Source: a virus | DNA: 64,000 nucleotides | IMG/VR virus record: IMGVR_UViG_3300032053_000043 | Coordinates: 1-64,000 of that record | Strand: one strand, 5' to 3' | Shown: one piece after another, positions 1-64,000 of the stretch | Position numbering within the stretch: position 1 is the stretch's first letter | How the letters are laid out: every line of letters starts with the position of its first letter | The notes under the pieces: generated by a model | Told to the model about the DNA's origin: nothing | What the model saw: only the letters and a program-made list of their open reading frames with translations | The model's database searches: none | Position numbers and translations under genes: made by a program

Positions 1-170
1 TGAACCACGGCTTTCACGACCGCTTCCGCTTCGTGTATACCCCCGTCCCGGTGAACGGGCATCGGCCGCGGCGCTGGCACAGGGCCGCGCTGTGGCTGCT
101 GACTGGCTGGCGACTCACGGTGCTGCTGTGCGTGGCGGCGCCTGCCGTCACCTGGCTGCTGATTCGGTGA
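1..170 (+). CDS. Partial small membrane protein
   Basis: Frame NHGFHDRFRF...LLCVAAPAVTWLLIR ends at TGA 168-170, just before rusA; 5' end at the window edge. Confidence 0.35.
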   Translation, partial: NHGFHDRFRFVYTPVPVNGHRPRRWHRAALWLLTGWRLTVLLCVAAPAVTWLLIR

Positions 171-175
171 CACAG

Positions 176-586
176 ATGCTCTCTTTCATTGTCTATGGCC
201 GGCCCCAACCGCAAGGCTCGACGCGGGCCTTTCTGCCGAAGGGGACCACGCGGCCAGTCATCACTTCTGACAATAAGAGACTCAAGCCATGGCGCCAGGA
301 GATCGCGGGGATGGCCAAGTCCCTGTTGCCTTCTACCGGGGGTCTGCTGAGAACTTCCGCCGTCCGGGTGCAGGCCGACTTCTTTTTCAAGAAACCGAAA
401 TCGGCACGCAAATCGACGAAACACAAAACCACCAAGCCAGACGTGGACAAGCTGGTAAGGGGCGTGCTCGACGGTCTCACCGGGATCGCGTTCGATGACG
501 ATTCCCAGGTGACCGAGATACTGGCCGCCAAGTTTTTCGGACTTCCCGAACGCGCCGAAATCCGAGTAAGTGAGGTCCCCGCATGA
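176..586 (+). CDS. rusA: RusA-family Holliday junction resolvase
   Basis: FIVYGRPQPQGS N-terminus and KPDVDKLVRGVLDGLTGIAFDDDSQV catalytic motif; ATG at 176 chosen as start. Confidence 0.9.
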   Translation: MLSFIVYGRPQPQGSTRAFLPKGTTRPVITSDNKRLKPWRQEIAGMAKSLLPSTGGLLRTSAVRVQADFFFKKPKSARKSTKHKTTKPDVDKLVRGVLDGLTGIAFDDDSQVTEILAAKFFGLPERAEIRVSEVPA

Positions 587-810
587 GCCAGCGTATTCTT
601 CGCGCCGAGATCATCCCCGGCCAACCCCAGCAGCCGGCCAGCAAGATCACCCGCTTGCGCATCTGTGTCTGCTGCCATGGGCGCATCGAGCCGCCGGCGC
701 CCTATATCCACATCGCGACCGGCCCGCAACCGGACATCTGCTGGACCTGTGCCAGCGACATTTGGGAGACTTTCCACCAGGAAATCTTGAAGGCCCGTGA
801 TCGCGGCTGA
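583..810 (+). CDS. Hypothetical protein (two CxxC pairs)
   Basis: ATGA overlap with rusA stop; CVCC and CWTC. Confidence 0.6.
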   Translation: MSQRILRAEIIPGQPQQPASKITRLRICVCCHGRIEPPAPYIHIATGPQPDICWTCASDIWETFHQEILKARDRG

Positions 811-932
811 ACCGGAGCGGAGCGGTCTTAACTGGCCGCGCTGAAAGGGGGGAAGTGATGTGCAACTGCGGAATAGGCGTCGTCTGTGAAGAATGCCTCA
901 AACGGAATAAGGCAGGACGGAAGGGAACGGTC

Positions 933-2348
933 ATGCCAGAAGCAAGTGAGAAGGCGAGGGAGACAGTGGAAAAGATTGTTGACTACATCCGCACCAACGA
1001 GGCGTGGAACCCCGTGTATTGGTGGGAGTGGCAGCCGGAAATTGCCGCAATCATCGACGCAGAGTTCCCCAACACCCTCAGCCAACTGTCTGCGCTATAC
1101 AGCGATCACGCTGCATGGAGCCAGGTCACGTTTGGCACTGACACAGAACGCGGTCCCCTTGGACCGTTAAAGCATCTCGAAAAGGAGGCGAGAGAAGCGC
1201 AACAGGAGCCGTTCAACGCCTACGAACACGCTGACTGTTTGCTTTTGGTGCTCGACGCCTCACGGCGGTCGGGGTTGACGTTGCAGGCATTGATCCATGC
1301 GGCGGAACAAAAGTTGGCCGTGAACAAGCGGCGGGAATGGCCGAAGGGACAGGAATCTGACGATATGGTACAGCACACTGGGCCGTCGTCCGACACCACC
1401 GAGCAGGTGCGGAAACTGCGGGAGGCGCTGGAACCATTTGCTACCTTCGCAGAAAACTATGTTGATCCTGAAGGGTGGAACGATGTTGGGATTGGTACGT
1501 CACATGAACGTATCGTAGATTGGTTTGGACCATCCGACTTTCGGCAAGCCCGCACCGCCTTGGCCGGGAGCGAAGTGGAGAAGGACAACGTAAAGGGGAA
1601 AGGGTCCATTCCACTCGTTGAGTGGCATAGCCATGTACCGGCGTGCCCCTTTCGCAAGACCTACGGTGCTGAACGTTGTGCTTGCAAGATTACCATTGAG
1701 GAGACCCGCTCGACCAGTTCGCCTATAACTTCACCTGGTTATCCGCTTGGAACTCCCGGTGAAGTACCACCGCCACCACCCACTCCGGCTGAGATTGCGC
1801 GGGAGATTGTTGATCCATTCCATCACGGCAACTTCAGTTCGACTGGAGACCGTGTAGTGCGTGAAATCACCGCCGCCATCCAGTCGGAGCGGGATGGGCA
1901 GGCGAAGCGTATTCTGGCAGCGGTGGAAGTATCGAAGGAGGCTTCTGATGAATGGGAGGTGGTACTACAGAAACGCATCGAGGAACTGAAGAGGCAGTTG
2001 GCTACAGAGACAACAGCCTATGAAGGAATTGCTGAAAAGTACGTGAAGATCATGGACGATCTGTCCCCCTCATCCTGCGGCGTCAAGGGCCATTGCAAGG
2101 TGGATTTAGGTAAGGAGAGGCGGTTGAGTGAGAGGCGCGTCGTGGCACACATCTGTACTCCGTACAGCGGTGACTGTGTCAAGTTCCATCCTGGTCGGGT
2201 TGGTAATCAACGGACTTGGAGGAGTGATAAGCCAGGCAATTCGCGGATTCACGTGAACCGTCGCGTCACCAACTCCGGCGGTTACTGCGTGAGATGCATG
2301 GAGATCAACTGGGCCGTCACCGACGCGCTCGAAGCGGCTGTGGTGTGA
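933..2348 (+). CDS. Mosaic Ea22-like protein with DUF550 / MazG-like dATP/dGTP pyrophosphohydrolase domain; premature TGA, homology continues to 2453
   Basis: HAAWSQVTFG...GPLGPLKHLEKEAREA...EHADCLLLVLDASRRSG...KLAVNKRREWP; shares blocks with 61740-63449; start could be 855. Confidence 0.75.
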   Translation: MPEASEKARETVEKIVDYIRTNEAWNPVYWWEWQPEIAAIIDAEFPNTLSQLSALYSDHAAWSQVTFGTDTERGPLGPLKHLEKEAREAQQEPFNAYEHADCLLLVLDASRRSGLTLQALIHAAEQKLAVNKRREWPKGQESDDMVQHTGPSSDTTEQVRKLREALEPFATFAENYVDPEGWNDVGIGTSHERIVDWFGPSDFRQARTALAGSEVEKDNVKGKGSIPLVEWHSHVPACPFRKTYGAERCACKITIEETRSTSSPITSPGYPLGTPGEVPPPPPTPAEIAREIVDPFHHGNFSSTGDRVVREITAAIQSERDGQAKRILAAVEVSKEASDEWEVVLQKRIEELKRQLATETTAYEGIAEKYVKIMDDLSPSSCGVKGHCKVDLGKERRLSERRVVAHICTPYSGDCVKFHPGRVGNQRTWRSDKPGNSRIHVNRRVTNSGGYCVRCMEINWAVTDALEAAVV

Positions 2349-2449
2349 TTTGAGTTCGTGGCACTTGAATACTGTAAACGGTGGAAAGTCATGCCATCGC
2401 AGTTCACAGACAGGGCAACAACCGCCATTCGCGGGAAGGAGGAGGGCAA

Positions 2450-2665
2450 ATGAAAACTCCAAGGTCCAAAGTCGAAAGTCCAAGGGCGCTGACCAACGGT
2501 GAACTCGCCACGTTGATCGACGCCCTGCGAATGGCGGCCAGCGATGCCATGCGCCACATCATGGCGGTCGGTCCCTGGGACTTGATGTTCGGCACCTGGC
2601 ACGGCGCACGAAAGCGCTACCTCGCCCTGCGCCGCAAATTGCTGGCCTGGGAGCGTGCCGCGTGA
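2450..2665 (+). CDS. Hypothetical protein
   Basis: GGAGGAGG RBS, ATG 2450, coupled to the next gene. Confidence 0.6.
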   Translation: MKTPRSKVESPRALTNGELATLIDALRMAASDAMRHIMAVGPWDLMFGTWHGARKRYLALRRKLLAWERAA

Positions 2666-2916
2666 AATCCGCGACCTGTCCCGGCGGAGCCTGGATCCGA
2701 AATCTGCAATCCGCAATCGACTGGCTCTTCGGCTGCCCGCACCCGCGCGAGAGCTTCCCACAGCGCCGGCGCGACCGCCGCAGGCGCATCCAGCACCATC
2801 GCCCGAGTTACCGCGTCTGCCTGGGCTGCGGGCGCGAGCGCGACTATACCCTGCTCGACGCTCCGCAGCCTACAGCCTACGGCCCACGGCCCACAGCCAT
2901 CTTGGAGGTCCGATGA
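2662..2916 (+). CDS. Hypothetical protein (Cys/His motifs)
   Basis: GTGA/ATGA overlaps; WLFGCPH...SFP...YRVCLGCGRE. Confidence 0.6.
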   Translation: MKSATCPGGAWIRNLQSAIDWLFGCPHPRESFPQRRRDRRRRIQHHRPSYRVCLGCGRERDYTLLDAPQPTAYGPRPTAILEVR

Positions 2917-3428
2917 AAACCAAACCACTAGCCGATCTCGACGCCGTCAACAACGCACTCCGCCGGAAGTTGTTGGCCGAGGTGGCCATCGAAGCCATCG
3001 AGGGCCAGCTGGAGCTGGCCATCACGCCGCTCGAGGCTGCGGCCCACGACGAGGCGGCGCCCCACCGCGAGAAGATCGAGGGACTCGATGCCGCCATGCA
3101 CCTCTTCTGGGAGGCGCACCGCGACGGCCCGATAAAAAGCATCCCGCTGACTTTCGGCGTCATTGGGGAACGCAAGGCGCCCGAGAAAACCAGCCTGCGC
3201 AAGGGCTGGAAGATGTCCACCATCGTCGGGTTGATCCAGGGGCTCGGCGATTGGTGGTACGGAAAATTCGTGCGCCAGCCGGAGCCGGAGGTCAACAAAG
3301 AAGCCGTGCTGATGGCCAGCGACGACGAGCTGGAAAAGCTGCGCGCCTGCGGCGTTTCCATCGACCCCGGTGAGCCGGAGTTTTACGCCAAAACGGATCG
3401 CACCACGCTGGCCTCGGCCATGACCTAG
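2913..3428 (+). CDS. gam: Mu Gam-like host-nuclease inhibitor
   Basis: Helical N-terminus followed by KSIPLTFGVIGERK...FVRQPEPEVNKEAVL...EFY, typical of Phage_Mu_Gam; GGAGG RBS. Confidence 0.8.
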   Translation: MKTKPLADLDAVNNALRRKLLAEVAIEAIEGQLELAITPLEAAAHDEAAPHREKIEGLDAAMHLFWEAHRDGPIKSIPLTFGVIGERKAPEKTSLRKGWKMSTIVGLIQGLGDWWYGKFVRQPEPEVNKEAVLMASDDELEKLRACGVSIDPGEPEFYAKTDRTTLASAMT

Positions 3429-3685
3429 CCGCCCGCGTGAAGTAGGGGGCGCCCCTATGCGGGCGCCCGGTCCCAGGCCCCACAGTGAGAGAGGAGAAAG
3501 CAAATGCGAACATTGATTCTGCCGATCGTTTTCGCGGCCACTGCCCTGGCACAGTACGCCGCGCGGAGGGCCGCATGCCGATGAAGGCGGAAGGCGGAAG
3601 GCGGAAGGCAGTAGGTGCCGCTGGAGGCCTCACGAGTAGCGCCATCGGAGACAGGAGAGTAAGTCGCACGCGCAAAGATCGTGCC

Positions 3686-4033
3686 ATGGCGCGACGGATG
3701 CGTGACGGCCAGTGGGATTTCGCCGAACGGGTAGCAGCAACCGGGACAGTCTGGTTCAGCCCCTGGGACAAGGAAAGGCGAACCGAGTTGGCGGATGAGC
3801 TTCGCTGTTGTCTGATCTCGGGTGTGGAGATGCTCTACTGGCTGGACCAGCACCCTGAATGGTGGGAGATCGGCGAGTGGGATCACTCCAGACAGGCGCG
3901 CCCTATCAGGCTGACCGCCGCCGGTCGTGCGGCGCTGGTTGATCGCGCGAAATACGACATGGAGCCGGTCTACTGGGGATTGGTGGAACCGGGACGGCAG
4001 ACCATCCCAGCGGCACGCCGAAGGGCAAAATGA
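3686..4033 (+). CDS. Hypothetical protein
   Basis: ORF with Trp-rich globular composition; start uncertain. Confidence 0.55.
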   Translation: MARRMRDGQWDFAERVAATGTVWFSPWDKERRTELADELRCCLISGVEMLYWLDQHPEWWEIGEWDHSRQARPIRLTAAGRAALVDRAKYDMEPVYWGLVEPGRQTIPAARRRAK

Positions 4034-4120
4034 ACAAGCCCAGAGACAGCATGATCGAGGGCAAACCGCCGGCCAAAAACGGCGACAACAAGAACGGCAA
4101 ATGGAAGAGCGGAACAGCCG

Positions 4121-4360
4121 ATGGATCTTAACCGTCTGCGCGAACTATTGGCCAACACGGAACTCGCCTACGATCTAATGGACGAACTGTACGCCGAAGA
4201 GGCTACGGAATTGCGAGACGGATGGTGGCGATACGAAGATTCCGCACTGCCGCGCATTGACCGAGAATTAGGGCACCTCAAAGAACTTCTGCGGCAAAAG
4301 GAACAACAACTTCGGCTGGACGGCCGGCAGCACACCGAATTGCCGTGGAGGAAAGCATGA
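4121..4360 (+). CDS. Hypothetical protein
   Basis: ORF track; ATGA coupling downstream. Confidence 0.55.
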   Translation: MDLNRLRELLANTELAYDLMDELYAEEATELRDGWWRYEDSALPRIDRELGHLKELLRQKEQQLRLDGRQHTELPWRKA

Positions 4361-4497
4361 GCGAGCCACTGACGCAGGCCGATTACGACCGTCAGGAGAA
4401 CGAACGCGAGGCCCGCGAGATTCGCAACCAGCCGGCACCCGTTGACGACCTGGGCGAGTATACCCCGGAGTTGGACCAGAGCAAGGGAAGCGGGTAA
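4357..4497 (+). CDS. Small acidic hypothetical protein (46 aa)
   Basis: GGAGG RBS; MSEPLTQADYDRQENERE...VDDLGEYTPELDQSKGSG; stop abuts the MTase start. Confidence 0.55.
   Translation: MSEPLTQADYDRQENEREAREIRNQPAPVDDLGEYTPELDQSKGSG
4441..4488 (+). repeat. Imperfect 48-bp direct repeat, copy 1 (copy 2 at 5752-5799), flanking the methyltransferase
   Basis: gttgacgac...gagta.accccggagttggacc.....aaggga; 38/48 identical. Confidence 0.85.
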
Positions 4498-5808
4498 GTG
4501 CCGGCCTATTACAACGAAAACGATCCCTTCGCGGCTGCCTGGCTGCCGGAACTGATGAAGGCGGGAGTGATTGCCCATGGTGAAGTCGATGAACGCGACA
4601 TCCGAGAAGTGCAACCCGAAGACGTGCGCGGGTTCGCCCAATGCCATTTCTTCGCCGGCATTGGGGTCTGGAATTACGCTCTTCGCCGAGCCGGATGGTC
4701 AGACGATACTCCCGTTTGGACAGGGAGTTGCCCATGCCCGCCGTTCTCCGTCGCTGGGAAGAAGAAGGCATGTCCAGCGTGCAAAGGCCGAAACCCTGTG
4801 CCGCATGTTGGACGAACTGGCTTCTTCGTATGCTGCGTATGCGGCCACGAATGGTTTGCCGATGCCCGCCATCTATGGCCGGAAATGTGGCGACTTATCC
4901 GCGACGGACGACCGCGATGTTTCTGCGGAGAGCAGGTTGCGGGAAGTGACGGCGAAACTTGGCTCGCGGCTGTTCGTGCTTCGTTGGAAATACTCGGATA
5001 TGACATTAGGGCCGCGAGTCTTAACGCTGCGGGCCTCGGGGCGCCGCAGATCCGGCAGCGGCTATACTTCCTGGCCGACACCGCAGGTCAGCGAAGCAAC
5101 CAGGGGCGGGCAAGCCAAACGGGCAGGCGGACGGAAACAAAACCTCAACGATTTCGCGATGCTGGCGAGTTGGCCGACGCCGCAGAGCCACGACGAACGG
5201 GAGCGCGGGAACGTGATGGCGGACCATCATCACTTCCCCCACGACCTGAGCAATGCGGCGAAGATGGCGAGTTGGCCGACGCCGCATACGCCGGACGGCG
5301 GGCGCATTCGGAAATCGCAACCGCATGGGAGCAAACGGCAGGCAGACATCGAGACCGTGGCGAGTTGGGCCACGCCGCGATCGGTCGAGGCGGGACACTC
5401 AACGGGCAATCCGGATCGAGCAGAAGACAGAAAATCGAGATTGGAAGACCAGGTCTTTCTGGCGACTGGTTGGGCCACGCCGAGATCAACGGACGGCGAG
5501 AAGCGTGGGCCGAATCAGCACGGCAGCAAGGGCGATCTGATGCTGCCGAGCCAGGCTTCACTAACGGCTTCTGGGCCGACGCCGAATGGCTCCACTGCCG
5601 CCCCGAGCCAGGATACCCCGACGGCCGCTGGCGGGCAGTTGAACCCGGCACATTCCCGCTGGTTGCAGGGGCTCCCGCCCGAGTGGGACGCCTGCGCGGC
5701 TACGGTAACTCTCTCACGGCGCCGGTCGCGCAAGCCTTCATAGAGGCATATGTTGACGACTGCGGTGAGTACACCCCGGAGTTGGACCGAGAAAAGGGAC
5801 CCGAGTAG
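4498..5808 (+). CDS. Phage DNA (cytosine-5) methyltransferase, main (alpha) frame, with zinc-ribbon insertion
   Basis: Motifs HFFAGIG (I), GSCPCPPFS (IV), GEQV (VI), APQIRQRLYF (VIII), RLRGYGNS (X). Confidence 0.9.
   Translation: MPAYYNENDPFAAAWLPELMKAGVIAHGEVDERDIREVQPEDVRGFAQCHFFAGIGVWNYALRRAGWSDDTPVWTGSCPCPPFSVAGKKKACPACKGRNPVPHVGRTGFFVCCVCGHEWFADARHLWPEMWRLIRDGRPRCFCGEQVAGSDGETWLAAVRASLEILGYDIRAASLNAAGLGAPQIRQRLYFLADTAGQRSNQGRASQTGRRTETKPQRFRDAGELADAAEPRRTGARERDGGPSSLPPRPEQCGEDGELADAAYAGRRAHSEIATAWEQTAGRHRDRGELGHAAIGRGGTLNGQSGSSRRQKIEIGRPGLSGDWLGHAEINGRREAWAESARQQGRSDAAEPGFTNGFWADAEWLHCRPEPGYPDGRWRAVEPGTFPLVAGAPARVGRLRGYGNSLTAPVAQAFIEAYVDDCGEYTPELDREKGPE
4571..5743 (+). CDS. Overlapping alternative-frame polypeptide (MTase beta-like subunit with WPTP repeats and motif IX-like segment)
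   Basis: 390 codons open in a shifted frame inside the MTase gene; five W(P/A)TP repeats and GQLNPAHSRWLQGLPPEW; start uncertain. Confidence 0.7.
   Translation: MPMVKSMNATSEKCNPKTCAGSPNAISSPALGSGITLFAEPDGQTILPFGQGVAHARRSPSLGRRRHVQRAKAETLCRMLDELASSYAAYAATNGLPMPAIYGRKCGDLSATDDRDVSAESRLREVTAKLGSRLFVLRWKYSDMTLGPRVLTLRASGRRRSGSGYTSWPTPQVSEATRGGQAKRAGGRKQNLNDFAMLASWPTPQSHDERERGNVMADHHHFPHDLSNAAKMASWPTPHTPDGGRIRKSQPHGSKRQADIETVASWATPRSVEAGHSTGNPDRAEDRKSRLEDQVFLATGWATPRSTDGEKRGPNQHGSKGDLMLPSQASLTASGPTPNGSTAAPSQDTPTAAGGQLNPAHSRWLQGLPPEWDACAATVTLSRRRSRKPS
5752..5799 (+). repeat. Imperfect 48-bp direct repeat, copy 2
   Basis: Matches 4441-4488; encodes VDDCGEYTPELDREKG. Confidence 0.85.
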
Positions 5809-5840
5809 CACCTAAATCACACGAAAAGGAGAGTAACACG

Positions 5841-6071
5841 ATGGCGCAGAAAGACACAGTGAAAACGGTTAGCGACATGATGCGCGAACTTCAGGCCGAG
5901 ATCGAGGCCGTCAAGAACGGCAAACTCGATGAATCCAAGGCGCGCGTCGTGGCCCGGTTTCGCGGCCTGCAACTGAAGACCGCGGAACTCAACCTGCAAT
6001 TCCAGCGGCTCACCAAGGGGCGGTTGCCCCAAACGGAGATGCCGCTGTTGCAGGCGCCGAAAGCAGCGTAG
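5841..6071 (+). CDS. Small helical hypothetical phage protein; its stop codon overlaps the first array delimiter
   Basis: AAGGAG RBS; 76 aa; TAG 6069-6071. Confidence 0.7.
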   Translation: MAQKDTVKTVSDMMRELQAEIEAVKNGKLDESKARVVARFRGLQLKTAELNLQFQRLTKGRLPQTEMPLLQAPKAA

Positions 6072-6552
6072 CGGCATTATTCGATGCCACGCGATGTGAC
6101 CGGACAAAGCGGCAGGACTAGACTCTATGGCGCAACATGCGACCGAGCGGCGCGACTCTACACGACCAGACTGCACGCAGCGGCTAGACCGCACCGGGTT
6201 GCACATGACCGGACTGGATACCACATAGCGGCTCGATGTGACTAGACAATATGTTACTTTACGGAGCGGCTAGATCGTACACCATGTTATTGGACAAAGC
6301 GGCCCGACAGGGCATGGCCCAACGATACTTAGCGGCACGGCGTGACTGAATCGAACGCAATGGAACGAGACTAACTCGAACGCAGCGGCCCGACAGTAAC
6401 AGTATATGACGAGACACAGCGGCGGGACAGCGTAGCACCGCATGGCATGCGATCCCACCCGACTCAGCGGCACGGTTAGATCGTACTGAACATGATTCCG
6501 CCACACGTAGCGGCTCTGCCGCACTCCGCCAGATTGAACGAGACGTAGCGGC
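6070..6552 (+). ncRNA. Pentamer-periodic guide-like RNA array: 13 AGCGGC delimiters and 12 units of (NN-NRY)n-NN (putative VIPR-like guide array)
   Basis: AGCGGC at 6070, 6108, 6146, 6179, 6227, 6265, 6298, 6331, 6384, 6418, 6466, 6509, 6547; unit lengths 32,32,27,42,32,27,27,47,28,42,37,32; 76/76 pentamers end in Y and 75/76 have R at position 4; no + strand ORF in the track. Confidence 0.85.
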
Positions 6553-6576
6553 CCCACACAACGAAAGGAGACAGAC

Positions 6577-7326
6577 GTGAACTATACAAAAGAGCAACTC
6601 ACCGAAGCGTACATTGCGCGCACGGCGGTTATTACCGCCCAATGCGCCTTTTCAACCGACCTGGTAGGCGGACAACCGGCCGATGAATCCGGAGTCGCCG
6701 CCTACGTGAAGCACCACCTGAAACTCGAAGGTGACGAAGCAACAGCGGCCGTCAAGCGCATTATGGCCGAAGAAATTGGAGAACGCGAGACCACCCCGGA
6801 AACCGGCGAACTGGAAGCCAAACTCAGTTACGGGATCAACGTCATCCGGCGCACCGAACACGGCCCCTGGATTGGGAACTGGATGGTCAAAGCCTGCTTC
6901 AAGCAGGCGGCCTCCCGGCTGCGCATCTTCAAGGAGATCATCGGCACCAAGGGCGACATGGCCGAAGCCGGCCAGGTATCCGCGGTCGGCATCAGCTTGG
7001 TCGAGGCGGATCACCCTGAGCGCATCTATCTGCGCGCCGCGAAACAGGACAAGCCCGCCTCGACCTACTGGCGGAAATTCATGGGACGCGTGCAGACCCC
7101 GCGCGGCGAGAAATCCATCATCCACGATTCGGAATGCGCCGATGCCGGGAGCCGGTTCGCCTTCCAGTACCGACTACTGCCGGGAAAACTGAAAGAAGAC
7201 GATCTGCGCGACATCTGCGCCTGCGCCATGATCGTCGGGCTCGGCAGCGCCAAGGCCCTGGAATGCGGGAAGTTTTCCATGCCCGCGGGATGCACCATCA
7301 ACTTTCCGAACGGGAAGAAAGCCTAA
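6577..7326 (+). CDS. Stand-alone RAMP superfamily (Cas7/Csm3-like) RNA-binding protein; putative Vipr-like effector
   Basis: RAMP motifs in order: AVITAQCAFSTDLVGG, PWIGNWMVKACFKQAA, SECADAGSRFAFQYRL, C-terminal glycine-rich loop GLGSAKALECGKF; AAGGAG RBS and GTG start 24 nt after the array. Confidence 0.8.
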   Translation: MNYTKEQLTEAYIARTAVITAQCAFSTDLVGGQPADESGVAAYVKHHLKLEGDEATAAVKRIMAEEIGERETTPETGELEAKLSYGINVIRRTEHGPWIGNWMVKACFKQAASRLRIFKEIIGTKGDMAEAGQVSAVGISLVEADHPERIYLRAAKQDKPASTYWRKFMGRVQTPRGEKSIIHDSECADAGSRFAFQYRLLPGKLKEDDLRDICACAMIVGLGSAKALECGKFSMPAGCTINFPNGKKA

Positions 7327-7382
7327 CAATGACAAATCCGAAAAACCACCCTCTCCTCTCTTTCATTGAGGAGGATACCACC

Positions 7383-8570
7383 ATGGCCCGAAGACCTCTG
7401 CAGAAAAAGGGATACCTGAAACAGATTGGCCCGAGTTGGTTTTTGCGCTGGCATGAGGATGTTCGCCTGGCCGATGGCACGATAGCGCGCGCCCACCCCG
7501 GCCGCGTGATCGCCCCGGCCGAAGGCCCCGGAGCCCTCAGCCACCGCGAAGCCAGCCGGCTCGCCTGGACCGAAATTCTCAGCAAACTCGATAGCTACAC
7601 CTGCCACCCCGGCTCCATCATCACCTTGCGCGAATTCATCGAGGCGAAATTCCAGCCCCAGGTCATCAACAAGCGGCACCCCGGCGGACAAGAACATTGG
7701 AAAACCATGCTGGGCCACATCCTGCCGGCGCTGGGCGCCATCGAACTGCGCGCCTTCAGCCTTGACCGCGTACAGCGGTTCCTGGACGGCAAGGCTCAGG
7801 AGACCTTCAGGGGCCGGCGGTATTCGGTCCAAACGCTCGTTCACTTACGGAACGCCCTCACCAGGATCTTCCGCCGCGCACGCAACCTGGACCTTTTCCC
7901 GGCCGACCGGACGCTGCCCACCGACGGCCTTGAACTACCGCCCATGCACCGGAAGGAACGGGGCTCCCTGACCATCGGCCAGGTGCGGGGCCTGATGGCG
8001 GTCCTGGATTCGCCCGTCCGTGAGCTCGTCCTGTTTCTGAGCGTGACCGGCTGCCGCATCAGTGAGGCGCTGGGGCTCCGGTGGGACCGGGTAGACTTCG
8101 ACCGCGCGCAGATCGTAAAGCGTGAGACATTCCGCCGCGGGCGGTGGGGGACCCTGAAGTCGGACGCCAGCCGGCGCAACATCCCGGTGCCCGATGAACT
8201 GCTGACCGAACTCGCCCGGCTGAAGTCGAGAACGCGCTGGAACGCCCCCGGGCACCCCGTCTTCGCCTGCCAGAGCACCGGCACGCCGCTTTCCGCGGCC
8301 AACATCCAGGCGCGCGTCCTGAAGCCCAAGGCGAGGCTGCTGGGTGTGCCGGCGGGGGTCTCTTGGCATTGGCTGAGACACGCCAACAGCACATGGCTGG
8401 CGGCCGGCGGGGTCAACACAACCGACCGGCGGCTACTCCACGGGCACACCTCGGACGAAATGGACGCACTCTACACGCACGGCAACCCGGAGGCGGTTCG
8501 CCAGGCCATGCAGTCGCTCACCAAGTCACTGCTGAAAGGGGATTCCGATGGCCGAAACATCGTTATGTGA
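7383..8570 (+). CDS. int: Tyrosine recombinase / phage integrase
   Basis: TGCRISEALGLRW (R), TLKS (K), HWLRH (HxxR), LHGHTS, LYTH (Y); GAGGAGG RBS; alternative start 7329. Confidence 0.93.
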   Translation: MARRPLQKKGYLKQIGPSWFLRWHEDVRLADGTIARAHPGRVIAPAEGPGALSHREASRLAWTEILSKLDSYTCHPGSIITLREFIEAKFQPQVINKRHPGGQEHWKTMLGHILPALGAIELRAFSLDRVQRFLDGKAQETFRGRRYSVQTLVHLRNALTRIFRRARNLDLFPADRTLPTDGLELPPMHRKERGSLTIGQVRGLMAVLDSPVRELVLFLSVTGCRISEALGLRWDRVDFDRAQIVKRETFRRGRWGTLKSDASRRNIPVPDELLTELARLKSRTRWNAPGHPVFACQSTGTPLSAANIQARVLKPKARLLGVPAGVSWHWLRHANSTWLAAGGVNTTDRRLLHGHTSDEMDALYTHGNPEAVRQAMQSLTKSLLKGDSDGRNIVM

Positions 8571-8805
8571 AATCGCCTGCCCCGGTTGTCAAGGGAAATT
8601 CGGAAGGTCGCTCGACGGTCAAACCTGGATCGGGTACAAGGGCCGGTGGTGGCATAAGGACTGCGCCCCAAGGGGCGCAAAGAAGGAACCCAATCCAATT
8701 CCCGGAGAGACAATCCCCGTGAGTGTCCCGAGGGGATGCGACGCGAACTCGTACATCCACGGATTTGGCGACGGCATATTGTACGCCCGCCGCGCGAAAG
8801 GATAA
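8548..8805 (+). CDS. Hypothetical protein (CxxC...HxxC)
   Basis: ORF overlapping the integrase end; CPGC and WHKDC. Confidence 0.55.
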   Translation: MAETSLCEIACPGCQGKFGRSLDGQTWIGYKGRWWHKDCAPRGAKKEPNPIPGETIPVSVPRGCDANSYIHGFGDGILYARRAKG

Positions 8806-8820
8806 ACTGAGGAGGGTGTC

Positions 8821-9360
8821 ATGAACGAGAAACTGAACGAACCGACCATTGAGGAAATCAAGGAAGCACTGGCGAAGATCACTCCGGGAGAGTGGGGTTG
8901 CGGAGGCGGACGTTATCTGCCAATAGTTGCGATTTGTAAGAACAGATACACGCAGATCGGTCGCGCCGAGGGCTGTGCAGATCGGCTATCGAACGAAGAA
9001 ATAGAGGCGAACGGCAGACTGATGGCCGAGAGCCCGCGCTACATTCGGTTCCTGTTGGCGACGGTCGAGGCGCTGGAATCATGGATCAAGGCGGCCAACC
9101 AGTTCGCGTGGGTTCACGATTCGTTCTGTCCGCGCCGGAAGGCCAATGCTGCTTGCACCTGTGGCCTGGACGGTTTCCTGTCTCGACCGCGTCTGTTCGT
9201 GGACTCCTACAAGCAACGCGTCGAGGCTCTGGAGAAGGCCCTGTCCGACCTGATGGCTTGGGGCGTTGAACATGACAATCCGGGCATCGGGTACATCACC
9301 GTGCAGGTGGACCGGGCGGCGGTGGAGCAGGCGAGGGTTCTTCTGAAAGGAAAACCATGA
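8821..9360 (+). CDS. Hypothetical phage early protein (Ead/Ea22-like N-terminus)
   Basis: KITPGEW...EANGRLMAESPRYIRFLL pattern; GAGGAGG RBS. Confidence 0.6.
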   Translation: MNEKLNEPTIEEIKEALAKITPGEWGCGGGRYLPIVAICKNRYTQIGRAEGCADRLSNEEIEANGRLMAESPRYIRFLLATVEALESWIKAANQFAWVHDSFCPRRKANAACTCGLDGFLSRPRLFVDSYKQRVEALEKALSDLMAWGVEHDNPGIGYITVQVDRAAVEQARVLLKGKP

Positions 9361-9737
9361 AACTTGAACAGTGGTGGGAGAAGGCGAAGGCTGGGGAACG
9401 AAATGCGCTGGTGGCGCGACGGGTTATGAGCATCCCGACCGAATTGATCCACCACCAGCCAGCAGGCAAGGAAATCACCTATGGCGGGATTACGTGCCGC
9501 GTGGCTGCTGTCGCTGATTACCAAGGCAGCATCCCGGATGCCTGGGATGTGGTGGAGAAGATGCGTGCAGGTGGTTGGTTCTTGCAGATCAAAGGCCCTG
9601 CGGACTCCCGGTGGGCGGGTGCGGTCCAGTTTACGAGGGATGCGGCGGGACCGCTTTCCGTGTGGACGTTGGGCCGTTCGGTTCAAGAGGCAACGTGCCT
9701 TGCCGCGCTGAAGGCGGTCGGCGTGGAGGAGGTTTAG
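9357..9737 (+). CDS. Phage ABA-sandwich-domain-like protein
   Basis: RNALVARRVM...YQGSIPDAWDVVEKM...ATCLAALKAVG pattern. Confidence 0.65.
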   Translation: MKLEQWWEKAKAGERNALVARRVMSIPTELIHHQPAGKEITYGGITCRVAAVADYQGSIPDAWDVVEKMRAGGWFLQIKGPADSRWAGAVQFTRDAAGPLSVWTLGRSVQEATCLAALKAVGVEEV

Positions 9738-10084
9738 CTCGGCCTCTTCTCCCCCTCAACCGTGACGACCGTCCCGAGTAGCACCGCCGCGGCCTTTAGG
9801 TCCTTGTCCAACTGATTCCGATTCGCCACCCACTGCCGCCACATCACCCCCGAAGCAATCGGCATCGCCAGGAAAAATCCCATGAAGGCCGAGGTGACCA
9901 TCCGCCAGCCAGGCGACAAATTCCCGAGCTGGTAGAACCACGCCATTGCGAACGGCCCCCACTGCGCGCCGAACGTGGAGGCCGTCGCCATGAAGGTATC
10001 CAGCAGGACGGCAGAAAACACCTTGAGCGCACTCGTCTGCCGCCAGCCCGAGATGAAGTCGGGCAGTTTGATGTCGCCGGCCAT
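9734..10084 (-). CDS. Membrane protein, holin-like (paralog of 38874-39215)
   Basis: MAGDIKLPDFISGWRQTSALKVFSAVLLDTFMAT; hydrophobic segments; in lysis cassette. Confidence 0.7.
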   Translation of the reverse strand: MAGDIKLPDFISGWRQTSALKVFSAVLLDTFMATASTFGAQWGPFAMAWFYQLGNLSPGWRMVTSAFMGFFLAMPIASGVMWRQWVANRNQLDKDLKAAAVLLGTVVTVEGEKRPS

Positions 10085-10089
10085 CGAGG

Positions 10090-10293
10090 TTAGACCGGCG
10101 GCTGGTAGGCCGTGGTGGCCGGCGTCCCGTCGGGGTTCGTCTTGAAGTTCCAGTGGGCCTTCAGCCAGCCGGCTGCCGCGATCACTCCCAGCACCACGGG
10201 CTTCCACTTCGGTGAAACGTAGTCGGTCGCTCCCACGCCAATGGCGCAGATACCGCAGACCACGAAGTACGCCACGTTCAACACTTTCGTCAT
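10090..10293 (-). CDS. Putative holin (2 TM)
   Basis: Two hydrophobic helices; near the endolysin; AAGGAG RBS. Confidence 0.6.
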   Translation of the reverse strand: MTKVLNVAYFVVCGICAIGVGATDYVSPKWKPVVLGVIAAAGWLKAHWNFKTNPDGTPATTAYQPPV

Positions 10294-10316
10294 AACACTC
10301 TCCTTTTCCGCGCCTC

Positions 10317-10580
10317 TCAGCGCCTTACTGTCCATTCAACGACCCCAACTGCCAAGCCGATGGCCCCCAGGCCGCGCCACAGCCAAGATTCGAGTTTCGT
10401 CACGCGCGCCTTCAATGTCGAAAGTTCCCCTGGCTGCCCGTTGCCGAACAACCGTTGTTCCATGCGGTTTAGCACCAACTCGATCAATTCCAACCGCGTC
10501 TCGATGGTCTGCGGTCCCAATCCTGGTGTCGCCATGGCGATCCCCCTCAGTTTATTTGCCTGCTCGCGCAGGCTTGTCAC
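10317..10580 (-). CDS. Coiled-coil protein with C-terminal TM (lysis cassette)
   Basis: LFGNGQPG...RVTKLESWLWRGLGAIGLAVGVV. Confidence 0.6.
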   Translation of the reverse strand: MTSLREQANKLRGIAMATPGLGPQTIETRLELIELVLNRMEQRLFGNGQPGELSTLKARVTKLESWLWRGLGAIGLAVGVVEWTVRR

Positions 10581-11116
10581 GCTTCACCCCACAATTCCGG
10601 GTTGGCCACCGGCGGCACCATCACCCGGTATTCGGTCTTGAACCACGTTCCGTTGTCGAATATCAGCGCCACCCGCCGTGGAGGGAGCCCGCGCCGCCAT
10701 TGGACGTGGAGCCATTCCTTGCCGGCACGTTTTTCGTGGATCACCTTGTCGATCGCCAGATAGGACCGCAACCGGATCCTGTCGAACGCCGCTTGCACCG
10801 TCATGCCGGGCACAACGAAATCGACGGCGCACTGAAGCGGGGTGGCGACGTGGAAGCTGTCCGGCACGCCCCCCACCACGGTGTTGAGCCGCGGGCAGCG
10901 ATACGCCGACGTGATCTGCACTGGCTTGCCGAGCAGTTCCCGAATCGGCTCCAGAATCTTCGCGCAGAACTCTTCGAACATCGGGATGCAGTCGGCCGGC
11001 ATGCAGTTGGTGAAGTCGTGCGAGTTTTCCTCGAACTCCTCCATGGTGAAATGCTCAGAAAACTGCCGCCTGACCGCCGCCAGCCTCGCTTCGCCCTGCA
11101 ACTGCGATTTTGTCAT
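10577..11116 (-). CDS. Endolysin, peptidase M15A family
   Basis: SEHFTMEEF, LEPIRELLGKPVQITSAYRC, DSFH, AVDF, WLHV. Confidence 0.88.
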   Translation of the reverse strand: MTKSQLQGEARLAAVRRQFSEHFTMEEFEENSHDFTNCMPADCIPMFEEFCAKILEPIRELLGKPVQITSAYRCPRLNTVVGGVPDSFHVATPLQCAVDFVVPGMTVQAAFDRIRLRSYLAIDKVIHEKRAGKEWLHVQWRRGLPPRRVALIFDNGTWFKTEYRVMVPPVANPELWGEA

Positions 11117-11155
11117 TGTCGCCCCCTGTGGTAGGATTGCCAGATGAGGTGACGT

Positions 11156-11272
11156 ATGGACTGAGACGAAAGGCCATCCCGTTTGGTCGTGTCCGTGTTC
11201 ATGCTGTACTGCGGCATCATTTTCCTGGCTGCCCTCGTCTGGGCGGGGCGCTACTTGGGAGTTCTTCCCTGA
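11156..11272 (+). pseudogene. Small antisense-oriented membrane peptide with TGA at codon 3
   Basis: GAGGTG RBS, then MD*DERPSRLVVSVFMLYCGIIFLAALVWAGRYLGVLP; could alternatively start internally. Confidence 0.35.
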
Positions 11273-13326
11273 CCGCCGGCCTGCGCCAGAAGCTCCACAT
11301 ACCGCCTCCCCACCTCTATCAACTTTGCGCTGCGGGCCTCGTCAGAGAGCGTCCTGTCCCGGGCAATCGCATCCCCTTCCGTGCGAAGTTGCTGGAGTTC
11401 GTTGGCCATCCGGGGCGATGCCTTCGCGGTTTGAACGTCTCGCGCGACGACCGCTGAAGGTTGCGGGTTCTGGAATTTCGCTCGGCTGTCCGCGATCCTG
11501 GACGCGACCGCTTCGGCGGTCGCTTCGCCGGTCGGGACGCTCAACGTCGATCCGGTCTGCGGGTCGTTGAACATATACATGTCCGGAACGCGCCCCGCCA
11601 CGCCGTTTTGCAGGCCCACAAACTTCCCGCCACCCTGCTCGATGGCCGCGATGTCGCGCTGGCGGGAGACCGTCGCCGGGGAAACAGGCGTTGTCTCTCG
11701 CGCCGGGGCCGCTGGGCTGCCAGCCGACCGGGTCGCCCGTCCCAAGGCAAATGGGGGATTTGACACTGGCGGACCCGGAACCGGGCCCATCGCCCTGCCA
11801 ACTGGGCGCCGACCGAGAGAGGAGGCCAGCCGGTTTTCCACCCCGGCCGCTCTGGTTCGGTAGAATGGCGAATCATGCAGGGCTTCAGCGACACCCCCCA
11901 CGATGCTGCCAGCCGCCGCACCGGGGTATCCGCCTACCCATGCCCCAACCGCCCCTCCGATACCTCCGCCGCGCACCAGTTTCAGGCCCCGCCTAACGTC
12001 GTGACTCTGGGATGCTCTTCTTTGGATGGTTGCGTCCACCACCGTTTGCAGATTCCTGTAGAACGAAAACTCATTGTTGGCCGCGGCAAGGTCCGGGAAC
12101 TTTGAATTGAGGACGTCCCGCAGGACGTTGGTAGCGGCTTCCTACGCATGAGCCTCAAAGCCTTTTGTCTCGTCCACCAGGAACGCCATTTTCTTCTTCG
12201 CCACCGCGTCATCCAGGAACCTGCGCACGGCCACCAAGTCTTCCGGGGTGATCGTTGGACCGTATTTGGCGACGATATCCTGGACTTCCTGAATCTGATT
12301 GACAGGGGCCTCCCGGTGCGCAGTGACCTTCCCCGTTTCTTTGCTGGTCAGGGTGTAATCCGGGTGGCTTTTCAATCCCTCCAGCCTGTCGATGATCGGT
12401 GCGGTATCGAGCCGGGCGCCGGAATCTGTGGCCTGCTTCACGGCGGCTTCGACGGCACCCCCATGCTCCGCAACTCCCTGGGCGGCTTGTTCACTGAGAC
12501 CCTGTAGAGTCGTTGCCTTGATATTGCGATCCAGGATCCCGGGGACAACCTTTTCGGACGCGATGACCTTCAGTTTCTTGGTCGTTGCTCCAAGCACCCG
12601 TTCGATATTGGTTTCGGCGGTCCGCCTCAGTAAATTGGCGGTGGGGGGCGCAAGGCGTTTCGTAGCCGCCGCGCCCTTCCCAATCGCCCGGCCTCCGTAT
12701 CTGCCGAGTGCCGCCACACCCGCAGCCGTGGTCGCCATCTCCGCAACCGCACCCGGCAAGTCAGCGCCCGCAGTGCGCAGCAACCGCTCGGTGGGCAGAC
12801 CAGTCGCCGCTTCGATGCCACCAGCGACGGCGCCGGGGATGTCGCCCCGGCGGGCAAACCCCAGGGCCTCTTGGCCCTTTTCCAATGCGGCCTGAGCGGT
12901 GCGATGGAAGTACAATCCACCCGGGCCGGTAAGGGCAGCGCCAAACTCCGGCCAACTGGTCGGCGGGGCCAACGCCGTTTCTACCGGCCCCGTGACCATG
13001 CCGGCAAGATTCTTGAGGCCCCGACCAATTCCACGAACGGGTTCCGGGGGTGGGGCTGTGCCCTCAATCTGCGTTCTCCAGCCGCTCCTTGGCGTTCCAA
13101 TCATCGCCTCAGCGACGCCAAGACGCGGTTCAGGTGGACCTTCGGGTATTCCCGCAGCCTCTCGTAGCCGAGGCGTCGCGCCTTCAAGTTGCCCCGGCTG
13201 CCCAGCGATCTCAGCGCGCGCCCGCCGCAGCGTGGAAACCGGCACCGGCCCGGCCATCGGCTCAGTGGCATATTGATCCCACTCATCCGTCGCAGGCACC
13301 GCGTATTTGTCCCACTTGTCGGCCAT
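11251..13326 (-). pseudogene. Internal virion / ejection protein interrupted by one in-frame TAG (12142-12144)
   Basis: ORFs 12142-13326 and 11251-12042 are in the same frame, and the 33 intervening codons are open (EAATNVLRDVLNSKFPDLAAANNEFSFYRNLQT); MADKWDKYA N-terminus. Confidence 0.7.
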
Positions 13327-13327
13327 C

Positions 13328-15085
13328 TTATTTTCCCATTACCGCTTCTGGATGAGCCTTCCTAAACTCGGCGATCTTCTCGTTGGGGATGTTCCACGAT
13401 CCTCCGGTCGGGGAAGTGAATCGAACCGTTCCCGGCGGAGCAGTTACACCCGGCTGCCCGCCCGCCGGTTGCTGTGCCCCGCCGCCCGCCGCCGGACCGC
13501 TGCCAATCCTGAAGGGCACCCCGATCTTCTCCGCTGCGGCCATGCCTTCTGGACTGATTGGGTCTTCGAGGTCCTTCTTACTCACCCGCTTGTACCGCCA
13601 GTTGGCCGCAGTGACGCGATCTTTGGCAGTCTTCCCCATTTGCTTTATGGCACTTGCCCACGCCGCCGGGGAGGAATCATTCGCCAGCATTATATCGGAA
13701 GACTTCCGATCCATCTCATAGAGAGCACGGTTGTTTAACAGGAAACTCTCGAATTCTTTCTTGGGAGCTTCGGCGGCAACAACCAGCGCCCGGATGTCGG
13801 GGTTCCCCGCCGCCCGGTCTCTCAACCAGTTCCAGGGTTTGTTGATGAGTGGCGACCCAGTTAACCGAAGATGTTCGATAACGTCGTGGAGTTCTCCGGC
13901 GTGCTGCAGGAAGGTGTCGAACGATTTCAGTTGGGTTCCTTCCTGCCCCGTGGTGAACAATTCTTCATTCTTGATCTTGCGGTTAAGCTCGGCTATGTTG
14001 AAGGCCGGGTTCAGCTTCTTGACCTTGGCGTAGAGCAGGATGAGTTGGGGACCACGGAAACCCGCGATCTCGCGGATGCTCGAAAGATCGCCGCTGGCAA
14101 GCGACTGCGCCGCGATATCGAGCGCCTGTTCGGTTTCATCACGCTTTTCGGCGGCTTGCTGAATCGTGAGGCGTGTCCCTATCGTCGCTTCGGCTTCATG
14201 GCCTTTCAGCCACGCTCGATCTTCGGCGCTTACCGGTTTACCGAGTCCCATATCCTGCCGGATTCTGACGGCCCTGCGCTTGTCTTCCACCGCTGGCTCT
14301 GGTTTCTCTTCCTTGGTGACGAATCCGGGTATCGGCTTGCCGGCCGCGTCCGTAATCTCCCTGGTGCTCGTGTCCTGGAACCCGACCACCGCCACCAAGT
14401 TGCCGGTCACATCGGGGGCAAAGCCGGGGACCCGTTGGTAGGTCTTCTGGGGTTGCTTCTTCGCAAGTGCCTCGCGGTGTTGCTTCTGGCTTGCGTAGTC
14501 GCCGATCTTCGCTGTGGAAAGGCGCGCCTCGCGCTCTTCGGTCATGGTGCGGCGCTCTTCCTCCGCGACTTTGGTCAGGTCGGCGATGCGCTTCTCGCGC
14601 ATGGCCTGCCCGACTCCGGCCCGACCGAGTGCTTCCCGATACGGCCCGCCGAAGTATTCTTCGTGCGCCCGCGCCCCGGCCCCCATGCCCCCGCCCGCCG
14701 CCGCCAGGAATTGCCCGACGCCGCCCACGATCTTCGAGCCCAGCGACGGCTTGTAGACTTGGCCGCCTTGCTCGAAGCCGCCCCAATCGCCCCGTCGGAC
14801 GGGCAAGGCCGGTTGCGGCCCTTCCATCTCCCGGCGCAGAGCCTCAAGCGCCCAGCTTCGTTGCTCTGGCGTGGCAGCAGGCCCCGGCGTTGGGGGCCCC
14901 TGGGCAATCTCCGGCTCCGGTGGCGTCGGTTCGTTCTGGGCCGTTTCCGGTGGCAACTCCGACTGTTCATCCGGCGGCCTCGGCCAGTCCGAACCCAAGG
15001 GCCAGAGCGGCCGGCGCCCCCGGCGGCCCAACCCCAGGTAGCCCGCCCAGTCCCGTTGTCCGAGTGACATTGCATTTGCACCCAT
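13328..15085 (-). CDS. Internal virion / DNA ejection protein
   Basis: 585 aa, helical and Ala/Glu-rich; position after tail genes. Confidence 0.6.
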   Translation of the reverse strand: MGANAMSLGQRDWAGYLGLGRRGRRPLWPLGSDWPRPPDEQSELPPETAQNEPTPPEPEIAQGPPTPGPAATPEQRSWALEALRREMEGPQPALPVRRGDWGGFEQGGQVYKPSLGSKIVGGVGQFLAAAGGGMGAGARAHEEYFGGPYREALGRAGVGQAMREKRIADLTKVAEEERRTMTEEREARLSTAKIGDYASQKQHREALAKKQPQKTYQRVPGFAPDVTGNLVAVVGFQDTSTREITDAAGKPIPGFVTKEEKPEPAVEDKRRAVRIRQDMGLGKPVSAEDRAWLKGHEAEATIGTRLTIQQAAEKRDETEQALDIAAQSLASGDLSSIREIAGFRGPQLILLYAKVKKLNPAFNIAELNRKIKNEELFTTGQEGTQLKSFDTFLQHAGELHDVIEHLRLTGSPLINKPWNWLRDRAAGNPDIRALVVAAEAPKKEFESFLLNNRALYEMDRKSSDIMLANDSSPAAWASAIKQMGKTAKDRVTAANWRYKRVSKKDLEDPISPEGMAAAEKIGVPFRIGSGPAAGGGAQQPAGGQPGVTAPPGTVRFTSPTGGSWNIPNEKIAEFRKAHPEAVMGK

Positions 15086-15097
15086 TGCGCCCCCTTC

Positions 15098-16318
15098 CTA
15101 TCCCCACTGGTCCGATGGGTTCACCTGCTGCGTTTTCGGTCGCCTGCTGAACAGGCTCCCCCAGCTAAACGGTCGAGGATTGTTCGCACTGGTCGCCGTG
15201 TTGCTGGCGCCACCCGAGGGCGACCAGGTTCCCGGCGACCCGCCACCCGAGAACGTGTTGAAGAAGCTCGACGCGAACCCCGGCTGTCCGGCTGTCGTGT
15301 TCGCCTGCCCGGTGATGGCCCCGGCGTAGCCCAGGTTGCTTTGCGCCCTCAACCCCTCCAACTGCTGTAGGCGACTCAGGTCCTGCGCGCTCAGGTTACT
15401 GAACCCGGCGCCAGCCGTTGTGTTGGCCCGCTCCCGCGCCTCCTGGATCGCCGTCGTCGCGCCCACGTCCGCCCCGTAGACGTCCTTGGCCGCCGCGCCG
15501 CGGCTCCGCTGCGCTTCCTGGATGGCCGCCCGCCGCGCTTCGCTGCCGTAGGCCGTGGACGCGATCCGCTGTCCAGCGATGGTCCCGGCGGTTCCCGTGC
15601 GCTCTGCGGCAATCGTTCTGGCCGCCCCGGTTCGCTGTGCCGCCAGCCGGTCGGCCGCCGTTGCCCCCATCTGGTAAATGTCCCCCTCATTCCTCATGGC
15701 AGTTTCGGAGGCCGTCTCGCCCTGCTCCCGCGCCATCTGCGCCAGGGTCGCATTCATGCCCGGCACGTACCCGCCGCGGCGTGCCGCCATCCGCCCGGCT
15801 TCCCCGCGCGCTGTCTGATAAGCCCGCGAGATCCCGGTGCCCGATACCGCCCGCATCTCCTGCGCCCGCTCGGGAGTCAACTCGATCTGCGCTCGTTCTT
15901 CCGGCGAGTAATACAGGCTGGCCTGCTCTTCGGGGGTCATGTACATCCCTTCGCCCCCAGCGCCGTATTCCAACCCCGATCGCTCCCCCGCCGTCAGGTC
16001 CAGACCTTCGCGCGCTTCGTCGGAGTAGTCCAGCGCCCTCCGCTGCTCCGGCGTCATCTGGAGTTTTTCCTGCTCTTCTGGCCTGAATCCGCCGGTGCGG
16101 TAAACGTCGCTGTAGATGTCCCAGGCCTGGCCGCGCGGCGCCAGATAATCAGTGGTGGCATTTCCGAGTTTGTCCTGGTAGTAGGATTGCTCGTTGATGT
16201 CCCGCCCGCGCAGCCAGTTGGCTTGCGCTTCCAGCTCTTTCTTTTTCTTGCGGGCCGAGATGCCCGAGATGATCCCGCCCACCACGCTCCCACCGAGATT
16301 GATTGCTGCTGATGCCAT
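15098..16318 (-). CDS. Ejection / pilot-like protein with short internal repeats
   Basis: N-terminal GGSVVGGIISG hydrophobic segment; Ala/Gly/Gln-rich; about 10-aa TPEE-like repeats. Confidence 0.6.
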   Translation of the reverse strand: MASAAINLGGSVVGGIISGISARKKKKELEAQANWLRGRDINEQSYYQDKLGNATTDYLAPRGQAWDIYSDVYRTGGFRPEEQEKLQMTPEQRRALDYSDEAREGLDLTAGERSGLEYGAGGEGMYMTPEEQASLYYSPEERAQIELTPERAQEMRAVSGTGISRAYQTARGEAGRMAARRGGYVPGMNATLAQMAREQGETASETAMRNEGDIYQMGATAADRLAAQRTGAARTIAAERTGTAGTIAGQRIASTAYGSEARRAAIQEAQRSRGAAAKDVYGADVGATTAIQEARERANTTAGAGFSNLSAQDLSRLQQLEGLRAQSNLGYAGAITGQANTTAGQPGFASSFFNTFSGGGSPGTWSPSGGASNTATSANNPRPFSWGSLFSRRPKTQQVNPSDQWG

Positions 16319-16385
16319 CGTTTTATCCCCCTATCCTGCTTGTCTATTCCGGTTCCCGCGCCATTCCGGCGAGCTGGGAACGCTA

Positions 16386-16730
16386 CTATGGCCGAGCCGC
16401 GGTAGGAGGCGGCAACATCACCGGCGGCGAAGGGGGATTGCGGCAAGCGCGCAGGGCCCCACTCAGAGTATCGACCATGCCCTCCAGCTCTGCGATGCGC
16501 CGCCGTGCCGCATCCTCACGCATCAGTGCCGCGCCGTAGGCGGCGAGAACTTCCTGCTCGGTGATAGCAGGCTGCCACGCGGGGCGTTGTGGGGCCGGCG
16601 CCTGAACCACAGGCGTCTTATTGCTGGACGGCGGTTTCTCTGGCCGGCCCGGTTCCTGCGCGGGTGAACTCACCGCGGAGATGCAGAGGGCGCAGAGAAG
16701 AAAAATGAATGGCCGCATCGTCATCAGCAT
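16386..16730 (-). CDS. Signal-peptide coiled-coil protein
   Basis: MRPFIFLLCALCISAVSSPA signal-like N-terminus, Pro-rich linker, coiled coil. Confidence 0.6.
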   Translation of the reverse strand: MLMTMRPFIFLLCALCISAVSSPAQEPGRPEKPPSSNKTPVVQAPAPQRPAWQPAITEQEVLAAYGAALMREDAARRRIAELEGMVDTLSGALRACRNPPSPPVMLPPPTAARP

Positions 16731-19459
16731 CAGCAGGTTCCTCCTGTCTTAAGCCCGCCGGTAAACGTGATCGTGCAGGTTCCTGTGCCGGCCGCGTCGC
16801 GCACCGTGATCGTCAGGCTTTGCCCGCCCGATCCGTTCGCCGTGAACGTTGTGGCCGCGAATTGCCCGGCAGTGTCCAGCCAGGCATATTCCGTGCCGCG
16901 CAGCCGCATACTAAATCGAGTTGCACCGCTGCCGGCATGGTCTATGTACACGGTCTGCCAGTAATTATCGGCGCCGAATTTCGGCCCGAGAGCGGCATTG
17001 CTGTAGAGGCCGAAATACGGATTCTGCGCGCCAGTGCCGCTCACGCCGGCACGCAGGGCCTCGATCGAGCTGTTATCCCCGCCTGTGACCATGAAAATTC
17101 CTGCAGGCGCGCTGGCCAGTGGGACGGATGAGGTAAACCCGCCGGTCAGACTTGTCAGCCCCGCAACGCCCAGCGTATTGCGCAGAGTGGTCGGACCATT
17201 CACGGCCAGGGTAGCAAATGTCGGGTTGCCGGTCTCGCTACTGCTGAGTAGCACGGCGGAAACGTCGTCAACGTAGAAGTCATTGGTGCCGGTGAACTCG
17301 CCGAACGCTAGACGCTGCCCGGTGCCGCCGAAATCATCCAGGCGCACAATGAGCTGGAAATCGTTCCACTCGCCGGTGGTGATTGCAGCGCGGGCGGTGC
17401 GGAAGTCGTAAAAATTGTCTGTCTGCGCGCCGTTCCACACAGACCCCCAGCCGAAGTGCACGGTCCCTGTCTCGACATATACGGAGGCCCGCAGTAGTGC
17501 ATACCCGGACGACGGCAGACCCATCAGCGTTTGGTAGATCGCGGCGTTCGTGCAGTGGTAGGAATAAGTTCCCGTCCGTGATCGCGTGGCGCTCTTGACA
17601 CATGACCCATATTGGCTTGTCCAACCCGCCGTGGTGTCCTCGAAACTAGGTTCCAGGACGTAGTTGCGAATCAACCGAACCTCACCGAAGACACAAGCCT
17701 CGGTGGTGCTATTGCAGCGCAACGCGATCCGCCACGAACCAGCAGCAAGCGCAGCCGTCGTGGTCCAGCGGTAGGGCGGCCGGGCATTGCCGTCATTGGG
17801 CGCGATCAACCAGCCAGAATCGACCAGCACGGCATCGGTATCACTGCGGCGAATTTGGAAACCGGCGACGGCATTTTCCGTGGTCGCCGTGTAAAGTGCC
17901 GAGAAATAGGCGCTGGCGCTGATGGTGTCGGCGATGTCCTGTGTCACCTCGCAGGGCGCCGACGAGCAGACCAGCCGCAGGTAGCGGTCACCGGTAATAT
18001 GATTGAGCCATGCCGTTTTGGTGCGGGTGGCGCCGGCGCCCGCCGTCCAGGCCGTCAGGCCCGCGGATTCCATATCCCAATCGGAAACAATCGAGGGGTC
18101 GAGGGCCTGCTCCAGTATGGGGAATTTGTTGCGCAACGCGCATTGGCCCTGGCCGAATTTCGTATAGATGGAGCTGGCGCAGGTTTGATCACGGACCACG
18201 TTGAAAAAACCAGCGTCGTTGATCCCCGCCAGTGATTGACTGTAGAGGAAGTGCGATTGCCTCACCTGCGGTCCCAGATAGGCGTCAGCGGTTCCCTGGT
18301 GGTACGAATAGCCGCCAAGCACGTTCAGGCCCTGGGTATCTTCGGCTCGGATGTTGACCGCACTGTTGGTCTCGAAGTGGTCCCCGACCGATGTATAGAG
18401 CTGGAACTCTGCGCGTTTCTGCGTGGGTTGAATCAGCAACCCGTAGGTATTGAAGTTGTGAAGATTGCCGGAGCTGAAAACATCCTGTGTGGTTGAGTCG
18501 CTGAGTTTCACGCCGGCGACATCGTTATTCAGGAAGAACCCGTCGCGCAGGCTGAGCCGATTCACGCCGGTCATGAGATGCAATCCAGTGCCTTTGCACT
18601 GATAGACGCCTAGGCGATCCAGTACCATCGTTTCATCCGAGGCTGACTCGCCGACCAGTACGCAGTCATGAGCAACCGTTTGGTTGGCCTTGTTGCCGTC
18701 GAACAGCAGAGCGAACATGTTCACCCGCGATTTCGCGCCCGCGCCATAGGTGAACATGCTGCTGTTCGCGCCATCGCCCAATGACAGCGTGGTCGAAAAC
18801 AGTCCCGTCCCGCGGATGGTGCGGTTCGACCCGCTGCCGTAGGTGCCGGAGAGATCAATGGCGCTGCCGAGTTTGAATGTCCCACCGGGGATGAAGGTAT
18901 CGCCGCGGCCGGTCGGCAGGGACATGGCGGCAGCCGTGATTGCCGCGCTCGAGTCCATGGTGCCGCTAGAATCCCCGCCCCACCATCGGGGATCGGTCGT
19001 GCCGTCCACCTCGACTGTCCCGGTGCCGCTGAAAATCCGGTGTCCATCCGGGTTATCGACCGAGCCAGCGGCGAGAACCAAAACCCTCGGGGAATTTACA
19101 ACGAAGCTGCTGCCGGGGCCGAAAGTGACCGTGATGTTCCCTGGCACCGTCAGATCGACGGCCAGGGTATAGGCCGCCGCCAGATGGAGACGCGCTGGGG
19201 CGGTTATGCCGCTGAAGATGTCGGCCGCAATGGTCGCCGCGCCCAGGATACCGCTGGCATCGCATTCGCCGCCGCCCTGGGCCTGGACGCCGGCCAAGCA
19301 GGCGGCGATCTGTGCCGCTGGCGTGCCGCCATAGAGCGCGGCGCGGTGGACCTTGGTCGCCGGGTCGACGGGCAGCGCCGTGGCCTGGCCGCCCTGGGCA
19401 AAGCAGAAGGCAGTAGGCAGAAGGCAGACGGCGGCGAGTAGAACAATTAAGCGTTGCAT
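16730..19459 (-). CDS. Tailspike/fibre-like protein: pectin-lyase beta-helix plus CBM-like domains, with an N-terminal signal peptide
   Basis: DSSAAITAA...FIPGGTFKL...TIRGTG...FDGNKANQ beta-helix start; DWDMESAG and EPSFED...FYVDDVS CBM-like segments. Confidence 0.75.
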   Translation of the reverse strand: MQRLIVLLAAVCLLPTAFCFAQGGQATALPVDPATKVHRAALYGGTPAAQIAACLAGVQAQGGGECDASGILGAATIAADIFSGITAPARLHLAAAYTLAVDLTVPGNITVTFGPGSSFVVNSPRVLVLAAGSVDNPDGHRIFSGTGTVEVDGTTDPRWWGGDSSGTMDSSAAITAAAMSLPTGRGDTFIPGGTFKLGSAIDLSGTYGSGSNRTIRGTGLFSTTLSLGDGANSSMFTYGAGAKSRVNMFALLFDGNKANQTVAHDCVLVGESASDETMVLDRLGVYQCKGTGLHLMTGVNRLSLRDGFFLNNDVAGVKLSDSTTQDVFSSGNLHNFNTYGLLIQPTQKRAEFQLYTSVGDHFETNSAVNIRAEDTQGLNVLGGYSYHQGTADAYLGPQVRQSHFLYSQSLAGINDAGFFNVVRDQTCASSIYTKFGQGQCALRNKFPILEQALDPSIVSDWDMESAGLTAWTAGAGATRTKTAWLNHITGDRYLRLVCSSAPCEVTQDIADTISASAYFSALYTATTENAVAGFQIRRSDTDAVLVDSGWLIAPNDGNARPPYRWTTTAALAAGSWRIALRCNSTTEACVFGEVRLIRNYVLEPSFEDTTAGWTSQYGSCVKSATRSRTGTYSYHCTNAAIYQTLMGLPSSGYALLRASVYVETGTVHFGWGSVWNGAQTDNFYDFRTARAAITTGEWNDFQLIVRLDDFGGTGQRLAFGEFTGTNDFYVDDVSAVLLSSSETGNPTFATLAVNGPTTLRNTLGVAGLTSLTGGFTSSVPLASAPAGIFMVTGGDNSSIEALRAGVSGTGAQNPYFGLYSNAALGPKFGADNYWQTVYIDHAGSGATRFSMRLRGTEYAWLDTAGQFAATTFTANGSGGQSLTITVRDAAGTGTCTITFTGGLKTGGTC

Positions 19460-19959
19460 CGCACCCTCACCTCCAAGTCAGAACACCCGGCGGGCACGCT
19501 GCCGGTGACCTCGTACTCGATCCAGTCATAGGGCAGCCGTGCAATAAGCGAGGAACCGGGTATGCTGGCTTCTGTGTCTCCAGCGGCAATCGAGAGTGGA
19601 AGTGCCTGCACGATGGTTTTCACACCGGCAGACCAGCGCTTATGGAATACGATGATCTCCAGTGTTCCGCTGTCCCACACCGTAGGCGTCCAAATCGATA
19701 TGGTGTCCATCGGGCCAGCCCAGTGAAACGAGTTCCAAAGTCCCGGGTTACCGAGCAGTACGCGTCCCGGCAGCCCAAGGATGAATGCCTCCGCCCCACC
19801 ACCGCCGCCAGAGGCCTCAGCCACTATGTTGGTCACGTCTCCCGGTAAGTCGGGTTGCCGCTGGGCAAACTCAATGATCCGCCGCAACAGGTCCCGCAGG
19901 GGCACATTATCCCGGATGCTGGGATGATCGAGTTCCGGCGCGAAGATTCGCTTGCCCAC
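19447..19959 (-). CDS. Tail-associated hypothetical protein
   Basis: Coupled between tail genes. Confidence 0.55.
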   Translation of the reverse strand: MGKRIFAPELDHPSIRDNVPLRDLLRRIIEFAQRQPDLPGDVTNIVAEASGGGGGAEAFILGLPGRVLLGNPGLWNSFHWAGPMDTISIWTPTVWDSGTLEIIVFHKRWSAGVKTIVQALPLSIAAGDTEASIPGSSLIARLPYDWIEYEVTGSVPAGCSDLEVRVRCNA

Positions 19960-19960
19960 T

Positions 19961-22843
19961 TTACATGCTCCGATAGCCGTGAGGTTTGGCGTACACCCTC
20001 ATGCGGCAGAGGTCGAAATGCTCGTCCACGTTGTTGCAACTCAGGTCCACCCGCAGGCGCTCGTGGCGGATGTTGATTTGGTTCGTGATGTCCTGCGCGG
20101 GGTTCTCCGTCAATGGCAACGTCTTCGTCAGTTTCACAACCTCATCAATGCCGTAGAATCGTACCCATAGGCCCCGCAGCGTGATAATTCCTCCGGCCCC
20201 GGCTTCATCTACTCCGGCATTGGCGTAGGTGAATTGCGTGGCGTTCAGATACGAAACCTCAATGTCAGTCCCGTTGAAACTATTTGGCGTCACTCCGGCG
20301 ATATTCACCCTGTCCATGGGTTGCAAGCGATGGTCCGCCGTGGTCGTAACTGTGACCAACCCGAACGTTCGCGCGATGGTTAAAACCGTGGGAGTGATCG
20401 GCGCCCCTTGCACCCGCATCGTAACGCCCCGGAAAAGATTCAGACCTTCCTTCCGTGGGCAAACAGCGCCGCAACGGTATTGCTGCGCGATGGCGACCTT
20501 CGTGGCCGGCCCGATCAAGTCGGCATGGACCACCGCATCGAAGACCCCGACGTAACTCCCGTCGGAGCTCACGTAGAGCAGTTCGGCCCCATCAACCACC
20601 AGCGAACTCGGCACGTTCCCAGCGAATGTCCAGATGGACCGTTTCGTTTTCTCCTCCAAAATGTCAAACACAATCATCTGGTTCGGAACTGATAACCCGA
20701 CGCCGGGCACCAGGACCAAGACGCGATCCATGGCGACATCAACACGCACTTCCGCGCGCGCGAAGGCCGCGTTGTTTAGCGCCAGCCAAGTTGGCCGAAT
20801 CGTCTTTGTGATCGGGGTCGGTTCGCCACCGTCGAATTTGTAGAAACCTCGCGCCTCCAGCAGATACGCCACGCGCTTGTCGTTGTCCTCATCGGCGCCC
20901 CCGCCGGCCACGCAACTCGGTCCCGAAGATCCCACTCCAGCCACCCGGAACAACGCCCACTCATAGGGCTGCCCGCCATTGTCCTGGGTGGCCCACAAGG
21001 CGCGTTCCTTGGTGTAGTAGAGGGTGTCGCCCTGCTGGAAGATGTTGGTCAACCGCTGGCTGTCTTCTCGGCGGACGGCCTGGAACCCCGTCGCCGCGTT
21101 GAAATTCTCAGGTGCGTCCGGCTCAGAAAATAGAACCAGGCTAGAATCCGAACCATCTCCCAGTAAGGCCAGCCGCATATTGAAGAAGAAAGGAACCATT
21201 TGGCCCGTCAACGTGTGCCGATAGCCCAGGAGCGCCGCAGCGTCTTCGCTCTGCTTGACTTCCGTGTCGCTCAGGTTCAGGGTTACGGTTGCCGTGCCCA
21301 CTGCGAGGCTCGCCACCACGTAGAACTGCAGTAGGCCAGCCTGCGTCATAATGATGTGCAGCTTCGTGACGTGGGCGGCATAGTAGGTCGCGCCGTACAG
21401 GCCTTGATCGAGGTAGACTGGAAGATTGGCAATCACCAGATTGTGCGGGCCGCCCAACGTAAGTGTCGCCGCGCCCCATCCCCCGTGCGTGCAAGCCGAG
21501 GTGGTCACAATGGCATTACCCGCCGCCCCTGGCGTCCGGGCTTCCACAACCTGTGTGGTGTTGGTGTTGGTGGTGGCCTTCACGGTGGGGTGCATTGCCA
21601 GGCAGGTATAATCAATGCCCGGCAGGCCCGCGAAGTTTATGGCGGATTTCAGGTTGTCGAGTGCCGCCGCCAATGTCCCGCCGATCAAGACTTCGCCTTC
21701 AATTGTCGTCAGCGGCCCCGTCCTCCAAGTATATGTCTTGGTGTCAATGGTGAGGGTGTCGCCGTCATGCGGCACATCCGTCCCAGTGAAGGTGCCCGTC
21801 GCCCCGTAGTTCACCGCCGTGAATTTCGGCCAAGTGGTGTAGTAGGCGACCGCCGTTTGAGCGCCGGCGGTGGTCGTCAGATGCAGCAGGATCGAGGTGA
21901 TTACATGATCCACCGTGTACTCGATATAATTGATGGTAACTTTCTGGCCCGCCGCTATGGCCGTGAAGTCGTCTCCCGAGACCCATGCCACAATGTAGTC
22001 CAGGCCTGATACCGAAGTCGTCACCGTCCCCGACCGCTCATACTTAAAGGCCGGCCCCACCCAGCCGCTTCGCGTTTCCGCCAGCACTCCAAAGTAGTGT
22101 TCACCTGGAGTAATCGAGCCGGCGGCCGGTTGGGTGAAAGTCAGACTGGATTGCGCTTCGGCGGCCAGCGCGAAGGGCATTATGTTCGGCCACGCCCAGG
22201 TCGGATCGTAGAGATAGGGCGGCAGTGTTCCCTGGTAGGCGTCCGAGAAGCAAATCACCGCTCGGTCGTTGTAGGGAGCGATGCGGAAATGCACCGTCGT
22301 TGCTGGCAACCCGGCCAGTAAATCCATCGTGAAATACACGGTCCCGGTAAATGCCCCGAACGTGATGGTGTCTATCGGGATGGTGAAGTTGCTCCCGTCG
22401 ATCTTGGTCACGATCCGGGTCCCATTGATCGCCGCCCAGGCACCGGTGGCCCCCGCAATCTTGATCGTCATGGCACTCGGCAGGCCATGATTCCCTACCA
22501 CCGTCAACTTCGTCGGGCTGGCGTTCGACCCCGCCACAATCTGCATTGCCATCCTGAGAGTAGGATTGCCGGCCGTGGCGTAAAGCAGCAGATGCCGCCT
22601 CGAGAAAGGCGCGGCCGTCAGAAACAGTTCTTGATGAAGGATGCCGGGGCTCGCGGCTTGTCCCGTGAGGAACTTCACCGCTTGCCCCGGCCGTTGAAAG
22701 ACCGAACTGGGAGTGAAGGCGCAGTTCAGGGCGGGGTCTGCATACTCCTTTGGAACATCCTGGGGATCTCCGATGGTCCACAGCCCCAAGAATTCTTCCA
22801 GTTCGAGCTTGTCGAATTGTTGCAGACCCCCGCCCATCGCCAC
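19961..22843 (-). CDS. Tail tubular / packaged-DNA stabilisation (gp10-like) protein, copy A, with inserted modules
   Basis: EFLGL...DVP...NC...RPG N-terminus, VLFSEPDAPENF, beta-rich; two FCCH-like inserts. Confidence 0.65.
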   Translation of the reverse strand: MAMGGGLQQFDKLELEEFLGLWTIGDPQDVPKEYADPALNCAFTPSSVFQRPGQAVKFLTGQAASPGILHQELFLTAAPFSRRHLLLYATAGNPTLRMAMQIVAGSNASPTKLTVVGNHGLPSAMTIKIAGATGAWAAINGTRIVTKIDGSNFTIPIDTITFGAFTGTVYFTMDLLAGLPATTVHFRIAPYNDRAVICFSDAYQGTLPPYLYDPTWAWPNIMPFALAAEAQSSLTFTQPAAGSITPGEHYFGVLAETRSGWVGPAFKYERSGTVTTSVSGLDYIVAWVSGDDFTAIAAGQKVTINYIEYTVDHVITSILLHLTTTAGAQTAVAYYTTWPKFTAVNYGATGTFTGTDVPHDGDTLTIDTKTYTWRTGPLTTIEGEVLIGGTLAAALDNLKSAINFAGLPGIDYTCLAMHPTVKATTNTNTTQVVEARTPGAAGNAIVTTSACTHGGWGAATLTLGGPHNLVIANLPVYLDQGLYGATYYAAHVTKLHIIMTQAGLLQFYVVASLAVGTATVTLNLSDTEVKQSEDAAALLGYRHTLTGQMVPFFFNMRLALLGDGSDSSLVLFSEPDAPENFNAATGFQAVRREDSQRLTNIFQQGDTLYYTKERALWATQDNGGQPYEWALFRVAGVGSSGPSCVAGGGADEDNDKRVAYLLEARGFYKFDGGEPTPITKTIRPTWLALNNAAFARAEVRVDVAMDRVLVLVPGVGLSVPNQMIVFDILEEKTKRSIWTFAGNVPSSLVVDGAELLYVSSDGSYVGVFDAVVHADLIGPATKVAIAQQYRCGAVCPRKEGLNLFRGVTMRVQGAPITPTVLTIARTFGLVTVTTTADHRLQPMDRVNIAGVTPNSFNGTDIEVSYLNATQFTYANAGVDEAGAGGIITLRGLWVRFYGIDEVVKLTKTLPLTENPAQDITNQINIRHERLRVDLSCNNVDEHFDLCRMRVYAKPHGYRSM

Positions 22844-22846
22844 TCC

Positions 22847-23989
22847 TTACGCATAGATCGCCGGCCCGGTGCGCCGCAGGATCACGCCGATCACCAGACC
22901 TACCGTGTTCGTGACCGTGCCGGTGAAGTCCAGGCCAATCGCGTACCCCTTGCGCAATTGCGTGTTGAAGATGGTCCGATGCGGCAGGCCGACGACGGAA
23001 CTGTTGATCGGAGTGCCCGCCAGGTCCATCTCGGCCGCCAGCATTGCCGTCCCGCTGGCTACCGCAACCCCGTTCGCGCAGGAACGCAGCATCAGCGTCA
23101 TGTCCGTGCCACTGGCGAAGGTGACCCCGACGAAGCTGGCGTTGGCGCAAGTCTCGGTGGAAGCGAAGGCGTTGCCTGCCGTGCCCTTGACCCGCGCGTT
23201 AAAGACCGTGGTTGTACCGTCCGAGGACAATCCCAGGATTCTCGAATGCGCCACGGTCCCGGTGCCGTACAACGTCCCTTCACCCGCGGCCTTGTTGACC
23301 GCCCGGAGGATGTTCAGGTGGCTGGCCGTCTGGTTTGCCCCGATCAGCACCTCGTTCGCCACCGCGGGGATGCTCAGGACCGCCACGTAGGCGTAGGTCT
23401 TGGCCGTTGCGCCCGTACCCAAGGTCACGGTCTCAGCGTCCAACCCGCCCGTGAAAAGGGCACCGCCGGTAAACGTGATATGCCCCGACCCGCCTCCCGC
23501 GATGGTGCTCGCAATCGCGTTTCCACCCACTCCGCCCGTGCGGGCCTGGAAGGTCTGGTCCGTGGCCGTGTTGGTGGTCGCCTGGACCGTGGGATGCGCC
23601 ACGGCGCAGGAATAATCCGTGCCCGGGGTGCCCGTGTGGTTCACCGCGGACAAGGCGTTGTCCAAGGCCACCGCCGCCGAACCGCCAATCAGGATTTCTC
23701 CTTCCACCGGCGTCAACGCTGTCCTGAAGGTGTAAGGCTTGGTGCCCAGCGTGAAGGAATCGCCGTTATGCGGCGTGTCGGCGGCGTTCAGAACATTCGT
23801 TGCCGCAATCCAGCCCGTGAACACGCCGCCACTCGTCAATGTTGCGGCGGCCACCGCCCCGCCCGATCCCGACCCGTTGCGGGCGATCACCCCGATCAGA
23901 TCGTAATCCTCGTCGGCGGGGACGAAAAACCGATCCACGCATCCCACCGCATCCAGACAAATCGCAAATCGTTCGAGTCTCCGACCCAT
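22847..23989 (-). CDS. Virion structural protein with two copies of a ~95-aa repeat domain
   Basis: Repeats GEILIGG...ALDN...AVN and NEVLIGA...HLN...AVN; a third copy lies in 19961-22843. Confidence 0.6.
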   Translation of the reverse strand: MGRRLERFAICLDAVGCVDRFFVPADEDYDLIGVIARNGSGSGGAVAAATLTSGGVFTGWIAATNVLNAADTPHNGDSFTLGTKPYTFRTALTPVEGEILIGGSAAVALDNALSAVNHTGTPGTDYSCAVAHPTVQATTNTATDQTFQARTGGVGGNAIASTIAGGGSGHITFTGGALFTGGLDAETVTLGTGATAKTYAYVAVLSIPAVANEVLIGANQTASHLNILRAVNKAAGEGTLYGTGTVAHSRILGLSSDGTTTVFNARVKGTAGNAFASTETCANASFVGVTFASGTDMTLMLRSCANGVAVASGTAMLAAEMDLAGTPINSSVVGLPHRTIFNTQLRKGYAIGLDFTGTVTNTVGLVIGVILRRTGPAIYA

Positions 23990-24037
23990 TTTCTGCTCCT
24001 CTTCTCTGCGGTACCGCTTCGTGGGTTCGCAGAATCA

Positions 24038-25330
24038 CTAACCGCATCCCCTCCGTCTCCGCCCCGCGTTCCGGTAGGGTTTCGGGCCGCGGGGAATGCC
24101 CTGTTGTGCCTTGACCGATATGTTGATCACCGCCCACTTGGCCCTTTCGTACTTGCCCTCCAGGTCGGCCGCCAGCGCCTGGGTCTCTTCCTTGCGCTTC
24201 GCCGCTTCCGCCGCCACTCCGTAGACCATCGGCCAATAATAGGTGTGGAAACCGCTCGGGTTCGCGGAAGTCGGATAGCCGTACAGCTTCGTGTAGCGAA
24301 CCTGGATCAACTGCGCGACCGTCGCCGCGTTCACCTTCAGCGCTAGGTCCGACCATTCCCAAAACGTCAGGTTGGCCGGCGGTGATACCGGGTCCGGGTC
24401 CAGCCGGTCGCACTTCGCCACTTCCGTCCACTCGTTGCCCGCCGTCTCCCGCTGGAAGATCGCCAGCGGTTCAACCAGATCCGCCGGCAGCCCGGTAATC
24501 GTTACGGCGTTCGCCACGTAAGCCAGGGCCGCAGTCGTCTCGCCGAACTCGATGGAGTGCTGCCGCAATTCCGCCTCGATCTGCTCTTTCACCGAACCCG
24601 CGAGTTCCAGGAGGAATGAATCGGCAAACTTCGACTTCGCCGTATCCATTACCTGCACCCGCACCGAATCGAGCCAGGTGTGTGCTGCCCGATCCGGCGC
24701 CGGCCCGCGCAGCACGCCTTCGAGCTTCTGTTTCTCGCGCGCCACCGCGATCTTCAGTGAGTCGATGTAGCGGGCACCGTTGGCCTTGGCTTCGGCATCC
24801 AGCCCCGTGGGAGTGGCCGCCAGGGTCGCTATCCCATAGACCAGGGGCCAGTAGCAATTCTCGAAACCCACCGCCGTGGCACCCACCGCATAGGCCGCCT
24901 GGGACTCGTAGCGGATCAGGACTTCGCGGTTGCCCGCCGCGGCCGGCACGCGCAACGTCCCGTTTGCCCACTCGTAGGAGCCGAACACCGCCGGGGCCGC
25001 GGCCAGGGGCGCCGGAAGTTCCCGCTTCCGCTCCATCACCGTCCAGTCCGCAGCACCCGCCGCCCGCTCCCATATCTCGATGGGCGCGTAAAAGTCCGTC
25101 AGGGTCGCCAGGGAAACCGTCGTTGCTCCGCCCGCAACCGCGATCGCCGCGGAAACCTTTTCGGCGAATTGCAGACCATCGGCCGAGAGGACGTTCTGAA
25201 TTTCTCCGTGCGCCTGCGCCGCGAACGGGAGTAGGTAAGCGGACGTGTAAACCTCTCTAGCGGTATCATTCAAGAGGTTCGCTGCGTCGGCCATCGCCTG
25301 TTCGAACGTTCGGGATGAAATGGAACTCAT
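24038..25330 (-). CDS. Head-tail adaptor protein, copy A (tandem duplicated domain)
   Basis: LLND...YTSAYLL..A...IRYE...YWPLVYG repeated as VMD...FADSFLL..A...VRYT...YWPMVYG. Confidence 0.65.
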   Translation of the reverse strand: MSSISSRTFEQAMADAANLLNDTAREVYTSAYLLPFAAQAHGEIQNVLSADGLQFAEKVSAAIAVAGGATTVSLATLTDFYAPIEIWERAAGAADWTVMERKRELPAPLAAAPAVFGSYEWANGTLRVPAAAGNREVLIRYESQAAYAVGATAVGFENCYWPLVYGIATLAATPTGLDAEAKANGARYIDSLKIAVAREKQKLEGVLRGPAPDRAAHTWLDSVRVQVMDTAKSKFADSFLLELAGSVKEQIEAELRQHSIEFGETTAALAYVANAVTITGLPADLVEPLAIFQRETAGNEWTEVAKCDRLDPDPVSPPANLTFWEWSDLALKVNAATVAQLIQVRYTKLYGYPTSANPSGFHTYYWPMVYGVAAEAAKRKEETQALAADLEGKYERAKWAVINISVKAQQGIPRGPKPYRNAGRRRRGCG

Positions 25331-25341
25331 GTTCTTTCTTC

Positions 25342-26178
25342 CTACCCCTCTGCCCTACCGTGGACACGAGACCTGATCAGGCTAGAACTAGCCCCTAACT
25401 GCACCGCTATCGAACGAAAAGACCATCCTGCTTTCCGCAATTCACTGACATCGGTTGCTAAAATGTCGCGGCGGTACCAAGGACTGCGTTCTCCCCGCTT
25501 TGCATCGGACATTTTTAGCCGTGCCTCGGGACTTATCACTTTCCCTAAGCAACGCTTGTTGCCGAGGGCCGATTCTCTAAGTTTGTTGCGTGTCTCTGCG
25601 CTCACTATCCTCCCGCGCAGGCCGCTGGATATTTTTGCCCGCGTTTCAAGGCTAAGCGTTTTGCCACGGTGCCTCTCACTGATTTTCTGCCGTTGCTCCA
25701 GACTCAACGTCTTTCCTGCGCGGTGCTGATTCCCCATCATCCTTTCGGAAATCCTCCTACGATGTTCAGGCGTAATAGTCTTGCCGCGATGCACATTCCC
25801 TATTTTCCGTTTAGTCTCAGGAGTGGCTAAGTCTCCCTCTCCACCAAATGTAGAGTTGTATCCGAACGCTGGATCATGGGATTTCAATAGCGCAATCCAT
25901 TTCATTTCTAGTGCATTCGCGACCTCGTGATTCTCGGCGCGCTCGATCTCTAAGACTTCCCATGATCCCGGACCATATTTGAGAATGGCTCTTGAAAAAT
26001 AAACTTGGGGACGCTTCCTCGCATCCCAGAGGTGTTGGCGCCATCTTGCGGACACCCGTTGTCCAGTCTTGCCAACATAACATTTCCTGTTCGTCCGGTT
26101 AATCACCAGATAGACGGATACATTCACACCAACCCCCGCCATCGCCTGCGTAAAGGTTCGCTGTGCTATGGTACTCAT
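25342..26178 (-). CDS. Free-standing GIY-YIG homing endonuclease with NUMOD3 repeats
   Basis: VYLVINRTNRKCYVGKT...RWRQH, GYNSTFGGEG, several GKT.S.ETR.KIS repeats, C-terminal HTH. Confidence 0.9.
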   Translation of the reverse strand: MSTIAQRTFTQAMAGVGVNVSVYLVINRTNRKCYVGKTGQRVSARWRQHLWDARKRPQVYFSRAILKYGPGSWEVLEIERAENHEVANALEMKWIALLKSHDPAFGYNSTFGGEGDLATPETKRKIGNVHRGKTITPEHRRRISERMMGNQHRAGKTLSLEQRQKISERHRGKTLSLETRAKISSGLRGRIVSAETRNKLRESALGNKRCLGKVISPEARLKMSDAKRGERSPWYRRDILATDVSELRKAGWSFRSIAVQLGASSSLIRSRVHGRAEG

Positions 26179-27083
26179 ATGTTCTCAATCGCGGCGACCT
26201 GCGCCGTGAAGGTCCCGCTCGAGCAGGTGGCGTCGATGTCAATGTACCAAGTAGCCGTCGAGGCAATCGCCGCTGTCGCCGGGGCGCCAATCAATTGCGG
26301 AAGCACGACCGCTCCGGCGGTGGCGACCCCTGCCGCCTGCACGCTCGTTGCCGAGCGCACCGTTACCAACGCCTCGAACCCCGCCCAGGCGTTCGCTACC
26401 TGTGCCGCTGAAGTGGTTGAAATCCACGCCTGGTTGTCGCTCGTCGTCCCGTTCGCACCTGCTCGTACCCTGAAGATCAACGTGCCCGTGGAAGACGAAT
26501 TGCCGACAACCCGCACGCGGAAGGTATCTCCAGTTGCAACCGAGTTCGCTGCGATCGCGCACTTGTAAAGCAGCGTCTCGCCGGTCCCTGACGTAGCGAC
26601 CGCTGCGGGCATGGTACAAACCGCGATCAGCTTCTTCTTGCCTGCCAGCGTGGTCTGTAGGTTCGTCACATCCGAGATGGGGTGAGCATGGGAAGCAGCG
26701 GCTTTGCCTGCAAGGTCCGTTGTGAGATTCGTGACTTCGCTTTCGGCGTGGCCGTGTGAACTCGCGGCCTTGCCATTCAAGGCGTTTGCCAGGTCCGTTT
26801 GTGAACTCAGAGTTCCAGTAATCGCTCCCCAAACTCCGCTGCCGCCCGCTGGAGAATCGAACGGTACCCAGGCCGAGCCGGTGTCAGTGCATTGAACCCG
26901 CTTTGTACCGCCGCCCACCGTGCAACTTGTCGAGGCCAAGGCATTCGTGATTGTGGCAAAGCGGCCCTCGCATCCCGCAGTCGGAAGGTCAGCAACCAAG
27001 AGGCGGCCGAGGTACACATTGCAATCCTGATCGGCCTGAAGGCTCAGTGCTGCGAAGGTGAAGATTGTTAGGAGTAACCGCAT
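26175..27083 (-). CDS. Tail-fibre-like protein with phage tail repeats and a signal peptide
   Basis: WGAITGTLSSQTDLANALNGK and HxHxxSxVTNL repeats; MRLLLTIFTFAALSLQA. Confidence 0.7.
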   Translation of the reverse strand: MRLLLTIFTFAALSLQADQDCNVYLGRLLVADLPTAGCEGRFATITNALASTSCTVGGGTKRVQCTDTGSAWVPFDSPAGGSGVWGAITGTLSSQTDLANALNGKAASSHGHAESEVTNLTTDLAGKAAASHAHPISDVTNLQTTLAGKKKLIAVCTMPAAVATSGTGETLLYKCAIAANSVATGDTFRVRVVGNSSSTGTLIFRVRAGANGTTSDNQAWISTTSAAQVANAWAGFEALVTVRSATSVQAAGVATAGAVVLPQLIGAPATAAIASTATWYIDIDATCSSGTFTAQVAAIENI

Positions 27084-27466
27084 TAGAACCCCAATCTCGC
27101 AAGCAGTATGTCCCGCTGCGCTGGTGTGAGCAACTGCCACACGTCGCGCCGGAATTGCGTCTGGGCCTGTTTGTCCTGAGCCGCCAGCGACCGAACTTGC
27201 CGAGACAATGTGCCGATGCGGGCGAGGTCAGGGCTTGGAGCGTCCAACAGGACTTCCAGTTCGTCAACAGTCGAGGCCATCTGCACCTGCAAATTGGTGA
27301 CGGCATCGTTGCGCGCTTGAGTCAGCGTTGCCACTGCCTGCTGCTGCACTTCGGTCAGATTCAGACCGGCTAACGGAGAAGCGATCAGGGCCATGGGCGA
27401 GAGTTGCGCGGCGGCTATGGGAACCAAAACTAGACTAACAACCAGGACCATCAAAAGTCGTTTCAT
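27083..27466 (-). CDS. Spy/CpxP-like periplasmic LTxxQ protein
   Basis: Signal peptide ending PIAAA; LNLTEVQQ and LLTPAQR motifs. Confidence 0.75.
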   Translation of the reverse strand: MKRLLMVLVVSLVLVPIAAAQLSPMALIASPLAGLNLTEVQQQAVATLTQARNDAVTNLQVQMASTVDELEVLLDAPSPDLARIGTLSRQVRSLAAQDKQAQTQFRRDVWQLLTPAQRDILLARLGF

Positions 27467-27474
27467 CTTGCACC

Positions 27475-30400
27475 TCAGTTGAAAATCAGGTACGTATAGC
27501 ATGCCGGGTCTGTTGTTGGTGCCACGTCAATCGCAATCGTGAAACTGGTCGCAGCGGTCTTGGCCGTCACCCTGGCCGTGCCGAGCACCAAGTCGGACTG
27601 CGTGTTACAGGTCACGCTCAGTTCCGTTCCCAGTGAATTGTCCCGCGTGACCATGATACGACTGGTGGCCGTGACTGCCGTAGTGTTCACTACAACTGCC
27701 GTTGCCGTTGCCGAGATGATAACCGCTCCGGCAGCAGCCGTTCCGCAGTCGGCAGGTGTGGCGGTGCCGTCGGCGCAGTTGGTCGTTGTATTGTAGGCAC
27801 TGGCTCGTATTGGCGCGCCGCCACTGTCGTCGGCCAAGCGACTCTCAAGTTCCACGGCGCTAGTCTTAAGCGCGGGATAAGATGCAGTCGTGCCGCCGAA
27901 TTGCAACATAGTGAAACCGGATGCCGCACCCCATTTCCGAAACGTCAGGTATCCATCCGCTGCGCTGCGCACGGCGGACCCGTTCCACCAAGATAAGTCA
28001 TAAGACAGGGGTATATATACTGGACCCCATAGCGTTGAAATTCCTACCACGTGGAACTGAGTGTTTGGCTGGTATCCAAGCATCGTACCAATGCCAACAT
28101 AACCAGTCACCGGGTCAATCTTAATGACCCGCGTCCCATCCACCCAAATCCCCCCGGTAGTGCTGTCCGTCGCATTGCACCCCACGGTCAGCGAACCGTC
28201 TGCGGTGACAAAATCATAAGTGGTGGTGCTGTTATCCGCAATCGTGGGCGATGCGCCGACTTGGTATAACGGCGTGGTGGTTCCGGCTTTCGACGCGCAG
28301 ACATTCCGGCCCGTGGTCACGTCAGAAGTGCCAGTAGGAATGGCACTCAACGGCACAGTAGCATTCGCTCCGCAAGTCTGCGCGGCGCTGGCTGCTCCGT
28401 ATTGCGTCTCGCCATTCGCAGTCACGAAGGTCGTTACGAAGACGTGCGTACCTGCCGTACATGAACCGCCAGCGGTAGGAGCATTCGAGGTTGGCGCTCC
28501 TGGTGTGGCCTCGGAGATGAACCTCAAGTGCCCGTAGTCGATACGAGAATTGCCGTTGTAGACGTGAAGTTTCTCGGCTGGCGCCGTCGTCCCGATGCCG
28601 ACGTTGCCGGGAATAGAAATCGTACCAGAACTAGGATTACTAATTGTGTCTCCATGCGAGAGCCGAACATCGGCAACTCCATACGAAGTGCGACCCATCC
28701 CGACAAGAGACAGGTCCAAGCCATAATCAAAGGGAGCACTAGTATTGAAGATATATGCCTTGAACGCCGCTCCAGCTCCGGCAGACGATTCGCTCAACGC
28801 ATTGCCTAGGATGGCAGCAAACGCGGCATTAGCCTTCCTGCGACCCGTTTCCATGTTAAGCAAAGCACCGACAGCCCCGTCAATCTGCGAAGTGCTGAGG
28901 GTGACTCCTGTGCTAAGGTAACTTGAGCCAAAGGCTCCGAAGATTCCTGAAGAGCCTGGATAACCGTTGAAGGTTACAGTTCCGTTAACTCGTAGAGTTC
29001 CGAAGGTGCCGTAGGCTTGACCGATGGTAGTTCCGGTATCAATCAGCGCGTCTCCTACTGCTCCATAAACTGCTACGGCAGTCCCAACCTTGACTTCAGT
29101 GGTGCTATTCGATCCCCAAACCTGATCGTATGCGGTCGAGCCTGTGTCTTGAAGCGAATGGAAACGACCACCTACTAAGTAACCTCCGGAAGCGTGATCC
29201 CCACCAGTGCTCTTAACTCGGCCCTCTACACCTCGAAGCACCGAGCTAAGACTCATATCTGAGGTGAGGAACGTCGAGATGCCTTGCTGGGTACCAGAAA
29301 ACGCAGAACGATCTGAGTAAGAAGCAGAAGTCCCATACCTCAACGCGCCCGTAAAGTTGAACATTCCATTAGTCTTATTGTCAATGGTCTCCCCACTCGA
29401 CATTTCGATCTCGGCGGTTCCGATAGTCGCATTGAGCATTGAGAGACCATAGGTCCAGCCGGTCGTACCAGCGTCACTCAGAAAGAATCCATGGGTGACG
29501 GCGTTAGTAGTAGACTCGTTGTAACCCCAAAAGGCGTGGAAGTTATTGAGGTTCCCAACGGTCCCGCCAGTAAAGTAAGGAGCCATGTAAGAGCGAACAC
29601 CTGTGAAGGCAGTCCATTGCTCCGCTACATTATCCGCAGCCGTTCGTACTGAGGCGTCAACACCGAATGAACTCCGCGCTGTCGCGCCAGGGTAGCCTAC
29701 ATTATCGGTGTAGGTTCTGAAGTGCCCACCGCGAAGAGTAATTGACTCATCTGCCCCACGTGAACGGGCTACGCCTTCCACAGCGGTCATTACGTAATTC
29801 GCATTTGTGGTGTCTGTACGATTAATGGCGAAGTAAGCAGCGTCGATGTCAGCCGCAACGTCTACTGGAATACTTTTGACGACGTTTAGTAAGTAAGTCG
29901 CGTCGGCAGCTATACCCAAACCAAGACGAGCAAATTGCGGTGTCGAAGTCGTGGCAATATCCTGCGGAGTCGAAAGTGTAATAGTTCCTGCGCCAGGCGT
30001 CGAAGTAATTTGATTCGTTGTGCCGGCTACACTTCCAAGAACAGGAACGTCTCCAGTTTTGCCAATAAGTATTTGCCCATCTGTCGGCGCAGCCGTTGTA
30101 ACAGCTTGCTTTAAAGCGTTCGAGTAAACAAAGGCTTTCGCTGTCCAAGAAGCGAAAAGGGGAGGATCAGTCAATGGAAGATTGATGTACCCCGAATACG
30201 ACGCAGTCACAGAGCCAGTTCCCGTAACTGGCGTTGAAAACGTAATCCTCACATAGTTCGCAGAAGCTCCAAAAATAGTCGAAGTCCCATTACTTGTACA
30301 AGTCTGCGCGGTGACTAAGTCAGTCCAACCACTAGTACCAGTAGCACTTTGCTCAACGACTACTTCGCACTTGGAAACAGTCCCCGACTTATTCCAAGCG

Positions 30401-30555
30401 AGCTTGTGGTAAGCTACGCTTGTACCGATTTGCTTTTGAGCACTCGAAGAGGCCGCGCCGGTGGCGGTGCCGACGTAGGAGAAATACATCGCGTAGTCAT
30501 CGGCGAACGTTGGAAAAGCCAAAAGAAAAACGACGAACAGAAGTCTCTTAAACAT
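27475..30555 (-). CDS. Large tail-fibre-like protein (1026 aa) with signal peptide; mosaic
   Basis: Thr/Gly/Ala-rich; PQDIATTSTPQFARLGLG and GNVGIGT motifs; MFKRLLFVVFLLAFPTFA. Confidence 0.75.
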   Translation of the reverse strand: MFKRLLFVVFLLAFPTFADDYAMYFSYVGTATGAASSSAQKQIGTSVAYHKLAWNKSGTVSKCEVVVEQSATGTSGWTDLVTAQTCTSNGTSTIFGASANYVRITFSTPVTGTGSVTASYSGYINLPLTDPPLFASWTAKAFVYSNALKQAVTTAAPTDGQILIGKTGDVPVLGSVAGTTNQITSTPGAGTITLSTPQDIATTSTPQFARLGLGIAADATYLLNVVKSIPVDVAADIDAAYFAINRTDTTNANYVMTAVEGVARSRGADESITLRGGHFRTYTDNVGYPGATARSSFGVDASVRTAADNVAEQWTAFTGVRSYMAPYFTGGTVGNLNNFHAFWGYNESTTNAVTHGFFLSDAGTTGWTYGLSMLNATIGTAEIEMSSGETIDNKTNGMFNFTGALRYGTSASYSDRSAFSGTQQGISTFLTSDMSLSSVLRGVEGRVKSTGGDHASGGYLVGGRFHSLQDTGSTAYDQVWGSNSTTEVKVGTAVAVYGAVGDALIDTGTTIGQAYGTFGTLRVNGTVTFNGYPGSSGIFGAFGSSYLSTGVTLSTSQIDGAVGALLNMETGRRKANAAFAAILGNALSESSAGAGAAFKAYIFNTSAPFDYGLDLSLVGMGRTSYGVADVRLSHGDTISNPSSGTISIPGNVGIGTTAPAEKLHVYNGNSRIDYGHLRFISEATPGAPTSNAPTAGGSCTAGTHVFVTTFVTANGETQYGAASAAQTCGANATVPLSAIPTGTSDVTTGRNVCASKAGTTTPLYQVGASPTIADNSTTTYDFVTADGSLTVGCNATDSTTGGIWVDGTRVIKIDPVTGYVGIGTMLGYQPNTQFHVVGISTLWGPVYIPLSYDLSWWNGSAVRSAADGYLTFRKWGAASGFTMLQFGGTTASYPALKTSAVELESRLADDSGGAPIRASAYNTTTNCADGTATPADCGTAAAGAVIISATATAVVVNTTAVTATSRIMVTRDNSLGTELSVTCNTQSDLVLGTARVTAKTAATSFTIAIDVAPTTDPACYTYLIFN

Positions 30556-30563
30556 CTTTTACC

Positions 30564-31634
30564 TCACGAAAATGGTGGTAACGACTCCGTCGGCGATCTT
30601 TGTGCGCCTCCAGTTGACGTGGTCGGCGTGGCTGTAGTCCCGCCCGGCCAAATCGTTTTGTAAATGTCCAAGCCCGCTTGCGCGATACTTCCAGCTCCAG
30701 CCAGAACCGCGCCGGTAGCTCCTATTCCACTTGTCTTACCAAGGTACGGAGGAAACGTGGTAGCAAGTCCGTAAATCAGATTAAGAAGTGGTCCGTACTC
30801 CGGCTGTGTCCTGATGAACTCTGCAAGAGTTCGATTAATCGCTGCTTGATCCATCCCCTGGAAAAGTTCGCCAAGCTTCTGGGCTGCTGGGTACAAAAGA
30901 TTCAGTGCTTGCACCTGACGACCCCGCGCGGATTCGAGTGCCGTTGTTTCCATTCCCCCAAACATCGCCGCTTTTTCTCTCGCAGCCTGCAAATTGTAGT
31001 CGGTCATGGCTTGGCCATAAGGCGAGCTGGTCATGCCACCGCCTGCGGCGAATCCTTCTGCGACATTGGCTTCGCCCATTCGGTACTGGCGCTCCATCGC
31101 ACTTTGCATCTTCGCCCACTGAGCCGTTTGGCTCACAGGCATACCAGTCTTGACCATCTCCCCAAGCGTCCCACCCCCTGTACCAGCCATAGCGCCTTGG
31201 AATTGCTGCAGAAGGTCCGCAAGCAATGGAGTCATTCCAGCGGAAAGCTGTCCTGGATCCGTTACACCTCCGGTACTTGGCAACGCCGCCGTACCACCGT
31301 AAGGCGTCGCGCCCTTACCGATTTGGCTGCTAAGGTAAGCAAGCAATTGATTGGTAAAATCAGGCGAAATAGGGCCACCCGCCACATACTGTCCGGTATT
31401 CTTTACGTCGTAAGTCTGTGGTTGTACACTTGGAGTTGTTAAAGCAAATCCAGACGAACCTTGGCCAGCCGAAGGCGTAAACGTACCAAGACCACCCAAT
31501 GGGAAGCTAAAGCCATCTCCGCCTCCATAGCCTCCGTAAGGATCTCCACCGCCATACGGATCCGAACCCGCCATAAGATTGGAAGTCGTCAAAGGAAACG
31601 CCGGCGCTGCCGGAGAACCACCCGCGACAGCCAT
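30564..31634 (-). CDS. Ejection / pilot-like internal virion protein
   Basis: Gly/Ala/Gln-rich, low-complexity N-terminus. Confidence 0.55.
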   Translation of the reverse strand: MAVAGGSPAAPAFPLTTSNLMAGSDPYGGGDPYGGYGGGDGFSFPLGGLGTFTPSAGQGSSGFALTTPSVQPQTYDVKNTGQYVAGGPISPDFTNQLLAYLSSQIGKGATPYGGTAALPSTGGVTDPGQLSAGMTPLLADLLQQFQGAMAGTGGGTLGEMVKTGMPVSQTAQWAKMQSAMERQYRMGEANVAEGFAAGGGMTSSPYGQAMTDYNLQAAREKAAMFGGMETTALESARGRQVQALNLLYPAAQKLGELFQGMDQAAINRTLAEFIRTQPEYGPLLNLIYGLATTFPPYLGKTSGIGATGAVLAGAGSIAQAGLDIYKTIWPGGTTATPTTSTGGAQRSPTESLPPFS

Positions 31635-31642
31635 AGTACCTC

Positions 31643-31921
31643 CTACTTCAGGTAGATGAAAAGTTGTCCGCTGTCAAGCGTCGGAACGATAAGTCCGTCG
31701 ATCCACCCAGGCGATACACGTATTGCAGACAAGTCCGCTTTTCCATTGCTGGAAAAAACAGGAGCACCCGCAGAATTCTGGATTACAGCCGTATGTGCGT
31801 CGGCGGTGTAATTCGCCCAGACAAGCTCTTTAATGTTCATACGCCCGTTGAAAAGAACAGACGCTCCTGGAGTATCAATGTATATCGGCCTAGTCCCAAT
31901 TGTGTTTGCCATAAGTGTCAA
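31643..31921 (-). CDS. Small virion-associated hypothetical protein
   Basis: ORF in the structural operon. Confidence 0.55.
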   Translation of the reverse strand: MTLMANTIGTRPIYIDTPGASVLFNGRMNIKELVWANYTADAHTAVIQNSAGAPVFSSNGKADLSAIRVSPGWIDGLIVPTLDSGQLFIYLK

Positions 31922-31922
31922 C

Positions 31923-33185
31923 CTACTTTACACTTCCGTTTTTTTGTAAAGACTTAACCAAGCCAAGCTTGTCCATATCTCCATAGAACAATGGACACAA
32001 ATCGGTTCGGTAGAATTTCCTCCGAAGCCTCAACTGCGAAGCAACCTGCAACGCAGCGGCTCCCGCCTCAGGCGATGTTTTGCCATAGCCGCAGGCTACG
32101 CCCACAATTCCGTGTCCTCCAGAAGTGACATACTTACCATCCTGCGAAAGCATTACTTCGTAAGGAGCAAAGTGGGCCAAATCCACGTCTTGCAGCGAAA
32201 GACCAGCCTCGGCTTTGTACTCTTCGTAAGGCCACGGAAGTACGGTAATCCTTATGCCAAAGGCGTAGCCACTTCGCAGATTCATTTCACGAATACTACC
32301 GTATGCTAAATCATGGAAAAACTGACCCAAGTCACCTTGGAACAACTCCGTGAACAAAGTCGGAGCGGCATCATAGCCGAAACGTGGCGTAAACTCCAAA
32401 CCGCAGATTTCGCCTTCTTCAGTGACTATCGAATTCAAGTCCAACGGACCCACGTAACCGCCTTCGGCTAATACTTTAGTATAACTGTCAAGGCAATCAC
32501 ATTCGTCAGACTTTACCCAAACGACGTTTCCGGCGCAACCCATTGATGGACCAAGTTCGTCATTAGCTAAGTGCTTACGCTCAAGTGTGTGGTTAAGTGG
32601 CCTAATAAATTCTTTACCGTTAAACCAGCCCTCAAGGGAGATGGCTACGCCTTCCACAAATTCTTGCAGCTCGAAGCTTGGTTCGCCGCGCGAAGCTTCT
32701 TCAAGCTTATTAAGCTCTTCGATTAAATCCTCGGCGCCTTCGGATACGTAGCTAGGAAAAGTACCACTTAGATTGCCTGTAGGCTTAATTGCAAAACGTT
32801 CGTTAGAATGCTTTTCTGCGAACTTTGCGGCTTCCTCGAAAGAATCAAATTCCCAATTCCTCGGAACACGAAGTCCGGCTTTCTGCATCAGCTTTCTGGA
32901 GAAAGCACGATCGTTCTCAAGCCTATCGGCTATCAAGGCCCCACCTACTACTTTGTAGCCCGCCTGCTTTAGCATTGTGCAAAACGGACCGAAACCCACG
33001 GTATCTGCGATAATGATAGTCCTTTCTGGAATGCCACGCAAATCCGAAACTTGATCTATTAGACCAAGTCCAACTTCTTGACACTTATCGTCCCGGATCC
33101 ACATAGCAACGCTATTGCCTTCGGCTTTCAGCCGAATTGCTACTGAAAGGCTATCGCCGGATTCGCTAAGAATTAGGAAGTGCAT
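31923..33185 (-). CDS. PurD (phosphoribosylamine-glycine ligase)-like ATP-grasp protein
   Basis: ADRLENDRAFSRKLM, IKP, LQEFVEGVAIS, GPSMG, YVGPLDLN, LEFTPRFGY, FYRTD. Confidence 0.8.
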   Translation of the reverse strand: MHFLILSESGDSLSVAIRLKAEGNSVAMWIRDDKCQEVGLGLIDQVSDLRGIPERTIIIADTVGFGPFCTMLKQAGYKVVGGALIADRLENDRAFSRKLMQKAGLRVPRNWEFDSFEEAAKFAEKHSNERFAIKPTGNLSGTFPSYVSEGAEDLIEELNKLEEASRGEPSFELQEFVEGVAISLEGWFNGKEFIRPLNHTLERKHLANDELGPSMGCAGNVVWVKSDECDCLDSYTKVLAEGGYVGPLDLNSIVTEEGEICGLEFTPRFGYDAAPTLFTELFQGDLGQFFHDLAYGSIREMNLRSGYAFGIRITVLPWPYEEYKAEAGLSLQDVDLAHFAPYEVMLSQDGKYVTSGGHGIVGVACGYGKTSPEAGAAALQVASQLRLRRKFYRTDLCPLFYGDMDKLGLVKSLQKNGSVK

Positions 33186-33243
33186 TTACTTTACCGCAGC
33201 CAGCCAGCATCAAGAACAGCGCGAGAATGGGCGCGAGTTTCAT
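33166..33243 (-). CDS. Tiny lipopeptide or truncated lipoprotein (25 aa)
   Basis: MKLAPILALFLMLAG-CGKVNALPNS*; canonical lipobox LAGC; starts 2 nt after the upstream stop. Confidence 0.5.
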   Translation of the reverse strand: MKLAPILALFLMLAGCGKVNALPNS

Positions 33244-33245
33244 GG

Positions 33246-34280
33246 TTAGAAGAACTGCTCAAAGTCCGCTGCTACCGAGTAAGCAGCCGCCCGCGAAACA
33301 CGTGCAACGTTGGCCGCAAGTCCGGCGGCTCCTGCGAATCGGAATCCAACCGTCACGGCCCCACTTAGAACGGTCGCGCTGCCTAGCAACATGGGTTTTT
33401 TGAACAGTGGAACCCCACCCAGGTAAACGTTCATCCCGCCAGCGGGAATGCCACCGATGGTACCGGTCGACAGGTTCGCAACCATCTTTACCTTGTGCCA
33501 CCAATGTCCAGAGACGCAACCGGGAGCGGCACCGCCGCCGCACTGGCGCAACTCACCGACACCAGAAACGGCTTTGTAAATATCAATGTTCGCGGCGTTG
33601 TTGTCGAGTACCCTGTAATTATCCGTAGCCTCGCTTCCCGCCTTGGCAATTATGATCCCCACCGTATTCGCAGCGCCGGCGTTTGCAAAGTCTACTTGTA
33701 GGCAAAGCAGTTCGCCGGTAGCGGGTGCCAAAGATATAGATGAATACAGGAAAAAGACGTTGACCGCACTCCCGACAGGATTGAAAAACTTCATGTGGGA
33801 AATATGGTCATGTGCGGCATCGCCCGAGTCAGCATCAGCGGTCACAAGTTGCGTCACGTCACCAACAACCCACGGCCCGCCGGCTCCAGTATAGGCAATG
33901 GAAAATTGAGTAAAGTCAGTCCCGTTCCATTTCCACAGCGAAGTATAAGGTGGAATGGTACCACCTGGAATCGCCGCAAACGTCAAATCTACACGCTTTG
34001 CGCCTGGGTTGTCTGCAGCGGTAATTCCCACGTTAGCGCCCGGAACAACATTGAAACCTGGTTCAGTTCCAACTAACACGCCCGACTTTTGTACCCCAAC
34101 ACCCGCAAACGGTTCCCCAACAGCAGCTACAGTTTGCGAAGAAGTTCTGCGAAGTTGCTCGGTAGATTCACCTATTTGATTAACAGCCGTAGCAATAGCC
34201 AAGTACATTTCGTACAAAGCACGATTCACCTCCGGATCGCGTACCGCAAGGAACGGCGGCTGATATGGAAGTCTTTCCAT
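33246..34280 (-). CDS. Virion structural protein
   Basis: Helical N-terminus followed by a beta-rich domain; follows tail genes. Confidence 0.55.
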   Translation of the reverse strand: MERLPYQPPFLAVRDPEVNRALYEMYLAIATAVNQIGESTEQLRRTSSQTVAAVGEPFAGVGVQKSGVLVGTEPGFNVVPGANVGITAADNPGAKRVDLTFAAIPGGTIPPYTSLWKWNGTDFTQFSIAYTGAGGPWVVGDVTQLVTADADSGDAAHDHISHMKFFNPVGSAVNVFFLYSSISLAPATGELLCLQVDFANAGAANTVGIIIAKAGSEATDNYRVLDNNAANIDIYKAVSGVGELRQCGGGAAPGCVSGHWWHKVKMVANLSTGTIGGIPAGGMNVYLGGVPLFKKPMLLGSATVLSGAVTVGFRFAGAAGLAANVARVSRAAAYSVAADFEQFF

Positions 34281-34282
34281 TA

Positions 34283-36490
34283 CTACGTACCTTCCCGCAC
34301 TTCACCGCGAGGTTCAACACGGAAAAGTTCTTCCGTAAACGAAAGCGGCCCGCCCAACGCAGCTCTATTAAGAGTAAACTCTATAATTTCTTCGTTGATT
34401 GCCAAATTCGTCTGCGTCCATTTAACAAGTTTGTCTGCGCCTCCGGTTCCGATTGTGACTGAAATCGGCCCAATCGTCTCCCTCTTCGATTTTGCCGTAA
34501 GGCTAAATGCCGCCACTCCCAAATCTTCGTATTTAATCGTTGCATACGGAATGTGTTTCTCGGAACCGGAAAGTTGGAAGTCATGGGTTCTTACGAAGTA
34601 CGCTGCTTCTTCGCAATCAAGATTGGTTGGATTAGCTTTAAGCACCGTGCTACCAAAGGTAAACAACCCCAACGGCGTAGCCGATACGGGATAAGCCGAT
34701 GCAACAGCCGGTAAACCACCAAGAACAGAGAATTCACTCCATTCATCTATGCCATAGGCCATTTCGGTAATCGAAACCGGCCCCGCACCGGCGCCCACAT
34801 CGAGGGTTATCACAGCATATTCGCCCTCAACATGAAACGTAGCTACTCCTTCTTTAAGAAGATTATCCGCACCGACTGTTCCTATTGCGATTTCCTGGTA
34901 CCCGACGTAACTACCAGCGACAGTTGTAACTGCTACAGTAGATTGACCAAGGTCTTCATATTTCAACCTAAACTGGAAAGGAGACTTATCAACGAACGGC
35001 CCACCGAAATTTGTGGTTTGCGTTAGTGAAGCGGCTGCTTCACAAGCTAAGTTGGTTGGCTCAGTCTTCTGAGTAGAACTACCAAAAGCAAACAAGCATT
35101 GCGGACCACCTGTTACAGAGTAGGCCGTTACTACAGCCGGCAGACTACCAAGAATGGAAAGTTCCTTTCCTTCATCTATTCTATAAGCTATTTCAGTGAT
35201 TGAAACCGGCCCGGCGTTAGCGCCCACACCAAGCGTTACTTCAGCATACTCACCTTCTTCATAAGATGTGAATAACGCCTCTTTAATAGAATTATCCGCT
35301 CCAACAGTCCCTATTGCAGTCTCAACATAACCAGTAAAACCTCCAGCGACAACAGTAGCACTTACAATAGATTGGCCAAGGTCTTCGTATTTCAGGCTGA
35401 GTTGTGTAAAAGCCTTATCAACGAACGGACCACCAAGGTTCGTAGTCTGTTTCAGTGAAGCCGTTTCTTCACAAGCGAAGTCAGTTGTACTAGCTGATTT
35501 CAGTGTAATACCAAAGCTAAGAAGCGCCTTAACCGTTCCGGTTACAGGATAAGCCGAAGTCAAAGCAAGTCCCGTATACGCAACAACATACAACTCCGAG
35601 CCTATTGGATCATCACTTAGAACTTCGAGGAGGTCATCAAGGGTCTGAGTACCAGTCGCCCTTGATATAAGCGTTAAGAATAGTAAAAGCGAAGTACCGG
35701 GAAGTAAAACACTAGGAAGAACCGGAATCGGAGGTAAAAGTCTAAGAGGATATAATACATTAATCGCGTAGATAGTAAGAGGCAAATTCCCAGAACTCAC
35801 CAACATCAAGTGCAACTCGTTGGACTCTTGATCCAGAATAATTCCGCCTGTGAAATCCTGGCCATCAACCCAATCAAACGACCACGAACTAGGGGAAATT
35901 GACAGCCTCGATGAGCCAGCTTTTTGCGCCCATCCACTTACTGAAACAGTAATAGGAGTAACACTTCCAGTGTTCGTAATGGTTAATGTATCGCTTAGTA
36001 ATGTGTTTACATCAAAAGTAACAAGGTAAACATCATCATAACCAGAAGTGTGTGCAACAGCCGTTGTCCCTTGCTGCCCACGCAGAACGGTCCAATCCAA
36101 ACCAACAATAGTTTGGATCTTCATGCACTCGTCGTCTTTTAGAACATAATCACCTTCGGCAAAGCCAGCACTGCTAGATACCGTAAGTGCTACAGTTGTA
36201 TCGTCAATGTCAATCGTTAACGAAGTAGTAATTCCACTAACGTTTGGAGCACTCTTTGGCTCGAACCAAATCCTAACTTTAGCAGTCGCACCCGCGGCCA
36301 TCGCAAACGAAGGAACGAAACCCGTAAACTCTTCGATTCTGAACTTCGTACCAGTGGTTAAAGCCCACACCGTCACATTTAGCGAAGCATCGCCGTCATT
36401 GTATAAATACAAATCCGACCCTATAGAAGAGTCAACGACGACGCTTCTATGAAAGATTACAGCCGGATTTACTAACAGTAAACCAGCCAT
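34283..36490 (-). CDS. Structural protein with Ig-like domains and a three-fold ~130-aa C-terminal repeat
   Basis: NDGDASLNV and SSGNLPLTI Ig-like starts; three copies of CE..A...KYEDLG...IGT.GAD...GP.S.TE. Confidence 0.65.
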   Translation of the reverse strand: MAGLLLVNPAVIFHRSVVVDSSIGSDLYLYNDGDASLNVTVWALTTGTKFRIEEFTGFVPSFAMAAGATAKVRIWFEPKSAPNVSGITTSLTIDIDDTTVALTVSSSAGFAEGDYVLKDDECMKIQTIVGLDWTVLRGQQGTTAVAHTSGYDDVYLVTFDVNTLLSDTLTITNTGSVTPITVSVSGWAQKAGSSRLSISPSSWSFDWVDGQDFTGGIILDQESNELHLMLVSSGNLPLTIYAINVLYPLRLLPPIPVLPSVLLPGTSLLLFLTLISRATGTQTLDDLLEVLSDDPIGSELYVVAYTGLALTSAYPVTGTVKALLSFGITLKSASTTDFACEETASLKQTTNLGGPFVDKAFTQLSLKYEDLGQSIVSATVVAGGFTGYVETAIGTVGADNSIKEALFTSYEEGEYAEVTLGVGANAGPVSITEIAYRIDEGKELSILGSLPAVVTAYSVTGGPQCLFAFGSSTQKTEPTNLACEAAASLTQTTNFGGPFVDKSPFQFRLKYEDLGQSTVAVTTVAGSYVGYQEIAIGTVGADNLLKEGVATFHVEGEYAVITLDVGAGAGPVSITEMAYGIDEWSEFSVLGGLPAVASAYPVSATPLGLFTFGSTVLKANPTNLDCEEAAYFVRTHDFQLSGSEKHIPYATIKYEDLGVAAFSLTAKSKRETIGPISVTIGTGGADKLVKWTQTNLAINEEIIEFTLNRAALGGPLSFTEELFRVEPRGEVREGT

Positions 36491-37753
36491 TTACGTAGTA
36501 TAAACCGAACCGATGGTTCCAAGGACTCCGGCGGACGAACTGAACCTCACCCACGTTTCGTCGTCCATTTGGAATACCCAAACGGCAGTAGACCCGGACT
36601 TTGGAATAACAAGCCAGTACGATAGAAAGTCGTAGCCAATTCCTAGATTAGGAATAATCTGCCCAGTCACCGTACCATTGGCCAACGCAAGATCAGCGAA
36701 AATCTTCTTCTTAACGGCGCGACCAATAGATGTAACTTCAAGTCCTCTCACACGGTAAATATCATCAGCAGAAACAAAGATAATATGCTGATTGCCATAG
36801 GCAGCAAGTGAGTAAGGGTACTTATTACCGATACCTGTAGGCTGCACCGAAAAATGGCTGAACGCGAACGGCGACGTGCCAACGCCAGTCGGAATCATTG
36901 CCGATATACCATTCTCACGGAAGATAAGTCCATTGTTCCCCGAAACCGCAAAGCCGTTGATTTCGTCGGGGACCTCCATAAGATCAGCCAAACCCGATGA
37001 AAACGAAGTCCAATTATTGGGATTCCCCGCACGACACCAACGGATTCTTCGGGGATAGAGAACGGCACTTTCTTCGGTGTACGCGAGTATAAGTCTACTT
37101 GCCAAAACGCCCATGAAACGGGCGCCACCCGGAACATCTCCAGCAAGAGATAATGCCTTGCTACCATCGGTGTAGCAAACCTTCGTTGGTCCCTGAGAAA
37201 AATAAATACGGTTGTTTATACATGCATTACCAAACGGCCGGTTTGCTTGACCAAGATCCGTCACGGTTGCGGGCATGGTAAGATTGTTCCAGTATACAGA
37301 ATAGGCAACGCCATTCTGCACACCTGCAGAGCCAGTCAGCGTCAAAGAAGTATCGTTGGTAACAGACGCGATTGTATACTCAACGGTGTTAATGGTAATC
37401 TTTACGCCAACCGCGCCGGCTCCTGTTGCAAACTTCGTACCAGAAACCCACGCCACAGCCGTACCGTTTGTGTTAACAACTCCAGTTGTAGTCGCAAGTG
37501 CATATGCATTGTAAGTAGTCAAAACCAACGAATGTAAACTACCATTCCTATCCATGAAGGACTGCATCAAGCGGATGGGCTTCCCATCAGGGGCGGTGCC
37601 AAAGGCAGTTAGCTTCGGCCTTGTTTGAATGCGGCCCTTTTGGGTAAAGAAATTAAGAACGTCGTCAAAGGCGTTGAGCGGCGCGTATGGTCTCGCAACA
37701 TCATCTCGAATGCCACCCCACGGCCCAGAAACTGGAATCTGTTTGTAAGCCAT
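36491..37753 (-). CDS. Tail tubular / stabilisation (gp10-like) protein, copy B
   Basis: PWGG...NF...RP N-terminus, RIRWCRAGNPNNW, beta-propeller-like segments. Confidence 0.65.
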   Translation of the reverse strand: MAYKQIPVSGPWGGIRDDVARPYAPLNAFDDVLNFFTQKGRIQTRPKLTAFGTAPDGKPIRLMQSFMDRNGSLHSLVLTTYNAYALATTTGVVNTNGTAVAWVSGTKFATGAGAVGVKITINTVEYTIASVTNDTSLTLTGSAGVQNGVAYSVYWNNLTMPATVTDLGQANRPFGNACINNRIYFSQGPTKVCYTDGSKALSLAGDVPGGARFMGVLASRLILAYTEESAVLYPRRIRWCRAGNPNNWTSFSSGLADLMEVPDEINGFAVSGNNGLIFRENGISAMIPTGVGTSPFAFSHFSVQPTGIGNKYPYSLAAYGNQHIIFVSADDIYRVRGLEVTSIGRAVKKKIFADLALANGTVTGQIIPNLGIGYDFLSYWLVIPKSGSTAVWVFQMDDETWVRFSSSAGVLGTIGSVYTT

Positions 37754-37755
37754 AG

Positions 37756-38472
37756 CTACGCTTTCCCATGTGCAACTTTCGTTGACAAGTCACCGAACGG
37801 CAATTCACCCGCCTCATACTCCGCCTGCATCCCCGTCATGCGACTGGCGATTAAGCCCGGCTGGCGCTTTCCACTTCGTGGATCAATGAAACCATAAAGC
37901 AAGTCACGAATCGCAGTAGCACGATCATGTTCCAGAAGCTCCGTGAAACCACGCAACGCAGCGCAATAATCCACGATTTCGAGCCAGTCATCCGAAACTG
38001 CCAACTCAGTATTCTGCACGGTTCCCGAAATGGTAGGCAAAAGCCAAATACGCCAGCGTATTGTATAGACTTTATCCGCAAGGGGGCGTATAAGAACCTG
38101 ACGAACAAAACTCGGGGTCTGCAAGACCCATGTACAATAAATCGAGGGCTTTGTTTTTGTGGTTGTTGAATAATTATCAATCTCGCGGATATTCTTCCGT
38201 GCCAACGTAGTTGACTGTTTTGTAGAAGTATCTATAATAGCAAGGCTACGAATGGCCCGCGTTCCAGTTGGATACGTGTAAGTCCCGGTTTCCGATGTAC
38301 CACCTATAGTAACTCCATCATAGGTACTAAGAAGCTCATCGAACGGATAAGCCATGGCTAGTTCGATATACGCATCGCGTAGCCACAGATAAATTCTTGT
38401 AGTCAAATCGGAACGATTTCCGAGCTTTTGCTTGACGCCATCCGCACGATCCGTAATCTTTTGGAAAGCCAT
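37756..38472 (-). CDS. Head-tail adaptor protein, copy B
   Basis: KLGNRSDL...WLRDAYIELA...YTYP...KPSIY...IRPLADKVYTI. Confidence 0.65.
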   Translation of the reverse strand: MAFQKITDRADGVKQKLGNRSDLTTRIYLWLRDAYIELAMAYPFDELLSTYDGVTIGGTSETGTYTYPTGTRAIRSLAIIDTSTKQSTTLARKNIREIDNYSTTTKTKPSIYCTWVLQTPSFVRQVLIRPLADKVYTIRWRIWLLPTISGTVQNTELAVSDDWLEIVDYCAALRGFTELLEHDRATAIRDLLYGFIDPRSGKRQPGLIASRMTGMQAEYEAGELPFGDLSTKVAHGKA

Positions 38473-38473
38473 A

Positions 38474-38887
38474 TTAAGCGTAGAAAGTATGATTACCAAG
38501 CTTCGCCGTTATCGGATGCTCATCAGGTTTATCCAGTATCTGTTCCTTGAACCATTGTGATGTCATTGTATCCAGATTCGCGTAATATAATGCGTTGTGA
38601 GTGATATCTATGTCCGTTTCGTCGTACACCTTCCAAGCGATGTCCATTGCCGCCTCGAACATTGAATTGGGCCGGACAGGCCACAATACCGTTTGTGAGT
38701 CGCCAAGCACCGTCATGGAAGAGAACTGATTCTTAGTGGCAATTACTTTAGAGTAATCTCCCCAATGAGCACGGACCCGATTAGCGACGACGTGAGCGGT
38801 AGCACGCATGCCATCAGGGCCCTCACCGCGGGACTCCCGCCAGATGAGTACTGCAAGCGCCACCCGATTGTAATCAATCCACTCCAT
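38474..38887 (-). CDS. Cell-wall hydrolase, SleB / Hydrolase_2 family (endolysin B)
   Basis: LIWRESRGEGPDGMRATAHVVANRV...NQFS...ALYYAN...LGNHTFY. Confidence 0.9.
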   Translation of the reverse strand: MEWIDYNRVALAVLIWRESRGEGPDGMRATAHVVANRVRAHWGDYSKVIATKNQFSSMTVLGDSQTVLWPVRPNSMFEAAMDIAWKVYDETDIDITHNALYYANLDTMTSQWFKEQILDKPDEHPITAKLGNHTFYA

Positions 38888-39215
38888 CCGACTTTCCTCC
38901 GCTGGTTAACACCACGAACGCCGCTTTCAGGTCTTTGTCCAATTGATTCCTGTTGGCCTGCCACTGCTTCCACATAACGCCTGTAGCTATAGGCATAGAC
39001 AAGAAAAAGCCAACGAAAGCTGAAGTGGCCATTCGCCAACCCGTAGTCATATGACCCAACTGGTAAAACCAAGTCAAGGTATACGTCCCCCATTGAGCAC
39101 CGAACGTAGCGGCAGTGGCCATGAAGGTGTCCAGAAGTACAGCAGTAAACACCTTCAGCGCGGTCGTCTGGCGCCAGCCCGATGCGAAATCGGGAACTTT
39201 GATGTCGACGGCCAT
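38874..39215 (-). CDS. Membrane protein, holin-like (paralog of 9734-10084)
   Basis: MAVDIKVPDFASGWRQTTALKVFTAVLLDTFMAT. Confidence 0.7.
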   Translation of the reverse strand: MAVDIKVPDFASGWRQTTALKVFTAVLLDTFMATAATFGAQWGTYTLTWFYQLGHMTTGWRMATSAFVGFFLSMPIATGVMWKQWQANRNQLDKDLKAAFVVLTSGGKSDGVD

Positions 39216-39410
39216 TTACTTAGTGAAAACATCCTTGTGGTCAGCCGCCGCTTTCAGACCCAGTAGCACCGCAAGACCAGTAACCACTCCCATAACTTCT
39301 TGGAAGTTAGGAAGTTCACCTGTCGCGTGCCATTTAACTGCAAAGCCAAGTAGTGCGGCAACACCGCCGATAACTCCCCAAATCGTAGTACGAAGCGATT
39401 TCGGTTGCAC
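39216..39410 (-). CDS. Putative holin (2 TM)
   Basis: KSLRTTIWGVIGGVAALLG...GLAVLLGLKAAAD; GTG start after AGGAG. Confidence 0.65.
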   Translation of the reverse strand: MQPKSLRTTIWGVIGGVAALLGFAVKWHATGELPNFQEVMGVVTGLAVLLGLKAAADHKDVFTK

Positions 39411-39411
39411 T

Positions 39412-39636
39412 TCAACTCTCCTTTTCTTCCTCTTTATGGCGCTCGTCACATACCTTTTGCAGAACGTAACGAGCGTCACTGTGATTCTGAAGGTCCAACA
39501 AATCGGCCTTCGTTAAGACTTCCTTCTTCAGACTTCGGAACATGCCCCAGGCAGCACCGGCGCTAAAGATTACGCCAGCGGCGCCTGAGATAACTGCTGT
39601 TCCTTCCCAAGTCAGTTGGAATAGCGCCAAAGCCAC
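39412..39636 (-). CDS. Small membrane protein (lysis cassette)
   Basis: TM segment AGVIFSAGAAWG followed by a charged tail. Confidence 0.55.
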   Translation of the reverse strand: MALALFQLTWEGTAVISGAAGVIFSAGAAWGMFRSLKKEVLTKADLLDLQNHSDARYVLQKVCDERHKEEEKES

Positions 39637-39645
39637 AAACGCCTC

Positions 39646-39843
39646 CTATTTCACCTGTGAAACTTCGCTTTGCGATAGGAAGCCCTGGCGTATGTCCAAC
39701 TTCTTCTCGACGAATTTGCATTTATCGAGATTCTCATCGGACATTCCGCCAGAGCCTCCATAGACTTTGCGAAGGTTCTCGCATTGCTCGCTTCGCGTGC
39801 GACCGAAGCGGAGCGTTCGCGTCTTGCTGGTTTTAATCAACAT
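39646..39843 (-). CDS. Small basic hypothetical protein
   Basis: TAATG coupling to the upstream gene. Confidence 0.45.
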   Translation of the reverse strand: MLIKTSKTRTLRFGRTRSEQCENLRKVYGGSGGMSDENLDKCKFVEKKLDIRQGFLSQSEVSQVK

Positions 39844-40841
39844 TACGCGGCCCTTAGAATAAGCCCAGCTTCGTCGAAGTTCCCGGCCATACGAAAGATT
39901 AACGGAACAACAATGTCAGCGCCATCGGCCTTCGCCTCGACAGCAAAGTGCGCGAAGTAATTATCGAGGAGTCCACCATCACCGTGTAGGCAAGCGTACT
40001 TATTGTAGCCGTAGGAACCTACATCGTGGGCGAAGTAGTTACCGCAAACGGTGCTGTGGGTGATAACGCTACCGCCTCCGGCCTGCATGTAAATGTCACA
40101 GTCGATAAGTGTAATATCCCCTGTGAACACGTTGCGTTCAATCCGAGTACCTTTGACTGTCCCGGCAGCCGAAACCATACGAACGCCTACACGACAGTTC
40201 TCGAAGCGGTTGCCAATGATATTGTTGTACCAACCACCGTGGATAACAACGCCACCACCCTCGGTTGCAACTCCAGCACTGCCCTTGCCATTACGAATGT
40301 GGCAATTGTAAACCGAACAGCCTTCAGCTTGGTAAGTCGTACTACCTTCGCTATGGAAGTAGACATTACCATAGGCAAGGTCGTCTCCAGTACCGTTGAT
40401 GTCAAGGTTCTCAATTGCAACGCATGGAGCATTAACGGTAATAATCGGAGTGTGCAACGTAAGCGCCGCTTTGATCTGCAAACCAAAAACATCATGGATG
40501 TTATGGGGAACGCCGACCAAGGCAAGGTGGCTCTTCGCGTAAGCGATGCTAAGATTTCCGGCCGCTGCCGTTTCGCGGTACGCGACTGGGTCGGTATCCG
40601 CAAAGCCTTTATCGAGGATGTAGATTACATCGTAGGCAGAGGCCAGGAAAATGGCTCGTCCGACGGTAGCTAACGCCGTGTCCGGCGAATCGCCTTCAGC
40701 CCCATCATGACCGGATATTCCATCTACAACCCAAACACGCGATGCGTGAGCACTTTTATGCTTCCAACCAAAGTGGTTCGCACCAATCACAGGAGAACCC
40801 TGAATACCTCCAGGAAAGTTCGTCATTGTACTACCTCCCAA
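39843..40841 (-). CDS. Beta-helix virion protein (head fibre / decoration-like)
   Basis: MTNFPGGI...VWVVDG...GDSPDTALATVGRAI followed by parallel beta-helix repeats. Confidence 0.65.
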   Translation of the reverse strand: MGGSTMTNFPGGIQGSPVIGANHFGWKHKSAHASRVWVVDGISGHDGAEGDSPDTALATVGRAIFLASAYDVIYILDKGFADTDPVAYRETAAAGNLSIAYAKSHLALVGVPHNIHDVFGLQIKAALTLHTPIITVNAPCVAIENLDINGTGDDLAYGNVYFHSEGSTTYQAEGCSVYNCHIRNGKGSAGVATEGGGVVIHGGWYNNIIGNRFENCRVGVRMVSAAGTVKGTRIERNVFTGDITLIDCDIYMQAGGGSVITHSTVCGNYFAHDVGSYGYNKYACLHGDGGLLDNYFAHFAVEAKADGADIVVPLIFRMAGNFDEAGLILRAA

Positions 40842-41100
40842 TCAAATTCGGATGTCTACGTACACGAGCCGTTTCGTCTCTCGGTTCCTCGCCAGCGTGA
40901 GCCAGTGTCTCTCTTATCTTCCGCTGGCGCACCAACTGCGTTTCGTTATCAACATCCTTTGGACAGAGGAGCAAACCATCTTGCATTTGCAACTGATCCA
41001 AGGGAAAGTCAAACTTACAACGGTCGCACCTCGACCAGGACACTCCGCGCAAGCCACTATGTCGCTGCGACGGCACAGGCAGACCCTCCAAAAGTGTCAA
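40831..41100 (-). CDS. Cys-motif hypothetical protein downstream of the capsid gene
   Basis: CDRC...QDGLLLCPKDVD. Confidence 0.6.
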   Translation of the reverse strand: MTLLEGLPVPSQRHSGLRGVSWSRCDRCKFDFPLDQLQMQDGLLLCPKDVDNETQLVRQRKIRETLAHAGEEPRDETARVRRHPNLIGR

Positions 41101-41113
41101 CTAAACTAACACT

Positions 41114-42064
41114 TTAGGGCGTCGTGCCCCAAGTCCCAAGCCAAGAAGCAGCACCTACCGAATACCGACAGTAAGCGATATTCTTTACCGACAGAGTATC
41201 AAAGTCGTCAGAGTAATCTTCGGTAAGCGGCTTGCGGTCAAAGAACTTCAGTTGGTGAAACTGCTTCTCACAAAGCAAACCCCACGCCGTTGGTGACGTA
41301 AGGTATTTACCTACCTGGAACTGCAAGCCCTGACGTAGAAGGGCATTGACTTCATTGTTAGCCGTTCCCGGCCTGTTCGGCGAAGCGAGGTACTCAATCG
41401 CAACGAAAATCAGTTCTGGAGGAATCCAAAGATACGCCGGACGCAAAGCGACTGGGAAACCAACAGCGTCGATTAAACGCTCGAAGTGCCGAATCCCAAG
41501 TTGAAGCGACGTTTGCGATATGTCCATGTCCGTCGCCGGCCTGTTTGGATACGTTCCAGCGGAAGCAATAATTCCGCTAACACCAGGTCCAAGAGTCGTT
41601 GCGGCAGCACCACCGAGCAAGGGATGTGCCGAGTTGAACAGACTAACACCGTCGTTCGATGTTACTGTAGTGAAGCCTAGGTTAAAGATATTAGCACAGT
41701 CCTGTTCTTTACGGAAATTCGCGGACCGTGTTAACGTCTTTGGTGCCTGACGAATGAGGTTGTACTTATCGTCCTCGATAAGCTCGAAGCTAGCACGCAC
41801 GCCAAGAGCAAAGGTAGAGTGCATGAAACGCACTGATGGACCTTCAATCAAGGCAGTGTAGTTAATAGCCTCACTCTCTGGCTTTTCAACCATTGGCCCG
41901 CCTCCAGCATATTCGATTTCATCTTCGTAGGCAGAATCCGAAGCTTCGATGTTGAAAACCTTATCGAATTCGGATTCTGCTTGAAGTAGGTCGTTCCACT
42001 GAATAAACAGATGGTGTAGACCTAAAGCCAGCACTTGTGAATACTGACCGCGTACCATCGACAT
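41114..42064 (-). CDS. Major capsid protein (Mu gpT-like, HK97 fold)
   Basis: SDSAYEDE...KPESEAINY...HSTFALG...ELIEDDKY...ANIFNLGF...DGVSLFNSAHPL...YLTSPTAW...RYSVG. Confidence 0.85.
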   Translation of the reverse strand: MSMVRGQYSQVLALGLHHLFIQWNDLLQAESEFDKVFNIEASDSAYEDEIEYAGGGPMVEKPESEAINYTALIEGPSVRFMHSTFALGVRASFELIEDDKYNLIRQAPKTLTRSANFRKEQDCANIFNLGFTTVTSNDGVSLFNSAHPLLGGAAATTLGPGVSGIIASAGTYPNRPATDMDISQTSLQLGIRHFERLIDAVGFPVALRPAYLWIPPELIFVAIEYLASPNRPGTANNEVNALLRQGLQFQVGKYLTSPTAWGLLCEKQFHQLKFFDRKPLTEDYSDDFDTLSVKNIAYCRYSVGAASWLGTWGTTP

Positions 42065-42066
42065 TT

Positions 42067-42087
42067 CTCCTCCTCCTCCTCCTCCTC
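42067..42087 (-). promoter_or_regulatory. (GAG)7 expanded Shine-Dalgarno of the capsid gene
   Basis: Plus strand (CTC)7 immediately upstream of ATG 42064. Confidence 0.7.
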
Positions 42088-42119
42088 AACTCACGAATGC
42101 TCGTTCCAAGCGGAACGTC

Positions 42120-42686
42120 TTACGCGAACCAGTGTATAACAGCCGGCATGACGATGAAGTAAACTCCACGGCGCGAGGCCGCAGCAAGATTCTTCTCGCT
42201 TTCGTCAAGATCAACAATCTGCACAGCAGCATTGCCACCAGTTTTGGACTTATCCACGTACCAGTAGCCATCAGAGTCGATGGTCAAGCCATAGTTAATA
42301 CCAATATCAGCTTGAGTCAAAGACTGTCCAGTTGGATTGATCTGTCCTTTAAATACCGTTTCGACAACAGCAAGTTCAACTCCGCAACGGCCATCGTTGA
42401 TGGGCGCGCCACGCGGAATCTTGACGGCGGAAGGCATGTGCGGAACGGTGCCGTAGTGAAGTGTGTGCGGTACACCAGCTACAGCAAGACCACTTCCCGC
42501 TTCTTGACTAAACCCAACGATGGAATCAGTCAAGTCAGTGCCATCCCACGCTTGCAGAAAGCCGTCGGTATGGATTTGAACTGGAGTACCATCCAAGAAG
42601 GTCTTGGACGCACCTTCTTTAAGCCTCCGCACAGCCGGCTGGTTGTCAGTCGTTGTACGGCAAGCTCGGATCGGCATTGACGCCAT
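42120..42686 (-). CDS. Capsid decoration / cement-like protein
   Basis: Beta-rich; position between scaffold region and capsid gene. Confidence 0.55.
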   Translation of the reverse strand: MASMPIRACRTTTDNQPAVRRLKEGASKTFLDGTPVQIHTDGFLQAWDGTDLTDSIVGFSQEAGSGLAVAGVPHTLHYGTVPHMPSAVKIPRGAPINDGRCGVELAVVETVFKGQINPTGQSLTQADIGINYGLTIDSDGYWYVDKSKTGGNAAVQIVDLDESEKNLAAASRRGVYFIVMPAVIHWFA

Positions 42687-42689
42687 TTC

Positions 42690-43166
42690 TCAGCCTCCTA
42701 TTCCTTTAAGATCTTTCTCGTTTGGGGTAAAAACGGACATCTTCCGTTTGAGTTCAGGCGGCTCACTAACTCCGCCTAAAGCTTCTTTAAGAACACGCTC
42801 TCCAGTCTTGCCATCCTGTTTCGAACCAGAAGCTCTAAGCGCACGCTGTACATTGTATTTCTGTTCGCCAAGAGCTTTATTGCGGTCGATTTTCATTAAA
42901 ATCAAATCCATGCTTTTGAAATGACCGTCTTTAAACACGACACCTGGAACTTCGGCGTCGACCGGAGTCGCGTTGACATAGCCCTTAGCTTTGGCTTGAT
43001 CATATAGGAAACCGTCCTGGAAGGAACAGTTCGCCCACTTGAACCAAAGCGTAGGATTCTTCGAAATTACATTCTCAATTCCAGTAGACGTAAGCGGCCT
43101 TGCAATGATGTTATCATCGAACAGGAAAGCCGCATCGCGTCTTCCTTGTGGTGAAAGCTGTGGCAT
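42690..43166 (-). CDS. Hypothetical head-module protein
   Basis: FKWAN...GYV...DLILMKID pattern. Confidence 0.55.
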   Translation of the reverse strand: MPQLSPQGRRDAAFLFDDNIIARPLTSTGIENVISKNPTLWFKWANCSFQDGFLYDQAKAKGYVNATPVDAEVPGVVFKDGHFKSMDLILMKIDRNKALGEQKYNVQRALRASGSKQDGKTGERVLKEALGGVSEPPELKRKMSVFTPNEKDLKGIGG

Positions 43167-43169
43167 GTT

Positions 43170-43904
43170 TTACTCCTTAGCTTGAAACGATACGTGACCA
43201 CTTGGACTGACCTGCATACGTTCCTTTTGTGCAAGAAGGTGTTCCGGGGAAATCTTCAAACTACGGGCCATCTTCACTTCGTCCTCGGTTAGTTCGGCCT
43301 TCTTCGACGGAGACAAAGGACTAGCTCCACCACCAGATTCGATAAAAAATTCCGACTTGTCTTTGGTGATAAGTTCACCGGCGTGTGAACCGACAACCTG
43401 TTGGAATACACGCTCGTAAGTCTCTGGAAACTGACGGAATTGCAGTGGGACCGTCTCGAAAAGCTTATCGACCTCCCCACGGAACTTCGTCAAAAGCCTC
43501 GCGTGCAAAGGGCTCTGCTGAACACGCTGCTCACCAATAAACTTCGCGGACTGCGCAGCAAGAGCTAACTGGTTTTGGACAATCGGACCAAGACGTTCAC
43601 TAAAGGCTTTGTCCTCATCTTCGAGGATACTCGTTGGACCTGTTGTTGCAGTAGCGGCCGCTGCACTATGACGGTTCGCTTCCAAAACTTGGATCGAAGC
43701 CTGCGCAGCCTGCAAATCCGCTTCGGCTTTCTGTAGAGCCGCTGTACCCTGCGCGTGGGCTGTCTTAGCAGTCTCGTGCTCCGCCGACGCTGCACGAAGC
43801 GTTTTAAGCTCCGCAACGATCTCGCCAGGCGTCTTTCCTTTTAATTCCTCCGGCATGTCGCCTTCGTCGTCTTTAACCGGAGGGTCACCCCTTGTCCACT
43901 TCAT
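43170..43904 (-). CDS. Capsid scaffolding protein
   Basis: Coiled coil; C-terminal ELTEDEVKMARSLKISPE; position after portal. Confidence 0.65.
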   Translation of the reverse strand: MKWTRGDPPVKDDEGDMPEELKGKTPGEIVAELKTLRAASAEHETAKTAHAQGTAALQKAEADLQAAQASIQVLEANRHSAAAATATTGPTSILEDEDKAFSERLGPIVQNQLALAAQSAKFIGEQRVQQSPLHARLLTKFRGEVDKLFETVPLQFRQFPETYERVFQQVVGSHAGELITKDKSEFFIESGGGASPLSPSKKAELTEDEVKMARSLKISPEHLLAQKERMQVSPSGHVSFQAKE

Positions 43905-44127
43905 GTTTACTCTCCTTTTTCTTGAGTTCTTCCGGCAATGCCAGAATCTTCTTTAGCACCGCTACCGCGCCCTGCGCCTTAAAAACCTCATTGAGATTGC
44001 TGGAGCATTCCAGGGAGTGTTGCCAATGCCCCAGCTCCCCCTTGATCCACTCCAGGAACACTCGCGCCGGCTGGCTGTCCAACCATTGGTGAACCACCTC
44101 CGCCTGTCTTGGCTCGTAGATGCTCAA
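43885..44127 (-). CDS. Small protein overlapping the portal 3' end
   Basis: GGAGG RBS with TTG start at 44127; FKAQGAVAVLKKILALPEEL. Confidence 0.6.
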   Translation of the reverse strand: MSIYEPRQAEVVHQWLDSQPARVFLEWIKGELGHWQHSLECSSNLNEVFKAQGAVAVLKKILALPEELKKKESKHEVDKG

Positions 44128-45895
44128 TTTGCGCCTCCGGTACAAGCCTTGTAGGCTCATCCTGACCAAAGTTCCTCAACACGGATTTCATCAACGAATC
44201 CGCCGAACGGATCGCGTCTATTAAATAATTCTTAATTTCTGGAGGAACCATTTGGTTCGCGGCTTGCCCAATCATGGCAGCTATCGCCCCATAATGCTTC
44301 ATCATAATCTGAACTAACATAATGTCGGCTTGCTTTTCAAGTTCACGATTCAGCGAAGCCGTCGCCGCAAGGACAGGCATAAAAACGGTCTTATTTTTAA
44401 TTGCATCGAAAGCCTTCCGCAAATGCTCGGCTGACTTTCCGTACGAAGCAAAACGACCTGGATCTGTACCGAAGTACGCAATTTCATTTGCAATAACGCG
44501 ACCAAGACGCAAGTGTGCGGTACGAATATCGCTGATGTGCATATCAGTACGTGTGTTACCTTCCTGTAAAAGGGACAACGTACCCATTGCGGTGTATACA
44601 CCACGTTTCGTAAACGTACCCGCGCCAAAGCCTTGCATCGGGGGCGAAACGCCACTTAGCTTGTCAGCTAAGTCAAGACTTAAACGCTCCTCGTCGATGT
44701 TCACCTGCGAAGGCTCGCCATGAGAAATTGCCTCGATGTCGTCCTTCTCAGCCGGTATATGAGCACCCGGATATATATCAAAGCCCTCGCCCGCAGCCGG
44801 AGTATTCGGCGAAACACGAAACATCTTCGCATTGGCGACAGTTTGTGCATCACGTCTCTGATTATGAATCTGCGAAGTTTCTTCCTGAAAAGTCGAGAGC
44901 TTCTCAGCAAGTCCGTAACCGTAGTAGCTTCCGTCACGCGGAAAAAGCCTTGCGCCAATCCAAGGTTCGTCGGGGAAGAATGAGAAAATACTTCGTAGAA
45001 GCGTACCGGAGTTGTAGTGATAACAGGCTATCAACCTTGCTTGCGAAGTTCCTTCTCCGTAAATGCACCAGCACTCGTATATATACCACTCCCGGGAGTC
45101 CGGTCCTTGAATGGTTTGCGCTCCCACTTTGCTTTCAACTTCTTTTTGCGGAGCAGTTGGGCCTGATGCATCGGGTGAAGCAACAACGGCGTTGTAGATT
45201 TCGTTCTCTTTTCCACGCGCATACAATTCTCTAGCGAAACGGCTCTCAAGTTCTTGCAGATTCAAACGAACGCGGTGCGCCTTGAAACTAGCGTTCTTCA
45301 GAACGTTCGTTTGTACAGGAATGAACAAATCCTCGAAGAGAACCTTTTCCGGACGAGGACCGTCGTAAACAGTGTCGTCGATGAAATCGTACTTACCAGT
45401 ACCATCACCCGATGGAACGGCAATCGCTTCGACTTGCGTTTCCCACGGACATTTGATAACCGACGTTCCGTATTGCACAACATCGTTGAGGAACTCACGG
45501 TAAACGCGGTACAAATCCAATTCTTCAGGCTCAAGAGCCAAATCCGTTAAGTAACGTTCAATCGCCATACGAAGCGGTTCGGCATCGCCTCCAAAATCGC
45601 CACCGACTTGGAAAGGCCATATTGGACGAAGTTTGTAAATTGCGGCAATTAGCCTTGCTACTAACGTATCGGCGTGTATAGCCACGATTGGAACAACAAG
45701 GTTACTGGCGTTCGGGAATGGATAGTTGCGTATCCTCTGTAAAGGCTGGGACTCGTAAACACGCCGCCAGCTTGGGAGCTTAGTTTCATGGATTTCGCGG
45801 AGACCTTCGATGCAGGAACGCAGATTTTCCTTTAGGAAGGCTTTGAACTTCGTTTCGCCTTCCTTCGAGAAGTTCACATGGATAGGCTGGACCAT
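43988..45895 (-). CDS. Portal protein
   Basis: 635 aa after terminase; PFPNASNLVVP, YGTSVIK, FPRDGSYYGYGLAE, TAMGTLSL. Confidence 0.85.
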   Translation of the reverse strand: MVQPIHVNFSKEGETKFKAFLKENLRSCIEGLREIHETKLPSWRRVYESQPLQRIRNYPFPNASNLVVPIVAIHADTLVARLIAAIYKLRPIWPFQVGGDFGGDAEPLRMAIERYLTDLALEPEELDLYRVYREFLNDVVQYGTSVIKCPWETQVEAIAVPSGDGTGKYDFIDDTVYDGPRPEKVLFEDLFIPVQTNVLKNASFKAHRVRLNLQELESRFARELYARGKENEIYNAVVASPDASGPTAPQKEVESKVGAQTIQGPDSREWYIYECWCIYGEGTSQARLIACYHYNSGTLLRSIFSFFPDEPWIGARLFPRDGSYYGYGLAEKLSTFQEETSQIHNQRRDAQTVANAKMFRVSPNTPAAGEGFDIYPGAHIPAEKDDIEAISHGEPSQVNIDEERLSLDLADKLSGVSPPMQGFGAGTFTKRGVYTAMGTLSLLQEGNTRTDMHISDIRTAHLRLGRVIANEIAYFGTDPGRFASYGKSAEHLRKAFDAIKNKTVFMPVLAATASLNRELEKQADIMLVQIMMKHYGAIAAMIGQAANQMVPPEIKNYLIDAIRSADSLMKSVLRNFGQDEPTRLVPEAQIEHLRAKTGGGGSPMVGQPAGASVPGVDQGGAGALATLPGMLQQSQ

Positions 45896-45899
45896 GAAA

Positions 45900-46028
45900 C
45901 TACTTCCGTCTCCTATGAGGCTTCTGCCCAGTCGAAGCTACGCATACCGCGTAAGGGTTTACCTTTTTCTTCCCACGTCGATTCCGCGCTCTAACATGCG
46001 CGATGCAACGCATGAGCTTCGCTGACAT
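45900..46028 (-). CDS. Small basic protein (42 aa)
   Basis: MSAKLMRCIAHVRARNRRGKKKVNPYAVCVASTGQKPHRRRK; TAATG coupling to terL; below the ORF-track cutoff. Confidence 0.55.
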   Translation of the reverse strand: MSAKLMRCIAHVRARNRRGKKKVNPYAVCVASTGQKPHRRRK

Positions 46029-47713
46029 TAGTTCACTCCCACCGAGTAAGGCTTCCCCATTTCCTGCAGACGTTGTCTATTAGACGCCATCCATGCAGGC
46101 ATAAATTTAGAATAGGCAAAGCTTTTCAACACTTGTGGCGCGTAAGCCAACGCATCGAGGATGTCGCAGAACCTTCCCTTTGGGAACGTCGTGTATTCCC
46201 CAATGAAATCCCCTTGATGCCTCTGGCACCAGAAACGTCCTTCTTCAAAGATTGGTTGTAAGACGGTAAGAATGCGTGATTCCTTACGGCGTGTGATAGT
46301 TCCGTCCGGCCCTTCGACTTCGCCCTTGAGCGGGATTATCTTCAGATAACGATTCGCTTGTCGATTGCGATAGTCGATATGATAAGCAACAAACCGCTGT
46401 GCAGCGACCGTTTCAACGCCAAGTTTACGAATGTTCCACTTATCAGCAAGCTCATAAATCTTACCGAAGTAATCGTCGTAAGGCGCAGCATTTGCCCAAC
46501 AATCTAGCAAGTAATAATGGTCGTCGTCGCTTAATCCCAATACGACCACGGAGTGGCGGCAACGCCCCAAACCAGCGTTGCCGGCGTGCGCTGGATCGGT
46601 AACCTCAGCTAATCCGAGATGTGTAATCTCAATGTCTCTACGAACGCTACCATCGTAGACCTCGTGTTGGACAACGAGACGACCGTCTGGTTTGGTAAAG
46701 AGTTTGAAGTGACGCAGCCACTCAGGATGGAAAGCCGCGTTCTCAGGGGCAGCGGGGTTATTAAGGAACTGCGCGGAGAAGTTGTAACTACCAAGTTTCC
46801 TCCGAATTCGTTCGAGCTTCTCGACAGAGAACATTTCCGGAAAGATCGGCGTATCCGGAGGATGTTCTGGGCAACAGCCGCCCAAGGCGCTATGCGAACT
46901 TATTCTGAACCAAGGTTCGTGTTCACGAAGGAAGGTATTCAGATCGTGGTAAGACCACCGATTGCCAACGACAAGTTCATCGTTTTCGTGGATTGCATCT
47001 TGCGACTCAAAGGCACCAACGACAAGTCGATGGTAGTCTACTGTCTTATCCATCACCGATTGCGACTCAACGGCTTTGCGGCCCACTAAATCATCCTGGA
47101 CGATCCGTATGTAGTGCCTACTTTGCAAGGCGGAGCCCACGCCGATGAAATCGAATGTTCCTTCGCCGTGTGAAGCTCCGCCCTGTGGTCGACGGCAATG
47201 CAAGGAGAAGTTGGTCCAAGTTTCTGTGGTAGTAGGAAGAGTTTCAGGAAAAAGGGCCCGATAAACGGAGTTCGACTCAAAATGGCGGCGCGTCCTAGAA
47301 CCAAGCATCGCTGCGTTAGTAATCGTCTCACTAACAAGGAGAGTTCGCGTTGCCGAATCATGGACGCGCCGCATGAAGGCAAGGAACTCCGCGGAGTAAC
47401 CAAGTTTACTTAACAAGTCGGCGTCGGAATTGCCAAAGGGCAAAGCCCACCACATCGGAAGAGCTTCGCTACAAATGGTCGTCTTAAAATGGTCCCGTGG
47501 CAATTCGTAAAGGTCTTTGAGATGGGAACGCTCAAAAGAAAGACAAACAGGAAGGTGCAAACGGGGAGTAAGATGATTACGGCGAAGCGCGACTTTTGCG
47601 AAGTAGTATAAACTACCAAGCGAATTTATTCGGTGTGTTAGCAGTTTCGCTTCGGCAGAAGACGATTCTTCGATGGGAATTAGTCTAAAACGTTCTGCTA
47701 ACGTATCTGCCAT
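46028..47713 (-). CDS. terL: Terminase large subunit
   Basis: LPRDHFKTT (Walker A variant), IVQDDLVG (Walker B), GNRW, FSAQFLNNP, DPA, DILDALAY. Confidence 0.9.
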   Translation of the reverse strand: MADTLAERFRLIPIEESSSAEAKLLTHRINSLGSLYYFAKVALRRNHLTPRLHLPVCLSFERSHLKDLYELPRDHFKTTICSEALPMWWALPFGNSDADLLSKLGYSAEFLAFMRRVHDSATRTLLVSETITNAAMLGSRTRRHFESNSVYRALFPETLPTTTETWTNFSLHCRRPQGGASHGEGTFDFIGVGSALQSRHYIRIVQDDLVGRKAVESQSVMDKTVDYHRLVVGAFESQDAIHENDELVVGNRWSYHDLNTFLREHEPWFRISSHSALGGCCPEHPPDTPIFPEMFSVEKLERIRRKLGSYNFSAQFLNNPAAPENAAFHPEWLRHFKLFTKPDGRLVVQHEVYDGSVRRDIEITHLGLAEVTDPAHAGNAGLGRCRHSVVVLGLSDDDHYYLLDCWANAAPYDDYFGKIYELADKWNIRKLGVETVAAQRFVAYHIDYRNRQANRYLKIIPLKGEVEGPDGTITRRKESRILTVLQPIFEEGRFWCQRHQGDFIGEYTTFPKGRFCDILDALAYAPQVLKSFAYSKFMPAWMASNRQRLQEMGKPYSVGVN

Positions 47714-47803
47714 TTCGTTTTATGGCAGGAGTCAGGATGCACGGCCCGACCCCTATTTCGCCCCCGTACAGGCTCATTCTGTACCATCTGCAGTAGTACA
47801 GAG

Positions 47804-48304
47804 TTAGTTCGGTTTACCGCTAGGTCCTATCGGCCCTGCAATTACTTCAGCTACAATAGCATCCGCTTCGCGGCCAAGGTTTGCGAGTAACTCACCCGGA
47901 ACGTGTGGAGAATCCGGCGACAGACGAATCGCGTCTTTTACAAAGACCCTCTTCGGATCTCTGTCGAGAATTTCCTTGGCTGCTTCAAGCCTTGCTTTTA
48001 AATCACGTTTCTGTAAGACTCCGTCCACGAGTGCCCTCATTGCCGCAGGAACCGCTACCGCGAAGTGTGCCCGAAGCGCATCGGTTCGACTTGCGAGAAT
48101 GCCGTCGAGCTTTGAAATTACGCCAGTAAACTCCGCCTCTTCTTCAAGTTTATACTCCGGCAGTGCTACTATTCTACTAAGACAGCTTTGCGTTAAGCCA
48201 AGTCCCCGCATGATTTGTTGGTCTTTGATTCCTTGGCAACGCAAGCGTGCTATCTGCGCAATTTTCAGACGAACTTTCGTGTGGAATTTGAACTTTGGAA
48301 CCAA
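47804..48304 (-). CDS. Probable terminase small subunit (HTH)
   Basis: N-terminal HTH, RLEAAKEILDR; directly upstream of terL. Confidence 0.6.
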   Translation of the reverse strand: MVPKFKFHTKVRLKIAQIARLRCQGIKDQQIMRGLGLTQSCLSRIVALPEYKLEEEAEFTGVISKLDGILASRTDALRAHFAVAVPAAMRALVDGVLQKRDLKARLEAAKEILDRDPKRVFVKDAIRLSPDSPHVPGELLANLGREADAIVAEVIAGPIGPSGKPN

Positions 48305-48424
48305 TTCAGAATCCTCAAAGCTCGGCTAGATAAACCACTGGTTACGTAGTAAGTGTCTCATTGAAGCGGGCTTTGTGTCAAGGAAACTTTTTTTGTAAGT
48401 TCAATTGAATCAATCGTTTACGAC

Positions 48425-48454
48425 TTGACAGTGAATGCTTTATACAAGTAAAAT
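48425..48454 (+). promoter_or_regulatory. Sigma70-like promoter, probably leaderless for the HTH gene
   Basis: TTGACA-18-TAAAAT, 5 nt before GTG 48460; IHF-consensus AATCAATCGTTTA at 48408-48420. Confidence 0.65.
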
Positions 48455-48459
48455 ATCAA

Positions 48460-48723
48460 GTGATGCTCTGCCCACTCTGCGAAGGCTCTGGCGAACTGCA
48501 CTCAAGCCAAACAGTAACTCCGAAAGAGGCCGGCTTTATTCTAAAATTGAACATGCCTTCTATCTACCAATATATAAGACGTGGAAAACTGTATGCAGAG
48601 CGTCTTAGTTCCAACGGTCGCCTTACGATTACCAAAGCTTCGCTTATGGAATTTATGGGACTTAGGAAACGAAGCGCGAAGCAAAAAGTATCAACGAAGT
48701 TAACACTTTCGCAAGGAGCGTAG
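48460..48723 (+). CDS. Excisionase/MerR-like HTH DNA-binding protein
   Basis: TPKEAGFILKLNMPSIYQYIRRGKLYAER...LTITKASLMEF. Confidence 0.75.
   Translation: MMLCPLCEGSGELHSSQTVTPKEAGFILKLNMPSIYQYIRRGKLYAERLSSNGRLTITKASLMEFMGLRKRSAKQKVSTKLTLSQGA
48685..48709. promoter_or_regulatory. Palindromic operator-like site AAAGTRTYAAC-N3-GTTRAYACTTT
   Basis: aaagtatcaac-gaa-gttaacacttt; other copies at 41091, 50714, 53183, degenerate at 31912. Confidence 0.6.
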
Positions 48724-48725
48724 AC

Positions 48726-49109
48726 GTGCGTAACTTACTTTGTACCGCTGCGGTGCTTATGGCAGTAGCTATTGCCGTAGGCGCCATCGACGAGGAGACA
48801 AAAGACATGAAACCCATCCAACTCACTAGTGAGGAAAGAATCACCGCTGAAGCCCTTGCACTAAGAGTGCGTACCGCTGAGCAAGAACTTGCCTTATTGG
48901 AACAACGTCACGCAGTTGTTTTACAACAACTCCCGTTTCTCCGTCAGAAGCGTGATGGTTACGCCAACGAAGTTCTCGCAGAGCACAAAGCTCTCAAAGG
49001 AAGCACAATAAACTGGACCGACGGAGTTATTATTCCTCCAACGCCAGAGGCAAAGCCTCCAAAGACGGAGCCCGCGAGCGCGAAGAAAGATGAATCCAAA
49101 ACGAAGTAA
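48726..49109 (+). CDS. Signal-peptide coiled-coil protein
   Basis: MRNLLCTAAVLMAVAIAVGA; AAGGAG RBS. Confidence 0.6.
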   Translation: MRNLLCTAAVLMAVAIAVGAIDEETKDMKPIQLTSEERITAEALALRVRTAEQELALLEQRHAVVLQQLPFLRQKRDGYANEVLAEHKALKGSTINWTDGVIIPPTPEAKPPKTEPASAKKDESKTK

Positions 49110-49326
49110 CAAAGTTATTTTCATCGACTGCGAAGGTATCCACGAAATGCAAGCCGATGCGAACCGTTTACTTAGTATGCGCCTTGATAACATACCACAA
49201 TTCCCCTACAAACGTAAGCGAAGCTTCCATCCTTTCTTCTCCCGTTTCCTCTTCTACCCCCTTTTAGTTTTCCTCTCCATAACACTCTCCTTATTCCTCG
49301 TCCGGCTTTGCCAAAGATACTTCTGA
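49090..49326 (+). CDS. Hypothetical membrane protein
   Basis: C-terminal TM segment. Confidence 0.4.
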   Translation: MNPKRSNKVIFIDCEGIHEMQADANRLLSMRLDNIPQFPYKRKRSFHPFFSRFLFYPLLVFLSITLSLFLVRLCQRYF

Positions 49327-49657
49327 TTCTGCCAAAGGTACTCGTAGAGACTCTGATTTTTTCCTGGAAAAATTGTTTAGAGGGCCAATAGGGTTAAGGT
49401 TTAGATTGTAGGTTTAGGGCCTACGCCCTCCAGTACCTTCGCAGTCAATGGCGAAGTAGTAAATAGCACACTACTTGTAGAGCCAAGCTAGACTGAAGCT
49501 GCGCGGCTGACTTGTCTGTACCACCGTACAGGTCCACAAAGCCGAGCAGCGGCTCACTTTGACAATTCGATTAGGACTGAGCAAACGCTAGTCTCCCGTA
49601 TGAGCGGGCGCGCGCGCAAGCGCGAATCTAAACGCAAGCTCATGAACGGGGGATGAC

Positions 49658-49972
49658 ATGACTGAAGTAATCAAAAGCAACGGGTCCATCGAACTTACAG
49701 GTAAGAGTGCCGATGCGCTGCATGAGTACTGCGACATTGCACTAGACGAAACGGGCAAGCCCGCGAATCCTGCAATCGTTGCAAACCTCGCGCTTCGCAA
49801 GGGCCTGAAAGCAAACGCAAGCTACCTCAAGACAATGACCAGAAACGGGCTCGCCGACACACTACGCAAGCTACGCGTCAACGGGGCCGGCGAAGACGTT
49901 TGCAACCGGGCACAGGACCTCTGCTTTGAGAAAATGGACCGGCTGGACGCCTACATCAAGTCCGTTGAATAA
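49658..49972 (+). CDS. Hypothetical protein enclosed by a long-range inverted repeat
   Basis: GGGGGA RBS; 104 aa. Confidence 0.6.
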   Translation: MTEVIKSNGSIELTGKSADALHEYCDIALDETGKPANPAIVANLALRKGLKANASYLKTMTRNGLADTLRKLRVNGAGEDVCNRAQDLCFEKMDRLDAYIKSVE

Positions 49973-50060
49973 CGGGTGTCCAATGCGCTGACAAGTCTCA
50001 GAGACTTCGCCCGCGCATACGGGGGATTAGCGAAGCTTCAAAGAAAGGGGGATGTGAAAC

Positions 50061-50453
50061 ATGCCGAGATTCGATTCGAACGAATCTCGCCTAAACCGTA
50101 CTATCGACCGCGGACGCGGGCGTGACATAGATTCTCTATTCACGCCTTTTAAGTCCCGACGCATACCAACACAATCGCCTAACGATTCGTTACCGAAACG
50201 TGAATATCCGTTAGGAAGTGGGTATGTCAAGGGTCTTCCCAAAGAATGCAAGCATTGTGGATACACGCAAGTGCATTGCAAGTGTGGAGCATTCGTTTGG
50301 GATACACCACAAACGCCCGCGGGTCGGAGAGTGCGAAACGGCGAGATCGTCACCGACAGTTTGCTACTTGCAAAGTTCATGTGTATACACGCAGTGCCGT
50401 ATGTTTTCAACGGCACGAAGTATGGATGTAAACGGTGTAATCCACGTTCGTGA
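50061..50453 (+). CDS. Cys-rich hypothetical protein
   Basis: ORF with several CxxC pairs. Confidence 0.45.
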   Translation: MPRFDSNESRLNRTIDRGRGRDIDSLFTPFKSRRIPTQSPNDSLPKREYPLGSGYVKGLPKECKHCGYTQVHCKCGAFVWDTPQTPAGRRVRNGEIVTDSLLLAKFMCIHAVPYVFNGTKYGCKRCNPRS

Positions 50454-50472
50454 ACACCAACACGGAACGTGA

Positions 50473-50498
50473 TGTGTGTGTGTGTGTGTGTGTGTGTG
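50473..50498. repeat. (TG)13 microsatellite
   Basis: 26-nt perfect dinucleotide run. Confidence 0.95.
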
Positions 50499-50703
50499 CG
50501 TTTTATGTGTTTACGCGCGTGCTTCCACGTTCCACGTCAGTCGCACGTGACGTTTCGTGTGTCTACGAATTGACACGTTTAACTTCGTTTTGGCGTTTTA
50601 AGTCTTTGGCAAATTCGTTGCGTCTTGGTGTCTTATTATTATAATCCTATCCATCTATGATATATATATTTTTTAATAGGGACAGAATCCAGAGCAAGGC
50701 ATA

Positions 50704-50748
50704 GCCTTTGGCTAAAGTATTAACTTAGTTGACACTTTTGCCAAAGGC
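50704..50748. promoter_or_regulatory. Extended palindrome containing the operator-like site
   Basis: gcctttggc-t-aaagtattaac-tta-gttgacacttt-t-gccaaaggc. Confidence 0.6.
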
Positions 50749-50886
50749 AACACTGTTGCGTTTCGCAATCTTCGATGAAGCACGGGTGGGTAGTGTGTAA
50801 CGTGGAAACACAGCTACACGTGTAAAGCACACAGAGCACACAGCACAGAGTATTTTATAACTTCTTTGTTTTCAGTAGTTTGCAAC

Positions 50887-50915
50887 TTGACAACACTTCG
50901 CACACACAGTACACT
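50887..50915 (+). promoter_or_regulatory. Sigma70-like promoter
   Basis: TTGACA-17-TACACT. Confidence 0.75.
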
Positions 50916-50945
50916 CATAAATGAAGGCAACAAAGGAGTGTAACT

Positions 50946-51371
50946 TTGGACCAAGAACTTTGCACTTGCAGACGACCCGTTTCAATTCGGCATTGTCCCA
51001 ACTGCGGAAGCACAAACGCCTACGCAAGACACTCAAGTTCAGTGATTCTGGAGAATCCACTTTCGCCAAGCGAACGTATAGTCTTAAGAGGATTCATGTG
51101 TCGTAGATGTGGTACTACGTACCACGAAGGTGAGGAATGCAAAGCGCCGAAGGCAACAAAGCCAACCGACACTGGCACAAGAGTAAGCCCAGATGTACCA
51201 CTTGATAGACAAATGGGCCCACTTATAGCAAGAGCGTCGGACGTGGGCCGCAGGCGTATATTGGGATACCTAAATAAATATCCCTCCAACTTTACGGTCA
51301 AGGCGGTTCACGTAGACGAACACGGGGTGGTAACGATAGATGAATCCATACACGAAAAGGCTTCGCCATGA
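50946..51371 (+). CDS. Zinc-ribbon hypothetical protein
   Basis: CPNC...CRRC; AAGGAG RBS. Confidence 0.6.
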   Translation: MDQELCTCRRPVSIRHCPNCGSTNAYARHSSSVILENPLSPSERIVLRGFMCRRCGTTYHEGEECKAPKATKPTDTGTRVSPDVPLDRQMGPLIARASDVGRRRILGYLNKYPSNFTVKAVHVDEHGVVTIDESIHEKASP

Positions 51372-51472
51372 TTGTATCAATTGCAATTGGCATTGTACTA
51401 GCGTACGTTGTACTTTGTGTCTTGGGATTAGTCTTTGAACTAATCGTAGATTGGTTGTCCTAACGGACGTTG

Positions 51473-51623
51473 CGTTCTGGGTTGGAAGATTAGAACACTC
51501 CGTTCGGCGTTTACACCGTAGCGACCGATCCTAGCATATGCGGAGAGAACGGTACTTCCAGCCCAGAACGGAGCGTCCTTCCTGATGGTACGAGTCGGTT
51601 CGATTCCGACTGAGGATGCTCCA
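51473..51623 (+). ncRNA. Structured intergenic RNA ending in a tRNA-like minihelix (acceptor-like stem + T-arm + CCA)
   Basis: Stem 51473-88/51555-70, then GGAGCGTCCTT/GAGGATGCTCC stem enclosing GTCGG-TTCGATT-CCGAC, ending CCA at 51623. Confidence 0.45.
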
Positions 51624-51645
51624 CACAAAGATGAAAGGGGGACGT

Positions 51646-51879
51646 ATGCACACAGAGACCTACACAACAAGAAAGGGCCGTACACTGTTCCGGCCCGTCC
51701 TCTCCGAAGAGGAAATAGGAGCGGCGGTAATGGGAAGCAACGACGACGGCTTCTGCCTTGCCTGCGGCGCGTTTGGGCAGCAAGTGGAACCCGATGCCCG
51801 CCGCTACACTTGTGACTGCTGCGGTGAGCCGAAGGTGTTCGGAATACCCGAACTGTTGATAATGGGTATTGTACAATGA
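51646..51879 (+). CDS. Zinc-ribbon hypothetical protein
   Basis: GFCLACG...VEPDARRYTCDCCG. Confidence 0.65.
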   Translation: MHTETYTTRKGRTLFRPVLSEEEIGAAVMGSNDDGFCLACGAFGQQVEPDARRYTCDCCGEPKVFGIPELLIMGIVQ

Positions 51880-52151
51880 CGAAAACCAAGTATGCCAAAG
51901 CACAAGCCGCAAAGCAGCGTTTGCTTGCGGAAGCGAAACTTCGTTCCGAACGGCAGCGGAAGCTTTCGCTGGAAGTACACCGCAGGTTGCACGCAATCGA
52001 CGAACTCGCTAACGCGGTACAAATTCCAATCTTCAAAGATTGGGTCAACACGGAACTTCGTGAAGAGCGTGCCGCGAAGCGCAATACGTTTCGGATTTGG
52101 CGCAAAGCGCAAGCTCAAAAGACGATCCTCGTTTCGAAGGAGCAAAGCTAA
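51876..52151 (+). CDS. Hypothetical protein
   Basis: ATGA coupling. Confidence 0.55.
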   Translation: MTKTKYAKAQAAKQRLLAEAKLRSERQRKLSLEVHRRLHAIDELANAVQIPIFKDWVNTELREERAAKRNTFRIWRKAQAQKTILVSKEQS

Positions 52152-52354
52152 TGGCAACCGCCACACAACCCGTATACTCCGTATACGTTCCCAACGACGC
52201 CGTGCGGATGCACTTGCGTTTGGCGATTTCGCACATTACGGAGTATCTAGGAAAGCTACCACAACCCAGATCGCCTAACGATCTGTTTCACCTTGAGTTA
52301 CTCGGAACGGCGCTGACGCTGTTATATAAAGCGGGGGAAGGAGCTTCGTTATGA
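52151..52354 (+). CDS. Hypothetical protein
   Basis: AAGGAG RBS, TAATG coupling. Confidence 0.55.
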   Translation: MATATQPVYSVYVPNDAVRMHLRLAISHITEYLGKLPQPRSPNDLFHLELLGTALTLLYKAGEGASL

Positions 52355-52515
52355 AAACCTTCGTTGTAACAACGAAAGTTTTGGTGTCCGCGGAGACGCC
52401 GGAAGCGGCAAAAGAGATAGGCGAGTTTTTCCTGTTCAAAAACTGGCGCCGCGACACCGACAAAGAAGACGGAGAGTTACTCTCCATACACGTAGAAGAA
52501 AGGTTCAACGAATGA
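52351..52515 (+). CDS. Small hypothetical protein
   Basis: AAGGAG RBS; MKTFVVTTKVLVSAETPEAAKE; ATGA overlaps at both ends. Confidence 0.55.
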   Translation: MKTFVVTTKVLVSAETPEAAKEIGEFFLFKNWRRDTDKEDGELLSIHVEERFNE

Positions 52516-52706
52516 CGAAGAAAGACTATAAAGCATTCGCAAAAGCGATCGCCGAAGTATGGAAGAAAGCGGATAGCGAGAACTGTCTTTTAGGCGTGTA
52601 TTTCTGGTTGTTGGTAGCGAAGATTAAATGTATCTTCGCCAAAGATAATCCAGACTTCAATGGCTTCGACTTCGATCAGGAAGTCGATAGAAAACGATTG
52701 GGGTAA
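52512..52706 (+). CDS. Hypothetical phage protein
   Basis: MTKKDYKAFAKAI...FAKDNPDFN pattern. Confidence 0.6.
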   Translation: MTKKDYKAFAKAIAEVWKKADSENCLLGVYFWLLVAKIKCIFAKDNPDFNGFDFDQEVDRKRLG

Positions 52707-52840
52707 CATGAGAATCATCCTACGATCCTCGCCCAAAACCATCGAACGATGGAAGTTCATCGTCGAAGTCACGGGCCTTTGGGCTTGTTGGTTTTTAGTC
52801 TTGTGGTACGGAATATCCAAAGGATGGAAGGAGTAACAAA

Positions 52841-53155
52841 GTGGCAAGCGCACAATTTCCGCGTTGCAGTTCGTGTAGACTTCCTGAACATTTCAAGAAT
52901 GTGTTCATCCTCGATCCGCGAGGCGTGGGGGGACATGGCTGGTTACTCATCAACACGCAAAAACCGGGTCCCCGTTCGGGTTTCAACGCAGTTGAAGCCA
53001 CTTCGCTTTCGGAAGCGTTGGAGTGTATGAAAGTAGTACACTTTTTTACAACGGAAGTAAAAGAGAAAGCCGCGTGGGCGGCGCTGAAGAAGTTCATTAC
53101 TTCCAAAGCGAAGCATCCACGTAACTGGAGACAAAAGCTTGGATGGAAGGAGTAG
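52841..53155 (+). CDS. Hypothetical protein
   Basis: AAGGAG RBS, GTG start. Confidence 0.5.
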   Translation: MASAQFPRCSSCRLPEHFKNVFILDPRGVGGHGWLLINTQKPGPRSGFNAVEATSLSEALECMKVVHFFTTEVKEKAAWAALKKFITSKAKHPRNWRQKLGWKE

Positions 53156-53182
53156 CTTCGCTGGCAAACATGAACTAATACG

Positions 53183-53207
53183 AAAGTATTAACTTTGTTG
53201 ATACTTT
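53183..53207. promoter_or_regulatory. Palindromic operator-like site
   Basis: aaagtattaac-ttt-gttgatacttt, intergenic. Confidence 0.65.
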
Positions 53208-53364
53208 CGCAAAGCGATAAGGCAAATTATGAAACAACGTCACCACGCCGCTGGCTACGTTTACCAACCCCGCAAGAGCGACGATCCCACGCGGGTCCAA
53301 TGGCTCATTGCCAAGCAACTCCGTAGAATTGCCAAGCGCGAACGCGCCAGAAAGGAAACTGAAC

Positions 53365-53550
53365 ATGAAACCAAAGTGCAAATTGACCGGCGTTGATGGA
53401 AACGTTTTCGCTATTATCGGACAAGTTCGCAGTGTACTAAGAAAGGCCGGGCAACAGGATAAGGCCGCGGAGTTCTGCAAACGTGCCTTGATGTCTGATT
53501 CCTACGACGCCGTGCTGCGACTTTGCTTCGACTACGTAGATGTTTCGTAA
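53365..53550 (+). CDS. Small phage hypothetical protein
   Basis: KLTGVDGNVFAIIGQVRSVLRKAG...SYDAVL. Confidence 0.7.
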   Translation: MKPKCKLTGVDGNVFAIIGQVRSVLRKAGQQDKAAEFCKRALMSDSYDAVLRLCFDYVDVS

Positions 53551-53578
53551 CTCGTTGAAAACAAAGGAGTTCACTCGC

Positions 53579-53607
53579 TTGACAGCTTTCGCTTTCTGTG
53601 CTACACT
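53579..53607 (+). promoter_or_regulatory. Sigma70-like promoter (extended -10)
   Basis: TTGACA-17-TACACT with TG upstream of the -10. Confidence 0.75.
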
Positions 53608-53733
53608 TCCATCATGGCGCGCGACCGGGGGCTTCCAAGTACATTCTCACAAACATCCGCTTCCTTCCCCGGTCGCAGGATGCGAGTGTCTTTAGTACTA
53701 GAGGCCCTCGGTCAGGTTTGGTAAGGAGTTTCA

Positions 53734-53967
53734 ATGAGCGCCCTTTCGCAAATAGCCGATATGCTGGAGCGTCAGAGGCTCGAACAGAGTTCCCTTCCGA
53801 AGGAATACTCGGTTCAAGTAACGCTGTTTGAATACCAAGGCCGTTGTCCAAAAGCAATTTGGACTATTTCTTCGGTGTTAGGTGGGCTTGAGGACGCCAA
53901 AGCACTCTTTGAGTGCACGAAAGATACTCTAAGAAAGCGCGCGGAAACCGTCGAAATCGACTCGTAA
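53734..53967 (+). CDS. Hypothetical protein
   Basis: TAAGGAG RBS. Confidence 0.55.
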   Translation: MSALSQIADMLERQRLEQSSLPKEYSVQVTLFEYQGRCPKAIWTISSVLGGLEDAKALFECTKDTLRKRAETVEIDS

Positions 53968-54013
53968 GAGCCTGCAAACAAAAGAGTTACTAACATGCAA
54001 AGCATGTCTGTCC

Positions 54014-54041
54014 TTGACAGGGCAGTAAAAAGTGCTATAAT
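54014..54041 (+). promoter_or_regulatory. Sigma70-like promoter (extended -10)
   Basis: TTGACA-16-TATAAT with TG upstream of the -10. Confidence 0.8.
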
Positions 54042-54097
54042 GAAATTGCAATGGGCGCACGCCGCCCAAATTCACAGAATAGTAGAGGAGAGTCCAT

Positions 54098-54562
54098 ATG
54101 CAAAGCGTTCTCGAAACGGTCTATGGAATCAAAGCCGTAGATTCCAAAGGCAAGGAGAAAATCGACGTTATCTCCGAGAAGAAGTACGAGACTCTGATGT
54201 CCGAAAGGACCGAAGGCGAACCCGAACCAGACATTTCTGCAATCCAATGCTTCAAGCGTTACCTCATCGAAACGCTGGAAGACTTCGTCAACCTTGTTCC
54301 GGATGTTGCGGAACAACTCAATATAATCAACCGTACGGTGGGTATCAAGGAGACGGACGCGATGCGCGACCTACTCCGCACCGCCGGATTCCAGGGAACC
54401 GAAAGCGTTTACGACTTGGCGCCGGCTATTGCGGCAAAGTCCGAAGGACGCAAAGCGGCATCGCCACTGGAAGCTACACTTCGTTCGGCGGGAAAGCTCT
54501 CCGGCGAAGACATTGCAAAGCTTCTGGTGCTGTTGCAGGAGAGGCTCCAGGCTACTTCGTAA
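54098..54562 (+). CDS. Hypothetical protein
   Basis: GAGGAG RBS; first gene after a strong promoter. Confidence 0.7.
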   Translation: MQSVLETVYGIKAVDSKGKEKIDVISEKKYETLMSERTEGEPEPDISAIQCFKRYLIETLEDFVNLVPDVAEQLNIINRTVGIKETDAMRDLLRTAGFQGTESVYDLAPAIAAKSEGRKAASPLEATLRSAGKLSGEDIAKLLVLLQERLQATS

Positions 54563-54571
54563 CGAAGTTCA

Positions 54572-54783
54572 GACTCCGGATGCCCCCGCCGGGTGTTCAA
54601 CTCACCTGTAAGGGCGGTCAACCAGCGGGGGACCACTCGGAGTCTGAGCAAGTTGGCGCAGAAGCTACGCTATCGTTCGGGCGTAGCTCGGCGTCCCCCG
54701 GGACCGCCGGGTGTTCAAAGGACAAGGTCTCCAGTCATCCTCCAGACCATGTCCAAAGGACATCCGGCGGTTCTTTTTGTTTC
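54572..54783 (+). ncRNA. Structured intergenic RNA ending in an intrinsic-terminator-like hairpin
   Basis: T-loop-like GGGTG-TTCAACT-CACCT; hairpin agctacgc/gcgtagct; stem accgccgggtgttc/ggacatccggcggt followed by tctttttgttt. Confidence 0.45.
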
Positions 54784-54801
54784 TAGCGAAAGGAGAAACG
54801 T

Positions 54802-55044
54802 ATGAAAGACGCGGAACGATACGCGGTAAAAGCGGGATTCATGCTGGACATTCCAGCACCTGAAGTAATCCGAATCCAAATCGCCTCCGACGGAAAAACG
54901 GTGTGGATCAACACGGAAAACGGGTGTGTTTTCAGGGCGTGTCGCATTAAGGAATTGAATTTGCAAGACGACCGCTTTGAGGACCTTCAAGGCTCCTTTG
55001 AAGCTGGTCTTGTGGCGGCGTTAGGAGAAGAGGAAACAACGTAG
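54802..55044 (+). CDS. Hypothetical protein
   Basis: AAGGAG RBS. Confidence 0.6.
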   Translation: MKDAERYAVKAGFMLDIPAPEVIRIQIASDGKTVWINTENGCVFRACRIKELNLQDDRFEDLQGSFEAGLVAALGEEETT

Positions 55045-55532
55045 TGCGCTTAACCTCAACAATCTGGTGGGACACACGTATTCAGGCTTACAGGATGCGT
55101 GCGCCTTTCGAAGCGAAACTCATTGACTTTCTTAAATCCACGATTCCATCCAGTCAGCGTAGTTGGGAGCCGAAAGTAAAGGAATGGATATTCGTCGAAT
55201 TATATTATGTTCCGATGAGATTCATGGCCGAACGCATGTGGCCCGGTTCAACGTTCGTTTCCAAAGAAGAAACCGAAGCCGCAGAGCGCACCGCTGGTGC
55301 GCAGGCGCGTTCCGCTATCAGTGGAGCTTCAAAGACAGAATTGTGGCAAAAGTTCGCAGAATTAACGGGTTGCGTTGGGGTAAGCGATGCCTCAAAGATT
55401 GGTCTTGATAAGGCAAAAGCCAAAGTCGCTTACTTACGGGCAATGATTAAATTCCATCCCGACCGTGGAGGCGACCCCGCGAAAGCGACGGAACTGAATG
55501 TAGTTTGGAAGGAGCTTGAAAAGCTTTTGTAG
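55044..55532 (+). CDS. Protein with C-terminal J-domain (HPD motif)
   Basis: AYLRAMIKFHPDRGGDPAKATELN. Confidence 0.75.
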   Translation: MRLTSTIWWDTRIQAYRMRAPFEAKLIDFLKSTIPSSQRSWEPKVKEWIFVELYYVPMRFMAERMWPGSTFVSKEETEAAERTAGAQARSAISGASKTELWQKFAELTGCVGVSDASKIGLDKAKAKVAYLRAMIKFHPDRGGDPAKATELNVVWKELEKLL

Positions 55533-55548
55533 AAAGGAGTAATCCCAC

Positions 55549-56220
55549 ATGGGAGACGCAATCGTTACAACGAAAAAAATCGGCCTCGCGCCGAAGCCCG
55601 GTTCGCTCCGCGACCGTTTAGCGAAAGCCAACGGCGCCGGCGCAAGCGAGAAGGCTTTGTACCTACTCTTAGATTGCTCTGGTAGTATGTCATCTTGCGA
55701 TGGTACCAGAGCAAGCAAGATCAACTTGCTAAAGCAAGCCGTGGACCGCCTGCTAATCGAAGCCTGCAACAAGCAAGTTCGCATAATCGCTTTCCCCGAA
55801 AGCGATAGCTGTCCCGCACCGCGTCCAGCGTTGCTGCTCAAAGCCGACGTTGATGCGTTGCAAGCCGGCGGCGGTACGCCTATGGGGCAAGCTTTGGCTA
55901 CTTTGTATGACGAAGGCGCTAACGCAGAGCGTGCTATCATTGTCTCCGACGGAGACGCCACTGACCATCCCCTTATCGTGCTACGGGACGTTCTCGAAAA
56001 AGGAAACGCCATCATAACCGACTGCGTACACATTGGTACTTCAAGTGACGGCGAAGCTTTGCTTAAAGAAATCGCTTCGCGTACCGGAGGTATCTACATA
56101 AAGTTTACAAGCGTGGAAAATTTCCGAACTTCGTTCAAATTCTTGGCTCCGCAGCATAGGGCTTTGCTCTTGGAAGCCGGAGCCGCTGCAAAGCTGGGAG
56201 CGACGGAGGTACAAACGTGA
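55549..56220 (+). CDS. von Willebrand factor A (vWA) domain protein
   Basis: MIDAS LLLDCSGSM, GGTPM, IIVSDG, LKEIASRTGG. Confidence 0.88.
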   Translation: MGDAIVTTKKIGLAPKPGSLRDRLAKANGAGASEKALYLLLDCSGSMSSCDGTRASKINLLKQAVDRLLIEACNKQVRIIAFPESDSCPAPRPALLLKADVDALQAGGGTPMGQALATLYDEGANAERAIIVSDGDATDHPLIVLRDVLEKGNAIITDCVHIGTSSDGEALLKEIASRTGGIYIKFTSVENFRTSFKFLAPQHRALLLEAGAAAKLGATEVQT

Positions 56221-56447
56221 TCCACGACGGATTTACTCACCTAAACCTTTCTAGGCAACGCAAACACCAACTGCGCTGCCTAAAGCATGGACTGTGCGAA
56301 AGGTGTAGCCGCCGCAAAAGGTTTAGGGGCACAGGATGCTGTCGGCGCTGTATGTACAAAGTTCGACTACGAACGCGTCAACGGGATGGATGCAAAAGGC
56401 AGCAGATCGGCGGACGCGGACATCCACGAACGGAGTTGAAAACATGA
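56217..56447 (+). CDS. Small basic Cys-rich protein
   Basis: GLCERC...CRRC. Confidence 0.5.
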   Translation: MIHDGFTHLNLSRQRKHQLRCLKHGLCERCSRRKRFRGTGCCRRCMYKVRLRTRQRDGCKRQQIGGRGHPRTELKT

Positions 56448-56665
56448 CTCGTTGGTCCGAAGACGAATCCAACTATTGCGCTACCTGCGGTAAGCCTGCA
56501 ATCGAACCGCGTACGATTCCCGGTCCAACTGGCCCTGGCTTTCCCGCTGGAGGTGGTCCGCCGGAAACCGAAGGCTTCGCCTGTTTAAATTGCGGAGCGG
56601 TCCTTTGTGAGGATTGTTTCATTGGAAATGACGGTTTGTGTGCTGATTGTGAGGTCGAAGAATGA
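56444..56665 (+). CDS. Small zinc-finger protein
   Basis: Four CxxC pairs. Confidence 0.55.
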   Translation: MTRWSEDESNYCATCGKPAIEPRTIPGPTGPGFPAGGGPPETEGFACLNCGAVLCEDCFIGNDGLCADCEVEE

Positions 56666-56901
56666 CTGTAGACCAAGTTCTTAACAGCAATTTGTGGACG
56701 CCAGCCGAAAAGTCTGTTGTCAAATGGCAGTTTCGCAAGTTTGGACACTTCTTCACGGCGCTCTTTGGGACAATGGCTCGCGCAGACGAAGAGAATCTAA
56801 CCAAGCTTGCGCTTGGCTTTCCGGATGAAGTCGCCGGCTTCCGTGAGTGGGCGCATGGCAACCTCGCGGAGCGTTTGCGAAAGGCAGGGTTGGAGATTTG
56901 A
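56662..56901 (+). CDS. Hypothetical phage protein
   Basis: GHFFTALFGTMARADEENLTKLALGFPDEV. Confidence 0.65.
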   Translation: MTVDQVLNSNLWTPAEKSVVKWQFRKFGHFFTALFGTMARADEENLTKLALGFPDEVAGFREWAHGNLAERLRKAGLEI

Positions 56902-57995
56902 CCCAAGAACAATTAGAAACGCTCGCGTCGCTAATCGAACGTCTGCATTCCCTTGGCGTAACTGCGAAGTTCGTGGACGTTGCCGAAGGCCCTGTAGTCA
57001 CGGTGTACCGATTCTTGCCTACAGGCAAAACGCGGGTGTCTCACCTTGAAGCTTTGAGCGCCGACTTCGCGGTAGCGACTGGTAGCGAAGCTATTGTCGT
57101 GAAACGTGTTCCCGGCGATACTGCCGTTGGCGTTTTCGTCCCGAATCGCGTGCGGGTGCCCGTACATTTCCGTGATTGCGTAGCCAAGGCTTGGGGAGTC
57201 AAGGACGAAAAAGCAGTCCCGCTTTGCCTTGGGATCGACAATTATGGAAACTTCATTGTCGAGGACCTTGCAGAGATGCCACATCTTCTTGTTGCGGGCT
57301 CGACTGGCTCGGGAAAATCTACCCTTTTAACTTCGTTAATCGCCGCAAGTGTTTACTTAGTTGATAGTTCTAGATTAGCACTAATACTTTCCGATACCAA
57401 AGGTGTGGAGTTCGCGCATTTCGCAAAAGTTCCGCATTTGCTCTTCGAGCCAGCGACAAGTCCGTACCAAACCTGCGAAAGGATGGAGTGGCTCGTAAAC
57501 GAAACGGATCGGAGGATGAAGGAATTCAAGTACGCCGGACTCCGTAACATCAAAGAATACAACGAAGGAAACCAAAAGCCATTTCCGTTTATTATCTTGA
57601 TAATCGACGAACTCGCAGATATTCTAACTGATAGGTCGAAGACCGACGACAAACTTTCCCTTGGAAAGCTCGCTGCGGCGCAGTTATCAAGAATTGTTGC
57701 GCGATCCCGTGCGGCTGGTTGTTATGTAATAGCCGCAACGCAACGACCTTCGGTAGATATTGTAGCAGGCTCAATTAAGAGTAACTTTCCCGCGAGAATT
57801 TCATTCCGCTTGCCATCGCAAATCGACAGCCGAACAGTTTTGGGGTATGGTGGCGCGGAGCACCTACTATCGCAAGGCGATATGCTATTCGTTAATCCGA
57901 ACAAGCCGGGCCTCATACGGTTGCACGCGCCTTTGGCATCTTACGTAGACGTGGAGGCTTGCGTAGAAGCTTCAGTAAGGAGTACCAATGCCTGA
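56898..57995 (+). CDS. FtsK/SpoIIIE-family ATPase (no membrane or gamma domain)
   Basis: MPHLLVAGSTGSGKST, ILIIDELADI, AATQRPSVD, IKSNFPARISF, GAEHLLSQGDML; TTG start. Confidence 0.92.
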   Translation: MTQEQLETLASLIERLHSLGVTAKFVDVAEGPVVTVYRFLPTGKTRVSHLEALSADFAVATGSEAIVVKRVPGDTAVGVFVPNRVRVPVHFRDCVAKAWGVKDEKAVPLCLGIDNYGNFIVEDLAEMPHLLVAGSTGSGKSTLLTSLIAASVYLVDSSRLALILSDTKGVEFAHFAKVPHLLFEPATSPYQTCERMEWLVNETDRRMKEFKYAGLRNIKEYNEGNQKPFPFIILIIDELADILTDRSKTDDKLSLGKLAAAQLSRIVARSRAAGCYVIAATQRPSVDIVAGSIKSNFPARISFRLPSQIDSRTVLGYGGAEHLLSQGDMLFVNPNKPGLIRLHAPLASYVDVEACVEASVRSTNA

Positions 57996-58647
57996 AGTAG
58001 ATGGATGTGAACATCTCTGTCCAGACTGCGATGCACTTTGGTATCACATCTTAGCTGAAAGGGAGCACTGCCAAATACCGCTATTAAAATGGCGTTGTCC
58101 AAGGTGTGAAAAGGCACACCAAGCAAAGTTGGTGGAAGCTTTCCATAAGATGGTTGATATGCCCACGACGAAAGCGGGCTCCTTTTATCTTTGTGGCAAG
58201 GAGCGAATGGAAGAGGAACTTCTCAATGACACCGCTCCGCAAACGTCAACCGTGTTGGTGTATCGTCCCACGACTGAAGCTCTTGGCGCCTGCGCCGAAT
58301 TTGCTCGACAATGCGAAAGTGCCGCGGGTGTTACGGAAGTGAGGAAGATTCTGGACGATTCGCGTGGAGCGGAGTCCGCGGCGAGGAACTTATGGTTGTT
58401 TCGTGGTCAGCTTACACTCATCGCAGAAGCAGAGCTTGCTCACCGCATGATGCTTCGTAGTAAGAGGTTCAGCCGGACGCTCACCGCAAAGGCGAAAGCC
58501 ATGGGCGTTCGCGTGAAGGAAAAGTCTTTAGACAAGAAGCACGCAAAAAAGTCCAAAAATTTTTCCGAAGCAGAGTTGCAAGCTTTGGCTGCGAAGTTAG
58601 CAGCGCTGGGAATCTCGCCGGAGAAGTTGAAGGAGATGCTTGGATGA
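57988..58647 (+). CDS. Hypothetical protein (N-terminal Cys cluster)
   Basis: TAAGGAG RBS. Confidence 0.6.
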   Translation: MPEVDGCEHLCPDCDALWYHILAEREHCQIPLLKWRCPRCEKAHQAKLVEAFHKMVDMPTTKAGSFYLCGKERMEEELLNDTAPQTSTVLVYRPTTEALGACAEFARQCESAAGVTEVRKILDDSRGAESAARNLWLFRGQLTLIAEAELAHRMMLRSKRFSRTLTAKAKAMGVRVKEKSLDKKHAKKSKNFSEAELQALAAKLAALGISPEKLKEMLG

Positions 58648-59027
58648 TCCAAGCCTACGGCGACACGTTCCGTTTTACCTACGCCGATGGTCGTGTTTTA
58701 GACGACATTTCCCAGGCGTCCTCCGAAGAAGTAGCAGAGCTGTTAGCAAGCTACCGTGGTCTGGTACGCAGCTTGGAGCACTCGCTAGACGAAGCTCGTA
58801 AGAGCCACGCGGCGCGAATTACTCCGTCTGGAACAGTTAAAATACGCATCGGGACCACGAGGCGAAGAGCTTCGCCAAAGATGTTGAAAACAGGGTTGGC
58901 TGCGCTTGCGGATTCTATTCTAACCGCCGACCGCGAGACGGTGGCCGCGTTAATTAAGCAGTTGTCCGGTGTTTCGCAGCCGAAAGGCGTACCACAAAAT
59001 GTCAACGACGATGATTGCCCCTTCTGA
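58644..59027 (+). CDS. Hypothetical protein
   Basis: ATGA coupling. Confidence 0.55.
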   Translation: MIQAYGDTFRFTYADGRVLDDISQASSEEVAELLASYRGLVRSLEHSLDEARKSHAARITPSGTVKIRIGTTRRRASPKMLKTGLAALADSILTADRETVAALIKQLSGVSQPKGVPQNVNDDDCPF

Positions 59028-60132
59028 GGTTGTACGGACACCGAAGGCATTATACGAAGTCCTTCCGGATGGCCGCTGGAAATTTAACATCGACCATACA
59101 ACTTTGCAATCCTTTACCACTTGTGAAAGGCTTTTCAAATTCAAACATCTCAATAACGCCCGCCGTAGAGGCGGCTTCGCCTTTAATACTACTGTAGGCA
59201 TTTGGTGGTCCGAGGTAATGTCGGAGTTTTACGAAAGTATCCATGATAATGGTAAAGTAACACTTGGCGAAGCCGTGCAAAGCGCAGTTAAATACTGGCT
59301 ACGCTATGACATGGAACGATTCAAGACAATCGCATTGGAGAAGTACCAAAAGTTTGGGGGCTCCGAGATAGGAGTTGGTTTACGCCCTAACAGCGGTTTA
59401 CACGCCGGCGCCGATACAGAACGTTACGTAAACTTACCTACTGGCGCCATCGCTATGGTCAGTGAATACTGGACGCAACGCGCTGAAGCGGATGCCAGAG
59501 ACTGGAAAATACTCGCAACTGAAAGCCATTTCGGAATCACTGATGATCTAATTCTTGCCGAAAACGAATACGTAATTGTAAATTGGACGGGGCGTATTGA
59601 CTTGGCAATTCTGGATCACCAAGGCCGGCTAATTCCGGTTGATTTTAAGACTAGAGACTACGTCGATCCCGCTGCGATTCTACTCGACTACAAGCCACAT
59701 CCGCAAACCGCTGGCTATATAGTAGCAATGAACCATCTTGCGGGTCAGCTTGGTGTACCACGGAACGTGGATCGTTGTATGTTGATTGTATGCGGACGGT
59801 TAACGCCTGCGGAGCCGCGCAAGAAAGGTAATCCAAAGAAGCCCCGCTTCGCACAAGTGTACGTTCCATATTCGCAAAGCGAACTTGCGGAGTGGCAAGA
59901 GCAGACGCTAAGGAAAGTATCGCGTATGCGCGAAGCCCTTGAAACAAACTTCTTTATTACCAAAGAAGTCTCTTGTCACAATCAATTTGGGAGCCCGTGT
60001 GAATTTAGGGAAGTTTGCAACAAGCCTCCTGAAGTCCGCGATGCGGTTCTCCGAAGGGATTATGAGGTTATACTTCCCTGGAGTCCCGCTCGTCCTGACG
60101 ATAGGAGTGTGGGAAAAGGAGAGAAACCGTGA
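58999..60132 (+). CDS. PD-(D/E)XK exonuclease (RecB/Cas4-like, probable Fe-S Cys cluster)
   Basis: CER...GRIDLAI...VDFKT...QTAGY...SCHNQFGSPCEFREVC. Confidence 0.85.
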   Translation: MSTTMIAPSEVVRTPKALYEVLPDGRWKFNIDHTTLQSFTTCERLFKFKHLNNARRRGGFAFNTTVGIWWSEVMSEFYESIHDNGKVTLGEAVQSAVKYWLRYDMERFKTIALEKYQKFGGSEIGVGLRPNSGLHAGADTERYVNLPTGAIAMVSEYWTQRAEADARDWKILATESHFGITDDLILAENEYVIVNWTGRIDLAILDHQGRLIPVDFKTRDYVDPAAILLDYKPHPQTAGYIVAMNHLAGQLGVPRNVDRCMLIVCGRLTPAEPRKKGNPKKPRFAQVYVPYSQSELAEWQEQTLRKVSRMREALETNFFITKEVSCHNQFGSPCEFREVCNKPPEVRDAVLRRDYEVILPWSPARPDDRSVGKGEKP

Positions 60133-60301
60133 TAATTTTGGTTCTCGACGCTGAAGAGCAAAAAGTTTTACTTTCGGCACTGGATTACGGCGCATGGAGT
60201 AAAGAAGTTCTACCGTATGTTCTTGCTTTACCGAAGCGCATAAAACTTGCACAAAGTTTCCTCCGGAATGGGGAGGAAAGTGTGGGGGAAGGAGACGTAC
60301 T

Positions 60302-61120
60302 GTGATCCAACCCATGGATTTGAAAAACACCAAACCGTTTGGTCAACTAACATTGGCTATCGTCGGCGCTCCCAAGAGCGGGAAGTCACGGCTTGCGTCC
60401 ACCGGGCGCAAGTCTATGCTCTTCCTTGACTACGATCTTCGCAGCGAGGCTATTGCCGGCAGGGACCAAACCTTCGCGGTTAAGATGATCGACCCACCAG
60501 CACCGGGAAACGCTACGTCCGTTCCGGACACGTTCGACATTCTATCTTCGATAGAAAAAAGCCGTAAGGTTTGCGAACTGTCTTCAGCCGCAGGCAAGCT
60601 GTTTCCGGAAGCGGATCCGTCTCTGGAACTGAAAACGCTAGTAATAGACAGCGCCGATTCGCTGGCGAAGCGTTCACTCAACTTCTTACTTTCCTCATCC
60701 GACAAAATTCGTCACTCCCTGACTGTCGGAAAGTTCACCCACTATACCCCTAACAGTTGGGTTGGCTGGGTCGCCGACGTGGGCCTTGTGGAAAGTATTG
60801 TACTTCGTTGTATTGCAACAGGACTCGATGTGATCTTCGTTCTCCACGAGGCCCCTGAAGAATCAGCGGAGTCGACCGAGGAAAGCCCAAAGTTCACCGG
60901 CCGTATTACGGTGTATCCAGTGCGCTACGGCCGTCTCTTGAAATACTTCAACGAAGTTTGGCGTATGCAGTTGGTCCCGGGGAAAGAGGGACGGTACGTA
61001 CCGCAGGTGCGTGTCTGCCAAGATTGGAATTTCAACGCTTCGACTTGCTTGCAACTTGATCCGGTTGAAAAGCCGGACATTGCAGTGATGCTTGCCAAGC
61101 AACCAACGAATGTTCGTTAA
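60302..61120 (+). CDS. AAA_24 / Sak4-like ATPase (phage recombinase)
   Basis: GAPKSGKS, LFLDYD, TLVIDS, VIFVLHE. Confidence 0.8.
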   Translation: MIQPMDLKNTKPFGQLTLAIVGAPKSGKSRLASTGRKSMLFLDYDLRSEAIAGRDQTFAVKMIDPPAPGNATSVPDTFDILSSIEKSRKVCELSSAAGKLFPEADPSLELKTLVIDSADSLAKRSLNFLLSSSDKIRHSLTVGKFTHYTPNSWVGWVADVGLVESIVLRCIATGLDVIFVLHEAPEESAESTEESPKFTGRITVYPVRYGRLLKYFNEVWRMQLVPGKEGRYVPQVRVCQDWNFNASTCLQLDPVEKPDIAVMLAKQPTNVR

Positions 61121-61164
61121 CAACCATCGCTACGGCGATGAATCAAAAAGGAGAGTAAGACCAA

Positions 61165-61671
61165 ATGGCCAAAATCAAGGTCTCAAGGGAATCCTTGGAG
61201 TTTGAAACGTATCCCCCTGGGGATTACGTTGTCCAACTACATGGTTTCAGACCGAAAAAGTCGAACGACAAGAACTCCACCAACCTACAGCCCCAACTCA
61301 AAATCGTGGGGCACCCTACGCTTGCCGGCAAACACGTCTTCTGCAACCTGAATGACGGTGCCGGATTCATTATCCGCGACTTCGTCCATTGCATGGGCTT
61401 GTTTATGGACAACGAAGTTCCGGGTCAGGAAGTCGGGGACCGGGGTCTAGAACTTCCTGGGGAGTTTGTGAATTGGGACGATGCCGATCCAAGCAAAGCT
61501 CAATATGCCGGTCCGCTTTTGGGAAGAACCGGCCGTATTGAGCTTGCTGAAACGCAGGCGCGTGACAAAAGTGGAAACGCTGTTCCGAACAAAACACGGA
61601 ACGAAGTTAAGCGTTTTTATTGCGCGGCACCGGGTTGCACGGTTCAACACAAGGAGTCGCTTATCCGTTGA
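61165..61671 (+). CDS. Phage SSB-like (DUF669-like) protein
   Basis: FETYPPGDYVV...LLGRTGRI...RNEVKRF; follows the Sak4-like ATPase. Confidence 0.6.
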   Translation: MAKIKVSRESLEFETYPPGDYVVQLHGFRPKKSNDKNSTNLQPQLKIVGHPTLAGKHVFCNLNDGAGFIIRDFVHCMGLFMDNEVPGQEVGDRGLELPGEFVNWDDADPSKAQYAGPLLGRTGRIELAETQARDKSGNAVPNKTRNEVKRFYCAAPGCTVQHKESLIR

Positions 61672-61680
61672 ACGAAGTAG

Positions 61681-61720
61681 CGCAAGCGGAGCTTTTGCAT
61701 ACTCCGCTTGCGTTCTTACT
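61681..61720 (+). terminator. Possible intrinsic terminator
   Basis: cgcaagcggag/ctccgcttgcg 11-bp stem followed by ttcttact. Confidence 0.45.
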
Positions 61721-61739
61721 AAGGCGAAAAGGAGCAACC

Positions 61740-63449
61740 ATGACGAAAGCAGGAGCAAGTGAAAGAGCGTTGAAGGCGGCGGAGGAAGTGAGGTCGCTCG
61801 CCATGGACTATTTCGGTTACGCCACGGCGACTGGCGACACGAATGAGGTATACCAGAAATTCCCGGTAACAGGGGTGGCCGCAATCATCGACGCGGAGTT
61901 CCCCGCTGGCGATAGGCGGAAAGGTGAACGCCGCGAAGGTTCATCGTCGGGAACGGATAAAGACTATTGCCTTGCTGATGGTTCCTACCGCCGCAAGTCC
62001 GAGCGTCGCAAGAACACCACCGAGCAGGATGGGCAGGCGATTGGAACTCCCGGTGAAGTACCACCGCCACCACCCACTCCGGCGGAGATTGCACGGGAGA
62101 TTGTTGATCCATTCCATCACGACAACTTCAGTTCGACTGGAGACCGTGTAGTGCGTGAAATCACCGCCGCCATTCCACTCCAGTCGGAGCGGGAGAGGCA
62201 GGCAGACCACGCTGAAGATGCACGATACTACCAGCGGTGCAACACGGATCAGGCGTTCCGCATCGTGGAACTGGAGCGGCAGTTGGCTGATCTCCTCCAG
62301 TATGTTACGAACTGCGCCAACATTTTACCTGGAAGTGGTATACTTGCCGTGAAGATTAAGCGAGTTATGGACGACCTTGACAAGCACCAGCAAGAAGTTG
62401 CGGAACTGAAGCTGCAGAACGCACAGAACGTCGGCATCATTCGTAACTTGACCGAGCAATCCCGAGGCCGCTGGCGGGTTCATCCCGACGAAGACGGTGA
62501 AGCCGGTGAGACATGGGCTGCTGCCTTTGCTGATTGTGATATGCAGCGCATGGAACTGGAGCGGCAGTTAGCTGAACAGCTAACGGCAAACGACCTGATA
62601 AATGAGCAATACGATGCCGCGTTGGACGTCGTGATCGAGCAGCAAAACCGCGCCAAGGTTGTAGAGGCACAACTTTCCCCCTCGCCCTGCGGCGTCAAGG
62701 GCCATTGCAAGGTGGATTGGACGGAGAGGCGGGCAGGTGAGAGGCGCGGAAACGCGGTTCCTGGCATCGAGGATCGTCGTAAGTATGGATCAGGTGGATC
62801 GTGGTTGGAGCGTCGCATCACCAACTCCGGCGGTTACTGTGTGCGCTGCGGGGAAGCGGAGGAGGCTAAACTAGAAGCCATACGCCATGTTGCAACTGGC
62901 TGCGGTCTTGCTTGTCGGCCACGCACTAACCTGGATGACCTTGTGACTGCGATCAAACACGAAACGGGGCGGGCCGTCACCGAAGCCCTCGAAGAATGCT
63001 GCATGGTCCTCTGTACCCATTGCCATTGCCTTTGCTGCGGACCAGAACCAGGCAATGCGGAAGTGAAACCTGCCGTGTTAATAGAGGGCGGGTGGTGGCA
63101 CCCGGTAATCTGGTTGCCAAGCGGGGGAGCGGATCGTGTGCGCTGCGGAGCAGCCGCCATTCGTGGGTCGGTGCAAAGCCTGCGCGAATGGTACGCATGT
63201 CGCATCACCGACTCCGGCGGTTACTGCAGGAGATGTAAAGAAATCAATAGGGCCTGTGCAGAAGCAGAACTATCCGAAGCGGAAAGGCAAGGAGAGAGAA
63301 TCGAGAAGGCCGTCACCGACGCCCTTGATGCGGCTGTGGTACGGTTTGAGTTCGTGGCACTCGAATACTGCGAACGCTGGAAAGTGATGCCGAAGCAGTT
63401 CATTGATAAGGGGACGGCCGCCATTCGCGGGAAGGCGGTGAAGGGATGA
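61740..63449 (+). CDS. Mosaic Ea22-like early protein (paralog of 933-2453)
   Basis: Shared blocks AAIIDAEFP, GTPGEVPPPPPTPAEIARE, CGVKGHCKVD, TNSGGYC, AVTDAL..AVV.FEFVALEYC; AAGGAG RBS. Confidence 0.75.
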   Translation: MTKAGASERALKAAEEVRSLAMDYFGYATATGDTNEVYQKFPVTGVAAIIDAEFPAGDRRKGERREGSSSGTDKDYCLADGSYRRKSERRKNTTEQDGQAIGTPGEVPPPPPTPAEIAREIVDPFHHDNFSSTGDRVVREITAAIPLQSERERQADHAEDARYYQRCNTDQAFRIVELERQLADLLQYVTNCANILPGSGILAVKIKRVMDDLDKHQQEVAELKLQNAQNVGIIRNLTEQSRGRWRVHPDEDGEAGETWAAAFADCDMQRMELERQLAEQLTANDLINEQYDAALDVVIEQQNRAKVVEAQLSPSPCGVKGHCKVDWTERRAGERRGNAVPGIEDRRKYGSGGSWLERRITNSGGYCVRCGEAEEAKLEAIRHVATGCGLACRPRTNLDDLVTAIKHETGRAVTEALEECCMVLCTHCHCLCCGPEPGNAEVKPAVLIEGGWWHPVIWLPSGGADRVRCGAAAIRGSVQSLREWYACRITDSGGYCRRCKEINRACAEAELSEAERQGERIEKAVTDALDAAVVRFEFVALEYCERWKVMPKQFIDKGTAAIRGKAVKG

Positions 63450-63558
63450 GCGGCCTGATTCTCACACTGGCGATTGTAGCGATATACTTCAGCATCTTCC
63501 GCTACAAGCTGGAACGTCACAATGATAAGACCATTGAGTGGCTGAAGAAGGAGAAACC

Positions 63559-63864
63559 ATGACCAGACGAGGAGCAGTTGCGTTACTGGCGGTTGTTGCC
63601 GGTATTACATCAAAGTTGGCCGCTTCACAGGTACTCGCTACTTTCAAGGGCGTTGTCACCAAGAAGAAAGAAGCCGCGTACCAAGCATGTCTTGCCAAAC
63701 ACGAGAAACAGAATACCATCGCTTTCGAATGTACGCCACCCGACCTCGACGCGCCTTATTGGTGCGAGATCAACGCCGATAACTGGGGCGGCATTCGCAT
63801 CGTCTCCGGCAAGGAAACCATTGAGATCACAATGGCGGAAGTGATGGAGGCGCTGAAACTGTAG
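63559..63864 (+). CDS. Hypothetical exported protein (TRR / signal-like N-terminus)
   Basis: AAGGAG RBS; MTRRGAVALLAVVAG. Confidence 0.5.
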   Translation: MTRRGAVALLAVVAGITSKLAASQVLATFKGVVTKKKEAAYQACLAKHEKQNTIAFECTPPDLDAPYWCEINADNWGGIRIVSGKETIEITMAEVMEALKL

Positions 63865-64000
63865 TTCATCCTGGAGTGAAAGGAGCACCATGAAAGAAGA
63901 GTCGGGGTGTCCAACAAGAGAATCACAGGTCCAACAAGCTCTCGCGGCCCTCGAACAAGTTATAGGAGACTTGAAAACCAGGCCAGAACTTCTAGGCGGG

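What the first reader, a model, noticed from the sequence alone, without database searches (positions are those of the whole stretch)
6070..7326. Candidate phage RNA-guided system: pentamer-coded repeat array plus a lone RAMP/Cas7-like gene (VIPR-like, non-GGY variant)
Seen: 483 nt without a + strand ORF, cut by 13 exact AGCGGC hexamers into 12 units of 32,32,27,42,32,27,27,47,28,42,37,32 nt. That is 5n+2 in 11 of 12 units; unit 9 has one extra base. Each unit parses as (NN-NRY)n-NN, e.g. ag-gac ta-gac tc-tat gg-cgc aa-cat gc-gac cg. Of 76 pentamers, 76 end in C/T, 75 have a purine at position 4 (65 A) and 37 have G at position 3, while positions 1-2 are free. The array ends 24 nt before a 249-aa gene with RAMP motifs and a glycine-rich loop. 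Established: Cas7/Csm3-type RAMPs polymerise along guide RNA at a fixed nucleotide step. Inference: one protomer binds each NRY scaffold and displays the NN dinucleotide, so each unit is a guide that reads a gapped target, probably for inter-phage competition or transcriptional silencing. There is no cas1/2/3/5/6/8/10 or CRISPR array in the window. As I recall (not verified here), the recently reported VIPR systems pair a RAMP protein with GGY/NN repeats; an NAY/NRY scaffold with AGCGGC punctuation would be a distinct variant.
Basis: partly seen in the sequence, partly recalled or inferred. Interest (0 to 1): 0.97.

Follow-up and report, generated by a model that had tools for sequence, protein, structure and literature searches.

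The report
Phage VIPR system with NAY-NN guides
A sediment phage carries a real copy of the recently described VIPR system (a lone CRISPR-like RNA-binding protein plus an array of five-letter-repeat guide RNAs), in a form that uses N-A-Y instead of G-G-Y as the fixed letters and cuts the array into short cassettes with AGCGGC; the class and this letter variant were already reported in 2026 preprints.

Summary
Thirteen exact AGCGGC hexamers (0.25 expected) cut 6070-6552 into 12 units, 11 of them 5n+2 nt long. 71 of 76 pentamers read NN-N-R-Y in one phase; no shuffle in 10,000 reached that.

In 35 of 43 homologous loci the same punctuated array lies beside the gene, on the gene's strand. Sister strains swap whole cassettes at the delimiters, and their indels and substitutions respect the grammar.

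I read it as a VIPR-type RNA-guided module on a temperate tailed phage. Expression, RNA processing, protein binding and targets are not shown, and every target search gave chance-level results.

Novelty is limited. VIPR was published in April 2026. A 22 October 2026 preprint already lists GAC/NN arrays beside Vipr-like folds. This scan had also noted an NAY-NN/AGCGGC array on another phage. What the texts I could read do not describe is the [NRY]-GGC punctuation, the short cassettes (mode six pentamers) and their turnover between strains.

The parts
5841..6071 (+). Small helical ORF (76 aa) directly upstream of the array. Its TAG stop overlaps the first AGCGGC. It is a candidate accessory (vap-like) gene.
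   Evidence: Weak but consistent homologues sit in the same position, directly upstream of the array, in 8 other loci. No Pfam, PHROG or PADLOC hit. The nearest Atlas clusters are viral hypothetical proteins of 77-83 aa. Its function is not shown.
6070..6552 (+). Guide array: 13 AGCGGC delimiters and 12 cassettes of 5 to 9 full NN-NRY pentamers plus a final NN. Counting the AGC of the delimiter as the last scaffold triplet, each cassette has 6 to 10 NN dinucleotides.
   Evidence: counts and shuffles; an HMM parse finds this as the only such array in the 75-kb genome, on the + strand only; the RNA is not more structured than shuffles (z +0.97); no Rfam family, so no ribozyme.
6390..6417 (+). 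Irregular cassette 9 (28 nt, one base too many).
   Evidence: In three other samples this cassette lacks 6 nt and is 22 nt long, which is 5n+2.
6553..6576 (+). Two trailing pentamers (ccCAC acAAC), then the ribosome-binding site AAGGAG and a spacer before the GTG start.
   Evidence: Read from the sequence.
6577..7326 (+). vipr-like gene: a 249-aa stand-alone RAMP with a single RRM core.
6877..6918 (+). Helix 1 of the RRM (residues 101-114; NWMVKACFKQAASR, within the conserved motif GPWIGNWMVKACxK). It aligns with the SUSP1 Vipr helix-1 pyrimidine pocket.
   Evidence: hhalign alignments. SUSP1 E71/M72 align with W102/M103.
7063..7140 (+). Long beta-hairpin (residues 163-188), the predicted thumb.
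   Evidence: Secondary structure of the model: strands 163-174 and 177-188.
7237..7275 (+). Glycine-rich loop GLGSAKALECGKF (residues 221-233).
   Evidence: G221, G223, S224 and G231 are invariant in 39 homologues. The loop aligns with SUSP1 G174-F185.

Best explanation
This is a VIPR-type RNA-guided module of a temperate tailed phage from sediment. It consists of a candidate small accessory gene, a guide array and a vipr-like RAMP gene, all on the + strand. It sits between a C5 DNA methyltransferase gene and the integrase gene.

Proposed mechanism (inferred from SUSP1 VIPR unless marked otherwise):
- The array is transcribed with the operon.
- RAMP protomers bind one per pentamer. Each holds the N-A/G-Y triplet and exposes the two free bases.
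- The exposed dinucleotides of one cassette (6 to 10 here; mode 6 across the family) together read a gapped DNA target in a rival mobile element and block its transcription.
- The AGC-GGC delimiter is two scaffold triplets with no NN between them. It shifts the phase by 3 nt and most likely marks the ends of individual guides, as a processing, nucleation or stop site.

Shown here:
- the grammar of the array;
- the RAMP fold of the protein;
- the conserved gene-array linkage on the gene's strand;
- cassette turnover between strains that respects the grammar.

Inferred:
- transcription and processing of the array;
- one protomer per pentamer;
- the 1-nt skip rule;
- DNA rather than RNA as target;
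- inter-phage silencing as the role.
For: 1. Array statistics: 13 AGCGGC against 0.25 expected, and 71/76 pentamers in phase with 0 of 10,000 shuffles reaching that.

3. Link to a bona fide Vipr: the SUSP1 Vipr gene was identified in KT454805.2, with H17, R138, D177, W178 and R179 at the published positions. It matches PDB 36pp. The family profile against the SUSP1-clade profile gives E 3e-4, probability 40%, over 177 co-linear columns. Distant relatives of this family (HMMER E 1e-13 to 1e-24) give probability 87%, E 4e-6.

4. Protein and RNA change together. The SUSP1 G-loop residues that contact the two guanines, D177 and W178, are S224 and A225 here. The residues that hold the pyrimidine, M72 and R179, align with M103 and K226. 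That matches loss of GG and retention of Y in the RNA.

5. Linkage: 35 of 43 homologous loci have the same array within 700 nt, mostly on the gene strand only; 5 loci also parse on the opposite strand. In five related virus records (about 375 kb), arrays over 100 nt lie only beside the gene; in this phage's own 75-kb genome the array at 6073-6572 is the only one. Between exact AGCGGC pairs, 130 of 190 unit lengths are 5n+2.

6. Strain variation: the cassette run 6271-6416 is replaced by 84 other bases, with breakpoints at delimiters. Indels of 6 and 10 nt give 5n+2 cassettes in the other strains. Of 11 substitutions, 7 fall in NN, and none breaks the R-Y scaffold. One restores the consensus A.

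7. Composition: the NN dinucleotides fit codon positions 1-2 better than the other phases (summed log-odds when each guide takes its better strand: 122 against 31 and -309). This is what a wobble-skipping reader of coding DNA would give.

8. Host element: the contig is a phage, with terminase, portal and major head protein and an integrase.
Against: No target was found (details under Tried and rejected). No RNA run holds the locus, so transcription, processing and binding are untested.

The direct profile match to SUSP1 Vipr is weak (probability 40%).

The scaffold is not GGY, and there is no structured 3' tail such as type II vrRNAs have.

Cassettes specify only 12 to 20 bases, fewer than the 9-16 repeats of published vrRNAs. 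A single cassette would therefore be poorly specific in a bacterial genome.

The closest solved folds are type III backbone subunits, which read RNA, so DNA targeting is an assumption.

The codon-composition test used only 13 ORFs of one phage as its model and is confounded by base composition.
Confidence: 0.8

Rival explanations
1. Same components, different working unit. The array acts as one long RNA, or as multi-cassette RNAs, that is not cut at AGCGGC. The delimiters would be hinges or phase shifts inside a continuous filament. Several short cassettes would then bind neighbouring sites together to reach useful specificity.
For: Single cassettes specify only 12-20 bases. No ribozyme, promoter or terminator separates the cassettes. 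The delimiter is itself made of scaffold-type triplets.
Against: Joined adjacent cassettes with gaps of 0-7 nt found no better matches than swapped controls in 606 kb. That database is small. Strains exchange cassettes as independent modules.
Confidence: 0.2
2. The ribonucleoprotein reads RNA (rival transcripts) rather than double-stranded DNA, as type III Csm3/Cmr4 backbones do.
For: The best structural matches are Csm3, Cmr and type VII Cas7 subunits. Nothing here tests the nature of the target.
Against: The only experimentally studied relatives, SUSP1 and P. fulva VIPR, bind dsDNA and silence from either strand. In the composition test the guides split between forward and reverse-complement codon models (112 and 91 of 332). 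That split fits DNA targeting on both strands better than sense-RNA targeting.
Confidence: 0.12
3. The repeats act at the DNA level, for example as arm-type or accessory sites of the neighbouring integrase (attP) or as iterons. The RAMP gene would then be unrelated to them.
For: The array lies about 830 nt upstream of the integrase gene, which starts at 7383.
Against: Across 43 loci the array travels with the RAMP gene. Apart from the small upstream ORF, no other neighbour, integrase included, forms a family shared by more than 5 loci. The grammar is strand-specific and follows the gene's strand. A 2-free/3-fixed 5-nt code with hypervariable dinucleotides is not a known protein-site architecture.
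Confidence: 0.03
4. Chance composition, or a protein-coding stretch on the minus strand (ORFs 6259-6642 and 6270-6557).
For: Two minus-strand ORFs of 127 and 95 aa cover the array.
Against: The periodicity is 5, not 3. Strain indels of 6 and 10 nt and cassette swaps would change or break a reading frame. No shuffle reaches the observed grammar. Array length and content vary freely among homologous loci.
Confidence: 0.01

Closest known systems
Non-canonical VIPR arrays (GAC/NN, CAC/NN and others) reported in 'Systematic mapping of the prokaryotic noncoding sequence space with a genomic language model', bioRxiv 10.64898/2026.10.21.760802 (22 Oct 2026)
   Same: A 5-nt period, a fixed trinucleotide other than GGY with GAC named explicitly, and a Vipr-like fold encoded beside the array. 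GAC is the commonest triplet here. This is probably the same family or a sister of it.
   Different: That text gives only the motif and the neighbouring fold. In what I could read it does not mention delimiters, short cassettes, a degenerate first position (N-A-Y rather than GAC), strain turnover or an accessory ORF. I could not see its Fig. S10, so identity with one of its 21 clusters is not verified.
Type II VIPR of Escherichia phage SUSP1 (Vipr ALH47069.1, PDB 36pp; vap1; four vrRNAs), bioRxiv 10.64898/2026.04.26.720920 and 10.64898/2026.04.26.720927
   Same: A phage-borne lone RAMP with a single RRM, thumb and G-loop. Adjacent non-coding pentamer repeats with three constrained and two free positions and a pyrimidine at the third scaffold position. 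No cas genes. A small neighbouring gene.
   Different: - The scaffold is N-A-Y, not G-G-Y.
- The protein is 249 aa rather than 195 aa, with extra N-terminal helices.
- G-loop residues D177/W178 are replaced by S224/A225.
- Guides have 6-10 NN rather than 9-16 repeats.
- There is no structured 3' tail. Guides abut, separated only by AGCGGC.
- The array lies upstream of the gene in one block.
Staggered vrRNA arrays (Fig. S18 of 10.64898/2026.04.26.720920)
   Same: Contiguous vrRNAs in which the end of one marks the start of the next, with no spacer or ribozyme between them.
   Different: Only the legend was readable. Which VIPR type and which motif it shows is unknown to me, and it mentions a 1-nt overlap rather than a hexamer delimiter.
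Cas7 backbone subunits of class 1 CRISPR-Cas (Csm3, Cmr4, type VII Cas7)
   Different: No CRISPR repeats and no Cas hit among the six neighbouring proteins tested. No second RAMP. No match to PADLOC Cas models. The step is 5 nt, not 6 nt.

Membership tests
VIPR (Vipr + vrRNA) | Sequence or profile homology to an experimentally characterised Vipr (SUSP1, PDB 36pp) | tested here: inconclusive
   Direct hhalign: probability 40%, E 3e-4, 177 co-linear columns. Via distant relatives of this family: probability 87%, E 4e-6. This is suggestive but below the usual 95% mark.
VIPR (Vipr + vrRNA) | Adjacent non-coding tandem pentamers with three constrained and two hypervariable positions | tested here: met
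   71/76 pentamers in phase, with 0 of 10,000 shuffles reaching that. Positions 1-2 are near-uniform. 7 of 11 strain substitutions fall in NN.
VIPR (Vipr + vrRNA) | Scaffold trinucleotide GGY (canonical definition) | tested here: not met
   Position 2 of the triplet is A in 79% across 2,366 pentamers, and position 1 is G in only 41%. The authors allow 'a related consensus' (NNNGG, YNNNG, NNNNG), and a later preprint lists GAC/NN as a divergent VIPR. This fails the narrow definition only.
VIPR (Vipr + vrRNA) | Gene-array linkage conserved among homologues | tested here: met
   35 of 43 loci have the array (23 upstream, 7 downstream, 5 both). All 8 without an array have less than 1 kb of sequence on at least one side.
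VIPR (Vipr + vrRNA) | Minimal locus on a virus or provirus, without cas genes or a CRISPR array | tested here: met
   Terminase, portal and major head protein. Integrase. No CRISPR-like repeats. No Cas hits among six neighbours. The rest of the window was not scanned for cas genes.
VIPR (Vipr + vrRNA) | Array transcribed into small RNAs that co-purify with the protein | not testable with these tools
   No RNA run holds the locus. This needs small-RNA sequencing and pull-down.
VIPR (Vipr + vrRNA) | Targets read by the NN code with one skipped base | tested here: inconclusive
   No enrichment at any skip length in 75 kb, 260 kb or 450 kb. Exact IMG/VR scans of the four longest guides gave chance-level hits out of codon phase. 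The composition test favours codon positions 1-2.
Type II VIPR (SUSP1 clade) | vrRNA of 9-16 repeats capped by a conserved structured 3' tail | tested here: not met
   Cassettes of 6-10 NN here, mode 6 pentamers across the family. Only a 6-nt delimiter follows each. No excess structure (z +0.97) and no Rfam hit.
CRISPR-Cas class 1 (type III/VII effector) | CRISPR repeat-spacer array plus further cas genes (Cas10/Cas5/Cas6 and others) | tested here: not met
   No such repeats in 64 kb. The RAMP and five neighbours have no Cas model hits.

The most novel reading that the evidence does not exclude
The [NRY]-GGC punctuation defines an array architecture of its own. Mini-guides of about six pentamers (one turn of a six-per-turn Vipr filament) would be individually delimited. 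They would be exchanged as cassettes by recombination at the 6-nt delimiters, giving the phage a modular, fast-changing guide repertoire without Cas1-Cas2. The single canonical GGY triplet per cassette would be the nucleation or stop signal for a protein that otherwise holds N-A-Y.
Probability: 0.3. Interest if true: 0.6.

Novelty: new member of a known kind. Interest (0 to 1): 0.42.

Why it matters
VIPR is a months-old class that is proposed as the ancestor of CRISPR effectors and as a compact programmable DNA binder.

This locus belongs to a large, mostly viral family: 427 clusters at 50% identity, from soil, groundwater and sediment. In this family the fixed RNA triplet has changed from GGY to NAY, and the two G-loop residues that contact the guanines in SUSP1 Vipr have changed with it. 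One relative (L035) uses NGY.

That gives a natural series for working out how Vipr reads its scaffold triplet. It also offers a second, orthogonal scaffold for engineering.

The delimiter-bounded short cassettes and their exchange between co-occurring strains give a first look at how guide repertoires turn over without an adaptation machine.

None of this overturns the published picture. It extends it.

Tried and rejected
Target searches, all at chance level:
- The 12 guides against the phage's own 75 kb at skip 0-3 gave best matches equal across skip rules.
- 251 family guides against 260 kb of homologous loci gave counts equal to shuffled guides. The same guides against 450 kb (five related virus records plus this genome) gave 10 perfect hits at skip 1, against 3 and 5 in two shuffles and 10 at skip 3, all from 6-NN guides.
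- 277 adjacent guide pairs joined with gaps of 0-7 nt against 606 kb did no better than swapped controls.
- Exact IMG/VR scans gave 0 hits for guide 8 (20 specified bases), 0 for guide 4 (18), 1 for guide 10 (18) and 6 for guide 11 (16).
- The guide 10 hit has the skipped base at codon position 2 of a polymerase-like ORF. The six guide 11 hits lie in unrelated contigs, and none has NN at codon positions 1-2.
- Relatives of this phage in IMG/VR, found with the terminase, are mostly 5-kb fragments and were not pursued.

Other searches that gave nothing:
- No RNA holder is listed among the public runs that hold the locus.
- No sigma-70-like promoter and no + strand terminator in 4000-9000.
- No Rfam family in 5500-7600.
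- Pfam, PHROG and PADLOC gave nothing for the RAMP or the small ORF.
- An HMM search of PDB sequences with the family profile gave nothing.
- tblastn of the RAMP against 50,697 GenBank phage records gave no match.
- PDB 36pp (SUSP1 Vipr) did not appear in the fold libraries searched, so there is no direct structural superposition with a solved Vipr.

Alignment limit: mapping of the SUSP1 thumb residue R138 onto this protein fell in a low-confidence part of the alignment. I make no claim from it.
Full report
**Observation**

The + strand of 6070-6552 holds 13 exact AGCGGC hexamers. The remaining 63.5 kb holds 33, so 0.25 would be expected in 483 nt. They cut 12 units of 32, 32, 27, 42, 32, 27, 27, 47, 28, 42, 37 and 32 nt.

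Read in fives from the base after each hexamer, 71 of 76 pentamers have a purine at position 4 and a pyrimidine at position 5. The other four frames give 2 to 21, and none of 10,000 within-unit shuffles reached 71. Position 4 is A in 62, position 3 is G in 36, and positions 1-2 are close to uniform. Unit 9 has one base too many; removing one base puts all five of its pentamers into the pattern.

The first hexamer overlaps the stop codon of a 76-aa ORF. The last ends 24 nt before the GTG start of the 249-aa gene, which has an AAGGAG ribosome-binding site.

**The protein**

The 249-aa product has no Pfam, PHROG or PADLOC match. It belongs to a large family of unannotated proteins: at least 243 by word-seeded search and 427 representative clusters by exhaustive profile search. 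The nearest Atlas clusters are 94-100% viral.

The model has one RRM core, a long beta-hairpin at residues 163-188 (the thumb) and the loop GLGSAKALECGKF, whose glycines and serine are invariant.

**What is known**

VIPR systems were described in April 2026 (bioRxiv 10.64898/2026.04.26.720920 and .720927).
- A phage-borne lone RAMP, Vipr, polymerises one protomer per repeat on vrRNAs made of GGY/NN pentamers.
- The NN bases read dsDNA with one base skipped per step.
- The complex silences rival phages and satellites.
- Seven types are named, with 'a related consensus' in some (NNNGG, YNNNG, NNNNG), plus staggered and ribozyme-separated arrays.

An October 2026 paper adds solo vrRNAs. A preprint of 22 October 2026 (10.64898/2026.10.21.760802) reports 21 clusters of 5-nt arrays with other fixed triplets, 'e.g. 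GAC/NN or CAC/NN', each beside a Vipr-like fold.

**Membership**

I located the SUSP1 vipr gene in KT454805.2 by its flanking GGY/NN repeats. The published residues H17, E71, M72, R138, C173, D177, W178 and R179 sit at those positions; residue 175 is V, not the published T. The sequence matches PDB 36pp, 'SUSP1 Vipr protein'.

- A profile of this family against a profile of the SUSP1 clade gives E 3e-4 and probability 40% over 177 co-linear columns, from helix 1 to the G-loop.
- Distant relatives of this family (HMMER E 1e-13 to 1e-24) give probability 87% and E 4e-6 against the SUSP1 clade.

Homology is thus likely but not proven by sequence. By fold, the protein passes the authors' own filter.

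In the aligned G-loop, SUSP1 G174-x-G176-D177-W178-R179 corresponds to G221-L-G223-S224-A225-K226. In SUSP1, D177 bonds the first G, W178 stacks on the second, and R179 and M72 hold the pyrimidine. Here the two guanine contacts are replaced, while the pyrimidine contacts align with K226 and M103. That matches an RNA that has lost GG but kept Y. This is an inference from a weak alignment.

**Linkage**

I fetched 43 homologous loci (37-61% identity in the best aligned segment) from viral, genome and metagenome collections.
- An HMM for the grammar finds arrays within 700 nt of the gene in 35 of them: 23 upstream, 7 downstream, 5 on both sides.
- Arrays lie mostly on the gene's strand only; 5 loci also parse on the opposite strand.
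- All 8 loci without an array have less than 1 kb of sequence on at least one side.
- In five related virus records fetched in full (about 375 kb), arrays longer than 100 nt occur only beside the gene. In this phage's own 75-kb genome the array at 6073-6572 is the only one.
- Between exact AGCGGC pairs, 130 of 190 unit lengths are 5n+2. Lengths divisible by 5 are what two units joined by a variant delimiter would give.

The parse yields 399 distinct guides, mostly of 5-8 pentamers with a mode of 6. Scaffold positions are G 41%, A 79% and C/T 99%.

The delimiter generalises to a scaffold triplet followed directly by GGC: AGC in 230 cases, GGC in 49, TGC in 23, and NAC in about 50. Locus L043 uses bare GGC after GAC or AAC. 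One relative, L035, uses N-G-Y (86% G), so the family spans both purines.

The only conserved neighbour is the small upstream helical ORF, found in 9 loci including this one.

**Strain variation**

The phage comes from sediment metagenomes, and no RNA run holds it. I laid contigs from four other samples on the locus.
- The flanking genes are near-identical.
- Positions 6271-6416 (cassettes 6-9) are replaced by 84 other bases, with breakpoints at delimiters.
- A second contig joins 6371 to 6524.
- Other contigs diverge directly after the first delimiter, and one divergent sequence follows the same nn-NRY grammar.
- Cassette 9 lacks 6 nt in three samples (28 to 22 nt).
- Cassette 12 lacks 10 nt in two samples.
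- Of 11 substitutions, 7 are in NN, 2 at the free first scaffold position, one is C to T at the Y position, and one turns the array's single non-purine position-4 base back into A.

The grammar is therefore under constraint while guide content turns over.

**How it probably works**

There is no promoter-like site, + strand terminator or Rfam family in or around the array. The array RNA is no more structured than shuffles (z +0.97). Co-transcription with the operon and binding as an extended strand are the simplest reading.

By analogy with SUSP1, each protomer would hold one N-A-Y triplet and display NN. The AGC-GGC pair, two triplets with no NN between them, would end one guide and start the next.

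A composition test gives mild support for a wobble-skipping reader of coding DNA. 203 of 332 guides fit codon positions 1-2 (forward or reverse) best, and the summed log-odds are 122 against 31 and -309 for the other phases. The codon model rests on only 13 ORFs.

**Targets**

None were found. The own genome, 260 kb of homologous loci, 450 kb of phage genomes and joined adjacent guides all gave counts equal to shuffled or swapped controls at every skip length. Exact IMG/VR scans of the four longest guides gave 0, 0, 1 and 6 hits, none with NN at codon positions 1-2. This says little, because sediment mobile elements are poorly sampled and only exact matches could be scanned.

**Verdict**

This is a real and well-supported VIPR-type module. 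It belongs to a class published in 2026, its scaffold variant was listed in October 2026, and this scan had already noted an NAY-NN/AGCGGC array on another phage. I did not test those earlier notes.

What the readable texts do not describe:
- the [NRY]-GGC punctuation;
- the short cassettes;
- the protein-RNA co-variation;
- cassette exchange between strains.

I file it as a new member of a known kind, with moderate interest.

Noticed in passing
L035:1765-2676: A 44%-identical homologue has a downstream array whose scaffold is N-G-Y (86% G at the middle position) with the same AGCGGC delimiters. The family therefore spans both purines. Its G-loop reads GLGSSKSFGNGKF.
   Followed up: partly
L043:3-895: This array uses a bare GGC placed after a normal GAC/AAC pentamer as its delimiter, with 95% A at the middle scaffold position. 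This suggests that GGC is the essential part of the punctuation.
   Followed up: partly
window 6351-6400: A 25-nt (five-pentamer) tandem duplication sits inside cassette 8, which hints that cassettes grow by in-phase duplication.
   Followed up: no
window 4498-5808: A C5 cytosine DNA methyltransferase (Pfam PF00145, phrog_363) lies directly upstream of the module. A second long open frame, 4571-5743, overlaps it.
   Followed up: no
window 7383-8570: A tyrosine integrase lies directly downstream of the vipr-like gene, so the module sits at the edge of the lysogeny region. No integrase family was shared by more than 5 of the homologous loci in the neighbour clustering.
   Followed up: partly
L041:2900-4274: The most distant homologue fetched (37% identity) has no array within 3.5 kb upstream. 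It follows a gene with an ABC/SMC-type ATPase motif, so it may be a different system type.
   Followed up: no
L010, L009, L018, L028 (minus strand): In a few loci the grammar model also parses stretches on the opposite strand. I inspected the + strand sequence only for L035 and L010, and the cause is unresolved.
   Followed up: no
window 56847-57995: An FtsK/SpoIIIE-like ATPase gene (phrog_1358, E 1e-70) lies in the early region of this phage.
   Followed up: no

What the first reader, a model, noticed from the sequence alone, without database searches (positions are those of the whole stretch)
6076..6546. Decoded dinucleotide guides give a concrete target-search hypothesis
Reading only the free NN of each pentamer gives: u1 AT.TC.GC.GC.GT.CG.AA; u2 AG.TA.TC.GG.AA.GC.CG; u3 GC.TC.AC.CA.TG.GC; u4 TA.CG.CG.TG.AT.CG.TG.AC.AT; u5 TC.GT.TA.AA.GT.TT.GG; u6 TA.CG.AC.GT.TG.AA; u7 CC.AG.AT.CC.GA.TT; u8 AC.GT.TG.CG.GC.GG.GA.TA.CG.GC; u9 CC.(A)GT.AG.AT.GA.AC; u10 GG.AG.AG.CG.GG.GC.CC.CC.TC; u11 AC.TA.CG.TG.AT.TC.CA.GT; u12 TC.CG.TC.CA.TG.GA.GT. 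All 12 differ and carry 12-20 informative nt. If one target base is skipped between dinucleotides, recognition could be blind to one codon position. Position 3 is only about half G, so a 3-nt readout (NNN plus an RY scaffold) is an alternative code to test.
Basis: inference. Interest (0 to 1): 0.8.

Follow-up and report, generated by a model that had tools for sequence, protein, structure and literature searches.

The report
Phage VIPR guide array, A-handle variant
This sediment phage carries a divergent VIPR system (a CRISPR-related kind first described in 2026): a lone Cas7-like protein plus 12 short guide RNAs written two letters in every five; related arrays show that the code skips every third target base, but no target of these 12 guides was found.

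Summary

The array sits between a small conserved ORF and a 249-aa protein whose confident model is a Csm3/Cas7-type RAMP. About 40 related viral and metagenomic loci carry the same gene plus a 5-nt-periodic array on the same strand.

This is the VIPR kind (bioRxiv 2026: Vipr RAMP plus GGY/NN vrRNAs, target read as NNx).

I tested it within this clade. Of 75 long guides, three match vipr genes with at most 1 mismatch at gap 1. None do at gap 0 or 2, and shuffled guides give about 0. All three hits put the skipped base on the wobble position.

The window's own 12 guides have no self-target, and exact scans of IMG/VR and GTDB genomes gave only chance-level hits.

Differences from published VIPR: A replaces the second G of the handle, units are short (6-10 NN) and separated only by 6-nt delimiters with no tail, and there is no sequence similarity to SUSP1 Vipr.

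This scan noted the same design earlier on other DNA. Verdict: a new variant of a known kind.

The parts
5841..6071 (+). Small helical ORF (76 aa); candidate accessory (vap-like) gene
   Evidence: Homologues lie about 0.9 kb upstream of the RAMP gene, before the array and on the same strand, in 10 loci. The L006 copy carries a C-terminal zinc ribbon. No Pfam, PHROG, NCBIfam or PADLOC match. No similarity to SUSP1 vap1. Its nearest ESM Atlas clusters are 93-100% viral.
6070..6552 (+). vrRNA-type guide array: 13 AGCGGC delimiters bounding 12 units of NN-N-A-Y pentamers
   Evidence: for anatomy. It is the only 5-nt A-Y periodic tract in the 75-kb genome. No Rfam family matches. The RNA folds no better than shuffles (z 0.26). 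The array varies between sediment samples by unit replacement, pentamer-multiple indels and NN substitutions.
6070..6107 (+). u1: AT.TC.GC.GC.GT.CG.AA (7 NN)
6108..6145 (+). u2: AG.TA.TC.GG.AA.GC.CG (7 NN)
6146..6178 (+). u3: GC.TC.AC.CA.TG.GC (6 NN)
6179..6226 (+). u4: TA.CG.CG.TG.AT.CG.TG.AC.AT (9 NN)
   Evidence: At gap 1 there are 0 exact hits in IMG/VR. There are 16 hits in GTDB genomes, of which 15 are out of the wobble phase and fall in housekeeping genes of unrelated taxa, so they are chance matches.
6227..6264 (+). u5: TC.GT.TA.AA.GT.TT.GG (7 NN)
   Evidence: The first NN (6233-6234) differs in other samples.
6265..6297 (+). u6: TA.CG.AC.GT.TG.AA (6 NN)
   Evidence: From 6271 onward, u6-u9 are replaced by 84 other letters in the contigs of runs X3 and X2.
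6298..6330 (+). u7: CC.AG.AT.CC.GA.TT (6 NN)
6331..6383 (+). u8: AC.GT.TG.CG.GC.GG.GA.TA.CG.GC (10 NN); contains an off-pattern pentamer, TAACT
   Evidence: There are 0 exact gap-1 hits in IMG/VR and in GTDB genomes. In other samples TAACT reads TGAAT, which is the canonical form. 6351-6400 is a 25-nt internal duplication.
6384..6417 (+). u9: CC.(A)GT.AG.AT.GA.AC (6 NN, with a 1-nt phase slip)
   Evidence: Other samples lack 6 nt at 6393, which makes the unit 28 nt and puts it in phase.
6418..6465 (+). u10: GG.AG.AG.CG.GG.GC.CC.CC.TC (9 NN)
   Evidence: There is one exact gap-1 hit in IMG/VR (L144, a polymerase-like ORF), but the skipped base falls on codon position 2, so it is probably chance.
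6466..6508 (+). u11: AC.TA.CG.TG.AT.TC.CA.GT (8 NN)
   Evidence: There are 6 exact gap-1 hits in IMG/VR and all are off-phase.
6509..6546 (+). u12: TC.CG.TC.CA.TG.GA.GT (7 NN)
   Evidence: Runs X2 and X3 lack exactly two pentamers (10 nt) at 6514.
6547..6576 (+). Last delimiter, two pentamers, and the conserved AACGAAAGGAG leader/ribosome-binding site of the RAMP gene
   Evidence: The same ending (AGCGGC-AAAAC-GAAA-GGAG) is seen in L001 and L006.
6577..7326 (+). Vipr-like lone RAMP (Cas7/Csm3 fold), 249 aa
   Evidence: The AF2 model has pLDDT 91 and pTM 0.84. Foldseek's best match is Csm3 at E 1e-7, followed by Cmr4 and type VII/IV Cas7. VIA gives Z 10.2. C-terminal G-loop is GLGSAKxLExGKF. 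243 unnamed homologues were found, and the nearest ESM Atlas clusters are 94-100% viral. No other cas gene lies nearby.

Best explanation
The array is the guide-RNA array of a divergent VIPR system.

Proposed mechanism:
- The tract 6070-6552 is transcribed with the downstream gene on the + strand and is presumably cut at or near the AGCGGC delimiters into 33-53-nt units.
- Copies of the 249-aa Vipr-like RAMP (6577-7326) bind one per pentamer. Each sequesters the N-A-Y handle and presents the NN dinucleotide.
- The 6-10 NN of a unit pair with double-stranded DNA in which every third base is skipped (NNx). In genes the skipped base is the codon wobble position.
- Binding is expected to silence genes of competing phages or other mobile elements.

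What is shown: the anatomy, the RAMP fold, the gene-array linkage, the rapid turnover of NN and of whole units, and the 1-nt-skip match of related guides to vipr genes on both DNA strands.

What is inferred from the published SUSP1 system: filament assembly, handle sequestration, DNA (not RNA) binding and repression.

What is unknown: the targets of these 12 guides, how the units are processed, and the role of the 76-aa ORF.
For: Anatomy:
- 12 units of strict 5-nt phase, with position 5 a pyrimidine in 71 of 71 pentamers, position 4 A in 60 of 71, and positions 1-2 free.

Protein:
- The adjacent protein is a confident Csm3/Cas7-like RAMP with a G-loop, and no other cas gene is nearby.

Linkage:
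- 39 of 55 related loci carry an A-Y/5-nt array up- or downstream of the homologue. On the gene strand this is the rule; opposite-strand signal appears in only 3 loci (L011, L037, L038).

Published mechanism:
- VIPR systems work by handle/NN pentamers, one protomer per repeat and a 1-nt-skip target.

Code test within this clade:
- 75 guides with 8 or more NN were searched against 56 vipr genes. At most 1 mismatch was reached by 3 guides at gap 1, 0 at gap 0, 0 at gap 2, and about 0 shuffled guides.
- The hits are L006 unit 3874 (18 of 18), L014 unit 1348 (19 of 20) and L033 unit 4873 (15 of 16, and 8 of 8 at codon level in 6 proteins). They spell MVQACIKQA, IHHSECIEPG and NWMIKACL.
- 6 of 7 hits put the skipped base on the wobble position.
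- The L014 guide has the same sense as the coding strand, so it cannot pair with the mRNA. This argues for a DNA target (inference).

Turnover:
- L026 and L028 have vipr genes 97.3% identical but entirely different arrays.
- Between sediment samples, this array shows unit replacement, indels of 10 nt (two pentamers), and 7 of 11 listed SNPs at NN. The handle changes are conservative (C>T at position 5, C>A restoring A at position 4).

No self-targeting:
- The window's guides have no self-target, as reported for published systems.
Against: - The handle is N-A-Y. The published consensus forms are YNNGG, NNNGG, YNNNG and NNNNG, all of which keep a G where this clade has A.
- There is no detectable sequence similarity to SUSP1 Vipr (hhalign probability 2%) or to any GenBank phage.
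- Units are shorter than the published 9-16 repeats and have no 3' tail or pseudoknot.
- No target was found for any of the 12 guides.
- There are no expression data.
- The in-clade support rests on a handful of guides, all aimed at vipr genes, because that is what the small local database contained.
Confidence: 0.85

Rival explanations
1. Same system, different code. In this clade only A-Y is the sequestered handle, and three bases per pentamer (NNN) are read against three contiguous target bases, with the third pair tolerating G:U. The target would then be contiguous rather than gapped.
For: Position 3 is G in only 48% of pentamers in the window and 42% across the clade, whereas the first handle G (G1) of the published GGY motif is conserved. 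In four validated guide-target pairs, position 3 is identical to the 'skipped' base at 13 of 30 positions and identical or G:U-compatible at 21-23 of 30, against about 14 expected (P 0.0006-0.0035 by within-pair shuffles). The VIPR paper lists NNNGG-type repeats.
Against: The test was designed after seeing the data and uses four guides. The perfect 18 of 18 L006 hit has only 2 of 8 identical third bases. G remains twice as common as any other base at position 3, which suggests a residual handle role. A guide copied from a target allele that is not in the database would give the same pattern.
Confidence: 0.2
2. The tract is a protein-titrating or regulatory leader RNA of the TRAP or CsrB type. 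The periodic triplets would be the binding sites and the NN mere spacers with no information.
For: TRAP binds (G/U)AG triplets separated by 2-3 free bases (my own knowledge). The array runs directly into the ribosome-binding site of the RAMP gene.
Against: Arrays lie downstream of the gene as often as upstream. Three related guides match vipr genes over their full length at P about 1e-6 to 1e-3 each, at gap 1 only and in codon phase. Whole-array replacement beside a 97%-identical gene is not what a regulatory leader would be expected to show.
Confidence: 0.04
3. The tract consists of DNA-level repeats: arm-type or accessory sites for the neighbouring tyrosine integrase, iterons, or a partition site.
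For: A tyrosine integrase gene follows the RAMP gene here and in L004.
Against: Most related loci have no integrase next to the array. The repeats are strictly strand-asymmetric and co-oriented with the RAMP gene. A 5-bp period would place successive sites on opposite faces of duplex DNA.
Confidence: 0.03
4. The array is a decoy: it soaks up a rival phage's Vipr or misdirects it, as the satellite-borne solo vrRNAs do.
For: Solo vrRNAs that redirect a helper phage's VIPR are published.
Against: This phage encodes its own Vipr-like gene immediately downstream, and the gene-array pairing is the rule across the clade.
Confidence: 0.05

Closest known systems
VIPR systems (Vipr RAMP + vrRNA), e.g. 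type II of Escherichia phage SUSP1, NC_028808.2 28474-29061 (bioRxiv 10.64898/2026.04.26.720920, 10.64898/2026.04.26.720927, 10.64898/2026.10.15.759431)
   Same: - Phage-borne, with a single small RAMP carrying a G-loop and no other cas genes.
- Flanking non-coding pentanucleotide repeats with a 3-nt handle ending in a pyrimidine and two hypervariable bases.
- Guides match targets as NNx with the skipped base on the wobble position, on either DNA strand.
- Some guides aim at rivals' vipr genes.
- No self-targeting by this window's guides.
   Different: - The handle is N-A-Y (A 85%, first base G only 48%) instead of G-G-Y.
- The G-loop reads GLGSAK..GKF where SUSP1 has GVGDWR..GRF. The Asp and Trp that read the two G's correspond here to Ser and Ala. 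This rests on a manual motif match and is an inference.
- The protein is 249 aa against 195 aa, with no sequence-level similarity.
- Units have 6-10 NN against 9-16 repeats.
- Units abut through a 6-nt AGCGGC delimiter, with no tail or pseudoknot.
- The candidate accessory gene is an unrelated 76-aa helical protein.
- I could not assign the system to one of the seven published types.
Class 1 CRISPR-Cas backbone filaments (Csm3/Cmr4/Cas7 on crRNA; type III, IV, VII)
   Same: The closest solved folds (Foldseek E 1e-7, VIA Z about 10). Both involve a periodic RNA-bound filament with thumb-induced base flipping.
   Different: - No CRISPR repeats, and no cas1/cas2, Cas5, Cas6 or a large subunit.
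- The guide period is 5 nt with only 2 (perhaps 3) bases read, instead of 5 of every 6.
- The 'spacers' obey a pentamer grammar, so they cannot be captured fragments of invader DNA.
TIGR-Tas tandem interspaced guide RNA arrays (recalled from memory, not tested here)
   Same: Phage-associated, compact non-CRISPR guide arrays with split recognition.
   Different: TIGR-Tas uses a Nop-domain protein rather than a RAMP, fixed 36-nt units with two contiguous spacers, and has no pentamer periodicity.

Membership tests
VIPR | Lone RAMP protein (RRM core, G-loop, thumb) without other cas genes | tested here: met
   The AF2 model has pLDDT 91. Its best structural matches are Csm3, Cmr4 and Cas7. The G-loop is GLGSAKxLExGKF. 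The neighbouring genes are a methylase, a small ORF and an integrase.
VIPR | Encoded mainly by phages or proviruses | tested here: met
   The window lies in a 75-kb IMG/VR virus record, and Mu Gam, integrase and tail genes are present. The nearest ESM Atlas clusters of the protein are 94-100% viral.
VIPR | Flanking non-coding pentanucleotide tandem repeats in which a conserved handle alternates with hypervariable NN | tested here: met
   for this window. 39 of 55 related loci carry such an array. NN hypervariability is seen between samples and between close relatives.
VIPR | Handle consensus GGY, or a listed variant that keeps a G (YNNGG, NNNGG, YNNNG, NNNNG) | tested here: not met
   Position 4 is A in 60 of 71 pentamers and G in 10 of 71. 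Across the clade it is A 73% and G 16%. The pyrimidine at position 5 is kept (71 of 71).
VIPR | Target read as NNx (1-nt skip), with the skipped base usually on the codon wobble position | tested here: met
   Met for the clade: 3 of 75 long guides at gap 1 against 0 at gaps 0 and 2 and about 0 for shuffles, and 6 of 7 hits in wobble phase. For the window's own 12 guides the test is inconclusive, because no target was found.
VIPR | Sequence or structural homology of the protein to characterised Vipr proteins | tested here: inconclusive
   hhalign of the family profile against SUSP1 Vipr gives a probability of 2%, aligning only helix-1 (G..WM.KAC.K with G..EM.EAC.K).
VIPR | Conserved 3' tail or pseudoknot capping each vrRNA (type II) | tested here: not met
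   Units abut through AGCGGC alone. The array folds no better than shuffles (z 0.26). The paper also describes tail-less 'staggered' arrays.
VIPR | vrRNAs are expressed and co-purify with Vipr | not testable with these tools
   No RNA run holds the stretch.
VIPR | Accessory vap gene | tested here: inconclusive
   A 76-aa ORF is conserved in 10 loci upstream of the array, and one copy is fused to a zinc ribbon. It is unrelated to SUSP1 vap1.
CRISPR-Cas (class 1) | Array of identical direct repeats with unconstrained spacers, plus adaptation and other effector genes | tested here: not met
   The delimiter is 6 nt, the 'spacers' obey a pentamer grammar, and no cas1, cas2, cas5, cas6 or cas10 was found.

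The most novel reading that the evidence does not exclude
This A-handle clade may use a different readout from published VIPR. Only A-Y would be sequestered, and three bases per pentamer would pair with three contiguous target bases, the third pair tolerating G:U. That would be a contiguous-target, wobble-tolerant code carried by very short (30-50 nt) delimiter-bounded guides. At least one phage (L006) also carries a guide that matches its own vipr gene perfectly, which could be autoregulation.
Probability: 0.2. Interest if true: 0.75.

Novelty: new variant of a known kind. Interest (0 to 1): 0.55.

Why it matters
VIPR was described only in 2026, and its code was established on one E. coli phage clade with GGY handles. 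This locus shows three things.

- A clade with no detectable sequence similarity to SUSP1 Vipr, found in uncultured phages of sediment and other environmental metagenomes, uses a different handle (N-A-Y) and much more compact, delimiter-separated arrays.
- Guides of this clade nevertheless obey the same 1-nt-skip, wobble-blind rule and attack rivals' vipr genes. This is independent computational support for the generality of the code.
- The clade is a natural experiment on how handle specificity is set. In a motif-level alignment, the G-loop Asp and Trp that read the two G's in SUSP1 correspond here to Ser and Ala.

Guides of 12-20 informative bases bounded by 6-nt delimiters would also be attractive for multiplexed programmable repression. 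The relaxed third position raises the testable possibility of a 3-nt readout.

Tried and rejected
- **Rfam:** a search of 5000-8000 at E up to 1 gave no family.
- **Promoter/terminator scan:** nothing found. This is uninformative for an unknown host.
- **Single-protein locus searches:** no relatives were found in viral or genome collections. Alignment-based searches were needed.
- **GenBank phages:** tblastn against 50,697 records gave no hit.
- **SUSP1:** an HMM search of the genome with the family profile found nothing. hhalign against SUSP1 Vipr gave a probability of 2%.
- **Protein family libraries:** NCBIfam and PADLOC gave nothing significant.
- **Window guides against Vipr proteins:** at codon level, against the 262 stored proteins (almost all Vipr homologues), the best matches equal shuffled controls.
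- **Window guides against the phage's own genome:** at gaps 0-3 the best matches equal shuffled controls.
- **Exact gap-1 collection scans**:
  - u4: 0 hits in IMG/VR; 16 in GTDB genomes, 15 of them off-phase and in housekeeping genes.
  - u8: 0 hits in both.
  - u10: 1 hit in IMG/VR, off-phase.
  - u11: 6 hits in IMG/VR, all off-phase.
  - These scans cannot allow mismatches, so a target with 80-95% NN match would be missed.
- **All guides with 6 or more NN against vipr genes:** there is no bulk enrichment at any gap, because 12-nt codes match by chance. Only the long guides are informative.
- **Expression:** no RNA holder is listed for the stretch.
- **TRAP-like, iteron or attP readings:** considered first and then rejected (see the rival explanations).
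- **Host:** the integrase's best relatives are about 30% identical and lie in Acidobacteriaceae MAGs. This is too weak to name a host, so I did not run host-pangenome pattern searches.
Full report
**1. The observation**

The + strand between 6070 and 6552 holds 13 copies of AGCGGC. Their spacings are 38, 38, 33, 48, 38, 33, 33, 53, 34, 48, 43 and 38 nt, so 11 of 12 equal 5k+3. Elsewhere in the window the hexamer occurs at 0.52 per kb. Eleven of twelve spacings falling in one residue class mod 5 has a probability of about 1e-6.

The sequence between anchors parses into pentamers. From 71 in-phase pentamers:
- Positions 1 and 2 are close to uniform.
- Position 3 is G in 34.
- Position 4 is A in 60 and G in 10.
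- Position 5 is C in 48 and T in 23, so it is never a purine.

An A-Y-every-5 detector fires only at 6001-6600 on the + strand in the whole 75-kb genome. Rfam has no match, and the RNA folds no better than shuffles (z 0.26).

**2. Context**

The window is the first 64 kb of a 75,103-bp IMG/VR virus record. It is held by contigs of several sediment metagenomes.

The genes around the array are, in order:
- Mu Gam (2655-3428)
- a C5 DNA methylase (4498-5808)
- a 76-aa ORF (5841-6071)
- the array
- a 249-aa ORF (6577-7326)
- a tyrosine integrase (ending at 8570)

The 249-aa protein has no Pfam, PHROG, NCBIfam or PADLOC family. It has 243 unnamed homologues and 145 representatives at the 50% identity level.

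Its AlphaFold model is confident (pLDDT 91, pTM 0.84). The best structural matches are the crRNA-backbone RAMPs:
- Csm3 (Foldseek E 1e-7; VIA Z 10.2)
- Cmr4
- type VII and type IV Cas7
- gRAMP domains

The family alignment ends in a RAMP-type glycine loop, GLGSAKxLExGKF.

**3. The gene and the array travel together**

I fetched 8 viral loci, 1 MAG locus and 46 metagenomic loci that encode homologues of 24-63% identity.
- In 39 of these 55 loci an A-Y/5-nt periodic tract lies directly upstream or downstream of the gene. It is essentially always on the gene's strand (opposite-strand signal in only 3 loci).
- Most use (A/G)GCGGC delimiters at 5k+3 spacing. Over 35 loci, 432 units and 2,303 pentamers, position 4 is A 73% and G 16%, position 5 is C 76% and T 19%, and position 3 is G 42%.
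- The 24%-identical L008 has a 1.5-kb array with TGCGAC delimiters and very clean NN(G/A/T)AC pentamers.
- The 76-aa ORF recurs before the array in 10 loci, once fused to a zinc ribbon.
- The integrase is a neighbour here and in L004 only.

**4. What it is**

Two routes led to the same papers: a note from an earlier agent of this scan and a literature search. The three 2026 preprints describe VIPR systems as follows.
- A phage-encoded lone RAMP (Vipr) works with vrRNAs made of GGY/NN pentamers.
- One protomer binds each repeat. It flips out and sequesters GGY and presents the NN.
- The NN pair with dsDNA in which one base is skipped (NNx), usually the codon wobble base.
- Targets are competing phages, satellites and rivals' vipr genes.

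**5. Testing the code in this clade**

I parsed 342 well-formed units from the window and 35 loci. I scored them at gaps 0-3 on both strands against a 1.18-Mb local database: the phage genome, all VIPR loci and 79 integrase loci.

For guides with 7 or more NN, the whole-database counts of hits with at most 1 mismatch were:

| Gap | Observed | Shuffled |
|---|---|---|
| 1 | 58 | 25 |
| 0 | 37 | 28 |
| 2 | 43 | 32 |

The top gap-1 hits all fell in vipr genes.

Restricting to 75 guides with 8 or more NN against 56 vipr genes (80.7 kb), the number of guides reaching at most 1 mismatch was:

| Gap | Guides |
|---|---|
| 0 | 0 |
| 1 | 3 |
| 2 | 0 |
| 3 | 1 (probably the guide matching array sequence inside the 720-nt gene window; not checked) |
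| Shuffled | 0-0.05 |

The three gap-1 hits are:
- L006 unit 3874: 18 of 18, antisense, on MVQACIKQA of its own vipr gene.
- L014 unit 1348: 19 of 20, sense, on IHHSECIEPG of L011.
- L033 unit 4873: 15 of 16, antisense, on NWMIKACL of L029 and L030. At codon level it is perfect in six other homologues.

Further points from these hits:
- Each match runs from the first NN after one delimiter to the last NN before the next, so the unit is the guide.
- Six of seven hits with at most 1 mismatch put the skipped base on the wobble position, where one third would be expected.
- Because the L014 guide has the sense of the coding strand, it cannot pair with the mRNA. This fits DNA targeting (inference).
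- With all guides of 6 or more NN there is no bulk enrichment, because 12-nt codes match by chance.

**6. The window's own guides**

- None matches the phage's own genome better than shuffled codes at any gap.
- None matches the 262 stored proteins (almost all Vipr homologues) at codon level.
- Exact gap-1 scans of IMG/VR gave 0 hits for u4, 0 for u8, 1 for u10 and 6 for u11.
- Exact gap-1 scans of 185,579 species genomes gave 16 hits for u4 and 0 for u8.
- Of those 23 hits, only one has the skipped base on the wobble position. Several sit in housekeeping genes of unrelated taxa, such as an ORF with the peptide KGGYFPVPPVDSLHD (three hits). They are chance matches.

These scans allow no mismatch. 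Natural targets at 80-95% NN match, or targets absent from these collections, would be missed. The targets therefore remain unknown.

**7. Evolution of the array**

- L026 and L028 have vipr genes 97.3% identical and an identical upstream region, yet completely different sets of units.
- L017 and L018 have identical vipr genes and differ by one added unit and one changed pentamer.

Contigs from four other sediment runs, laid on 5600-7600, show this array in flux:
- 146 nt (6271-6416) are replaced by 84 other letters.
- There is a 6371-to-6524 deletion.
- There is a 10-nt (two-pentamer) deletion in u12.
- A 6-nt deletion restores u9 to 28 nt, which is in phase.
- Of the 11 listed SNPs in the array, seven are at NN and two at position 3. 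The two in the A-Y core are conservative or restoring: C>T at position 5, and C>A at position 4, which helps turn the odd TAACT into TGAAT.

This is the pattern expected if the handle is constrained and the NN carry changeable information.

**8. How it differs from published VIPR**

- The published repeat forms (YNNGG, NNNGG, YNNNG, NNNNG) all keep a G where this clade has A. The pyrimidine is kept.
- In the SUSP1 structure, D177 and W178 of the G-loop read the two G's, and R179 helps form the pyrimidine pocket. A motif-level match of SUSP1 'GVGDWRPRFGRF' to 'GLGSAKALECGKF' puts Ser, Ala and Lys at those places. That would fit a relaxed first base, a changed second base and a retained pyrimidine. 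This is inference only.
- hhalign sees no significant similarity (probability 2%). The single aligned stretch is helix-1, which forms part of the pyrimidine pocket in SUSP1.
- Units are short (6-10 NN here; the clade mode is 5-6) and are separated only by a 6-nt delimiter, with no tail.
- I could not place the clade in one of the seven published types, because the figures and supplements are not held.

**9. The 3-nt alternative**

In the four guides with credible vipr targets, pentamer position 3 equals the 'skipped' base at 13 of 30 positions. It is equal or G:U-compatible at 21-23 of 30, against about 14 expected from within-pair shuffles (P 0.0006-0.0035). The G:U criterion was chosen after seeing the data and the sample is tiny. 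A guide derived from an unseen target allele would look the same. I treat this as a lead, not a result.

**10. Verdict**

The locus is a divergent A-handle, delimiter-separated variant of VIPR. Its code I could verify in silico for the clade. The targets of this particular array remain unidentified.

Earlier notes of this scan describe the same AGCGGC-NN-(NAC-NN)n design with a lone RAMP in other genomes.

Noticed in passing
L006 3874-3921 versus L006 4307-4332: A guide in the array of viral contig L006 matches that phage's own vipr gene 18 of 18 at gap 1 (antisense, on MVQACIKQA, skipped base on the wobble position). The published systems reported no self-targeting. This could be autoregulation, or an anti-rival guide that also hits its own gene.
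   Followed up: partly
L026 3248-3490 versus L028 4512-4875: Two metagenomic phages have vipr genes 97.3% identical and an identical upstream region, yet entirely different guide sets. The whole array has been replaced, as happens in CRISPR arrays between strains.
   Followed up: partly
window 6270-6530: Other sediment samples carry variants of this array: a 146-nt stretch swapped for 84 other letters, a deletion joining 6371 to 6524, a two-pentamer deletion at 6514 and a 6-nt deletion at 6393. SNPs are concentrated at NN positions.
   Followed up: partly
window 6351-6400: A 25-nt internal tandem duplication (TRF, 76% match) spans the u8/u9 boundary. One copy reads AATGGA where the other reads AGCGGC, so delimiters may arise or decay by point mutation of duplicated pentamers.
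   Followed up: no
L008 4450-5900: A 24%-identical homologue is followed by a 1.5-kb, very regular array with TGCGAC delimiters and NN(G/A/T)AC pentamers. It looks like a sister design with a different delimiter.
   Followed up: no
window 1-27000 versus 28000-62000: G+C drops from about 0.60-0.68 to about 0.47-0.53, and GC3 from about 0.7-0.8 to about 0.45-0.55, near 27-28 kb. The contig may be a mosaic phage or a chimeric assembly. The VIPR locus lies in the high-GC part.
   Followed up: no
window 7134-7326: The longest integrase ORF overlaps the 3' end of the RAMP gene by 193 nt, and its Pfam and PHROG matches begin after residue 79. The true integrase start is probably downstream of 7326.
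   Followed up: no
window 855-2348: A 497-aa protein carries a DUF550-type dATP/dGTP pyrophosphohydrolase domain. It lies upstream of Mu Gam and the C5 methylase, in what looks like an early anti-defence or nucleotide-metabolism cluster.
   Followed up: no
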